Below, one piece after another: positions 1 to 64,000 of a DNA stretch of 64,000 bases. The notes below the pieces were generated by a model. That model was not told the DNA's origin. It worked only from the letters and a program-made list of their open reading frames with translations, and made no database searches. Source of the stretch: Blasia pusilla. Taxonomy: Eukaryota. How positions within the stretch are numbered: position 1 is the first letter of the stretch; each line of letters opens with the position of its first letter. Made by a program: the position numbers and the translations under genes. The DNA is taken from contig CM114271.1 of the NCBI GenBank assembly GCA_050084515.1, forward strand, positions 18,042,001 through 18,106,000, written 5' to 3'.

Positions 1-29
1 ACCATATTCTTCCGAACCCTTTAACAACG

Positions 30-510
30 CCGTGATGACAACCCTATCTCACCCGCTCAAGCACTCAAACTCACCGAGAGTCTCCCACACTCCTCACTAG
101 CTCACCGACGCTAATGATAATCCCGTGACGACACACCCGGCCTCACGCACACTCAACACTCGGGCTCACCACAAGCCTCCCACCTAACTCACCTCAACCA
201 TTGACACCCTCGGGTCATACACGCCACCCCTACCCGGAAACCGCCGTATATATACCAATATGCTACACAAGAAAGGAGTCTACACTCGTCACCATAACTA
301 CAACCATCTAGCACCTGCTACTACCCGACCCAACACCCTCAATGACACGAGAAAATTGTAGGAAAAGGGACTCGAATGAGTAACCTGATCACGCCCACCA
401 TCAACCTATTGCATGGTCAACCCTCATTCCTCCATGTGACACGATGACCTCCGCTGCACAACCATCTCCTCGCATAGCAAGTCGATCCTCCCATCAATAG
501 ATACATACAA
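30..510 (-). mobile_element. Second, inverted copy of the 5' leader region of the LTR element at 2058-7465
   Basis: The reverse complement of ~3330-3810 aligns by eye with 30-510 (shared tctcacccgctcaagcactc, ctcctcactagctcacc, gacacacccggcctcacgcacactcaacac, caacaccctcaatgacac). The copies are clearly diverged. Confidence 0.8.
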
Positions 511-858
511 CTTGTGGGCATCATGCGCACTAACACTCCATCGTCAACTCTGCCCCGCAAACTGTTGGTGTAACTCACCCACCTCGCCGAAAGTCAGTTT
601 GGTCTTCCAAAAATAATCTCCGTAAAATCTCACTCTAAAAAATTGCGTACAAGCCCGCTCAACCACATAGCTCTCCTAATTATATTAGCCATTCCACCTC
701 ATCCGCTTCCCAACCTGGTAAGCCAGTTTTACCACGACTACGTCTGGTCCTCGTGTGTTTACCTAGTGCCTTACCACGTCCGGCCTCCACTACACGCGCT
801 GCCCCTCACACATCCACCTAAGGCCTGCAACTTTGCTTTTGACCCGATGCCATCTTCG

Positions 859-1760
859 TTACTCCCAACCTTGAGAATAAACAAGAGGTAGTTGAGCCAT
901 GCCACCTACGAGAACCACCAATCTTATAAGGAATACATTAAGACTGTTGCATGGCCTACTCTCTTTGAGATGTATATCTATGATCTGTAGTATCCGAGGT
1001 GTTAGCATGGAAAACTCATCCACAAAAATAATATTTGCATTTTTCAACTTTCAAGTGTGGATCAAATGTTACATGCATATCTAGCATGTCCCCATAAATT
1101 GGTATGCAAAAGGTTGAGTGGGTGCTTGCAACATCTATATGGAGTCTTGTTGCTACAATATTTGTGGCATCTATGAAAAGTAGAGACTGCCCTTTTGACT
1201 CCCAATAAATGCATCCAGGTCTAAGGGCACCCGGTAGAAGAATTGATCGTGAGGTTCTATCTCTAATTAATGTATATAATGGTTATTTCTCATTATTAAG
1301 GAGACTTATGTCGAGGTCACATGGGTAGTAAGGATCAAGTGGGGATAAGTTGTAGTTGTGCAGATTCATAAGGTGTGTCCACTAGTGATTCCAAGTCTAT
1401 AGAAATGATTTGGTTTCAAAATATCAAAGCACTTTGAGAGTATGTCAAATGTGTGGAGTGCACTCCACATATTTTGAAAAACATGATTGCTTTAGTTTAA
1501 TAACTCTACATCTTGCTTATATGTGTAGCACAATTTATTAGTGCACTAATAAACTCTATATCAATGGTGAGACTACGTTGTATACGTTTATGGAGATATG
1601 TCCAATATGGAATATCAAATGATATGAGAAGTTGTTCAAACCTAAAAGGAATGTGATGTAAGAGACAACTAAAGAACTCTTTCAAATTCCATTGATATAG
1701 TGGTGGAATTGGCTTGAACCTCTACATTTGGTACTCGTGGTAATATAGGAAAGCTTAATC
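859..1760 (-). mobile_element. Degenerate Helitron Rep/PIF1-helicase fragment
   Basis: ORF 859-1047 contains IIFVDEFSMLTPR (PIF1 motif II) and VVLVGGMAQLP (motif III). At ~1620-1700 the minus strand reads EFFSCLLHHIPFRFEQLL, matching the EFFSMLL*TMPFRTE segment of the Helitron at ~25.3 kb. Confidence 0.75.
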
Positions 1761-2057
1761 TTGGTTAGTTGGTTAAACACGATTGTCCTAACTAGGGTTA
1801 GTTAATCACAGTTAGTCTAACTCAAGACTATGGTTTAGATTAGGGTTATGATTTCTTGTACATACCCTATATAATTGAGAAGGGGACCACCCTCCACTCA
1901 TTCTATCATTGCAAAATTTCGTTTTCCATGGTGATGTGTGAGTGTGAGAGTCGTAACGATCAGTTCACCAATGATTTCAATAACGATCAATTCACCAATG
2001 ATTAGTCATATTCAAGATATCTATCATGGAAAAGTTATTCTAGACATCTACAAAGGC

Positions 2058-5000
2058 CCTTGAGATGTCAGATGAGGTTGGTGACATGTCCGTTGTATTG
2101 GGAAGGTCGTTTATGGCAATTTCCCTACTTTGGTCTTTAAGTTAGTTAGTCAGGTGACCTCTTGATCGAGTCAACGATCACCCGGTAACCTATGCACGCA
2201 AGTTTCCGTTTGGAGGCTATCTTTGGGGGAAGAGCCTTTTGGCTCTTTTCAAGGGTAGAGGAGGGGAAGAGATGGAATTCCCAACCCATCTTTCTCATGT
2301 TGAGCCTTAGGAGCAACTCTCTTGCCTCTGTGTGTAGGAACTAAGATGCATCGTCCAGATTCCCTCATAGTAGAGGGTGGATGTGGCTTGATATGCCTAT
2401 TTAGATTCAAGAGTGGAGTTTTAGGTCAGATAAGCTAGTTTTTACTCTGATTTTATATGAGAAAGATGGGGGTAGGGGGAATTCATTTTTTGAAGGTAGG
2501 CAAACAAGTTGCCTTGGTGGGAAGCCCCTAGAGATACGTATGTTGCGTTTGCTTTTCATTTTTCTGTTCAGAAGGCTGTGCGCGAATGCGTTGTCCATGT
2601 TTGTCAGATTTTTGTTGGTGTAGGTTGATAGGGGATTGCACCAGAGTGTAGTGCAAGGTGTGGCGGCTGGTGTTTGGTAGTGTGTTGTCGACATGTGAGC
2701 GGCGAGAGTCAGGAAAGTCGGGCAGGAGAGAAATCAATTTCAAGTCTTGTAGCCGCCTATCTTATACGTACGCAATTGTAGGGTAGGGTACACGCTAGGT
2801 TGTGGGCAGCTAAGTTGACTAGAGTTAGGTCGTGCAGGCTCTGCATGCGTTGTATTAGGTTTGAGCGGCTAGGCACGGAGCCGTGTAGAGTCATTACAGA
2901 CTTGGAAGGGATTATTGGGAGTGCGTCAAGACCACGAATGGGTGGCTGACGCCGGAAGTCGGGTAGCCGCCTAGAGGGTAGTGAAGGGGACTTTGGAGCG
3001 GAAGGAGAGGGAGTCGTGCATGGGAAAGAGGCATCACGCTAGGAAGGAGGGAGTAGTCAGGTTTAGGGACAAGAAGGTGCGGAGTCCGAATTGGGCCCCG
3101 GACTCCACAAGACGTGGTAGGAGACGTGGTTGATCTAGGCTACAAGGTTAAGGGGCCGGATGTGGTTGAGTCGAGTTATATTTCGGGGGAGCATTTTGGG
3201 ACTTGGTGTTCTATGAGTGTGGATGGGACTTGCGATGGGAGTTTGTCAATCACAGCGAGTCGATTGGGGCTGACTCGGTAGTACTTGACCAATTATGGAT
3301 GCGAGGGTTATCATGGAGACACACGCATCAATGTTGGCGGGAGGTGCGACGTGCTATTTGAGGAGAGTGTCATGTTGCAAAGGTTGCCGCACCACATGGA
3401 GGAGTCAGTGTTGACGTGCAGTAGATTGATGGTGGGAGTGTTCAAGTTACCCATCGAGTCCCTTTTCCCGCACTTGTCTTGTGTCATTGAGGGTGTTGAG
3501 TATTGGGTAGTAGTTGGTGCTAGGTGGGTGTAGCGTTTGTGACGAGTGTAGTCTCTATACATATGTAGCATGTTTGTGGATATACAGCGATTTCGGAGTA
3601 GGGATTGTGTGTATGACCCAAGAGTGTGTGTGGGACTTAGGTGAGTTAGTCGGGAGGCTCATGGTGAGCCCGAGTATGTGTTGAGTGTGCGTGAGGCCGG
3701 GTGTGTCATCACGAGATTAGCATTAGTGTTGGTGAGCTAGTGAGGAGCGTGGAAGACTTTGGGTGAGTCAGAGTGCTTGAGCGGGTGAGACAAGGTTGTC
3801 ACCATGATGTTCTGCTAGAGTTTGTACGAACGAGGTAGTTCAAGCAGTGATAGTGGAGTGACACGGAGTGGAGTGAGGTATCAAGGGGTTTTGAGTGAGA
3901 AACCACCCTGGCTCCCATCCGATCCGTGGTCGTCATCACTAGACAACGGGTCTGGTGACAAGATCACAAATGTAGATAGTGTTACGGTGGGAAGAGATGG
4001 ACGACATGGGCCACCGGGGCATGCGTTATTTCTCGAATGACATAGACCTTGATGAAATCATGAAGGAGTTTGACACATGGTGCAACTTCTAGGAGATCCG
4101 AGCCCCTATACGGTTCAACCCTTTCATGGCGTGGAAGGGTTTGTTCCAACATTTAGAGGTTCCTTCGATGGATGACTACATGGAGTTTGGGTCTTTACAT
4201 TCAGTAGAGATCGATGCTTGGAGGATATATTGGGCTCTAGGGTATGTGTTCAGTATTGGTTGTGAGACGTATGATGGAATAGTGAGGGCGGAGAGGCCTA
4301 CACCATCAGCTGAAAGATTATATGGAGATGATGGCAATAAGGGCGGGGAGGTGGCAGAGACTTCTGGTGATAGAGGGCCACCCAGTTTCAATCCTACAGT
4401 GGAGTTCTTTCAATAGTTGGGGAGGAGCTACCAAGGTGTGCAGATAGACAAGCTAAAGAATCTAGGGGATTTTCATTGGAGATTGGGTGGGAGTCTGAGA
4501 CAAGCGCTCCCATGCATGCAACGACTGATCATTGTCACATATGGAGTGATTGAGGCACAATCAGTGCAGTATTGGTATAGGGTGTTAGACCAAGAGCTAC
4601 ACAGGAGAGTCCGAATTCCATCATGCTCTCATGTTGTTTCACACGGTGAAGCCCACATTGAAGATGGTTTTTGATTTGTCTCAACGGGTAGAGCTCAACA
4701 TGAGTGAGGAGCAAGTGGTGACCATGGGATTTTCACCGGATTCAACGAGTCCATGAGTAGGAGTAGCCCCATAGATGCCCCAACATGCATGAGTACCACG
4801 AGAGCAGGCCGATGGGCCCAGAGAGCAGGGCAAGTATCATGAGCCCATGAGGCAATGACCCGTATGAACATATGTTACCCAACAGGCACCAGGGTTGACT
4901 TGTTGGATGTGTGGTGGGCCACATAGGCAAAGGGATTGGCCACAACATGGTAGAGGGCCAAGGTTGCCTCCGATTGCTCAGGAGCCACCTTGGATTGCCC

Positions 5001-7465
5001 CACCACAATTGTATTGTGATCATTGTCATCGATATGGTTACACTATGGATAAGCATTTTGATCTTCACCGTGAGCTACGTCTAGAGGTAGTCCGAGGGCC
5101 TAGGGATGAGCGAGTTGGTGGAGATCAAGGAGTTGATGATCGTGGTGGTAGGGTTTGACCACCAATCAGAGGAGATGGAGGGACTACACGTGATGCAACG
5201 CTCCTCACTAGCATTGATAAGTTGGAGTAGAGGCTTGATGCCATGACGATTATGCAGCCACGAACAGGCACAGAGCCGAGAGTAGCGAGTGTGGTTCTAG
5301 CCTCCACGCCGTATCAAGAAACGTGGGATTACATGTGCTTGAGGTTTATATGCAGTGCGGCTCAGGTAAAGGCTGATGCGGTTGTGACTCGGATGCTGCA
5401 AGAGTGACCAAGATTTTGGGATGTGGGGTGAAGATCGACCCTTATGAGAGGACTAATGGGTGGGAGGCAAGGGTTCGACAATCATTTACATTGCCAAAGG
5501 CACTTCACACACTGTTGATTGTATCTCGATGACCAATAGTGCCTACAAGTGAGGCAGATGTATTGACTTGGATGGAGCCTATGTTGACCACGTTGTTGAA
5601 GGTGGCCACTAGGATGAGTCGGGCTGCGTTGTTTTCTGGCATGGAGTTAGGGACAATGGAATTTGGACCAGTGGAGGTGTTCCGGTTGGCTACCACGTTG
5701 TGTGAGTGTGGAGAGGTGATTTCTTCTTGCTTGGAGGTGGTTGTTGAGAAGGTGGTGGACCTGCCCTTGGAGCATCTGATCGGAACGTCCCCCACTCAGT
5801 CATGGCATGTTGCGGCAGCTCAATTGGTGGATATGCTAGCTAGGCCAACTCTACAATGAGCCATTATCATACCAGACGTAGTGTTGTTGGATAACCGAGC
5901 CAGAGTGTTTTGCTTGGTTAGTCCCACAGGTACCGCCTACCACCCGCAACGCGTCCCACTTGATTCGGGATCGTAACCCTTGATGTTAGGAAGAAGGCGT
6001 GTTTGGCATTGAGGTTACGAAAAGGCGACATTGAGGGTTGTCACTTTCATATACAGACCTCTAGTGGGGTGTATCATCCACCCAGTACATGACTCGACAA
6101 GAGTTAGTGGTTAGACTCCAACTAGAGCATGAGTCGGATAGTGCGATGGTGCGCACTCGAGCGATTATGACACCGGTAGAGTCATATGATGTGTTGGTAG
6201 GGAATACGGTGCTATATCCCCTTGATTTCATTATGGATTTCTAGGAGGATATGGTTTCTTATCTGCCAAGGTGGCGATCAGGTAATGGATGAGTGAGCCA
6301 TCCACCGGTGCAATTTGTAGGAGGTAGTGGTGGTTGACCACGTGAGGATACGGTGACCATGTTAGCAAGATTCACAAGTATTGTTAGGTGCATGGTTGAG
6401 TTTTTGGAGGAGCACACATATGGAGGACATTCCCGCAGTGGATAGTCCCACGGGGAGACATGCCAAGGTGGATGTCTCTTCCCATGGTGTATAGATTTCT
6501 TTATCGTTGTTGGGAACGAGCATTGAGATTAGTGGAGTGCATACAAGCTCGTAAGGTGAGCGTGGAGCCATTTCTGTGTCTTGGAGTAGACAGAGGCAGG
6601 TGACACTTGTACTCTTAGGGAGGAGACTTCATATTTTTGGGTACCACACTTGTTGTGTGACAGCGTTTGAAGCAGGGCACTAGTGTGTTAGATCTCTTCG
6701 AAGGGATCAACACGGCGGATTGTTGTAGAATTCCAGGGATGAAGGCACTGATGGTGCTAGATGTGTATAGAGTATTAGATCATGTCAAGTATATGTGTGC
6801 TATCTGAAGTTAGGGGGACCTAACTAGTCGCTAGGGGGTAGGTTGTGGGATCTGGATATATATGCGTGAGTGTATTTTGTTTATGAGGGGATCGACCCAT
6901 GTATTGGGAAGATCGATGGTGTGTGGTGTGTAGAGGTGATCAGAAATATGGGTTGTGAAGCAATGAGTATGCACATGAAAATTGTCACATCTTAGTGAGA
7001 CGTAGGTAAAGTTCTATCGCGTTGACAACATAGAGGGTCAACGGGTTGTTCGGTTGCAACTTCGTCTTGAGATGTCGGATGATGGCGGTGGCATGTCCAT
7101 TGCATTGGGAATGTCATTTATGGAAATTCCCCTACTTTGGTCTTAGTCAGTCTGGTGATCCGTTGACCGAGTCGACGATCACTCGGTAACTTGTGCACGT
7201 AGTTTACCGTTTGGAGGCTATTTTTGGGGGAAAAACCTTTTGGCTCTTCCCAAGGGTATAAGAGAGGGAGAGATGGCTTTCCCAAGCTATCTTTCTCACG
7301 TTGAGCCTTACAAGCACCTCTCTTGTGTGTGTGTGTGTGTGTGTGTAGGATCTAGGGTGCTAGCGTTTGGATTCCCTCATAGCAGAGGGTGGATGTGGCT
7401 TGATTTGCCGATGTAGATTGAGGAGTGGAGTTTTAGGTCGGGTGAGCCGTTTTTACTGTAATTTT
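2058..7465 (+). mobile_element. Degenerate, internally deleted Ty3/Gypsy-type LTR retrotransposon (gag + aspartic protease; no RT/RNase H/integrase seen)
   Basis: Diverged ~400-bp direct repeat (2058-2455 vs 7066-7465). 5' LTR ends ...CCACA at 3109, followed by a degraded PBS-like tggtaggagac. PPT-like agggggtaggt precedes TGTGG at 6844 (3' LTR start). Two decayed zinc knuckles (CWMCGGPHRQRDW ~4901; CDHCHRYGYTMDKH ~5015). Protease LDSGS*PLMLG ~5959-5990 and YDVLVG ~6185. Many stops and frameshifts. Confidence 0.8.
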
Positions 7466-8263
7466 GTTTTGGGGTCTTGATCTATATGCGTGAGTGTATT
7501 TTGCTTAAGAGTGGATCAACCCATGTGTTAGGAAGATCGATGTTATGTGGTGTGTAGATGTGACTAGCGATGTGTATGCGCACTACACATGGCGTCTCGC
7601 TCATCTTAATTACTCACATGTTTCTTGCTTCTCGCCCTTGACTTGGCGCTTGGCTCTAAGTTCTTAAACCTTAATTTCCTTGCCCTTATCCTCGTGGGTA
7701 GCTACACTCCTTTCTTGCCTAAGGTTAGTCTTAAGGCATGTGCATGTCTTGCCTAACATTAGTCTTGTGATCGGTTTCACCGCCATTCCTAGTCTTGAGA
7801 CTAGCTAGTTTAGATTTTGACTTTGGTGGATCACTCCAAGGTCTTTCCTCCTTAGACCCACAATCATGACTTGCTTTCCACGTTCCCGCTAGTATGAACA
7901 CCATAGACTTAGCTATCCACGATGCTTGGCACATAGAGTGAGGGCATTACCCCATGGACTACGTCTCTGGCTGGCTGACAATTCTCTGTCGGTTTTAAGT
8001 TTACATAGCATGTCATTTACTAAACACAACCCACCACTCACAGAACCACCACCTTGGATAACATAACTATGGAGGGAAAACGAATTCTTGACAGAGAACA
8101 AGTGGTTCTTTGGAAATATTTATTGGTTGGGGATTCCAAGCCCGTTTCTTACGCCCAAATTTTTTGGGCACAAGAATTTTGGAAACCCCAAAAACAATTT
8201 GTGACTTCAACGTCAAATGAATGGATTTTACTAGTTTCATGCTATCAGATGAATGCCATCTTA

Positions 8264-8953
8264 TGTAACACCCATGGGATAAGGCCCTAACTCAAATGTG
8301 GGATTAAATTGAGGTTGCACGTGCATGCCCTTTGATGTATTGTAGCGCCCAATATCACTCACTACAACATTGATTGTAGACTCCCCCTTGTCATTAGAGT
8401 CATATACCTTGGAAATCCCTTGTGAGACATTAGCTTGGGTCTCAGTATTGCCTTTATGCCTAAATCTCCAACGAGTGCTGCTCCGAGAAATCAATGCAGA
8501 CGGCTTCTAGAGCACCCATGAAAGGAGTGAATATTAAAGGATTGTGGATTCTCTGTCGTGCACAAACCATACATGAAACTCCTAAATGAACTCAAGGAGC
8601 TCGGCTCTTGAGAACTAGCAATTGTTGACTAGTGGACCCCTACACCTCATCATGCTCTACATACACAAGCATAGTGAACCCAACACTCTAGCGTTGAAAA
8701 TGAAACTCTTAATCCCTAGTTTCCTCCTCCTCCAACAATATTCATAGAAGGGAAAACCAATACTACAACCCACTCAATGTCTAACTTGCAACACCACTCT
8801 CAAAACTTAGAGAGAGCATCCTACATGGTGACCAAAATGACTAACAACAGTAATCATATACCAAAACCTCCACCAATTGCCAGTGGATGCACCTTGCGCG
8901 TGTGGAACTTAGGAAGGTGGGTAAGTCACTCTTGCCCATACATAAAATCACCT
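8264..8953 (+). mobile_element. Probable LTR fragment of a second family (begins TGTAACACCC)
   Basis: tgtaacacccatgggataaggccctaa is a typical LTR-like terminus. A similar terminus occurs inverted at ~23320-23347. The other end is undefined and runs into (TA)n. Confidence 0.4.
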
Positions 8954-8954
8954 T

Positions 8955-8957
8955 GTA

Positions 8958-9026
<69 letters not shown>
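8955..9026. repeat. (TA)n microsatellite
   Basis: Directly visible TA run. Confidence 0.95.
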
Positions 9027-9030
<4 letters not shown>

Positions 9031-9164
9031 TCTCTACGGGAACCCCTTAGCAATTTAAGAAAATATTTTTCAACCAAAGTGGCAAGAACCGATGCTAGTA
9101 CCAACAACCCTTCTTATGAAGATCAATATTGTCACATCTGAATAACCGATAGGCCGAGATCTAT

Positions 9165-9984
9165 TGTGGATAGGGCGTAGGAGCTAGCGGACTCTCTTGA
9201 GTGTAACTTTGTCCCACGATGTCAGATGCGGTTGAGGATAGGTCCATTGTGTCAGGAACGTCATTTCTGTTAACATTCTTGTTGAGGTCTTTCACTATTC
9301 TTTATTTTTACATGAGAAAGATGAGAGGGGGCAAGGAATTCATTGCTTACAGGTAGGCAAGAAAATTGCCTCGATGGGGAGCCCTTGGAGATGTGTGTGT
9401 GGCGTTTTGTGTTATTTTCTGTTCAGAAGGCCGTTAGCGGAAGCGCTGTCTGTTTTTCATCGATTTTGTTGGTGCAGGATGACGAAGGACAGTAGCGGAG
9501 TGTAGCGGGAAGTCAGGCGATGGGTGTACATGAGCGAGTGTGTCAAGAAAGAATAGAAGAGAGATTTAGGGCTTGCAGCCGCCGGGGGGCTGTCAAGTAC
9601 TGGCCGGCTAGGTCGCCTAGGGTTAGGTCGCGCAAGTGATAGGGGTAGGCGCCTAAGTGCGGTTGGGGATAGGATAGAGCTAGGGCCTTGTAGACCAAAT
9701 ACGTCCATGTAGAAGATAGCCGCGTGTAGGGTAAAATTGGAGTAAAGGAGCAAGGAGCTCCAAGAATGTCGGGAAGCTGCATAGGGCAGCGTGGCCGCAT
9801 TCAAAAAGGCTCGCATGCGGCTAAGGCGGAAGGTGCCGATGGCCTGGCAACCAAAATGGGAGGTCTAAAGGCGTGAGTCATAGGGCACCGTGCCTTAGGA
9901 CGCGGGAAAGAAGGAGGGAAGAGGGAGGTCCGCATAGGGACGCGGGAAGGCTTCCCAGGCCTGGGAGTTCCAAGGACGCCGAAG
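9165..9984 (+). mobile_element. Solo-LTR-like relative of the 2058-7465 element, interrupted by the hAT element (continues at 14454-~14660)
   Basis: Begins TGTGG. 9218-9270 and 9310-9500 resemble 2064-2115 and 2455-2660 (gatgtcagatg; atgagaaagatg; ttttctgttcagaaggc). The motif ggagcaaggagctccaagaa...gcatagggcagcgtg recurs at ~9747-9795 and ~14560-14605, on both sides of the hAT. Confidence 0.6.
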
Positions 9985-12900
9985 CAGGGTTCCGGGAGAT
10001 TTTTTAAAGATGCCAGGCGATTACTGGTAATATATATAGTAACCCGGTTTTTTTTCTTTAGTCATCGGCTCCGGCTGGAAAATTTCATTTTCTAGGTTCA
10101 TTTTTTGGTAAATTTCCATTGTAATCCGTGAAATTCCGAAAATTAAAAAAATTTGGCGTTGAATTTCCGTCCCGATTCCCTGTTACCAACGAGTTTCCCG
10201 CTTTTTTTTATAGTCACCAGGAAAAATCTGGCCGTTGAAATTTTCATCGGTAAATTCTCGGCAAGCAAGTACCGTCAGAAGATTTTCAGCCATCAAGCAA
10301 CGTCCTCTCTTTCCCATTCATTCACTATCATCACTCCAACATTCTAAGCAACCAAACTTCCAACACTCTAAAAAATTTCAACTCCAAAGACCTCATGTCA
10401 CTTGGTAGTAAATCACAGTAAGATATCCTTGGCAAGAGTTGAACCTCGTTCCTCCCACCAGTTGGGAGCCAAGGATCCTCCCCCTCTACAATACTTGGAG
10501 CCCCAAAGCTCCAAGTATTCTAAAAGGGCCCTACAAAACCAACAAATCTAAATCAAAACATCCTAAGTTATAGAAACTATATGGATGTCTCCTTCTACCA
10601 CTACTTCTACCTCTGAAGACAGATATTTCTCTGGACTAGCAAAGATATATCTAAAATGAGCAGAATTTTTCCATAACACAACAGACTCACCCAAAAACTC
10701 CTCGTAATTAGAGGAAGGGCCTTCTAAGGCAATCCTCAAAACAACATCTAAGTATTTTGTAGACAACCGATTGCGGGATTTGCTTTTGATCATATTTTGA
10801 ATGGAGAAAGCTCTCTCGCAAATAGCAGTACTCACACATTGGACTCTAGCAATATTTGCTAAAATCAACAAGTTTGAAAACTTACATTGCAAAGAGGGAC
10901 TCCAACTTACCATAGCCCATAGGTCCCTAAAGTTGCGATCCTTCCACCCTGTGGTAGCCATCAGTTTGAAAGACTGAAACTCTTGTTTCACAATAGGAGA
11001 GTTAATCAAAGCAGATTGCAACTGACCTCTAAGAGGTAATTGAGCTCCAAAGAAACTACACAAATCATCTTAATCTTTACAACCCCAGCTATTCAATCCT
11101 ATATGTCTAGAAGGCATGTGCAAGGGGTTTAGAATTTTAATTGCACCAATAAGTTGGTTATCTCAAAATCGATCTTGCAAAGCTGAACATACACTTTCAA
11201 CAAACCTTTTCTGAAAGAATCATGCAGCCTCCAGATCCCTACCTGTGCGATCTCGAGACATCTCTACACTATGGAACCTTTTACCTCTTATCTCAGACTG
11301 TAAACGTTGAAGATAGCCACCCGGAGGCCCAAAATCAGGTAAAACCAGTGTCTTTAGAGAAGGTCGATGCATTCAAGTCATGTGTTTCCATCACAAAATT
11401 CATAGTGATGGAAGCTATCTCGAAATTAACAATGCTTCTCATAGTGCTAACATCCACAAACTTGTACTGGAAAATCTTGCTCAAATTTGCAAGCATGGAA
11501 AGGATATCAGCTATAAAATATAATTGATAGATCATTTGGAATGATCTTAACTTGTTAAATAAATGAGCAGCATTCCCATCATCTTTCGAAGGAGAAATGT
11601 CCCTAAAATAAATCAACACCGATTCTAGAGAATCACACAATGTGGAAACGGCTTGCCATCGAGATAACCAACATATTTTATGGTATCTTTTCATCACTCG
11701 TTTGGAATCATTGAACTTTTCCTGCAAAGTGAATAGAAGTGTTCTCCTTTTGGAAGACCTCATGAAGTAACCAGCAACAGAATTGGGAATGGAATCCACT
11801 TCACTAGAGACTGCCTTGCAATCAACAACTTTCGCAGCAGACAAAACAGCAAGGTTTGTCCTATGAGCAACACAATGAACAGATAGAATATAGGGGTTCA
11901 CCTTTTGCTTCATTTGTGAAGCTACCCTTGTCTGGCTACCTACCATTGTCGAGGCACCATCAGAGCCAAAGGCAACCATTTTGGAGAATTCCAACCCTCC
12001 ATCCTTGATGAGTTGCAACAAAATTTCAGTAATAATGTTTGAAGACTTTGACTCACATTGAAGTAATCCGAGAAAACAACACTCTGCCTGTCCCTCTTCA
12101 ATGAAAGTGGCAAATAAAACTAAATGATTGGTAACAGATATGTCTGTGGACTCATCAATCATAATACCAAAAAAGGAAGAAGCCTGAACTCTTGAAAGAG
12201 TTCTTCTTAGCAAGATTTGGCTGATGAAATAAGACATTTCACTGCAACTCCTTTCATCATGATAAAGATCTCTTGTGAGAGGTGCGTTTATAGAAAGCAA
12301 TAACTTACACAGATTGGGAAATTTCAGAAATGGCATAGCCTCCTTCGCAAGGAAGTATGCACGTTTGAACAATGTTAGGAGGGCTACTTCACAGGTCTGG
12401 CTTGTGGTCGCGATGGCCTTGGCCATCGACTTCTTACCTCCATTAGCAGCCCATGAGAGCTTGATATGCTCATTGGACTTGGCGTGGTCAGTGAACGCAG
12501 AGATTTTGCAATTAATTGCCCCATATTTATTAAAAGCACTCTTTCCCTTTCCCTTCCTAAAGACTTTACAAAAAATCCTACCAAGACATGAATCATAATC
12601 GATCCAATCATACATTGAGTACCACACATCCTTCCATGCAATGCGAACTTTTTCAGATAAAGCTCTACTACTACCTGACGTAGGTTGTTCATCTTTATCA
12701 TCAGATGAGCCAGATAATGCAATAATATCTGGCACATCGTTTCGAGGTCCCTTATCTAAGAATGAACTCATCGTCTTTTGTCTATTGGCCATAATAACCA
12801 CTGAACTAGACTCGAATGTGAATCAATCTGTGTCTAAAAGAACCCTAAATCAGAAAACCTTTTAAACAGATACTTGTCTATAGAAGCAAATTCAAAACAA

Positions 12901-14453
12901 AGGCTTGTGCAAAGCTAGTATAGAGAGGTAGCTATGGAAGAAATGCAACATGTGCAGATCTCCCAAAGCATCAAACTCATTCCCCAAAAGGATTTCCAAT
13001 AGTGGAAGCATGACTTCCAAATAGTGGGCACTAGGCAGCGCCTGAGCGGTTCTCGGGGAGTCAAAAACTCAGCCGGATCTGCATAGTAACAAAAACTGAG
13101 AACAAAAATTGAGAAAGATTGAGTGGTGTCACAAAGCTGCGGAGACACGGCAGAGATGCGGGCACTTTAGAGCTTCCTTAGAGCCGGACTGTCATGAAGT
13201 CATGTGCAGCTAAGAGAGAAGGGACCGATGCCGAGTCCAGAAGAACAACCTACGGGCCGAAGTTGGCAAACACAAGTTGCGAATTTGGGGAGCCAATGTG
13301 CAGATTACGTTGGGGAGCCAACATCGAAGAGCAACGAACTGAAGACAAGCTACAGAGCGGAGAGAAAAAAAGCTGGGAAGGGCAAAAATCAGCTACACAC
13401 GTACAAACTTGCAGAGTCCAGGAGAAGACAACCTGCTTCAATGCAGGTTTGTTGTGGACTGCTTCGAAGTTAGAAATGAGAAAACAATGATCAGCTGCGG
13501 AGAGGGAGGAGTCTACACTCCAGAGTGTGGCAAAAATCTATGCATTGTCAAGCAGCAACAGAGTCGGGTCCTTCTGGGAGAATCAAAGTTGCAGAGAGAC
13601 GAATACTTGGAGTTGGGGGAGCAACAAACTGAGCAGAGTCGGGGAGTGAGGAGTCCCGACTCCCGACTCCCGACTCGAGCGTTGCGCAACTATACAGCGT
13701 CGCCGAGCAGCAATGGAGTCGCAACTGTCCGGCCCTTCGGGGAGAATCAAAGTTGCGGGTCGTGCAGGGAGTCGGAGCAACGGACTGAGCGGAGTTGGGG
13801 AGCGGATCGAGCAGAGTTGCGGATAGAATTAAAGCTATGGAGATTGGAGAGTGCGGGGAGTCGGAGCCTCAGAGTCGTAGAGAGAATAGTGCGGATTCAA
13901 GGAATGAGCTCGGGAGGGCTCGGAGCCTCGATACTACCCCATGGCCCCACATGCTTGTCACCCAGCCGTGTCGCCTCTGCCTGCCCATCTCGGGCTGCCC
14001 CTCCTAAATCTTCTCTTGAAGCCGTTGGATTTTAGTCTAACGGCTACAACCTTAGGAGAAAGAGCGATGGGCTAGGGTTTGAGATCCTTGCCCCAAATTT
14101 TACGATGACGATCTGCTATGTCTTGGCATCCAACCATCTCCTGTCTCCTCCAATCCCCCCTTGCCATGTAAGCCTAAAAATCTCCGGCCTTTAAAATTCA
14201 AATCGGCAGTATTCTGGGAGGCTCATTGTAGGGAGCCGTCGATTTCTGCTGATTTCAGACGGACAACGGCTATATTCCGACGACTCCCTGCCGGAATGGG
14301 GATACTTTATGTCATTCCTCTAGTAACACTATCACTTTCCAGAATGGCCTTGTCACACGCCGGAAACCCTGCCGGAAGTTTGCTGACCCAAACGGAAAAT
14401 CTCAAAAACTGCCGGCTAGCACTACTTGCGACCCCGGATCTGTGAAAACATTG
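9985..14453 (-). mobile_element. hAT-superfamily DNA transposon with a ZNF862-like transposase
   Basis: One end is CAGGGTTCCGGGAGAT at 9985. The other end is either ...ATCTGTGAAAACATTG at 14453, with near-TSD cgccgaag/cgccagag (6/8), or ...CCGGAAACCCTG at 14371 (better TIR, no TSD). Contains the transposase listed below. Confidence 0.75.
10563..12801 (-). pseudogene. hAT transposase (ZNF862/DUF4371-like with hATC dimerisation domain), disrupted
   Basis: The 488-aa ORF has FGIMIDESTDIS (D1), FGSDGASTMVG (D2), VHCVAHRTNLA (CxxH) and a decayed RW motif (ICWLSRW). The 166-aa ORF has STAICERAFSIQNMIKSKSRNRL (catalytic E/hATC). A frameshift near 11340 and in-frame stops in 11064-11335 break the gene. 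Confidence 0.9.
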
Positions 14454-16960
14454 CGCCAGAGGGAGCTCCGAGAAGCCAAGGAGTTGCATAGGGGGACATG
14501 GAGGCCCTCATTAAAAGGGGTTGCGTGACCATAGGGTCGAGAGAGGGGGATCTAAAGAAGGAGCAAGGAGCTCCAAGAACGCTCGCAATTGCATAGGGCA
14601 GCGTGCCCGAACTTGAGTGCGGGGCTAGGAAAAGGGAGCGCAAGTTCACGGTCGTCCCAGCCAAAAGGAAGAAGGGAGATGAGGAGAGTCATTTGGTTCG
14701 AGAAAATTTGTAGAATTTCCACCTCATATCTTCCCCTTTTATGAGTAATGTTGATACCTATGAGTTGACAACACCTATCAAGAAATTGGAAGACCATGTC
14801 CACTTACCCTTTCTTACCTTTATTAGGATTTCAATACCTACGACTGAAAAAATACAAGACTTCGTTCAAAAATGTTTTGTTGTTGAATCTACAACTCTAG
14901 ATTTTTAGAGAGGACGGTACATTGATAATATGCTCTCATCGTTGTGATATTCAACTCTTTAATGCCATTAGCGTCCATAGGTACTTTGGTCTGATCTCCA
15001 TATTCCACTACAAGTTCTAACAAATGCACCATCATTGCTTGAATTTATGATGATGATTACCATCAGTTACAATATATTGCTATAGGTTGCACTATTATGC
15101 TTACATCAAATGTTCGTCTAGCAATTCAGACTTTGGAGGCATTTTCACAGACATCTATTATGAAGGGAAATTCTAAATTCTATAATTGTAAGAATCAATT
15201 CCTCATGTCATCTTGTAGATATCACTAGAATAAATTTTTTATCATTGAAATACAGCTATGATTGTAAATATTACAAAAGAACATTTCCTCTTACTCTGGA
15301 GTATGCAACTACAAGCCACAAGAGTCAAGGACTCATAATGACTTGTAGGTGGCTTGTAGTTATAAATTTTTCTTTTGGTACTAAACAGGTGCATGTAATG
15401 CTTTCATGAGTTTGCGGCAAGAATCGATTGCGGATCCTTGGTCAATTAGAACTAAGTGATTTTGCTTAATTTGGCTAACAACTACAACATCTTTTCTTTT
15501 TGCACAATTCTTTATATTATCTACTCTACAAATGTCTATGAATGATGGTGCAGCAAGATCACGAGGTAAAAAAATGAGTTGAAGTATCAACTCCAACCAT
15601 ATCATCCACACAATAGATACGAGATGCTACATGAAATAATCATGCTACCACTATTGGAGCATCTAATGACAATAACAACAATGTACATCTTGGCCAACAA
15701 GAAAATGTTCTCAATTCTTAAGTAATTTCTCATAATGTGCGATGATTACTTCACCTCTCTATTACAAACCTATCCATCTAAATATCCAACATGTATCCAT
15801 AAGTTACATGGACTTTGCAAGTTGATATTCATCGACATCCAAAGTTAGATAATCTACAACTTGTTAGTTCTACATAGAACCAGATGAGGTTCTATGATAA
15901 TCTTGGTCTAGCTCTTGCATTTTGGGAACATGATATCACCAGCCAAGAGATACAAGCAATTATACATGTGAGAAGTTATGCAATCTTAACAAAGACACTC
16001 TATGCATAGCTAATATAAGTCTTTATTTTCGATGCAATCTAATCCATCTTACTACAATTCTACTTTTTCACCTATTGCAACATCTCTTGCACATCCTAAT
16101 TCTTTCTACTTTCACTTGCAGGAATCCAAAAGGAGGCACCACAATATAAGAGTATGGACTTCAATAAGACATCTTTAACATGCTTACAAGGAAATAGACT
16201 CTTCACATTAGTATATGGAGGAATCTGTCTATTCAAAACTGTGTAACATGAGTTCCATTTATCCTTTCACATGGTCATTGACTTGACTATCTCCAAAGCA
16301 TCACGTCTCATAACCATGCTAAAGCTTAATTGCTCATTCAAATGTTGAACTCCAAAATTTTATAGCTCTTGTAGTAACCGATAGACCACATATATTACCC
16401 ATTCTTCCCGACTTTGAGGGAACCAATGATACTATTAGTACCTCATATGCTAGCTTTAATTGTCTTGCATTTGACTATGCCACTCTTGTGACTTCACCAA
16501 AAAAGCGAAAAGGCATCTAAGTTTCAATCATGTAATTAGCTCTATTTACTTCTATTTATTTTGTTCATTCAATGCTACTTACTGAGTCACTTATGTATTC
16601 CTCCAATTGGTTCAGATCCCTTTCTCTAGGAGCTACATCATTTTGATGTTAACCATCATGATATGGGAAAAGGAAAGGGAATCACTATCAAATTTTTATT
16701 CATTAGATATCAAATTATTTCTCATTAAAGTCATCCAAACATATATATGTATTCCTCCAATTGGTTCAGATCCCTTTCTCTCTGCACCTCTATAGGGCCA
16801 GCACTTCTACTTTCGTTCCAACATAATTATCGTGAAATTTTTTATGCACATGAACACCAATAGATAACATGCTTTTCTATCACATATGTATTTATAAACT
16901 AGAAACTAATATGAAGCATAAGATGTCACATCCGTGTGTATATCATTACATCAAGAGACG

Positions 16961-17700
16961 ACATAATGCCCCCCTTAGCTAGTTGGTGGTTCGTTACCTC
17001 CAACCCCAAATAGCCAATTTTCGTAGAAGGACGTGCAATTTTTTTGAGAGGAGATCAAGTAGCTAGGCACTCTCTTATCTTGGTACTTTTTGCCCATTTG
17101 CAATCCATGTTAACCTTGATCGATATTGATCATCTACCATAAGTTCTGCACATTTAAGATATGAGCATTGTCAATGAGGAACCACACTGAAGGATGGCGT
17201 TCAATGTGTTATGCTACCCTTGCAAATAACAAATCGTGGAGTAACATTGTGGGTGCAAACCATGCAACTCAAAGCTACTAGTATCACTAGCAAGCTTAGA
17301 GCCTTCATACGATTCATGTTGGGAATATGGTATGGTATAACCTTTATCACATGAGACTTGAACATCATACCATCATGAGCCTCCAAGATTAGGATCCTTA
17401 ATAATAAGACCACTTGCAATTTCAAAATGGTTTAACCTACATTCATCTTAACACTAGTTGATGTCGTCTACCAAAAACACTTATATCATCACCGTAATGG
17501 AATCTATGTATACTTGTTCGATATCCATCTCCAATTTTTGATCCACCACTTGTATGAACATATCCCTACATTTATCAATAGGTGGGATTTCAAACACCAT
17601 TGGCATCATTCAACATAATAGCTCTACATGTGTTGTACATACCCTATCCCACATTTAGGTCATCCAAGTCTACAACCTCTAGAATCACTCAAAAACTAGA
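16961..17700 (-). mobile_element. Possible decayed 3' internal end and PPT of an LTR retroelement
   Basis: The minus strand reads taaggggggcattaTGT at 16961-16977, a PPT followed by an LTR start. Upstream sequence is too eroded to give a clear domain. Confidence 0.3.
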
Positions 17701-18676
17701 CATCCATAAATCTGATATTCACCTGTAAAAACCAAGGATGCATGCCTATAGGTTCTATGGCCCATAACCAAAGGAGATAATTGTAATTCTCAATCTCTCA
17801 AGTATCCTTATACTAAATCACACTTTAGTAAAGTCTTCATTGTAGCTTACATTTGTGCTGAACTAGTGCCTCTATCTCATTATGACCTTTAGACATGATG
17901 CCATGATCAATCAAGGCCTCATCATACGAAATAAACGTACAGACCACTATACTGCTAGATTTAAAATGCTCGACCTCTTTCTTCTCTATATCTTGACGGT
18001 GATTCTTTAGGGCAATCTCCATCCATGGAGCCCTTATTTTGTATGTTAGGGGTTGGATTTATCGAGCCATCTCTTCCAACTACGTAGTTGAAGGCTACCC
18101 CTTTCCTGTCCTCTTTCGCCTCAAAGCGGCATATATCCCCAGCTTTTGCGTTGTTGGGCAAATGTAAAAATGCTCCATGGTGAATCACTCATTTCCCATT
18201 GGGATGCTGCAATAAATAAGGCATCGAATGTTCAACTTGAGGCGAAGTGCTGAACCGGAGACGCACTTCGGGTGGGTCTTTGAAACAGAATCATTGACTT
18301 TGGACCCTCTAATAAGGACATCAGATGTGCTGGGACTTCGGAACGGGTGCAAAGTTGCAATGTACCATGGGTTGTGCTACACCTTACTCCTATAGAATGT
18401 TCACGAAGCATAAGAAACATGTATAGTCACGTGTTCGGCAGGGAGCTTTGTACAGGACAAAATGGAGCGCATCAGAAAACATATTATGCAGTGTACGAAC
18501 TTTCAGGGATGTGACCTAAGCTAAACCCCCTCTCTTTCCCCTTGTCATGTGACATTGTGAATGTGTATTCAACCATCTGGTCATCGTCCTTTGTCAACTT
18601 TAGAGCAAACCCACGGGCTCTATGAACAGCAACTCATGCACAGCTAAAGTCTTCACATCCCAGCCTGCGAAGTTGG

Positions 18677-21450
18677 TCAAAACTGCTGCCCTCTCAAGTA
18701 GGATTGGCGACTCCACATGACTTCGTAAAAATCAGGGTCATTTCGTCGTAGGGTGTCCGGATCCTCAGAGAAGCAGACGTAGTAGGTTGCCACTCCACTT
18801 TGGACAACCACCATTGTTAAGGTTGTCTGCATCAACAACGGACAAATTTTAAAAGGAGTACGATTTCACAGCCCATAGCGTCGATGGATATATTTGCAAG
18901 GTAGTCGCACCACAGATTTCGTGAGAAGCAATGCCTTTGTGTGCCAAAGCGACTCACCATGAAATAGCCAATGAAAAAGGATAGAATGACCACAGACACT
19001 GTCATCTTCTTCTCAGCTACTGTCACGTCGAAGTAAGTCCACAAACCACCGAGAAGCGCACTTAGCACTCCGCCTATGATACAACCTATGAACAGTATAG
19101 TGCTTGTGAGGTCATCGTTGATAAGCATATCCATTCCTTGTGATCTGAACATCGTCCAGGTATCCTTCGCAGCTACCACGAATGGTTTGCCATACAATGC
19201 GACCTGGCGCAGACGCAAATGTTTAGTCGAGTTACCAAATCATGGGACGGAATCGTGATCCATATCATTCTCGGATGGCGCCCTATTTCAAGGGTCCTTC
19301 GTACAGAAGTGCAACCTCACGTACCAAGAGTTAAGCTCTCTTGAAGAAACACTAAGCTCTCTCGTGAAATCTCACGTCGTTTGGAATGACTGTTGGATTG
19401 TAAGGAATTAGGGTAGTCTAGCGCGACGCTACCTGGATGTACGCCCACTTGTTAAAATACGAGATGAGACTTTCGATGACGCTCAGGAGGCACGAGAGGC
19501 AACAGACAAGAAACTCGTTGCATTGTGCCCGGAGACCTTGAACCTGGCCATCACATCCATCCGGAAGGAGGTCAAATTTTGCATCAAGCATTATGGTTTT
19601 GTTTGTTTGATCTGGATTCATTACTCGTAGTAGTTGCACGTACACCAGTTCCAGACAGATCAGCGAGGGCGAATCTGGTGACTACCAGCAGAGAATTGAC
19701 AAAGCAAGAAACGAGAAGAAATGGGTTTGTGCAAAGAGGATACCATCGTTCGGGTAGCTTCGAGGATGGCCACAAATAGAGAACCGAGGCAAATACTTCC
19801 GAAAGAAGTCGTGCACGCACGCCCAAGTGCATGTTTTGTCGGATTACGTGGCATATTCATCTGTTGAAAGTAGTATGTTCCCACAGTACCAGCAACCGTA
19901 ACATGGACGACGTTCTTTATCACCTCCATGGTCCAATACAGACTCACCAGAAGTCCAAAGACAACGAGAGCCGCGTTATGCATTGTAGAAATCGCTCCAG
20001 AAACTCCAAAACTCCACAAGGAGATCCACAGTACAGAAAGAAAGACGGCAATGTATGATACAGCGTACGTGGCTGGAAATTGACCCGTGACTATGATAGC
20101 CTTGGTCAGGAGTGCTGCCGCAAATGGAACTCTGTCGTCACAGAGATCATACGCTAGGCTCACAAGACGGTTTGAACAAGCCACAAAGGAAAAATAATTC
20201 TAAGAGGAGTGTCCCTTCCACTCTCAATCTACTACATCTTGGGCAAGGGAAGCGTATGGAAACGCTAAAATTCTTAAGTGCTCTTCAGGTCAGCTCTATG
20301 AAGATGTATATTTCATAACTTTAGAAAGGATTTTATGTATATCAAACTCCGTTGAAACTTGGCTACTGAATAGTTGCGATAAAAATGATGCAAATCCAAT
20401 GATTAGGGAAGATAACTGTCGAGGCCATGTCAAAGCATAGGAAAAAGAAGCGACTTACCGGAACCGGACCCAGTAGGCGTAAGCAGCTTGGGTTATGGCA
20501 AAGAGCAGAAAGATTATGCCCACCACAATGCTGTTGGTCGTTCGAGAGACTAAAATCATTATCCCCAGAATGACATTGACAACCACGCCTGCCCATAGTG
20601 CAAATTTGATCATGCCGACCGGGAAGTACTTAATGAGAGACAGCCATATGAAAGAGAACAGGGCTGAAAAAAGAATGACAACTCCCAATTGAGGTGCCCA
20701 GTGTTTGATATTATAGATCGACGCATTCCGATCATTTTCCTCTCCTACTGCACCTGCTCCGAACCAAACAGCAAGTCCTCCCACTGCAATGAGATGAAAA
20801 ATGAACACCACTGCTGCCCATAGGTCCCTCCATTTCCTGTCTACTGCGACCTTCCCCGCATTTGCCCCCGGATCTTCGATGGCCTGCAAAAACTTTCCAT
20901 CCGCAACTCAGCCATCGAGTACTCTTTGATCATACAGCAAGCGATGTATTCACGTCGGCATGTTCGACGATCAAGCATCGCGATAATTCTGCATTCCGTG
21001 GTTCATTTTCACTGAGTTCATTCCCTCAATTCCTCTCCACAAGTTGCTGAAGTACGAACGAGATAGTTGATAGGTGCCACTTCTTTCCTTTGCACATCCT
21101 CAGAAGAGAGTATTTCTTCTTCGACTAGAGTTGGAAGCGATTTTAACTGGATACGATCCTCGGGATAGGATTGTGATTACAGTGTTTCAAATACACCACG
21201 TTCACCTTTGGCGACTTGCGGTGAACAGAGCTCTCCATGAGAGCGCAAGACTGACTTTCCCATCCGTTCACACTAAGAAAACCAAACGGCAGAAGAACAC
21301 CAAATTATATTATCCGTCAAAACCCCCACAAATAGCCAACACCAAACCCGACAAGGACACCCGACATTATCAAACGACTCGTAAAGTTCGGCTCTAAGGT
21401 CACGGGGCTGTCTATATCAATACAGAGATACTTACAATTGAGCTGCCCAT
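18677..21450 (-). CDS. Choline transporter-like (CTL/SLC44, Pns1-type) plasma-membrane protein, ~459 aa
   Basis: Phase-consistent GT-AG exons: 21436-21450 (MGSSI, tentative), 21206-21250 (tentative), 20459-20883, 19744-20131, 19433-19543, 18958-19203 and 18677-18826 (TGA at 18677). Family motifs: RKWRDLWAAVVF, VIKNVVHVTVAGTVGTYYF, RACTTSFGSICLGSLFVA, YFNKWAYIQVALYGKPF, LINDDL, YYVCFSEDP. Multiple TM segments. Confidence 0.93.
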
Positions 21451-23799
21451 TATGCTTCTCACCAAAAAATATCGAGCTGCAACCGAATTAAACTCCCAAC
21501 TCCCTCTGCTCCAGGTTCAACCGGGGTAGGAGCGGCGCTTGATTACACGACAAAACCATCCCATAAAGCCATAGCGCTCGGCCCTCCGTCTCCAGACTCT
21601 CCACCACTCACGCCAGCAAAAACAACAGCACAATTCCCTAAAGATCAGCGAGCGGAGCCTCAGCGATTCGTCCGAACACTGAAGAGTGAAACTACCATCG
21701 CTTGAAAAAAATCAAACCAAAACAAACCCTCTCGCTTCCATCTTGAGCCACCGAAGCTCCACAGCCGTGCGAGCGGCAGCGCTCTCGAATCATCCATGTA
21801 CAGAGGAGGAGCTGCAGGTGCAAAGAGGTCGATTGCTGCCATAGACGCGCATTGATGGAGTCCGTTGTAGCTCGCGGACGAAATTGAAGGCAGCGACAGA
21901 TGGCAGCCGTTACGGTAGTCCAGGAGTCCAGAGTCCAGGACTCAGCGCAGTTCAAATGTTTTCAAAGCTGCCCGAGTCGTATGAGGGCACGCGGCGGGAG
22001 CGTGTGAGCTGCTATTGCATGGACATGCATGCCATCACTGCGATTTGAATGGGGATCATAACAGGCGAATCTATGTGCGTGGCAGTCTAGTAAGAATTCG
22101 GGATTTTCGAAATGCTTTTTAATTATTTAATTAAAAAAATTATGAAATTTGGAAAAGCAAGTATAAATTTAATTCAGGAGAAAAGGGTGCAGGTCTACCA
22201 TTTCTCATGAATCTATGCACCCATGGAAGTGAATAAGAAAAGCTAAAATAAGAATGCCCATAAGATGCTTAAAACTTGGATGGATAAGAAAATATATGCA
22301 CCCGTTGAAATGAATAGGGAAAACCATGATAAGAATGCAGAAGAAATATTGTCATTTCTCATATGTTGATGTTCCTTCTTGGAGACACTGTGAGAGATGG
22401 ACATAGGGGAGGCGGCTCGGAATGGGAGGATTTAGGAAGAGAGAATGGAGTCTTAATTTGTGGTACATTATCGAGAGTTTGAAGTATAAAGTGACAAGTC
22501 GGGGATGCTCTTTATTTTGTTTTGTGCCTCAACTCCTTCGATAAAGTTTATTCATTCTTATTGCATGTTTTTTGAGTTTAAGTCATATTATGGTTTTATG
22601 TATCATTATAGTAGTTTCTTTGCAAGTTTTTTTCTATCTTTCCATCCATTTCATGTTACCCTCCACCCCTTTCACTTAGCCTTGGTTTATATGGAAAATA
22701 TATGGTGCGCCCTAGTTTTTCCCCTTTAAATTGTAGTTTTCTTTTTTTTAACCTTTCTAGTTTTGCACCCTTTCTCTTTGAAGTAGACTTTCGATACTAA
22801 ATTCGTCATAGAGTTCATCCTTACTCCTTGTTGCTAACTTTCAAAGAGATCTCAAGCGTTGACCTTTACAAGAGGAAGTCTTCAGTTGACTCTCAAGACC
22901 CAACCAATTATACATTCTATTGGCAAGTCAGGGTGGACGCCCACCGCAAAACAGTTCCAAGTCCCTTGGGGTGCATACCTCTCCCTGGAAAGGCTCTTTC
23001 CCAACCTCGACCAATCTTCCCAAGTCGCTCACCTAAGTTGGAGCACAAGAGTTAATTCCTCAAGGTACGTCTCGAACGCTTCCTTAGCGCAAACTTAAAA
23101 CATCGCCAAATACAAAATATGGTTAATTCCTTGTTCCAAGACTTGATCGGATAGGGAAAGAGAGTATCCCCCTATAAATACTTGAAGGGTTCTCAAGTGG
23201 AACCCCACCTTTCTTATCCTCCAACTTATGCCCTTGATTTTGGCCCACAACCCCACGTGATTTCCATTTTGCTGACCTGCATTTCACTAGTCAATCCCCA
23301 AACTAGAATAAGTATGTCCATAAGGGCCTTATCCCTTGGGATCTCACAAGACCCCGAGAAATGGCCATCCGGCTACGTAGGTAGCTCATCTACCTACCTA
23401 TTTTCGTTTATGGAAACAACTAACCATCCCCCATCCCCCACCCCCCCAAAAAAAATCCCTTTTCCTTCTTAAGCCCACTCCACATTTCCCTCCTACCTCA
23501 CCTCTACTTCAACCTTTTCTTTCTCTTATATCTTTTTTTTTTCCACTGGAAATGTAATGTAGGTTACCTAGAGGAGATAGGTATGGACATTTGCACTTAC
23601 TAGGTGTGCACAATGGTATAATCTTGCTAGAAGCTTGCTAAACTTGTTGTATGCAGGACACACCATGGCTTGAACTTGAGGCAAGCTTGTTGCCTCTTGT
23701 GCAAGAGGAGTTGTTGGGAGATGCCTTTCTAGTTACCAAGGATGGTTAACTCATGGGCAATTTATTGTACCAAGAAAAAGTTTGGACATATAATAAAAA

Positions 23800-26700
23800 A
23801 TCTGCATAATTTAGGACATCTAGTATTCTGAGTTGACTTCTTGTCTAAATATGTAAAAACATAACATAGGCCATACCAAGAGCAAATGTAGAGTTAATTA
23901 GTAGTAGATATCTTTCACGTATATTAGAGCCTAAAAATTTATGAGCACTCATGACATAGCCTATTGAAAGTGAGAATGTTTTCCTTTTATATTTCTACTA
24001 TGAAGTATACCTTAGGATTCCAAAATTTGTTCTTGTAATGGTTCCTAGCTCTCATGATATGCATTTTTCACAACAATTGATGATAGAATATTATTTGTGA
24101 ATTAAAAATCGTATGCATAACTATACGCTCCATTAGCATTGTGGAGTTTAAGATTAATGTTAGATGTTAGCATTACCTTGTAGCCTATAGCGAGATATGG
24201 AATTTGATGGAAATCTTCGTCTTCTATCCAATGTTTAAATTCATGTGGAGAAAGTACATCTATAGGAATACTTACCTCCACTAAAGATCCCTAGCCAAGC
24301 ATTCTTCTCACCAAAATATTATTGAGCAGATTCATATTTGAACAATATGAACATAATATAGTTGTTTAGTCATTTATGAAATCTATTGCATCATCTTCAT
24401 TCACAAAACAATCGCCAAGACAAATTTGTATTTGTGAAGTAGAAGGTTGTCAAATCCGTAGGGAATTCAAGAAAAGTAGACAAGGAATGTCACTAGATTG
24501 CCTCATTGGTATTGATAACTCATACGTTACAACATCAGCAAGGAATGGTGAGGGTGAAAGATGGCAAATTTGACAAAAGTTTTGATATTGGTGATTACAC
24601 ATACGGGGTAATTGGCACATGCCCCATGAGAATAACTTACTTACTACTGAATAGATCTTGCCTATATGAGGATCAACTCTCACTAAGTCTCGTGGCTATT
24701 ATCTATAACGAGCGTGGAATTAGCATAGAACATTCACCTACAACAATCACTTAAGAGTTACTTAGTCTAATAGAACTATCCGATGAAGCATGCATATGTA
24801 ATATCTCCCCATGGATTAGAATACAAAAGGCCAAGTGGACAATTATAGCAGTAGGATCTAGCTATATTGCAGAAATTTCTACAATAGCTGTCAAAAGAAT
24901 TAAGAGATTCTTGGATTTCCAATAATTTGACATAAAGTTAATGAAAAAACATTTACCACTATGTGGTAAACCTTTCAAAAGAACTAAAAAAATGATACAT
25001 TTTTTAGAAATTGATATAATTGGAACTTCTTTGGATTTAGTAAAGACGGATTGGGTGGATGTATATTTATGGTATCATTTGTGCTTTCTTCAAAGGATAA
25101 AGGCTCAATGACGTTAAATATATCATGTAGTTTTTGTTGTGAATAAGGTTGCAATATATTAGATGTTTTTGCAAGAAGATATTATGTGTGAACTCTACTC
25201 CATAAATGTTGCATGATATGGTTATCTATTAGTATATGAATATCATTGAAATCTTTAAGGATAACATGGTGAAGACACTCATACACATATGTCCATTGAT
25301 CATAGTTAGATGATAGCAATGTAGGTTCAGTTCTAAATGGCATAGTCTATAATAACATAGAAAAGAATTCATTCCTTTGATGAAGTGCATGAAAACCTAT
25401 GAATCTAACAATTGTAGTTGTTCTATATATAAAATTCCCAAGCGAATCATGTCCAACGACAATGCTAACTCTATTTTTTGGACACACTTTAAATAATTCA
25501 TGATTGGATCCATATTGTATAAATGTTTGATCTTCTAAGCAAGAAGGTTTAGTGTAATAAAGCATGACAAGATGTATACAAGGTAAAAATGGATTCTTAC
25601 ATAAGTAAGGTCTGTACAAAGGGGGATTAGAATCAATATACTTTATGGCTTAAGAGTAGAAAATTATTGGTATTTGCATTGAAATATAAGGTGCTTCAGT
25701 AGAGGAAAACAATCGATTTAAAACCATACTAGATACTAGTTTTAGTCTTACCTTGTCTAGACCTTCAAGACCATGGCACCTTGTTGATCTAGATTCAATA
25801 TCCAGGAATCCTGTTGATTCAGATTTGAGAGCATGTTTCAGCAAGTAGAATGACCAGTTAATATTAGTAACTCGATAAATGTTCATATGTGCTCTCCATA
25901 TTAATAGGATCGGTAGATGGTATGGTATCATATTTCTATGCTCATGGAATGATGTGAAGTAAGTCCAATGTAATGTTGATGGATCAATGAAGGATGCTAT
26001 GGATATACTAGTTTCAAGAGGAAAGTCAAATCTACAATAGAAGCGTGGGTTCTAAGATTTGTGTATTGTGCACTCGCCATCCTTGCATTTATGAAGTTTC
26101 TTACTTTTGACATATGTAGCTAATAGAGAGCATCACTAGCTAATAGTTGATGATACTTGAGAAGTAGACTAGTCATCAATGCCTTGAGGAATATATGCAT
26201 ATGTCTCTAAACGTACACGTTCAATATCGATCAACAACATCTATCTAAATTATCATATGGCAATGGAGACTATTGCTACCTTGAAGTTCATACCTAACTA
26301 TATAAACCATTATGTTTCCAAGAATTTATGGATCTTCAAATATAAATTGTGATAGGAATGTGTGGAGATGGGTATGGAAGGGTTGTGCACACTCTGTTGG
26401 GGCATCTCTCCAAGTTAAACTAGTGTTGAATTTATGAAGTAAAACTTCAATATCATCAAATTTATCAATCTATTTTTAGATATCTCATCTAAGTAAGAGT
26501 TAAAAAAAAGTGAGTAATACCCCACTTATAAACCATTGCTTTAAGGTCTTCTAAATGGTGTCTATGCCACATGGTTGCACAAACACGGACAAGTCCTTCC
26601 TTAGGACGCAAATGGACGGACAAGTCTGGACATGTCCACGGACATGGGTTCCAAGAGGTGGGATCCATAATTTTAGTCCATGATGGAAGGCAATGATGAG

Positions 26701-27900
26701 GATGAGAGGAGCAATGAGGGAGGAGGGAGTGGAGGTGGAGGGAGGAAGAAATGGGGGAGTATGGAACACGAAGGCAAGTAAGGGGAATGAGAAAGAAGGG
26801 AAAGGTGGGGCCCATATGGACATAAGTCCACATATGCGGACTTTGTCCACATGCAACCTTGCTATGCCATGAAGGGCTACTAAACATATGAGGACTCACC
26901 AAATGTTTGGATAAATGATAGTTTAGGTCTTCTTCAACCACATTAGGCTTCTTGAGCTTGTCTAGATCTTGTTTCAATATGAATGTTTGTGAAGTTGAGC
27001 ATATAGAGATTGGTTGGCATAACTATAACATGAACAAACGATATGGCTTTTATAGTGCAAAGGGATAGAATAATTTCCTAGATCTTGCCTTCATATAATC
27101 AAGAAAGAAATTGCTTCAGAAAAGAAACCTTGAAGATAGGCAAATAAGAATGGGAAATGCCTTTTTCTATTGTTAAAATCTTGTTCAAGGACTTTCCTAG
27201 AGAATTAGTTAGGAAGCTTTCTCTATAGTTAGCTTCCGGCCTAATTGATATACAACCATTGTCAAATATGTCTGAGGATTTCCTTCTACGAGTTGGTAAG
27301 CTATATGTGACATCTTAGAATACATATATTTTTGTGTGGTAAGGATCATAGATAATACAATGAGTGATCTAATCTTTAGCTAGGCAAGATAACTAAGCCT
27401 GCAAAAGGATTAGGCAGCTCAAGAAGTGCCTAGTAAACTTTAAATAGCAGGTTTTTATTGAAATTTATGAGCATAACATTTTTGATACAATTATGATGCG
27501 GTCAATATTTTCAGTAGTACATGTGTTCATATTCCACTCAACTAAAGGGCTATCTAATATAGACATTGCAAGGAAGAAGCCTTTGTGAAATCCACTATAT
27601 TTGCTATGTATTCCAATACGCGAATAAACTATAGACAACAATTGCAAGTGTAATAGATTGGTAGATAGTATGTCCCTTATGGTGGCTAGTGTCATATATG
27701 AATTCCAATTGGTACGAGGCCTTACTATACTGCACAGATCATAAATATAAAATGCACCCGGACTCTCAATTATGAAGGGTACATGAAATATATTACACAA
27801 AGCATATGGTGGATATTTATTAGATTTTAAAATACACGTTTGTATATGCGGAGTGGGAAAGTTCATATTTGCATAATAACCACAACACTATAATTGACCT
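23800..27900 (-). mobile_element. Degenerate Helitron RepHel (HUH Rep + PIF1 helicase)
   Basis: Motifs in the expected order on the minus strand: YELQGSNSLHCH (Rep HUH, ~26260-26295); IPYHLPILLIWRAHMNI...FYLLKHALK (Rep motif 3, 25830-25930); GLPHSGKCF (Walker A, ~24950); VIVVGECSML (motif II, ~24730); CQLPRMC (motif III, ~24610); LAIGYKVMLTSNINL..ANGA (~24130-24200); IGYVMSAHKFLG and FALGMAYVMF (motifs V/VI, ~23860-23965). Heavily frameshifted. Confidence 0.85.
26570..26860 (-). repeat. Dispersed ~290-bp non-coding repeat (copy 1; copy 2 at 48230-48506 on +)
   Basis: Its reverse complement shares ccatatgggccccacct, a pyrimidine-rich tract, ccacctcttg, acttgtcc and tttgtgcaac.atgt with 48230-48506. 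Confidence 0.75.
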
Positions 27901-29210
27901 ACAAAGTTATGGCATAAACTCTTCCATTTGGAAAGTAGTTGATCAATAGTTGGCCAATGGTAGCTTACTGGTCTACAAAAAAGCTTGAGGAATGTAAATT
28001 TCCTTTCTCTTGCCTTTTCCCTACATGAAATAAGACGTCCATCTCGATATCGAGGTTGGAGTACTTGCAAACCATGGTTGGTTTGGATAGAGGTGGACTC
28101 TTGTGTTCTAGTTGGTGGTATTATAGCAATGGTGATGGGGGTAAGTATTGGCTTGATGTAATAGAGGTACAAAAATTCACAGCTAAGTGTTTATAAAAAT
28201 GTGCTTCTTTAGAAGTTTGATGTGTACATAGAAAATATGCATGTTTTGCCACTCTTGCAATATACGTTATAGTGATATTGAATTGTCATCAATCACATAG
28301 AAAGATGGAGATATGGAATGTATTTAAATGGTGGAAGGATTCTCTACAAGAATTTAGAGCTTGTGATATAGTGTACCTTGGTGTATTAAATTTAGATGTA
28401 ATCTAATTGGAGTAGATGCTATGAAATCAAGATGATAGTACATAAAGTTAACCTATAGATGCGCGTTACATCTCTATGTTTATTAATCAAGAAATGAGTT
28501 AAAATTCACTCCAGGAATCATAAACTATATAGGTGTTGCATGATATATTCTTACATGAGATTCCATTTTTTTTATCTGAAAAGCATATTATAAGAATCTC
28601 TAATAGGATTGATGCTAGTAAGGGTATGATCATACAAAGTCATGGATAAATAGTGGATGGTACTTTTTAGGAGCATTCAAAGTGCATAGTATGGTACACT
28701 ATAGAATTTCTTGATGTTACAAGGTCAAGAGTCTATTAAGGAGGAGTTATAGGAAATTACTGAGAGTAGGATAATGATTATATTGCACATTATTGAGGAG
28801 TTCTTGAGATTAGGATAATGCTTATATTCTTTCGTGTAAATGACAATGTCATAAATCACCAAGAGTAAACTCATAGATGGCTACTGGACTATAAATGGTG
28901 TATAAAGAGTGCACTACAATAGACTGAATGTCTGGTATACATGGTTTATACTTTAAGTATGAATATTCTCGTAACCAAAAATGTTACTAGTCTCTGTTTA
29001 AGAGTTCATTACATTGTGCAATTAGAACTAATATGGTAAAAGTCAGATGAGAAAACCAAAGAAGACATGCTAACAAAGATACACTATCTCACTTATATAT
29101 AAACTCCATTTGAATATACCTTAGAGGAAGAATATTTTGGTCATATCTCACCTCCCTTTTAGCTTGAAATGTGTGATAAGAGTTCAAGAAAAACCATAAT
29201 AAACCACAAC

Positions 29211-29312
<102 letters not shown>

Positions 29313-29371
29313 TTAGATGCTATAATGCTTTATAGATTCCATTATATAGAGAGAGAGAGAGAGAGAGAGAG

Positions 29372-32300
29372 TATGAATGAATGAATAGATTTATTGTCCA
29401 CGGGGACCCCACAGGGCCATGGGACTTAGTATTGAGACTTAACAACAAATTTGGAGAGAGACCAAGCCCCCGCGAGGGCCTAAGGGGTCCTCAGAGCCAG
29501 GTGAGTGTCCCTGGTCTTCACACAACTATGCAAGAATTTAGCAATCTGAGTCTGATTCTGCTTAGTCATGAACGGGAGGACCGTGGGAGTTCGGTGAACA
29601 AAGAGATTCGAGAAGTCAAGCCTAATGTGATCGTGAAAGGTGTAGTCGAAGAGGTAGTGATGTTCATCATCAACAAGCCCCAATTTGCAAAATCTACATA
29701 ATATGTCCTCCCTTTTCTTCTGTGAGAATTTTCCTTTCTCAATCTCTAGGTGAGTAGAGCCATCTGAATCTCGCTAATGTATGACGTAACTTAGTGGGAA
29801 TGGGGGCACAGATGTATGAGGCTTGCTGTATGGATCTGCAGTTGTTCATGAGGGTGTGGTAGCGCCTCATTCTTTCACCAATTTTGTGAGAGGAATTCCC
29901 CCCGCTTTCCCAGAGACGTTGGTGTCGGCCCCAGTTGATGGCAATGTAATTGTTGTGTAATTGTTCAGCAAGGTCATGGTGGATGGCCGTAGGCAGGTCA
30001 CCGATGGATATTCCCCATTTCATGAGCCACTCCCTGCAGTCATAGTACCAATTTTTAGCCCCACTACTTTTTGAAACCACGTAAGCCCTGGTGGATAGAT
30101 GATTGGGATCGTCCTCACATATATCCTCAAGGTGTTGGAGAAATGTGATCAGATTTTTAAGAGCATGGATCTCCATTGGTACCTCCCCAAACTCAGCCAG
30201 TAGAATGTCTTGGGGAGTGGTTTTCCTAATGCCTAGACTTTGACGCATGAAGAGTTTCTGGGGAGCCTCAAGGCCCTACGGCCAAGCCTTGGAGCTGGGG
30301 CCCCACATCTCACATGCATACAGTGTGGCTAGGATCACGAGAGCTTTGAAGAGATGGAGTTTTTGTGGAATATGCCAGAGTTCCATTCTTCTGCAATTGG
30401 ATTGTAGCAGGTGTAGACCCCTCAAGCCTGCATTGATCTTGTTGCGACTCCCATTGGCTCTCCATTGGTTGTTGGGTTTAAGTTGCACCCCTAGATATAT
30501 GTACTCATCCACAATCTCAATGATCTCCCTTCTCAATCCCTGGCTAAAGGTGAAAGTGTGTGACCGTTGCGCCATAGGGAGCTGTGATCCAAAGATGATT
30601 ATCTTCATTTTCAGCAAGTTGACTTCCATGCCTGATTTGTTGCAGAAGCTTGAAAGTGCATTCAGGTAAATTTGGAGCCCATATGCTGTTCTAGACATCA
30701 TAACTATATCATCTGCATACAGGAGCAGGGGGATGAGGCAGTGTGCTAGCTCTGGTGGATCTCCATTCACTCCAAAAAGCACCTCTTCAAGTTCGTCAAT
30801 GTAGAGCCCAAACAATGTAGGTGAGAGGGGGCATCCTTGTTTGACTTCGGTGTTGGAAGACAAAGTTTCAGATCTGCCCCTCTTAGTGGCAATCTGTGCA
30901 AACACCTGAGCATATAAGACCTTGATTGCTGTAAGTTGTTGTGGTGGGACACCCAACTCTTCAAGTCGTTTCCAAAGGAGCGCCCTTGGGATTGTGTCAA
31001 AGGCCTTCTTGAAGTCTACAAAATAGCAGAACAATTAACCGGGCTTGTGACCAATTCTCGACTTGGAAGTTTCTTCAATCAATACCTGGAGTGTGAGAAG
31101 GTGATCCAGGGTGCTATATGAGTGTCGAAAACTTGCTTGTCCTCTGGCTCGCACCTTCTTTTCTTCAGCCCAGTCGCTGATTTTCCTTTCCAGCAGTAGC
31201 TCATATAACTTGGCCATGAGGGACCTCACCATGATTGTTCTGTAGTTGGATGGTATCATTGGGTCTCCAGCCTTGAAGAGTGGGTCGATCGTATTCATTT
31301 GCCATTCTGGTGGGAAGCCTTGTTGAACTGCAGTATTGAACATTCAGGTGAGGGTTGGGCCAATTGCCTCACTTGCGAATTTGAACATTTGAGCCTGCCA
31401 CCCCAGGCCATCCTCTGGTTTGTTATGTAGCCTTTTGATTCCTGATGTGACATCGTCAATGGTGAAGAGGTCCGGTAGATCTTGAAGCCCATTCGCCTAG
31501 GGGTCGGTGGGAGCGACAGTGTTGGAGTAGTAAAGTTGGGTACCATATGTGGTCCAGATGTGTAGATCCTGGAGTGGAATGATGTTCTGTCTATTCTTGA
31601 GTATTCTCCAAAATTTGGCCGATTGGTATTTCATCTGTTCTGTGAACTCTATGATCTTGATGGCAATGTATTTGTGTTTCTTCCTACGTACCAATCGTTT
31701 GTAAGTTTTCTGCAACAATCGAGTGTGTGGAGAATGTGGATCCTCCTCAGCCGGTGATTCAGGTCCCTGCGGGCCTCTTTGCAGTCCTTGTCAAACCAGG
31801 GTTGGGAGAAGAACGTACAAGTAGATCTAATGTGTTTGCCTCGCAGGCAGTTGGAAAGGTAGGACTTTTTCTGCAACATTGATGAAGGATGTCGCTGAAC
31901 TCGATCGTGTTCACTTGTGGGTGAGCACTGTAAGAGTCTTGTTGATGAGTGTGATGAGTTCATCTTTCTTTTCTGAAGGAAAGTGTATCGACATTTGGTC
32001 GGCGGGGTTAATTTTTCTGCAGCCTGCGGGATGGTTTTGGAGACCATGATGTCAAAGTAAAGTGGTTCATGATCAGATTCTAGAACGGGTGTGATCGCAC
32101 ATTGGCAACCAGATGTGGTAGTTGATGTACTTCCCCAATCAGGTAGTTAACCCACGCTTCCGAGGTTTCTTTGTTGGAGTCGAGTGTCCAATGGAAGTGC
32201 GACCTCATTTGTGGGCTATATAGCCATGCCATTGGCGAGTACCAAACAATGTGTTGAGCAAAGTTGGAGAAATGTTTTCTCCATTGGCTGTTTTTTCCTT

Positions 32301-34686
32301 GTCCCGAGTTCTGAGTTGCATGCATGTGTGGGAAGAATACTTCTCGAGAGACCCATCACCGACCGAGTATCAATCCCTTCCATGTTGGTGTTGTTTGACA
32401 TGTAGATTGGAGCTTGAGTGTTGGCCGTTCTCCCGTTGAAATCTCCTACTAGGAGGATATTTCCCTTGTGCATGTGGTGCTCAATAGATGTAGAGAGAGC
32501 CTCATACGGGAATTCTCTTTTGAGCACAAGTGGGGTGAAGTAGCAAAGTAGCAAAGACAATGAGGAGATCTTTCGATAACCCCACTTCTTTGTTGACCTT
32601 GATCCACAGGAAGTGTTTCTCCTCATCAATGTCGGCTATGGAGACAAAAGGTTATAACCATGGTGCTACCAAGCATGCCAGACAACCGTGTCCTTTGCTT
32701 TTTTGTTTGTGAGTGGGTTGTGGGTAGCAAAAACCTGGAAGTCCTCTGTGTTGGGAATGCGGTTGGAATCATGTTTATGTGTTTCAGCAAAAAAGATAAG
32801 GTCCAGTTTTGTGCCCACATATGTAATGCCATTGCCTCTGGACCAGAATGGTCCTCCACAATTGTGAAAAAGTGCCTGAATGGATGGGTTGGTAATATCC
32901 TTCCCATCCTCCATTCCCTATACGGAGGTCTTGTCATGGAGGTTTGTCACCTCCAAGTCCTGGTTCCGAGTTGTAGAATTGCTAATTCCTGGTTGGAATC
33001 GAGTTTTGCTCATTGCCCCTCCTGTTTGTCGTGTTGGTCTTTGCATTTTTGTTTCTCCTAGGTACTGGTGTCGTGGCCTTTCCTTCCCCGAGTTCACTCC
33101 AAAGACCGTTGTTATGGGGCAGCGAGAACCTTCTCCCTTTCAATAGGGAGTGTTGCTCTTTGCTTGGTGATCAGATCTGGGAAGATACGGATAGCGATCC
33201 TTTCGGGACTTCTTTCTTTATCGGAGGATGGCCAACCTCATTTCCATCGCTGGTCCCCATTGTGAGGGATCAAATTGAACCAACATTGGTGCTGGTTGGT
33301 CCCTTGTTCCTTTCCCAAGTCTGATCCCTGTGAAGGTGACTGTTGGTGTGACCTCGAGAGTTGTGAAGACCTTCTCTTGCAAAAATGAATTACAGTCTTC
33401 TTCCTTGGAAAAGTGCAGGGTCATGATAACTAAATTGAATTATCTGGTTTTCCTATCTTGGATTTCTAGGACCCTATCTGCTTCCTCTTTTGCTACCTCT
33501 TTGGCTACTTGTGTTGCAACCTCCGTGATTTGTGTTGTGGTCGTGTGCTTGCCCACTACTTGATCCAGTTCTAACAGATTTGCAAGGTCATGTTCCTAGT
33601 TACACGGTACTCTTGCATTGCTTTCCCAAGCTGAGTGTTATCCTCTTTGAAGCAGCAGCTAAGTCCTTCTTCAATTGCATGTTTTCAGCCCTCAAAGCGA
33701 CTGCTCTAATTCTGAGTTGTCTTCGAGCCGTCCATTCGAGGAGGTTCGATTCCTGCTGGACATCCATATGCCTGCTCTTCTTTTCTTTGCCTGCATCATT
33801 GTATTCCATGCCAACATCTGGTTGAAAGCTTCCCATTTTCCTTCTAGTTCGAGAACCATCTGGTGATGGATGCTACTTCCAGATATGGTATAACCTCTGT
33901 TGAATGTGTGACAACTGCATGGAGTCGTTCCTTGTCACACTGCCTCATTTTTTTCCTGACATAGTGGCGAGATTTTGGTGCAATCAATCCCCGTGAGCCA
34001 TTTGATCTCACGGATCCTCCACTGTCCCAGCTCTTCGTTTGCTTGTGGGAAAGATCCTTGACACTGGTCGTGTCTTGGACCTCCTTCGGTGAGGTTTCTA
34101 ACGCTGGTTGTTTTGTGGTAGTCATGGGTGTAGTGTTCACTCGATGTACTGGTCTATGTGCTTAGGAAGTGGGAATGGGGAAAACAATTAGATAGGGTGT
34201 GCTTAACTCCAAAGAAACCATAGTCCCGTCTATGGAGTCAGAGGGAGGTCAGAGCTTGAGAATCGTCTCAACATCCCTGGCTTTTGCCCGTTCCATGGTT
34301 AGGCAGGATCGTCGATGGAGGTGCAGCCCAATTTTGCTGGGAGTTCCCGGTCCCTGAGTAGAGAGAAGGGTATGAAGTAGGGAGACTCTGAAAACGGGGT
34401 TGGAATTTGACAGAAAAGTTGGACCATCTCTAAGAAAACTCAAAGTTATGGAGAAGGAGACAAGTCGAGCATGGAAATCGATTTGAAATCTGAGTCAGTC
34501 CGTTCTTTCTTGTGGCAGACATGGTCGCCCAAGGATGTAGATACAGATTGTGCAAAAATATCCTGACCCATGAGCCCAAATGCAATTTTACCGACTGAAA
34601 TCTCACAAAACTGAGAAGAAGAGAGACAGGGAAACAGGTCGAACTAAAAAATTGTGTCAAAAACTTGTTCAATCTGTTTTTTCCTT

Positions 34687-34688
<2 letters not shown>
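29372..34688 (-). mobile_element. Near-full-length degenerate non-LTR retrotransposon (APE endonuclease + RT; RTE/RTEX-like)
   Basis: Endonuclease LIFFAETH (~32780) and ILLVGDFNGRT (~32440); QPWFDKDC linker. RT motifs: PLFKAGDP..NYRTI, FVDFKKAFDTIPR, VKQGCPLSPTLFGLYIDEL, LLYADD, YIYLGV (30276-31343). C-terminal LARFR and DDEHHYLF. AATAAA at 29390-29395 followed by a (TTCA)n tail. Fragmented ORF1-like frames at 33.0-34.1 kb. Confidence 0.9.

Positions 34689-34732
<44 letters not shown>
34689..34732. repeat. (GA)n microsatellite at the 5' side of the LINE; a second (GA)n lies at 29349-29370
   Basis: Directly visible. Confidence 0.95.
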
Positions 34733-34737
<5 letters not shown>

Positions 34738-37700
34738 CATTGAAGTGGTTATGAGGAGAGTAGCCAAGGAGAATTAGTCCCAAGTACAATGGGAGTATTT
34801 TTTGAGCGTTCTTCAATATGAGAGAATCACACATTCTAAATCCAAATAATGCGTTCTTCAATATGAGAGAATCACACATTCCAAATCAAAAGGGCTCCAC
34901 AATTGGTGCGACTAAGACAATCTAGAGCTTCTTCAAAACATGACCGCAAAGAGCGCCAAAACCACAAAAGTACACTGAATTGGACAATACTCCTCATAGC
35001 AAATGAAAATCTCTAGAATCACCACAACAAGTATACCACACTGCAACATAAAATAACAAGACACAAGAATTAAACTGACGGTGAATACAACCAGTGGATT
35101 GTGTCACATGGCAAGCCATAGGCCGTAGATATGAGAGAAGCCATGAATTGAAAATGGACAGGGAACTAATTTTTTTTTTAGTTGCGCAAGAATAGATGTC
35201 CAATGAATGAGCACCACTATTGCTATACTCGGCCCAAGTTTGAATGCAAGAGTGTTTGCTTAAAAAGTTTTTGAGCCGAACTAACTCGCATATAAAATCG
35301 CACAAATATACAACCTGCAGATTCTAAAGCGCACTGAAAACCTAAATAGTTTCGCATGAGGAAGCATTAGATCAACATGTTTACCAAGGGGATAGATCTG
35401 ACCTGGATAAAACATCCAATGGTTGGGAGCCCGCACGCAATGTGGACAGATGCATAGGTAAGGTCTACATCGAAGAAATTAAACAAGAGATATAGCCACT
35501 ACCTCCAAACAACCAAAACACAACATTTAAAATGAAAGCCACTTGTAAAGGCCATAAAAAATTCACACTCTTATTTTGGAACATAAATATCTCCCACCGA
35601 CCTTCTATTCCCTTTTGTATCTTTAATTTCCTAGCTTTCACCATCCCCCCCAACCAACCAAATCCCAACATACTAATTTTTTTGTAAAGTTTCATTTTGA
35701 ATAGAATTTAGAAAAAAATCCAAGAGAATGGGAAAATAAAGATTAATGAATAGGAGAAGAGAAAAAATTAAAACATTTCCCTATATTTTGAAAGGTTCCA
35801 TTTTCTTAATTTCTATCCTCTACTCAATCTAAAAAGTTTCAACAAAGAAAAGAAAGAATTCAAATTTTAACGGATAATATTAAATAAGAACGAGTTTCTT
35901 TTAATACTTTGAAATAAATTTAGAAAAGAACGTATGGAAATGGTTAATTTTTTATGGACTTTTTGAAATCACCAAAATTAAAGAGGAGGAGATTATGTTC
36001 CAATTGGAAAGGTGTTGAAAAGAACGAACCCCATCTTCTATTAATAAGAAATATAAGGGTCAATAGATTATATTAGATAAATTTTGTTACCCTCCCAAAA
36101 AAAAGAGAAGAAATAATCTCTTTATCTTTCAGAAAAAAATAGTTAATGGATATTATTGAATTTTTGGGGACAATGAATGAATAAAAAAAAGTATAGATCA
36201 ACTTTTTGGAAGGAAAGTAAAATTAAGAAATTCCCAAAATTAATGGGGAAGGAGGAAAATTTAGTAAGCTACAAGAAAATCCAAGAGAATTACTTCCTTT
36301 TCTTTGGCGTAAAATTCAAACATTTATAGAAGATTTGATGATACTAAATGGGAAAGGTTTTGACTTTGGAAAAGCTTGTGCTAAAGTATGAGAAGAAAGA
36401 AGGTTGACATTTTATGAAACTGAAAAAAAAAACACTAATGAGAAAAAACACATTGAACTTACTTCCACAACCAAGGAAAAAAATACATGACGGAGGTACA
36501 TGCTTTTCTAACCAAGGTTGACATTAATAAAGTAAAAAAATTACCACTTGGGAAATCATGAAAAAACCTTCTTAAAAGTAGTCATTATTTAGTGTCGTGC
36601 AATTCAATTTGGTATTATTGGGTGGATGGATTGAGCCAGGTTGTGATATGGAAGAAATGATAATCGGAAAATCGGATCATGGAAAGCAACCAATGTGCTT
36701 CCCCTCTTTGAAAGGAAATTTCTTGTGGGAAGAGCCTGCGGTGAATCGTTGGCGGAATCCACGTGGACATGCTATATGAAGAGGAAAAAAATAAGGAGTT
36801 GTATGGAGAGAGAGATCGTAGAAATTTGTGTGGGAAGAGATTGTGAGTGTTGAATTGTTAGTGGAATCCTTATGGATAGACTATATAAAGAGGAAAAAAA
36901 ATTGGAGTTTAGAGGGTCTCATGACATTTGGAGAAGAAAAAATTAGAATTTTTGGGAAGCTTTTCAAAGGAATTTATGCTAGAAGTTTTCCAAAAAAATT
37001 TCCTTTGTTTCATAAAATTTTGGCCAAAACTTTAGCTGAGTGGTTTATTTCAAAATATGATTTGAAAATACAAAAGAATATTTCCAAACATATTTAGATG
37101 ACCAATTGCCATGCCCCAACTTTACAAAGGATATTTCCAACAAAATCGTTCAATGAAAAATTGCCACACTGCCAGAATTAACATGAAAAAAGCTAATAGA
37201 GTGGACACTTACAAAACAAGAGAATAAGATAAAATATTACTACTTTTAAATGAACTAACGAATTGACAAACATGCCTTTCCATAATAAGGTGCAGCCGGG
37301 CGGGCGGGCCGGTCATGTGAAGAAAGCTGAAAGCTGCCCGATGAAGTTGGAAGTTAGAAGTTGGAAGCTTGAAGGCCATGTGCAACAAACAGCAGCCGTC
37401 GGCGCAGTCGCAAGAAGAAAGCGGCAGCCAACCCCAAGTCCCAAACTTCCCAAAGATGCCGAGGTCGGTCAGCGAAGCTCTGACAGGTCAACGGAGCAGG
37501 ATCGGAAAGTTTGCTTTGAACCGGAGGTCCCGAACGCCTGGCTTGACCGGGATCAGCAGATTTGATGTCAGGGTCGATCCATTTGCTCTTAAAGTCCGTA
37601 AAAAGTGCGTGCCCCACTTGAATTTGGTTCTTACCTCACTCCCACCTCATCATACCTCCCGGAGCTTTCGTGTCATCTCCTAGAGTGTGGGACCCGATGC

Positions 37701-40406
37701 GCCACCCTCTGCCCATGTGTGACAAAGAGGGTGTATTCTCGAACCGCAACTGCGACTGGAAACGAATGAGGGGCCTATCCACGTATTGACGAATGTTTTC
37801 TGCTCCGATTGTGGAAGTCGGTGGTTTCGAATCGATGCGTCGCCACGTTATTCGGTTGGGCAGAGAAGGCGTGAAGGATTGATTGTTCGGACCCGCGAGG
37901 AGATGAGCCCTGCTGGCAAGCAGGAGACTCTCGCTAGTTGGAGTGAGTGAACCAGGCGCACCGTTATGAGTCATCGCGCGGAGGGGAAAGGATTGACGAG
38001 TGTCCGGGAGCAAGGAAGGTGACAATCGAGATGGGACAAGATTCTCCCTCGCCTTCGTTGGCTTCGGGGAGAGACGGCCCTACTACTGTGTACGGGCCTT
38101 GGCCACCAATTCTCCTCAATCCCGATTTGACTTAAGTTCGCACACGTTGGAGTCCTTAACGCCCCGGTGCCGGCCGATGCAGAGTATCGACTACTACCGA
38201 GGACCCTACACATGACGAGAAACTAGGGTTTCAAGGTGCTCCGTCGTCCAGAACCGAGGAGTGCGGCCAGGCGAATCCAGAAGGCGGACGGAACCTGATC
38301 GTCCAAGCAATGACGAAGGAATCGATCACGGTGGGAGAGGGAGTTCTTGCGAAGTTTCTTGCGGCGCAAAGTTCGAATTGGGTGGCGGCAGAGACCGAAA
38401 CCTCTGACGAAGCGCTTACGTCGGCGAGTTCTACGGATTGTATCAACAGCAAACATCTGCAAATTACGCCGCAAAGCACGAACTTTCCGGAATTTCGTCC
38501 GTCAGGACTCCGGAGAAACCGCCCACTCGAGAGCTAAGGACGCAGATACCATCTCCTGCCAAAAGGCTGGTTTTACTTCATCGCGAGGCGGGAAAAACCC
38601 TTCCATCAGGAGATTTTGCTTCCTCTCGTTCTGAAGCTTTCACGCTACTTGGACCGGAGACTGCGAGATGGTGCTGTCTTGTACCTCAAATTTCGAAGGG
38701 AGTTTCTGTGCCATTGCAGTATGAAAGCCCACGTGTTGATGATAGCCGATGTTGCATATACTAGAACGAGCGTAGGTGGGTGCTAGTACTTTGGATAGGA
38801 TTCTCTAGGACCCTCCGTGCGATCGAGCCTGATCGACGAAAGTCACGGACCAGAAGTGACTGGAGTCTCGACTCTCGACACGGCCGTGCTATCCTGCCTA
38901 GGGTTTTGCGCGAAAGCCACCGTCAGCTCCATAATGATAAGCACGAGAGCGGGGACACTTGGCACCGTGAATAGATAGGCAGACGCCGGACGCCAACACA
39001 AGGGACACGCTCTTCGACCTTGTAGACGTCTACACAACGGCCGGCCCCGCTCACACCCTACCGGGCGTAAGGGAGAAACGAGATCCCGGACGCTTTACAC
39101 GCGGCTAGCTGCGGATGAGGCTAAATTCCGGAAGGATTCGTCGGAAACCACTTCAATTTTTAAATGGAAAGAGCCCACGCATGTGTTGTGTTGCACATCG
39201 AGAGAAAGGAAATCCATCGCGAGTCTGTGAGACGTGGAAAACGGGATTTCCAGGACGGTACGGATTTTAGTAACTCGAATTGTCCTCAAATTCCATGTCA
39301 GTACAATTTGAGATCCGTCAGCTTTTCCAGCAAACTCTGCCTCCAACGTCCTGGGCGCATTGGCAGGTTCACACCGAACGAATCCCATTTTCATAGTTTC
39401 TCCACAAAACAATTCGGGTTACAGTCACTCGTGAGAAGGGATGGAATTTGAAGCCCACGCATCCACGTTATGGTAAGCTCACATAAAGGAATATGGTAGA
39501 GTACCCGTAGTCAGTCGGTATGTTTCAAACTTACAGAACACAAAACACCGGCGAAATCTTTAACCTAAAGAGGAACACGCAATTGCGAACACCGATCACC
39601 TGAAAGATTTAGGGACATAACTGGAAAAATCGGCAGACGAACAAAATGGGAGTTGTCCCCTTGTGAAAGTAGTATTGCAAATAATCCGTGAAAGGGGTGA
39701 TACATGAGCTGGCCTAAAAGCGACAGCAGGGGCACACGTATATTGTGTGGGTACTCTGCTCCGCTCCACGAGTTGCGTTTTAGATTTTGTACATTAGATT
39801 CGAAACTACGCACCATCGAATTCTCCTGGGAAGATGTCTGGATGGCAACAGTTCTGTTGAACGAACAGAGCTGATTGAGAAGTAAACCAAGGATCGGTCT
39901 ATGAGTCAGCTTGTCTGCACTTGTGGGAATTGCATCTCAGATTGAAACGCAGAGAAGTCGACTTCAGGTATTTTACAGATCTACAAGACTCTAAGACTAA
40001 CAAAATTTAACCACTTTCTCCACAATAATAAGGGCAGACCAAGAGCTGATCTCTCTACGCCTCAAGTATATCACAGATCTATGACGCTGTACAAGTGCAA
40101 AAATCACCCCATCTTTCCAAGGTAGTGACCGTGCAAGAGATCATCTGGACCGCGACCGTCGTGTAAGTAGACATCATAAATGTCTGATGGAGTTCGATGA
40201 AGTAACACCCACCAAAGAATCATCAACATAACCAGATATTGCGATAGCTTCTTTCCGACTTGTCACATGTTGCCGGCGACGTGAATGACGAAGTAGAATA
40301 GCTGAGGTCTAGTTGAATACGTTTCTCCCCCGTAAGAGCGGACCACAAGTGTCTGGCTCGAAGGCAGCAGTTGTGATAGAAGCACGCAAACGAGAAGTTC
40401 CATCGG

Positions 40407-41914
40407 CTAAACGTGAACAGGGAAACAGGAAGTTTCCACAGCAACACCGACGATCGGATTCAATAAGATATCACACTTCATACTCTGAATGTATTGGGTG
40501 TGCACCATACCGCGGAACATGAAAAACTCGGAAGTAATCTGAAAGTGGAGCACTATGTTTATATTCTTTCCTTGATCCATTGCGCTCAACATTCCCGTCG
40601 CAGCCCCGTAAAGTGGGACCAAACTGCTTGAAAGACGTAGGCTGATGATGTTCGCCGACTCCTCTGGTTGGAAAAACCCTCCCGCCTGCAATTCCACGCA
40701 CAAGAAAAGAAACCCGTATTAGAACTGACATGGAATGATCACTCAATTTCAAGACTATGTCGTGAATACAAATTCCTGAAGATGTCCCGGTATGGTTCTC
40801 TTCTAAAATCGTGACGAAAATAAAGATGAATCTTGGTATTCATACCTTGCCAGAAGCAATGTTACGAATGTATGACAGTGAGCCGCTGAAGTCTTTAACG
40901 GCAGCTGCGTAAAACTTGGACGGATTGTAAAATGTGATGTTGGCTATCGAATCTACAGTTATGACTTGCGTCGGGACTCCCGTTCGGTCGAAGCCCGGCG
41001 AGAGTTGGAACTGCTTGAAGTCGATACTCTGAGACGACGAAGCCAGTCATGATTGAATCAGTGTCTAAAAAATGAATGAATGAAAATTGGAAGATTGCGA
41101 AACACCATCTATGACAGAAAAAATTAACGGATGAAAAATATCTGCAAATACACATTGACGGAAGCAGAAATCGAAACTCACCTCAACAGCTGCAATCGGT
41201 GCCTGAGGCTGACACACAATCCAGTAAAGTACCGTGGCGCTCCCGAGCAAAATTGTGGTGAGAACTGTTATCAGATAAATAACTCTCTTACACAAAGTTC
41301 GAAAGTCTTCCAATTCGGGTTCGTAATTATCTGTTACATGTCCCGACCGCGGAAGGAGAAAAGCGCTCTCCTCGTCCATTCTATTATTGAAAACCACGAG
41401 CTGAATTAATATCATCAGGAACTCAATAAATAGTGCTCTAGCAATCCTGGCGTGATTTTCTCCACGGGTAAGTTGAGATCCATGAGTGTCTACTGCGAAA
41501 TCAATCTCTTGAAAACGAAGCAGATTTTTTATCCCCGCAATCTCACCTGTCTGGACGGCCACTACTCCAGGGGCCACTGGATCGCTTGGACTCGTACGTG
41601 GATGATGTTTCGATGTCAGAGTCAGAGTCAGAATCGCCGTAAGGTAATGCAGACGGCTTCTCCATGGTTGCTTGATACGTAAAGCCTCGGTGGATGGGAG
41701 AGGGACAAGGGTTTGGATGAGACGCGACGAACCTTTTATCAGAATTTCTGTCTATTTCAGATGGAGTTTGAACGTAGTACACAGCAGGTTGATGAAGGTC
41801 GGCTGATGGCGAGCCGGGACCTGCTGGAGAGTAGGAATTGTATGCTGGAAGTGCAAGAGAACGGACAGATGGATATAAGGAACGCGCCCCTTGTAGCTTC
41901 AAGTTGGAAGCCAT
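40407..41914 (-). CDS. LEA_2 / NDR1-HIN1-like type II membrane protein (At1g45688-like), ~342 aa
   Basis: Phase-consistent GT-AG exons 41547-41914, 41182-41380, 40846-41028 and 40407-40685 (1029 nt). Ser/Pro-rich N-terminus with PAVYYVQTPS, one TM helix (VIYLITVLTTILLGSATVLYWIV), then GFDRTGVPTQVITV..FYNPSKFY, FFQPEES and VPLYGAA, all typical of this subfamily. Confidence 0.88.
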
Positions 41915-44900
41915 TCTTCTCAACTACAGCTATCTGAAGAATTTTCGCGTGCTCGTATGCCTGTTTATACACCAAAAAAGGGCCTTTCGGCGATAACAAG
42001 GGTGGAGCAATCCTATCCAATTGATGGCTCTTCGCGGTGGAGAATGTTGGACGTATCTGTGACCAGATTCAGGTATGAACCGACTTAATGAGCGCCTAAG
42101 CGTTGGCGTTTAATCTCAACTGAGCTCGACCCCCTCGGAATCTAATAAGACAATACCCACTCCACTTGCTTCAACTAGAGAAACGGATGGGTATCAATCC
42201 GTGTTTGACACACTTGTGACCCTTCCAATTCGTGGTCGCTTGAATCACAGGGAAACCAATTCTTCCCTAAGAAGGCTTCAAGCTTTCCCGTCTTCTGAAA
42301 CACCCTCCGAATCTTCGTTAAGCAGACTCAAGTATTTGAACAGCAGGTAAATCGAGGTGACATCGATGGAGTGACAGCGCCGTTATCTGCGGGCAGCCGG
42401 GCGGAGAATTCCCGCAAGAGACTGGGTAGGAAACTGCTGCGCTCTTGACTGACAGATGCTCCGCCGCTGACCTCTTTTGGAGAACCGTGCAACTCGAAGT
42501 GTTTCTGCTCTAGAAATCCCAGATGCGTACAAACCAATCCGTGATTCTGTGCTACGCCGCTTTAGTTTCGCCAGGATGTTGTTAATTAGTGTCTCGAATC
42601 GCGTATCCTTGGGAGGGAGTCCCTTCTTTAGTTGTAGCTGCTGCTAAGCGCTTAGCAGCCCTTCCAGTAGTCTCGACAGGACGAGAGGACACAAAGAAGA
42701 GAACTGTGTCCCTCCTGTGTGTCGAATCCAGAGTCCAGACGCAACCGCTGGTGGAAACAGCGCGGACGTGTGTAAGACAAAGCGCCCCGGAACCAGAGCA
42801 GCCAAGACAAGAAACAGTTAAAAAGGATTGTGCCGGTAGATGTGACGAGAAGACGACGAGCGATCAGAGGAATGGTGAAATGAATCGTGCTTTGCAATAA
42901 ATGCGTACGTTCGTGTTTCCGCTTTTTCCGCCGCTCCTCTCTATTCGGGTTTCCTTCTCTCTCTGACCGCGATGGTTTCGTCTCCCGGTCCGCCTTTCCG
43001 TCCCTTTCCTTCTCCGCGCCGCTCTAAACCGGATCGCCGGTGTAACGGTTGGCGACGCCGTCCCGAAGCCCGGCGTCCCGGCGTCTTCCGCCACGGTGCG
43101 GACGGCCGCCAGCTTGGAATTCTCGTAACGTTTCCCGTCCGGTCTCACGATCGCAGCAGTTGTTTTCCTTCCAAGCGCACCGGCCGGTCCTTCGTCACCT
43201 GAACGACACGCACTTGCGCGCCCGTTTTCACGTTCAGGGTCGTGAACCGAGACCGCCTGCCTTCAGGCCACGAAACCGCCTCTTCAGCATCCTCTCCCGC
43301 CTTCTTTTAGATCTGACGTTCTTTCCCTTCTGTCCACTTCGTCTTCACCGTGCTGCTGCCTTGTCTCGCCTACGTGCCACGCTCCCCGCACTCCTCCCAA
43401 ATCGTCAATCCGGTATACGGAGTTTAGACGGCTAATCCCATGCTAATCTTGCGGATAATTCTCCCCAGTCCAAGATCGTCGAAGCGCATGAACGTACCTT
43501 CCAAGCCGTGACTGAGTTCCTCCACGCGCTAGCGCTCCTTTCCGCTGTCGCCAGCGCCCAATGGGAGACACTTTTGGGTTCCATGATACCGACACTTTAC
43601 GACTCCGTGACTCTGCGTTCTAGATCGGACCGCCGGTACTTGAACCCACGGTAATACAGTATTCGAAGCTTCTCTGCTGGACGGCGTCACGTTCCACCGA
43701 AAGTAGAACACGTCCGAGGGTCAGCCCCGAACGGCTGACCCTCGGACGTGTTTATTTTATGGGTCCTGACAATTTAGTTTGAACTTGAAATAGAAAATAC
43801 CCACACTCCATTCCTCCAGTTCTCACGGGTAATCGTTGATTTTCCCGTGATACAAGACAACCTCACTTACTCGGTCACAAGAATTCCCTAAACTAAGGGC
43901 CTTATCCCACTGGCTCCCCGAATTTGGCCGTTAGGCTATATTAACTTCATCCTACAGTCCCAAACTTGTTTGTTTGTGGTTTGTAGCCGGAGTCGCAGAA
44001 ACTCGACGAGGTCGCCACGTTTCTTGCGCCCAAAAATTTTGGGCGCAAGAATTGCAACCCCATGATTGTTCCCTCGGGAGAACGAGTGACGGGACGATTC
44101 GGTAGAGTGACTGGCGGGGGGCGGTTTTAGGCCGAGTATTCAGCCTGAAACCGGCTGAGAACAATAGGCCAGCCGGCGAGTTCAGCCGGAGGACAGTTTC
44201 TCGCACGCGACCCCAAGAAACGGGGCCATGAGATAAGGCCCTAAAGTAAGGGCTTGATACCATGGATTCCAAATCGAATTCGCATCTTACAGGAAATTAT
44301 GGTTTCTTACTCTGAAATTTAGGTAAAGGACTAGCATTTCTTATTAGGGCTTGATCCTATGCGCGCAGGGATGCGACAATCATAGAAGGTCGTCAAGTTT
44401 TCTCCGCCCCAAACATTTGGGCGCGAAGTGGCCCATCGTCTTCGCGACCTTCTTTAACGGGGGACCGAAAGTAAATAGTTGAGATCAATTTATTTTTTCC
44501 ATAAATCCTTCGATAATCATTTTGGGCGTAGAAAATGGGTCGCCACGACTTACGCGGGTGTCTTTGGGATGAACCCCTTAGAAAATCATGGAGATTCTAC
44601 CTTGAGCGCGGAGAAATCCACCATCCCCATTCCTTGTCCGAGTGGAGAGTCCATGCAAACCACTCCTAACCTAAGTCAGTTTTGGAAATCATTGGTGCTT
44701 CCTGCCCGTCCAATTATAATAATAATAGTTAACACTTCATGGGGAAACTTGGTCGCTTGGTAGGCCCCTCAACCACCATATCGTTAGAGAATATTTGAAT
44801 TCCCCTTCCAAAGTACCACATTGCCCCATAAGTCATATTTCAGCAAAGATTTTTTCAAGACCGGGAGTTTCCGGTACATCATAGCCGGATATGTCAATGC

Positions 44901-46599
44901 CAGTTTTAAAACCGGTTTTCACATACTATACAAAGAAAATGTACATTTCCGGACTTATTCAAAACAAGACTGAGTTTTTTTTATTTTAATTGAATAGTTT
45001 TACTCTCACCTCTGGATCTCCCCCAACATTGCCATCTCTCTTCTTGTGGTGTAAAATTTGATTTAGAGCTAAGGGTTTTTTGGGAGTCCCAATTCTAGTA
45101 CCATTTATGGTCATGTTCTCTTCGTTGTCCACTTGGAACATTGCCCCCTCCCATGGGCACTCGAGACATTTTTGGAACCATCATGTGCACATGGACGGTT
45201 CCAAAAATGGATCCTATATAACGATAAAATAAATGAATACCAATGGTCTTCACTTGGGTCATATTACGAATCCTCTTACCAATCCACTTCATTAATTCCT
45301 CGCTTATCATTAAATCGAACAGCCCACTCTCCGACCGCCACACTGATCTGAGCCGTGGAAAGTGCGGTCTTCCAGGTCCTGTGGCTTAACCCTAAGACCT
45401 CAGTTCTATTTTAATCCTCATCGAGTCACCGCCTAGCTAGCCTACTTGGGGGAGTCGGGGACGAGCATCAACTTTTTCCTGACTCAACTTGACGAGTGCA
45501 AATATTCCCAGGTTTTACTGAACGCCGAGTATCCCAGTAACTAACTTAATGCAAGCGACATACACCGTCGATCGATAATACTCATCTTATAATCTACGTG
45601 TGAAATGCGATCCAAGCCATTCCAAGAACACGGGAAAATCCATCTGGCGGTATTACTGTGTAGGTAGCAAGCATCCACCACCAGATCATTGACACGTAGC
45701 CGTATCCCAGTAATGTCAGCCTCACACGTGTGATAAGCCCCTGAGAACCGACATGTCTCATCCAACGGTGACGGGAGTGGGCGTGAAACATTCCAGCCGT
45801 CCAAGTTGAAATGCCGTTTGACAAGACCGGTACACACTAGGCGAATAGTAATTATTTGAAAAAAAAAGCTATGGTGAAGATCCTCCTCCAACTCTAGAAG
45901 GACTGGAAGACTGGAAGAGCTCCCTGGGCAGCTGAAAGATTTCGATCCCGTGGAAAGAGACGGGATGCGGAGCGGGAAAAGCAGTTTTGCGCGGGCCGTA
46001 ACGGTTTTGAAACGGCGGCAATGGTAAGGGCGACACCACCAGACCAGTGAGAGGGTAACCCTAGTAAAGAAACCAGGGTCCCAAGGCGGATATGCCGTGA
46101 AGAGTTTCTACTAGTTGGCAGTTTGAGATCGACCGTCAGGATTGAGAGGAATGTAATCTACGGCGGGGGAACAACTACTAAGCGTGACAGATGTATAACC
46201 TACGGCGGGGAACAAGCTGTAAGCGTGAGAGAAATATGATCTACGGCTTGAAAGCGAACTGCTGAGATTGAAACATTCAGAATCTACGGTGCGCTTGCGC
46301 TCCACGAGGACACGGCGATAGGACTCTTCCTCTCGGATGGAAAACTAGGTTGGGCATCTTGCTAGAACTATTTGCAGGTCTTTCTAATTAAATTGTAGAT
46401 AAGGAGGTAGTGAACCTCTACCTTGACGCTTTGATTTATTTCATTTTTATTTATGTAATATGTAGATTGTAAGTTAATACTGCTGCAGCACATTTAATTC
46501 GATGAGCTTCGCTTATTATATGGGATGAAGCATTGGTGGCTCATCGTCGTAATGCAAATGAGGCAACCATTCTCGCGTGAGCATTTTGATTAAACTATG

Positions 46600-48670
46600 T
46601 TGACCATCGTAATATTGTTGTGCGACTACATGGAGGTGTATTACACAAATCTGATCTAAACGAGGCATATGTTCCACTACTCTCTTTTTTACTACACTAT
46701 GGTGAAGTAGGTTGGCACCCTAGTAAACCTCTTGGTAGATTTTTAGATGATGAGAATACAAAACTCTTCGAGGAGTCAATGGATGAGGATGGAAATGCTA
46801 GAGAGATTTTTGAGGGGAGATGAGCACAAAAAGAGTAATTGCCTTAAATTTATATGTTTCCAACTTCAAACACGCATTAGAGCAAAAGATAACAATCAAC
46901 TACTACAATTTGGTCAACTTACTCAAGAATATATGGTTGATGTATACGCCATTGTTGAAATGCAACGGTTATGTTGGATTTTCTTAAACCAAAAAGAGCT
47001 TAGGGTCGAGTTATATCAAGGTGTAAAGGATGCTTTGCATCAACATAATAGTGATAGTAGAAGATTTGGGATACGCGTTGTCCTATCCTATTCTTTTATT
47101 ATAGGTTATCACGTCTTTAATGCTAGATTGACGAGTTTTGGTAGAGTGTCTTTGAGTATATTGGAGGACACCCTCATAAGGTGGAGGATGATTTGGTGAG
47201 GTATTGGATAACCTAAGAGAGCAACCTAGAGAGAGAGAGAGAGAGAGAGAGAGTTGCACATTGTGAGACGTTTGAAAGTTGATCATCTCGATATTTAGAT
47301 GCCATGAGTTAATATGATTATATTAGATATTTATGTGTGTATTTGATGACAACGACGTATGTTATGTAATGATGTGTCTGCATATGAAAAAGTCCACATC
47401 ATATGTATCAACTACATCAAGATGCAATTGCTATTGTGAGATATCTTGGAAAACTTGGTTATTTATTTATGAAGAAATGCCATCCTAAGTGGGTAGAGAT
47501 TACATCATCATTGTTGCTTGGTCAAATGGCTTCAGATTGACAGGACTTGGTAGTGTGAGTGTTTCAAAAAAAACACAAAGAAGCACTACCTTGCTTTATA
47601 ATAGGTGAAGGGGAATGTCATTGGTTGAGATTGCTTCTTCATCACTTTCAGAGAATAGCTTTATAAAAATATGTAAGGAATATGGATGGAGTATTGTGTC
47701 CAATATTTAAAGAGGTTATTATTCAACAAGGAATTTTTTAGGAGGGGGAAGTTTTCTATTTCTTAAAAGAATCTTTTAAAATCCAAATTGGTTCCTTCTC
47801 TTGTTAACTCTTTGCCACCGTTTTTTGGCTTACAACACATTTTCTTGATTTGCATTGCTCTCGAGTTAATTCTTGGTTAATCTCATAGAAAATCTCTTGC
47901 AAAAATGACATGAGATAATTCTTCATCAAATACCATTTCAAATTTTTAAACTTGTACGTTTCACACTTATATTCATTAATGTAAAAATTGCATTGGACGC
48001 CACAACAATTTGGGATCCCTCCCAGATGCTTCCATCATTAATAACGCATTTTTGGTAGTGTACTATTATTTGCAAGATCAAGGAAAGTCATTATCTAATT
48101 TCCTGAATATGCCCCAAGCTAACTTTTGAGCAATTCCAATCATATTTGCACTTAAAGAAAAAAGAGTTATTGCATAATCTAGACGAACTTTGAGATCAAG
48201 GTTGCATTTGGAAAAAAAATTTGTCTATAGACTTATGTCCAACTTATGGGAGGATTTATCCATATGGGCCCCACCTCCCCCCTCCCTTTCCCCCCACCAT
48301 CCTCCATTTGCCTCTATGTTTTGTATTTACTTGTTGCTTCCTCCCCATGTCTCCACTCTCTCCCTCCTTGTTGCCCCGTCCTACCTCCCACCATAAGCAA
48401 TAAAGAGTGGGCTCCACCTCTTGCAATCTATGTCCACAAACATGCCCAAACTTGTCCATCCATGTTCATCTTAAGGACAAACTTGTCTATTTTTGTGCAA
48501 CTATGTTCAAGATCATGTACCATTAGGAGAATCATCTTCGAATGAAGGATAACATAAGATTTGGGATGTTGTACATGATGAACTTCATAGTATCACCCTT
48601 TATGATCCACTATCTGCCAAACTATTCTTCATTGATGGCCTAGATGGAACAAGAAAGACAATTTTCAACA
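46600..48670 (+). mobile_element. Degenerate, internally deleted Helitron (Helitron_like_N region + helicase Walker A) with nested insertions
   Basis: AYVPLLSFLLHYGEVGWHP (~46665-46720); LTQEYMVDVYAIVEMQRLCWIFLNQKELRVELYQGVKDAL...GIRVVLSYSF (46920-47100); after an insertion, MYQLHQDAIAIVRYLGK (~47403); FFIDGLDGTRKTIF (decayed FIDGPGGTGKTF, ~48625). Confidence 0.85.
48230..48506 (+). repeat. Dispersed ~290-bp non-coding repeat (copy 2)
   Basis: Homologous to the reverse complement of 26570-26860. Confidence 0.75.
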
Positions 48671-49887
48671 ATCTTATTTTTGCAAATGTGCAATCGTACT
48701 CACACCCCGCCTAGCCAGCGCCCCTCTTATGACCCTCACCCAATTCCATCCTCCATGTGTCCGGCCCACAAAAGAGGGCAATAGATGACCTATGGATAAG
48801 AAGTGTGCCCACACACCTAGCTCGTGTAGAAGAAAGTATGGGCATTTTCTTTTCCTGGTGGGCATCCCACTCATACATGTTACACATGGGCAAGGTTTGG
48901 GGCATATGGGCAAGCGTCTTGCCAGCATCCCTCACGTGCTCACCGACACCATGTCTACGCTCAACTCACCTCTTGTTATCTGTCCCCACATTCAAGGGAG
49001 CAATATGGGTACCAAAAATCTCGGGCATAGGTAGGGATTACATGTTTCCGAACAAGTTTGCTTTTCGTGCAACCTCGTTAGCTTGTCCTTTCAAACCATC
49101 CATATTTTGTAAGAGCATGATTGCTGCATTATTTTTCAAACTCAAATAATGTGGAGGTGGTCTAGACAATAAGCATCTTGGAGCTCGGACCCGCATTTCA
49201 TGAGTGTTGCTCTTGATTGGTCAGTTCAATCAAGAGCAACACTCTTCTCACAAAGGGTCTATTGAAATCTCCTTGCCACTCTCATTACTAAGCGCATGCA
49301 CGATGCTTTATAAAAACAATTTAATGCGATTTTCAAAAGTTTTTTCTGTACTAAATTTGCTCACCACGTGAAAAGAAATTTTTTTAAAATTAACGTGTCA
49401 GAGCAAGGTGAAAAAATGCATTCTCCAATTAGTATATAAAAAAAAATGACGAAGCCCATAAGATGTTGACAAACGACACTGGATATCGCACGAGGTACCT
49501 ACCTGAAACACCCAATAAAACGGCAATATTCACTATCTTTTGAAGAGCTAATGCATTTTCACTGCACTTGTTGGAGATGACCCTAAATTTTCTTTCATCG
49601 TTCCTCCTATTAGAATTAATCCTTAGTTCCACTAATCTTGTTCAAATGAAATGACACCCCCAATTAATTTTGATTAATAATGAGAATCACTATGATTTAT
49701 TTATTTTTAATTCCTTTCATATTTCATCTACAGTAACGTACCCATTTGGCAACATGACCGTGGACTAGAAAATAAAAGGTCACAATTTTCCTACATCATC
49801 ATTTTCCTACATATTTAAACTTGGAGATGCATATGGACATGATAATGGATTTTCTCCTAATTCTTTCTTATAGATAAGAATATCATG

Positions 49888-50330
49888 GATGGTGGCTCGT
49901 ACTGCAAGATACACCGTTGGGCAAGAGCAAATCCATGTCCTACCTTCAACCACACAAGCAACCTCTCGTCGGAGAGTGGATCTTGTTATGTCTCGAGGTG
50001 GATTCTAACACTAGGTGATGTGGTGGTTATTGATCCAATACATTTTGACTTGGTGTGTTGAGCCGCACATACCAAAGGTTTGGCGGCCGAAGCTGCAGCA
50101 ACAATCAAGGAGTTAAGTTATGTTGTGAGACATGTGACTGATGGATTTATTCCTTTTACAGTGGAAGTATTCGGTCATTTACATGTGTCTTTTGATACTT
50201 TCCTGAAAACGTGTCCTCACCACTCCCTCGACAATCATCACCTTGCCCCTTTTTTGGCAATGCATCTCAGTGGTCTTCCAACGTGCACAAGCCTTGGCAT
50301 TGATACGTCGTGCGGAGGTGATGGGGGGTT
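49888..50330 (+). mobile_element. 3' fragment of a CRE-like non-LTR retrotransposon (restriction-like endonuclease domain)
   Basis: Translation across frameshifts gives EQIHVLP..SRRRVDLV..LGDVVVIDP..AAEAAATIKELSY..DGFIPFTVEVFGHL, matching the R-x-D...D...K..Y..FxPxxxExFG pattern of RLE domains. Confidence 0.7.
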
Positions 50331-51519
50331 GCTCACCTCTTCGTCCATTCACGTTTGACCAACCACTCATGTTCTTGTTAGATTTGTTTTGGGGTATCAA
50401 TCGTGTAGCTCGTTGAGTCGGTATTTGCGTTGGCTAGTTGCCATTTTCTTTTTGCATTCTTTTATGCATTTTTTGACTCCTCTTTTGAAATGTTATTACC
50501 TTTCTTTGTCCTCTTTTGAGGTTTATTTTATAATAAAGTGGATATATTATTTACCTATATATATATATAGATAGATACCTACTTACATTAATGTCTATGA
50601 TCAATAAATGCGCCGTTGGATAGCATACCGATAGGGTCATGGGTCAAAGCATTTCACATTTTATGAAATAATATCTTTCATTCATTATTTTTATTTTTAT
50701 AATTATGGTACATTTTTCTAGTATTTTCTTATTTATTTCAATTTCATGCGTATTTACTACTTGTGTTTGGATTTATTAAGGAAAGAATAATTAGGAGAAT
50801 AATATGCCTTCACGCGAGAGAATGAACGTAATTTTTAATTAATTTTGCACACAAAACATAAGGAAGCTCGTTTTCCTTCTTCTTCTTCTTCTTCTTCTTC
50901 TTCTTCTTCTTCTTTACTCTCCCAATGTTGGTCCATGTAGGCATGAATGCAATATGTGATGAAAAGAATGGACCGAACTAAATTAGATTTATATGTGTTT
51001 AAATTACTTTCCTTCATTTAAAAGTTGTAGACATATCATTTTTATATGACACGACTATGGAAAAGAAAATCAATCAATTTTCCCACCCCAAATATTATTT
51101 AACTCACTCTAACATAAATATTTATTTTGTTTCTTGTCTTTTTTTCCCCCTTAAGTAACACCTTTGGAATTTGTCATGGACAAAACTTCCTTTTCTTCTT
51201 ATATAATTTTCCCACTAATTTATTCTATTGTTTTAGGTCTCAATTTTCCTCGTACCTTGAATTATCTTCATCCGCATCTTCCATGCCATCTCATGACCAA
51301 TGAACTCAAGCATAGTGTAACCTCTAGGCATGGATCTTTAATTCAACCATGGTAATGTTTTATCAACAACCCCATTAAATGTTAAAATCCAGCTTTGATG
51401 TAATCAGAATATCCAAAATCATCAAAAAAATCCTTCTTATTTTTTGTCATGGCCTCTAATGGCATGACAATTAACTCACTAACTAAAGTCTCTCAAACAC
51501 TCTCTACCCCTTCTAAGGA

Positions 51520-51546
51520 CTAGTTTATGCCCGTGCGATGCAGAGG
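51520..51546 (-). mobile_element. Helitron 3' terminus (hairpin + CTAG), minus orientation
   Basis: The minus strand reads ...tgcatcgcacgggcataaaCTAG|t. Confidence 0.65.
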
Positions 51547-52413
51547 TGACCAAGTTTGTTTTAAGACAACCCACTCCTCATTATATGTATAAATTCCCCA
51601 CTTCAATCCTCCCACATATAAATTCTCCACTACTCTCACTACTAAATAAAATTGTCACTATTAACACCTATACTATCCCCTCCCCAAAAAACATGTGACC
51701 ATGGACATAATATTCCCTCCCAAAGAAATTTCCACCAAAATAATCTAGTGTTGCTATTTTGTCTTATTATGCATGTGGTGTTGTCCATAATAGTATAGAT
51801 GAAGAGGGAAAGAGTGAATTGGACAAAATTCCTCTTATTTGAACTCTCAATAATCTACATAACTCTATCTAATCTTGCAATTAATAGTGAATGTAAGATT
51901 TTTGTGGAATCTTTAGTATCTATGTCTTGCATCAAAAAACCTCCTAATTTTTGTCTATTGTACGAATAATTCTCTATATGATTGAAGGAGTATGTAATTT
52001 TCTTGCGTCAAGAGCCTCCAATGTTTGCAATATATCATCTAAGCATCTGAAATTTTCCATTCATGCAAGAGCATGCTCACACAAATAAGTGCAGGAGTAT
52101 AATCACAAAAGATGGGAATTGATGAAATCTAAGACCAACAAGATTTCAAATGCATTGCTTAAGTTGCATCGCTTAAGCTTTTTATGCATCGCTTAAGTTG
52201 GTTATTAGTAAGAATATTTATTTTTTTACTAGATCTCTTTTCTTTGAGTAAAGTAGATTTATTAATTTCTTAACTCAATTCATAAAAATCTGAAAATAAA
52301 ATAAAAACATGAAAAATTACTAGTTAAAATTAAAAAGGAATTATTACAATGAACTTTTTGTAAACACTATGAAGATTGGCTTAGAGGAAAAATTGGATAC
52401 TTAATATTACATA

Positions 52414-53324
52414 CTAGTAAGTACCCGTGCAATGCATGGAAAAAAAAAAGTTTGAAGAGTTTTTGTTAGTAAGGGGATTAATGATGTTGCACACAAATTC
52501 AAACTTTTTTCTTCCTGTCCATAACATGTGAAAAAAAATTTCTTGTCCAATTACTACATGTCAATAAGGCCTTAAAAAGCAAGTTTCAATAATAGTTTTT
52601 TTAACTTATGTTTAAATTTTCAAAGTTTATTTAATTTAAAATTTTAAGTATAATTCCTAATTTTTAAAATATTAAAAGAGTAAGAAAATTTCACCTTTAA
52701 ATAAAACCCATCTCCCCTCAATAATTTCAATCATACTTAAAAACTCAAACAAGAACTATTCTTCCCCTTCCACTCTTCCAACTAAAATAACATTCACTAA
52801 CCAAAATCTTATCTAATTTTATTTAACGAAATTATTTTCCTTTTCATTCAAATTCATTTTCCTTTCTCAAAATATCATATGTGAATTAATACGATTATTT
52901 TCTAAAATTATCATGTTATTTATTTTAAATTTTAAATATGATTTCTATTTTCTAAAATCTTAGAAGAGTAATAACATTTAATTTTTCTTAGTAATTACAA
53001 TCCTCCATTCAAATTTAAATGATATCCCAAAAAACTAAGTAATTTTATCTCCCATAAAATTTTAAAAAAATCTACTCCATTTTTTTTTTTTTTTCCATCA
53101 AATTTGAATTGAGGTAAAAATTCTATAATTTTTGTTATTTATCATCATTTTTATATATATTATTATTGGAGAGTGCCTTCTTGATTTGCAAACACCTCTT
53201 TGCTTGACATGTGGCAATTAGGCAACAAGAAAATGTTTTTCCTCTTACGGACATCTAGAAAAGAAAATTGTGTGCAACATGGTTAGTCACTTCACTCCCG
53301 TGCATGGCACGGAATGCCCACTAG
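52414..53324. mobile_element. AT-rich segment bounded by two outward-facing non-autonomous Helitron 3' ends
   Basis: Left end on minus: ccatgcattgcacgggtacttaCTAG|t (52414). Right end on plus: ccgtgcatggcacggaatgcccaCTAG|t (53324). Subterminal ~100 bp are inverted homologues (atgttgcacacaa, tttcttgt, acatgtcaa). Confidence 0.7.
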
Positions 53325-55004
53325 TTTTTTAATATTTATAATCACCCATTATAATATTAAATGGAATATTAATTGATTAATATGTATTCGATTCAAATCC
53401 CTATTCATTTCCTTTATTCGATTTCTAACCAAGGCCAAGGCAACAAAATTCAAGGATGTTACCTATTTTATCTTATTATCCCACTCTCTTGTCGTATTAT
53501 CCATATGTGGTTGCCAATTATTATGTAGATATGAGTTCACCAACATGATATTTATATATATATACCAATAGTGGTAATTTTTATTGTAAAATGTTAGGGC
53601 ATATAATAGTGTTTGGAAATTTCTTTCTTCTTATTTTAATGTTTTAAATAGTTTTGATGAAAGAATTTGGAATAACTAATGAAAAAAATCTAGATATCAT
53701 AAAAACAATTCCTTGGGTTGGAGTCAAAAAGATATATAACTCCAAGTGTTAGTAGATGTATAGTAAATTGAGGTTCACCTTTAGGTATCATAACACTTTA
53801 CTTAATATTCTTTTCCTTGTAACTATTGAAGAACTTAAAGTTTCCTTCTTGAAAGAGTGGTACACTTTAGCCGTCATATGTGTCTTGCTAAGATCATTAT
53901 ACCTCTTTTTGGATATGGGTATAATTCTATGTAATCTTTTTATCATTCAGCTTGGAGTTATTGGGCTAGGTAACTTAGATTAGAGAAGAAGCGTGTAAAT
54001 CCCCTCTAGGTTTGGAAGAATTTACCACCATTTCTTAGGCAATGGGTTTGAGTGAGGGAGCGAGAATTCTTTTGTTTTATTTCATAACAAGTTGTGAGTA
54101 TCTCTTATAATGGGAATGGGTGTCAGATCGGGGTCCATTTTCAAAATCCTTGTTCCATGAAAGGAAGATAAGAATTCGTAGATGGAGGACGAGAAGGATA
54201 CTCTAGAGTATTGCCAAAGAGAAGGGAGGGACTCACGAGAAGGCAATATGGACATCCACGTCCAAAATGGCCATCCATAAATTTTCTTTATTACCCTTCT
54301 TTTAAACCATGTTCATTATTTCTTAGAAAGGAAATTGATCGTGAAGATATTTTATAGGAGGAACCATGTCACAAAATTGGGATTTTATGGACTCCCATCC
54401 TTGGCATTGTGTCACCACACATGCTATACAATTAGCAAACACTAGTTTTCTTCAAATTTTAAATATCAATAATATTGCCTGTATATATGTCAGAAACGTT
54501 TTCATTAGTTGAAAACCCACGAAGAGACTTTGCGATGGCCTCTCATTCTGCTGCGCTCTTTTTCTTACACCATCTCGTATCAAACACCCCTTTGTCATGT
54601 CTATGGGAACAATAGTAGTTGTCTCATGGAGTTATTTGGTCAAACATAACACTTGACACGTTGGAAAAAACGTGATTGCTTACATATGAACTTTTGGGTT
54701 CACAAAGGTTAGTGTATTTGCTATCAAGATCACTCGAAGCCTAGTTACGATCCAATACCACAAACCCTGTTCTGGCCACATTGTTTGACTCCTAAGCTCT
54801 GATTGGGATAGAAAAGGAAAAAAAAATTATCTCAACCGTCAGGGCAAACTTGTGAAATACTCATTTGAAATGCCAAAAAATAGCTTTTTTGGCACAAACT
54901 CGTCCTCCAGGAGACAAACATTACACGATAGAAATAAACTAATGCTACAAAGTTGGGAAGCAATGTGATAAGTAGCTGAGATTTCGATGAAACCTTTCCC
55001 AAAC

Positions 55005-58000
55005 CTAGCCGAGTTTCACATCTCTGAGATATTGTAGTAGAGCTTTTGTTCCTCGTTCAAGAATAGCCCGCCTAATACTGCACACATTAGCATATCGATC
55101 ATCATATTTTTTTCCAAGTCCCACTTGGAGAAAGTCTCCTTCACATGGAGTGGAGGAAGATTTCACACACTTCCATTGTCACCAAACTTGTCATTTCAGT
55201 TTCAAGAACCACCACAATCTGATTAAGGAACAGCAACAAACTGGAATCCAACAACCAAAATATGTATACCTAAACGCCTAATACTGCACACATTAGCATA
55301 TCGATCATCAGATTTTTTTTCAAGTCCCACTTGAGAAAGTCTCCTTCACATGGAGTGGAGGAAGATTTCACACACTTCCATTGTCACCAAACTTGTCATT
55401 TCAGTTTCAAGAACCACCACAATCTGATTAAGGAACAGCAACAAACTGGAATCCAGCAACCAAAATATGTATACCTTCGCAAGGGATTTCCTTCAAGCTT
55501 CAGACTCCGCAGTGTTGGTTCCAACAAGCCCTTCACGGCACGGAAACACAATGTCCAAATTAATCAAACGCAAAGTTGCAGCTGTAGTGGTTTGTGACAG
55601 TTTTATTAGGCCTTGCATACATTACTTCTGTCGTTCCACCACTTTTGTCTCAGTGAAGTTTTCCCCTAACTCCATAGTTTTTTCTTTGATACTGGTAGAC
55701 TCTTGAGCTCTTTCGTAGATAGAGTTCTTCCTATCTCCCCCTCTATGCATGAATGCCTTTTCCATCTTGTGCCACTAGCGAGTGAATGTGAACTATGCCA
55801 ATTTTTAAACCTGACATACATATCTATCAGGTTTGCTCCGGCCTATTCACATTCTTCTAAAACCTGACATTCACATTCTTCTCTTCCATGCTGTGAGTCA
55901 ATGTGTGATTTGTGGCAGAATTCATTACTCACCAACTTCGGCGTTAGAATAGAAATGTTGTTATTGGCCAAATCGAGTTCTTCCAACCGGGTGAGTTGAG
56001 CTAGTGCCTGTCCCACCAAATCAGATTCAAGGCTACCAGTCAGCAATGTGAATAATCTGATGGAAGAACTAACATACGCCTCAACTTCATCACCAATAGC
56101 AGATTAAACGACCTCACATACACATCACAAATCTTCCCTTCATCTGGTGAAATAGATCACATATGAGCCAAGGCATGGTAATAAAACGTCTCCCTTTTAA
56201 AGTTTGAGCATGCAGCCTTGCAAATAGAGAAATGAGGATCATCCGTGACTGGAATCAAACTGCCTTGGATAGTAAGTCAGAATACGAAAATGGGAAAAAT
56301 CATGTACCTCCGGCACAGTAGTTAAACCATTTTCGCTGAGGTCCAAAATTCGTAGACTGACCATTTCAGGTATGTCGGATGGGAGCTCCCTGAGCTGTAT
56401 TCGACTGCACAAAATTTTCATTGTCATGGTCCAGAGTTGCCACAGATAGCTTGCTGGAAATCCATTAGTAATTCTTTCCATCCTAAGGTGACCCAATGGT
56501 GTCACGGTTTTTCCCAACACCTTTTAATGCATGAGTTTCTTTTGGTTATTACATAGCCACATTTTTTTGCCTTCTTCAAATCCCTTTTTTGTGCTTTTCT
56601 CGCTCATCTTCAGGTATCCTTTTCTGATGTGTTCCTTAGCCTTCTTACCAATCATAGATTGTGCCTCAAATTGTTTCTAATCTCCAACAACTTCTGCAAT
56701 GCCCCTAAATCTCTGGCTTGAAGGAAAAAGTGTAGAAAAAAACAAACCTTAAACGAAGCTCTTCAAGTTGTGACATTGATGAAAGAGCAGGTGCAACTGG
56801 TAGTTGGCCCAGAATCCCACTCAAATCCAGCATTTTAAGCTTCTCCAGGCGGAGAAATGCTCCACTTGGGATATGCTGAAATAAGTTCCAAGGGCCAGTT
56901 TTCAAAGAGCGTGGTCTCTCAAGCAGTTATATTCAACACAGAGCGTCGACACAACTTTTAATGAACAAAAAGTGACCTCAAAAGAAATGCTTATGTTCAA
57001 CTGTAAGCTTCAAATGTCCTGCAAAACTCTTGAGTACATAAGAATCAAAGCAGTGTCTGCTAAAAATGCTCCAACTCAGGCACACATTTCCTTACCTGTC
57101 GTAAGGGATTCCTAGCCAGTACTAGCTGGCGGAGACGGGGTAAGGATGCCAACGTTGCTCCTGGCCATGTCTCGAACTTGTTGTCTTGCAACAATAGAAC
57201 CTGCCCCTCAAGTACATGCATACAGCAATTCACTCTCACTCACTCCTCTATCAACAGTTGGAGGCAAAGGATGAACGGATATATGTTCAAAAGGTTTCCT
57301 AGTGAGTTTGTACCCCATGACTTACATCTCCTGCAACATAGCGTTTTTAGAGCAAAGTTCTTCGACTCCCAATGTCCAAGGCAGATGTTCTTTCTTGAAA
57401 CAAGACAGCTTCAAACAGTGCAAGTAGACTCACAGAAAGATGGGACTAGTTTGACTTTACAGTAAACAAGAGGTATATATACCTGGCTACTTCTAGCATG
57501 CAATACAAAAACTTCCATCTATGCGAATCAAAGCATGAGGCATCTATCTCATGGTCAAGTTAGTGACAAGAAACAATCCTAATTCATACTCATATTTGCG
57601 TGAAGTTGTGGTGAGGAATGGTAAGCACAACAAAATAAGCATCCTGCAACTCGTGTAATTGAAAACAAAACCAATAAGCTTCCCACCTCTAAAGATGTGC
57701 AGATGGATAGTTCACTGGGGAGATCTTCAATCTGGTTTCTTGAGAGATCAAGAGTTGTCAGAGAAGCAGACTCCCAGACTGCTGGGGGAACCACTCGCAG
57801 GCCTTTTCCAGAAAGAGAGAGGACCTAAGGAAAGATAGTGACTGGATTAATTCATAACGTTTACCCTTGAACTAGATCCTAGGAGCTTTTCTCTTGCAGA
57901 AACTATTTGAAAGAGAGAAGGTGGACACAGGGTACTGAAATGAGAACAATGTCCTGGACTAGTCAAATACAAGACTTGTCAATGTATTCTTTTTAGTCTC

Positions 58001-61000
58001 TATTATTGAAGCGGTTAATGCAAATGAGCATGGCTAGAACACACACTTAGGATCATTAACATTTGTTACATTCTGTACTAAATATTTGAGATTTTAGCTA
58101 GTTCTGAGAGCAGTTCACCTCTCACTCCTCAAGACCATAAGTGAACTACCAAGTACTTTCCAAGTTGTTCTACTCTCCAAGTACTACTACTCTCCTCTTT
58201 CAAGTAAAGTTCAGTTCTTTATAACTTCATTTGCATCAAAAATCAAGTCAAAATGAGTTGTCTTTCTAGGATGTTACAGTTGTCTACCTTTGTGGAGGCT
58301 GCCTGTCTTGCAGCATAGGCCACTTGGTCTGGCACATCTGCAACAAAAATATTACCTGAAGATGCCACACTTCCCTTTGCTTCTGCAAAACAACAAATTT
58401 AAACAGCACATATTCATCAGTTTGGTAGTGCTTTACGCAAGTAAGGATGCATCCCACATCTGAAAGTTTTTCAGATGCATTCTAAGTAGAATGAAAGATA
58501 AAACAAGAACCTTTTACATCTTGTCTGTTACTCTCATCTGATCTGTGTCACCATTAGACAGAATGTGGAGAACAGCAAGCAAGAGAGAAATAAGTAACTT
58601 AGATATACCATTCTCTTCATCCTGCAGTCTACTACGGAGAAACTTAAGCAACGCTGGAGTAGGTCCTGAGACAAGGGTACTGAAACCCGAACGCCAAGGC
58701 ACGTTGTCAGCTCTTGACCTGAGGATGGTAGAAAACAATCCTTCTATGCACTACAAATTACAGTCCTAAAAACCAACTTAAAACAAGAATCATTTCAAGG
58801 AAATCGGGAACTTCAAAACTCCACCAGTAGTGACAGAAACATGTTGAGATCAGTAAGGAAAGCTGTACAAACCTCCTCAGTGAACGCAGAGGATTTCCCA
58901 TGAGTACTAGTTTCCTCAGAGACGACATATTTCCTGCAGTAAGGCAAAGTTGCCAGCATGTAACTCATAGTAATTACACAACCTTCAAGCATCCACTTCT
59001 AATATTCTGATATGTGCTTCAACAGAAAACTTCTATCCTAGCTGAGAAAAGCCATATCTGTGAACCCGTCTCTAAGAGGTTGATGGTGTGTTGATAGTAG
59101 AGTAAGACTAAAGATTGTCTTAACATGGAATGACTGAGTCCCAAAATGATTGAAGAGGATCCAGGGAAAGATAAGGGAGCACAATCAACAAACTACTTAA
59201 GTTGATTTGCCTCATCACAATCTCAATGATCTCCCTTCTCATTCCCTGGCTGAAGGTGAAAGTGTGACCGATGCGCCGTAGGGAGCATCGGTCACACTTT
59301 CACAAAAATAGTTAATATCTAGTCTAGACATGCCTCCAAATACAGGTCCCCAAATTATTGGGATTAATCTTGAACAGGGTCAGGATCACAATTGAACCTT
59401 AGAGCATGTATGTATCCCTGTTTCTGCATCTACCAATTCAATTCGACAATGCATTGTTCTCAGGTCCAATACTTGTAGAAGTGCTGAATTTGTTTTGTAG
59501 CTGAGAGCTGCTGTGTCTACAGTACTGGCCCAACTGTAGAGTAAAGAGGGAGGAAGAGACTCACCTCATTAAATATTGCCTGTCCTAGTCTTGTGATCAC
59601 AGCCTCGTGCGGAGGGAGGAAGAAGCAAAAGAAGTATCACATGAGCAGAAGAAGACTCTAATATGGTGAGAGCGCTTACTATACAGAGTATGTGCAGAAT
59701 TCCAAGCCTCAGACAAGAGGCAATTTTCAACCCAATTACATGATTAAGATCCCCAGAACTCCTTAGGATGCTGGAGTCCAGCAGCTTTGGGCAGTGAATC
59801 TAGCTACCGATTAAGCAGCGCCTGCCGTAGCCTTTCGACAATAGACCCCTTCCCCAATTGGACCATACTAGAGGCTGGGATAGTTGCAGAGGGAGGAAGA
59901 AAGGAAGAGAGTACTACATGAGAGGAGGGAGACTCTCTCATATAGTATGACCGCTAACCATACAGAGTGTTGAGCTTCCAGGTATCAACCAAGAAACACC
60001 TTCCTACACTACCCACCCTACCCGGTAGGAAGTGGTAAGAGAGACTCTTTCCATTTGAGTAGTGCTCATCATATCCTTGCAACCATAGTGACAAGGTGGT
60101 AACTGGAGGTTTCTGCTCCATTATCACACAAAGGTAAGGATTTTGAGTGATTCCCATCTAGCACTTCTTGTGGTTCAAGGGGGCCATCCCCATCCTGTCC
60201 TTGAACTTGAGACAAGTTCCCAAACAAGGAACCCCAACAAAGATTTCATCAGTTTTGCTGGTTCAGGATACGAAATCAAAAGATCGAGGCTTTCAATTTT
60301 GGTTCTTTCTCAGTGATGCATTATTGTGAGCGCTCTCCCACTGCTGTGATTGCAGTATCCACACAGAGTCCTCTTCTTATTACCACAGTATAGATCCTCT
60401 AAGGAACTTTGCCAGGCTGAAAATCTCTTCAACCGTTCCATCCAAAATTTGCTTCCTTCACTGACCTTGCTTGGGTCAAGTGGTCCTCACCAACACTGTA
60501 GGGTAAAGATGGGGTTCCATTGCCTCCTGTTGCCTTACCTGATTAGGATCCCAATCAGGTACATGTAGCTTACCAGGTGAATCTAGGAAACTGAACTAGA
60601 AAAACAGATGTGGTAATACCAGATGAGCAATTTCAGCGTAAGTCATTGCTATTTGTGACTGTCCTCATTAAGTGGCGCATGCCGTAGCCTTGTGCCACAG
60701 ACCCTTTGAAGAGAGATAGTGCGACTATAAAATTTCTTTAATAGCTGAGAGCTAAAGAAGGTGTGTCACATCTGAGTACAGAAGAGAGCTACAAGGTGAT
60801 ACCTTGTTTGTATGCACTGAACCTATGGTACTTGATGCTAGCTCTGAGATTGGACTTGAGGATAAGTCTACAAATTTCTCATCACTGGGAATGTGATCAT
60901 CACATGGGTAACTATCAAGCAAGCAACACCACGTCAGCACAATACCAGATATTTCTTGAGAGGAATACTAAAATCTCAAGCCGGTAAGGTAGTCCATTAC

Positions 61001-63895
61001 TTTCAGAAATTCTTTGGCTTCCACACTCTAAGAAGTTTAACCAGAAGGACGAATCCTAATTCTTCTCTGATGGTGCATCTTACCAAGTTCAGCAGGCAGT
61101 CCCGACAAGTTGTTGTTGGATACATCCATTACAGAGAGCTGAAGCTTGCACATTTCCTTCGGAATGTCTTTGAGCTGACCATCCTCAAGGACCAAATCAT
61201 TATTACAGAGTGACTCAAAGAAGCAAATAGACAAGTGGATCCAACCAACAGCTTAGTGAAGGCCCCCTGTTAACAGAGGGATTCATTTCATTCGTCTCTG
61301 TAACTAAACCCAATTTTTACGCTTTTCTGAATACCTGATTTCTGCGCTACTGTTTGCCTATTTCTGGGCATTGAAATTTTGACAGGGGCAAGCCGTCTTA
61401 CAAGCAAATGCTAACTTCCCACTTTCCATCACATTTGCTTCTGAAAAAAAAATTGGATCCTTACTGGATCCTTTTTTTTTCAGAAGCACAAGTTTCATCG
61501 TAAACATGGACTGCACAAAAGATGAAGATATCCTCCACTAAATTCAAAAGCAAATGAACTCCTACCGTATATTATCTGAACAAAGATAAATCACTGCTTC
61601 TCTATGAGGATCCTTGCCTGATTAGCATGAAGATCGAGTGTGCTCAAAGCAACAAGGCCTCCCAATTGAGATGGAATGGTCGTAATAATATTATCTCTGT
61701 GGACAGACAAAGAGGTTTCTAAATAAATATTTTTGTTCAAATTGTGATGTCTCTATCTTGTCCATTTGCATATTTGAAGTTGAATGACCAGTCACAATAG
61801 TAAAATCCTTACCAAACTCTCAGGTCACAAACTCACCAGAGAATCAATGGGAGCAAGTGAGGGAATGAATGAATGAATTGATTTCTTCTCCACAGAGACG
61901 CCGAGTAGGAGCAACCCTTAATTAGCATTGGTCAGTTTGTTTCTAGTTTTTTATGGTAGAAGTTCTGGAGACTACCAACTAGTTGTCTCTCGCATCCACT
62001 TAAATCCATACCCAACTTTGAGGGAATTATGTCAACACACATGAGAATGATTGCCACTGCAAAGTGTGATATTGTTCAAAACAGTCACTATCAATCCATG
62101 ATACTACATGCAATTCTATCGGTATCATCAGACGTGATGGGAGTAAGATCCACCTATGTAGTCAAAGAGAACAAACCCCAAGAATAATTCAATAAGTCCA
62201 GTGCACCCCGCCAAAGATGATGGTATCGCATTTATGCCTGCAGTCCATGCCAAAAGATCAAGACTACTGCACAACCTTAAGGAGAGCAGGCCATGATTGA
62301 GGAACACTATTACGGAAACTTCTTCTTGCGAGGTGAAAGACCAACGGTTTCAAAACGTAAGCTTCAGATAGAAAGACGAGGAACACACTTGAGATTCAAA
62401 GAACTGAAGGCAAAATACATTGCCTGAGCCTCAAAATATCCAAGTTAGTCCTTCACAGAGATGCTGGTTGAATTGATTCTTCACCTTAATTTCTCGAAAG
62501 GATTACGACAGTTAGAATAGACATAGCTTATCCCTTGTCATGCGGTACTAAGTGCAATACAAACATGGCAGGATAGTGGAGGGGATCCAAGATAATGCTC
62601 ACGGTTCTGATGAAGATCAAGACGTATCAACTTCGTAAGTCGTCCCAAATCAGAGGGAATCTCACTCAAGATATTCTTTGCTGCAAAACCACACAAATCT
62701 TGCACTTGTAATAAAGTCCATCATCACATAACTATCCCACCTCAACTTTCTGAAGTTCTTCATTACTTCCCACACCATCAATTCCGAAGAACTAGACACT
62801 CTACAACTTTCTGTCTTCCCAATAAATACAAAAACAAAAAAAAAACATGGAGCAAATGGAGAAGACATACATGCATTTAGCTCAGTGAGATTGACAAATC
62901 CGCCAAGCATATTTTCAGGAATTTCAGCTAGCTTGTTACCCTGAAAGCGCCCAAAACAACTGTCAAGCCCAATCAATTCAAAAATATCAAGCACCTCATG
63001 GTGAATTTCTAAGCTGGCCAGATGCAGCTCCAACAAACAGGAAGAGGGCAAGAAATTTAATCCCAGAGAAAGGTTCATAACAAATTTCCTAAAAGAGGTG
63101 ATGAAACACTGGAGATAGTTCTTCTCAAGAACTATCTCCAGTGTCTGGAGATCCAAGCACAATTGTAACTGGTGCCTACTTCATATATCTCCCCAACAGA
63201 GGTCTGGGAAAGCCATGATCAAAAGGAGCACAAAATCCATACGAGCACATTGGGAAAGGATGTGTTCAACACAAAATTTACATGAAATAGACATTACATC
63301 AGATATCTGACCTCCAAATCTAGTACAGTCAGTCGTATACATTGACTCAACTCCTGTGGTAACTCTGTGAGCAAGTTATTTGGAACCTGCAGATATTGAC
63401 CGAACCCAAATTTGTGTAAATGGTAATACAGCCACATGAAATTTGAAGTAGGTGATTTGTAAGCTATTGCTCTCTTTTCAGACAAGTGCCACATGCCCAT
63501 AAAATTTGAAGCCTTATCCTGGCACTAAGATACATGATTGAATGGGAATGTGATGCCTTAAGCTCTGTTAGGTTCTTGCAGTTGCCAATAATCCGAGGCA
63601 AAGATGTCAAGGAGTTGCTGGCACAGTGAAGCCTGCACAAAGCCCCCAATGCTTCCATAAGATCCCAAAGCAAAGAATTGATATTGTACCTGCTGATAAA
63701 CTCTTGAAACTCCTCTAGGCTCAATTTGTCAACCTGTTAAAATTAAGTCGTGGATAACAAACTTGGAAACAATTAATAAGTAGAGCAGACCAATAAGAAG
63801 GGGCAAACCTTGTCAGAGAAGTCACAGCCCCAATTTCGTATGGTAGTTGAGCAATACTATTGTGAGAGATATCCAGAGCTTTCAGCACGCTCAGC
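55005..63895 (-). CDS. Leucine-rich-repeat protein, LRRC40/At3g15410-like (5' exons lie beyond the window)
   Basis: Phase-consistent exons: 63809-63895, 63557-63632, 63312-63386, 62871-62940, 62603-62680, 62177-62237, 61618-61696, 61084-61174, 58873-58933, 58609-58679, 58288-58382, 57687-57824, 57096-57200, 56748-56875, 56308-56404, 55933-56007, 55475-55530 and 55005-55077 (TAG). Repeated LxxLxLxxN motifs plus the diagnostic [34 protein letters not shown] and [25 protein letters not shown] segments. Confidence 0.93.
55069..55476. repeat. Tandem duplication (2 x ~202 bp) covering the whole last intron of the LRR gene and both splice sites
   Basis: cgcctaatactgcacac...tatgtatacct occurs at 55069-55271 and 55275-55476, separated by aaa, with only a handful of differences. 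Confidence 0.95.
59211..59303 (-). mobile_element. Short internal LINE RT fragment with a foldback hairpin, inside an LRR-gene intron
   Basis: 59211-59286 closely matches 30504-30582 of the LINE. It ends in a 19-bp perfect inverted repeat (59256-59274 / 59285-59303). Confidence 0.85.
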
Positions 63896-64000
63896 CTGGT
63901 TAAGTCCATACAACCAATCAAGCATCACCACATTTTATGTAAACCTCCAAAAAAATCTGCAAGTCTACCCCTTTTTTCAAGCAATGTTTGTCCGGCCTTG

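What the first reader, a model, noticed from the sequence alone, without database searches (positions are those of the whole stretch)
55069..55476. Whole-intron tandem duplication creates a new intron and a 14-nt frame-shifting micro-exon in the LRR gene
Seen: the last intron and both splice sites are duplicated (introns 55284-55474 and 55078-55269, each GTATAC...TGCAG on minus), leaving the micro-exon TATTAGGCGTTTAG at 55270-55283. Skipping it gives the conserved end [24 protein letters not shown]. Including it shifts the frame to [25 protein letters not shown], which also stops in the last exon and so should escape junction-dependent NMD. The copies differ at about four sites, which argues for a real, recent event. 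Inference: this is intron or exon gain by tandem duplication caught in progress, with competing identical splice sites controlling the C-terminal LRR cap.
Basis: partly seen in the sequence, partly recalled or inferred. Interest (0 to 1): 0.8.

Follow-up and report, generated by a model that had tools for sequence, protein, structure and literature searches.

The report
Duplicated intron spliced out as one
A 205-base tandem duplication has doubled the last intron of a plant LRR gene, but the cell removes both copies together as one intron, so the protein is unchanged and the proposed tiny new exon is not seen in use.

Summary
Window 55069-55476 is a two-copy tandem repeat (period 205, 98% matches). 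It covers the whole last intron plus 2 upstream and 9 downstream exonic bases, with a TTT filler at the joint. The copies differ at 3 substitutions and 1 indel. It is not an assembly artefact: a short-read DNA contig from run X1 bridges the joint, and a contig from run X2 reaches into the filler.

The isoform interpretation is not supported. In two raw RNA-seq runs, 49 and 108 reads join 55475 directly to 55077, skipping all 397 bases. A 2732-nt transcript contig from a third run does the same. Neither micro-exon junction reached the listing threshold of 3 reads, and no reads carried extra letters at the joint. Inclusion of about 5% or more would very probably have been listed. The skipped form gives the end conserved in 15 of 15 chosen PIRL6/LRRC40 orthologues.

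Net effect: the intron grew from about 191 to 397 nt and the mRNA did not change. This is a known kind of event, the multiplication of an existing intron by tandem duplication, made invisible by splicing. Interest is low.

The parts
55069..55476 (-). Tandem duplication: two copies (202 and 203 nt) of AG + the whole intron + the first 9 bases of the last exon
   Evidence: TRF period 205, 2.0 copies, 98%; direct repeats; alignment with 3 substitutions and 1 indel
55475..55529 (-). Penultimate coding exon, encoding ...LEGNPLR plus the first 2 bases of a split codon
   Evidence: Bounded by RNA joints 55529>55932 and 55077>55475; translation
55078..55474 (-). The intron actually removed (397 nt, GT..AG): donor from the upstream copy, acceptor from the downstream copy
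   Evidence: Joint 'skips 397, CT..AC' with 47+2 reads in X19, 108 reads in X20, and one X2 contig at depth 60.3
55284..55474 (-). Upstream intron copy (191 nt). Its acceptor at 55284 is not seen in use
   Evidence: Sequence; no joint 55475>55283 listed
55270..55283 (-). The 14-base would-be micro-exon: 9 duplicated exon bases + TTT filler + duplicated AG. It behaves as intron sequence
   Evidence: Sequence; no junction on either side listed and no 'letters between'
55272..55274 (-). TTT filler at the duplication joint, with no counterpart in either flank
   Evidence: Alignment of the copies and their flanks
55078..55269 (-). Downstream intron copy (192 nt). Its donor at 55269 is not seen in use
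   Evidence: Sequence; no joint 55270>55077 listed
55005..55077 (-). Coding part of the last exon ([24 protein letters not shown], stop ending at 55005)
   Evidence: ORF; matches orthologue ends
54690..55004 (-). 3' UTR. The lower end is approximate
   Evidence: RNA depth of 56-137 falls away below about 54710, and 5 molecules begin at 54696 in X20

Best explanation
A heritable tandem duplication of about 205 bp copied the entire last intron of a PIRL6/LRRC40-type LRR gene, together with 2 exonic bases upstream and 9 downstream. Three filler T's sit at the joint. The pre-mRNA is spliced from the donor of the upstream copy (55474) to the acceptor of the downstream copy (55078). Both copies and the 14 bases between them leave as one 397-nt intron, and the mRNA and protein are the same as before the duplication.

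Shown: the duplication, its presence in independent reads, and use of the outer splice sites.

Inferred: the inner acceptor and inner donor lie only 14 nt apart, too close for the splicing machinery to occupy both, so the 14-mer is not defined as an exon. The event is close to neutral. The joint with filler and no microhomology suggests end-joining repair.
For: Duplication.

Independent DNA support: X1 contig record 3 (234 nt) lies on 55082-55317 and bridges the joint with 188 and 34 letters. X1 differs from the window elsewhere (55714, 56070, 56094 and several one-base gaps), so it is not simply the same sequence. X2 record 8 (154 nt) matches 55273-55426 with 0 differences. It includes 3 of the 4 sites that tell the copies apart and 2 of the 3 filler T's.

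Splicing: joint 55077>55475 has 49 reads from 31 start places in X19 and 108 reads from 36 start places in X20. These counts are similar to the two neighbouring introns (59 and 98; 37 and 64). The X2 transcript contig of 2732 nt carries the same three joints. Overhangs at 55475 (13 and 18 reads, agreement 1 and 0.96) and at 55079 (6 reads) read the skipped form. Depth across the 397 nt is 1.2% and 1.4% of the neighbouring exon depth.

Conservation: 15 of 15 orthologue tails score 35-62 against the skipped end and 8-13 against the frame-shifted end.

Short exons are inefficiently spliced because the machinery cannot assemble at both sites at once (PMC8831610, passages read).
Against: Joints are listed only from 3 reads, so up to 2 inclusion reads per run could be hidden, and only inclusion of about 4.9% or more is excluded at 95%. 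One loose-end row was not shown, and the agreement of 0.96 in X20 leaves room for one or two deviant reads.

Only two RNA samples of one study plus one contig set were examined, and their tissues are unknown.

It is not proven that the X19 and X20 individuals carry the duplication. X20 has 1.5-2.5x intronic depth over both copies and over the joint bin, while X19 has none over the joint. X2 shows both the joint-specific contig and the skipped mRNA, but the joint evidence there rests on 2 bases.

Genuine 14-nt plant microexons exist (AT2G30695; PMC8831610), so size alone does not forbid inclusion.
Confidence: 0.85

Rival explanations
1. One reading: the duplication created a second intron and a 14-nt frame-shifting micro-exon, which is alternatively included and gives a second C-terminal isoform.
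For: Both inner sites have intron sides identical to the sites that are used. An inclusion transcript would stop in the last exon, 11 nt before the normal stop, so it should not be removed by junction-dependent NMD. 14-nt microexons exist in plants (PMC8831610). Inclusion below about 5% is not excluded.
Against: Neither micro-exon junction is listed, against 49 and 108 skipping reads and a skipping contig. No reads carry 14 extra letters at the joint, and the overhang reads show the skipped form. The frame-shifted tail has 1-3 identities to 15 orthologue tails, against 6-12 for the skipped tail. Since NMD is not expected, the absence reflects splice-site choice and not decay (inference).
Confidence: 0.07
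2. Assembly artefact: two haplotypes or reads of one intron were laid in tandem, and the genome has one copy.
For: The copies are 98% identical, as alleles might be. No long reads could be examined.
Against: The joint sequence exists in short-read data that differ from the window at other sites: X1 record 3 bridges it with 188 and 34 letters. X2 record 8 ends inside the filler with 0 mismatches. A false tandem join would leave no such reads.
Confidence: 0.03
3. The duplication is a polymorphism that is absent from the RNA-seq individuals, so how carriers splice it is in fact untested.
For: X19 and X20 differ from the window at 54786 in all reads (66 of 66 and 71 of 71) and at 55717, so they are another genotype. 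X19 has zero depth over the joint. A single-copy allele has no unique words, so short reads cannot exclude it.
Against: X20 intronic reads lie on both copies and on the joint bin at 1.5-2.5x, with none fitting two places. X2 holds both the copy-specific contig ending in the filler and the skipped transcript.
Confidence: 0.07

Closest known systems
Multiplication of a pre-existing intron by internal tandem duplication (Arabidopsis TOUCH3, Knowles & McLysaght 2006; Gao & Lynch 2009), as summarised in the Introduction of PMC4974935 (read). I did not read the original papers.
   Same: A tandem intragenic duplication contains an entire existing intron with both of its splice sites.
   Different: In those cases substantial exon sequence on both sides is duplicated too, so the intron number rises and the protein gains a repeat. 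Here only 2+9 exonic bases came along, the 14-mer is not used as an exon, and the intron number stays the same while the intron doubles in length.
[quoted passage not shown] 2011 (PMC3265369; abstract and Discussion read)
   Same: Splicing runs from a donor in the upstream copy to an acceptor in the downstream copy. This removes the duplicated material exactly and leaves the peptide unchanged, so the duplication can spread as nearly neutral.
   Different: That model duplicates exonic sequence and creates an intron where there was none. Here the duplicated material is itself an intron, and no intron is created.
Potato RdRp intron gain by a duplication crossing an intron-exon boundary (Ma, Lan & Niu 2016, PMC4974935; abstract and Introduction read)
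   Same: A recent plant tandem duplication includes intron sequence, and its splicing signals are inherited from the parent intron.
   Different: In potato a new intron is detected that uses a cryptic exonic donor. Here the RNA shows no additional intron.
Plant microexons of 15 nt or less (Yu et al. 2022, PMC8831610; passages read)
   Same: [quoted passage not shown]
   Different: Those microexons are conserved, supported by junction reads, and flanked by reinforced intronic signals. This 14-mer has no listed junction reads and is a by-product of a duplication.

Membership tests
Tandem (head-to-tail) segmental duplication | Two adjacent direct copies with high identity, well beyond chance | tested here: met
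   TRF score 788, 98%; blastn second copy E 1e-97 with no other copy in the window
Tandem (head-to-tail) segmental duplication | The joint between the copies exists in independent sequencing reads | tested here: met
   X1 contig record 3 bridges 55270-55283 with 188 and 34 letters; X2 record 8 reaches into the filler
Intron gain by tandem duplication (Rogers model) | An additional intron is spliced where the ancestor had none | tested here: not met
   Only one joint (55077>55475) is seen across the region. The intron position is shared with the Marchantia polymorpha model P0001, which reads through at the same codon.
Intron gain by tandem duplication (Rogers model) | Upstream-copy donor pairs with downstream-copy acceptor and the coding sequence is unchanged | tested here: met
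   Joint 55077>55475 in X19, X20 and X2; conserved C-terminus retained
Alternatively spliced micro-exon | [quoted passage not shown] | tested here: not met
   No joint 55475>55283 or 55270>55077 and no letters between sides, at a listing threshold of 3 reads, against 49 and 108 skipping reads. The bound on inclusion is about 4.9%.
PIRL6 / LRRC40-type LRR protein | Leucine-rich repeats recognised by Pfam | tested here: met
   Exon 57687-57824 scores LRR_4 37.5 bits (cutoff 27) and LRR_1 20.9 bits (cutoff 20.6). Two other exons score only below cutoff.
PIRL6 / LRRC40-type LRR protein | Collinear full-length similarity to named PIRL6/LRRC40 proteins, including the GNPLR...GT..LL.YL motif in the middle and at the C-terminus | tested here: met
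   tblastn of P0001 gives collinear hits for residues 75-560 on window 63903 to 55465. P0001 residues 250-575 retrieve proteins that their sources name PIRL6 and LRRC40. Tails compared. The 5' end of the gene lies outside the window.

The most novel reading that the evidence does not exclude
The 14-base segment is included at a low level (under about 5%), or only in particular tissues or stresses. That would give an NMD-resistant PIRL6 isoform with a scrambled C-terminal cap. The locus would then be a natural experiment, possibly still polymorphic, on how a liverwort-type spliceosome chooses between duplicated splice sites with identical intron sides.
Probability: 0.1. Interest if true: 0.45.

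Novelty: new member of a known kind. Interest (0 to 1): 0.2.

Why it matters
It is a clean, read-supported example of how a gene tolerates an internal duplication. Because the copy carried complete splice signals and almost no exon, splicing erases it and only the intron length changes. That illustrates one simple route to intron growth, and it shows why a duplicated pair of splice sites does not by itself make a new exon. It also warns annotators that a gene predictor could place a false 14-nt frame-shifting exon here. The biological consequence for the LRR protein appears to be nil.

Tried and rejected
The genome search 'own' returned that no genome is held for this window. I therefore could not search the rest of the genome for other copies of the unit; only the window was searched.

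The look-up of sequencing runs listed no indexed holder on record as RNA. The raw RNA runs X19 and X20 were laid instead.

Of the 22 runs listed I laid 4 (X19, X20, X1, X2). The raw WGS and Hi-C runs X15-X18, the RNA run X21 and the contig sets X3-X9 were not examined.

The first homologue search, with a single 46-aa exon, found one close relative (P0001). Its model proved unusable for the C-terminus, because it reads through the intron and is fused to a P5C reductase. A second search with P0001 residues 250-575 supplied proper orthologues.

Earlier notes of this scan held nothing, by place or by words.

One search failed on a frame slip of mine and was corrected.

I considered the X1 contig depth (16.2 against 6-10 in the flanks) as evidence of copy number and rejected it, because the tool states that this depth is not a copy number.

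I considered a two-step splicing route: the downstream copy is removed first, then the TTTAG at the end of the 14-mer serves as acceptor. It cannot be told apart from direct outer-site pairing with these data.

No orthologous genomic DNA from a sister species was reachable, so the duplication could not be dated by comparison. Supplementary files of the papers were not opened.

Full report
**What is in the sequence**

The minus strand reads as the finding says. The penultimate exon ends at 55475. An intron beginning GTATAC and ending TGCAG occupies 55474-55284. Fourteen bases follow at 55283-55270. A second, nearly identical intron occupies 55269-55078, and then the last exon begins.

Tandem Repeats Finder reports 55069-55476 with period 205, 2.0 copies, 98% matches and score 788. 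Among the 5 arrays it finds in the whole window, this is the only one with a period above 45. blastn of one unit against the window finds the two copies (E 1e-97 for the second) and otherwise only chance matches of 20 nt or less.

An exact alignment shows copies of 202 and 203 nt. Each consists of the exonic AG, the whole intron and the first 9 bases of the last exon. Three T's at 55274-55272 separate them and match neither flank.

The copies differ at 3 substitutions (55456/55251, 55320/55114, 55311/55105) and 1 one-base indel (55128).

The splice sites are identical only on their intron sides. The donor exon side is AAG| upstream and TAG| downstream.

**Is it real DNA?**

No genome is held for this window, so I turned to public runs and laid four of the 22 listed on 54650-56450.

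- **X1 (DNA contigs).** X1 differs from the window at 55714, 56070 and 56094 and at several one-base gaps, so it is another genotype or haplotype. Its record 3 (234 nt) lies on 55082-55317. It therefore crosses the 14-base joint with 188 letters on one side and 34 on the other.
- **X2 (a 2019 run from another study).** Record 8 (154 nt) matches 55273-55426 with no difference. It covers three of the four sites that distinguish the copies and ends two bases into the TTT filler.

A false tandem join made by an assembler would leave no such reads, so the artefact explanation is very unlikely. Short reads cannot say whether a single-copy allele also exists, because that allele has no unique words.

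**What the RNA does**

X19 and X20 are raw, stranded RNA-seq runs. Nearly all first mates lie on the + strand, which fits a minus-strand gene in a library of the usual kind.

| Joint | X19 reads | X20 reads | X2 contig (2732 nt, depth 60.3) |
|---|---|---|---|
| 55077>55475 (skips 397, GT..AG on the minus strand) | 47+2, from 31 starts | 108, from 36 starts | present |
| 55529>55932 (neighbouring intron) | 59 | 98 | present |
| 56006>56307 (neighbouring intron) | 37 | 64 | present |

Junction use across the duplication is therefore as high as at the neighbouring introns.

- No joint 55475>55283 or 55270>55077 is listed. No read carries extra letters between the two sides of the joint.
- The short overhangs also read the skipped form: 13 and 18 reads at 55475 continue into the last-exon sequence and not into the 14-mer, and 6 reads at 55079 continue into the penultimate exon.
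- Depth over the 397 bases is 1.2% (X19) and 1.4% (X20) of the adjacent exon depth. That level fits ordinary unspliced precursor.

**Limits of the RNA evidence**

- Joints are listed only from three reads. A binomial bound shows that inclusion of 4.9% or more would have been listed in at least one run with 95% probability. Lower levels are not excluded.
- One loose-end row was not shown.
- The tissues are unknown.
- It is not proven that the X19 and X20 individuals carry the duplication. X20 has 1.5-2.5x intronic depth on both copies and on the joint bin, and X19 has none at the joint. X2 shows both the filler-reaching contig and the skipped transcript in one run.

**Which end is the conserved one**

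One exon (57687-57824) is 80% identical to a Marchantia polymorpha protein, P0001. tblastn of P0001 gives collinear hits for its residues 75-560 along window 63903 to 55465. The gene's 5' end therefore lies beyond the window.

P0001 residues 250-575 retrieve 1777 proteins. The best of them are named plant intracellular Ras-group-related LRR protein 6 (PIRL6) by their sources, and more distant ones LRRC40. Pfam confirms LRR on the exon: LRR_4 scores 37.5 bits against a cutoff of 27.

From the 120 proteins listed I picked 15 by hand to span mosses, a conifer, a fern, angiosperms, green algae and animals. All 15 tails score higher against the skipped end (35-62, with 6-12 identities) than against the frame-shifted end (8-13, with 1-3 identities).

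The P0001 model itself reads straight on after GNPLR into unrelated sequence and is fused to a P5C-reductase domain. That points to an unrecognised intron at the same codon in Marchantia. The intron would therefore be ancestral and not gained. This is an inference, since no Marchantia genomic DNA was available.

**Mechanism**

Shown: the upstream donor pairs with the downstream acceptor, and the whole duplicated block leaves as one intron.

Inferred: the inner acceptor (55284) and inner donor (55269) are 14 nt apart. Such short exons are spliced inefficiently because the machinery cannot assemble at both sites at once (PMC8831610, passages read). The inner donor also has a T at position -3 where the outer one has an A. 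That this weakens it is my own knowledge of donor consensus, not a tool result.

An inclusion transcript would stop at 55016 in the last exon, 11 nt before the normal stop. Nonsense-mediated decay is therefore not expected to hide it, and its absence reflects splice-site choice.

The joint has a three-base filler and no microhomology. That suggests end-joining repair, but it is only an inference.

With 3 substitutions in about 202 aligned bases, and differences between X1 and the window inside the copy, the event is not brand new. I cannot calibrate its age.

**Comparison with what is known**

The logic is that of Rogers' tandem-duplication model, demonstrated by Hellsten et al. (PMC3265369, Discussion read): splicing across the two copies removes the duplication exactly and leaves the peptide unchanged. 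In that model, however, exonic sequence is duplicated and a new intron is born.

The Introduction of PMC4974935 separates that from the multiplication of a pre-existing intron by tandem duplication (Arabidopsis TOUCH3; Gao & Lynch 2009), where whole introns are duplicated with flanking exon. The present case belongs to the second kind, with so little exon attached that the intron number does not change.

It fails the defining test for intron gain, because there is no additional intron. It also fails the test for an alternatively spliced micro-exon, because there are no junction reads.

**Verdict**

The duplication is real. The isoform and intron-gain-in-progress reading is not supported. This is a near-neutral doubling of an existing intron, a new instance of a known kind of event, and of low interest.

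Noticed in passing
window 54786: All RNA reads of X19 (62+4 of 66) and X20 (71 of 71) read C where the window has T in the 3' UTR, while the X1 and X2 contigs agree with the window. This is probably a polymorphism between individuals. 55717 A>T is likewise seen in 3 of 3 reads in each RNA run.
   Followed up: no
P0001 (Marchantia polymorpha model), residues about 556-982: The public model reads through the orthologous last intron after GNPLR and is fused to a pyrroline-5-carboxylate reductase domain, so it is probably a mis-annotated merger of two genes. tblastn found no P5C-reductase part anywhere in this window, so that neighbour is not within the window here.
   Followed up: partly
window 59258-59301 (minus strand, inside the roughly 2.1-kb intron 58936-61082): A near-perfect 17-nt inverted repeat separated by about 10 bases. 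The long intron around it is several times larger than its neighbours and may hold a small mobile element.
   Followed up: no
window 63903-64000: The LRR gene runs off the window. P0001 residues 1-74 have no match, and the first matching exon is at 63903-63805.
   Followed up: no
window 56357: C>A in 8 of 82 reads in X20 from only 2 start places. These are likely copies of one or two molecules and not a variant.
   Followed up: no
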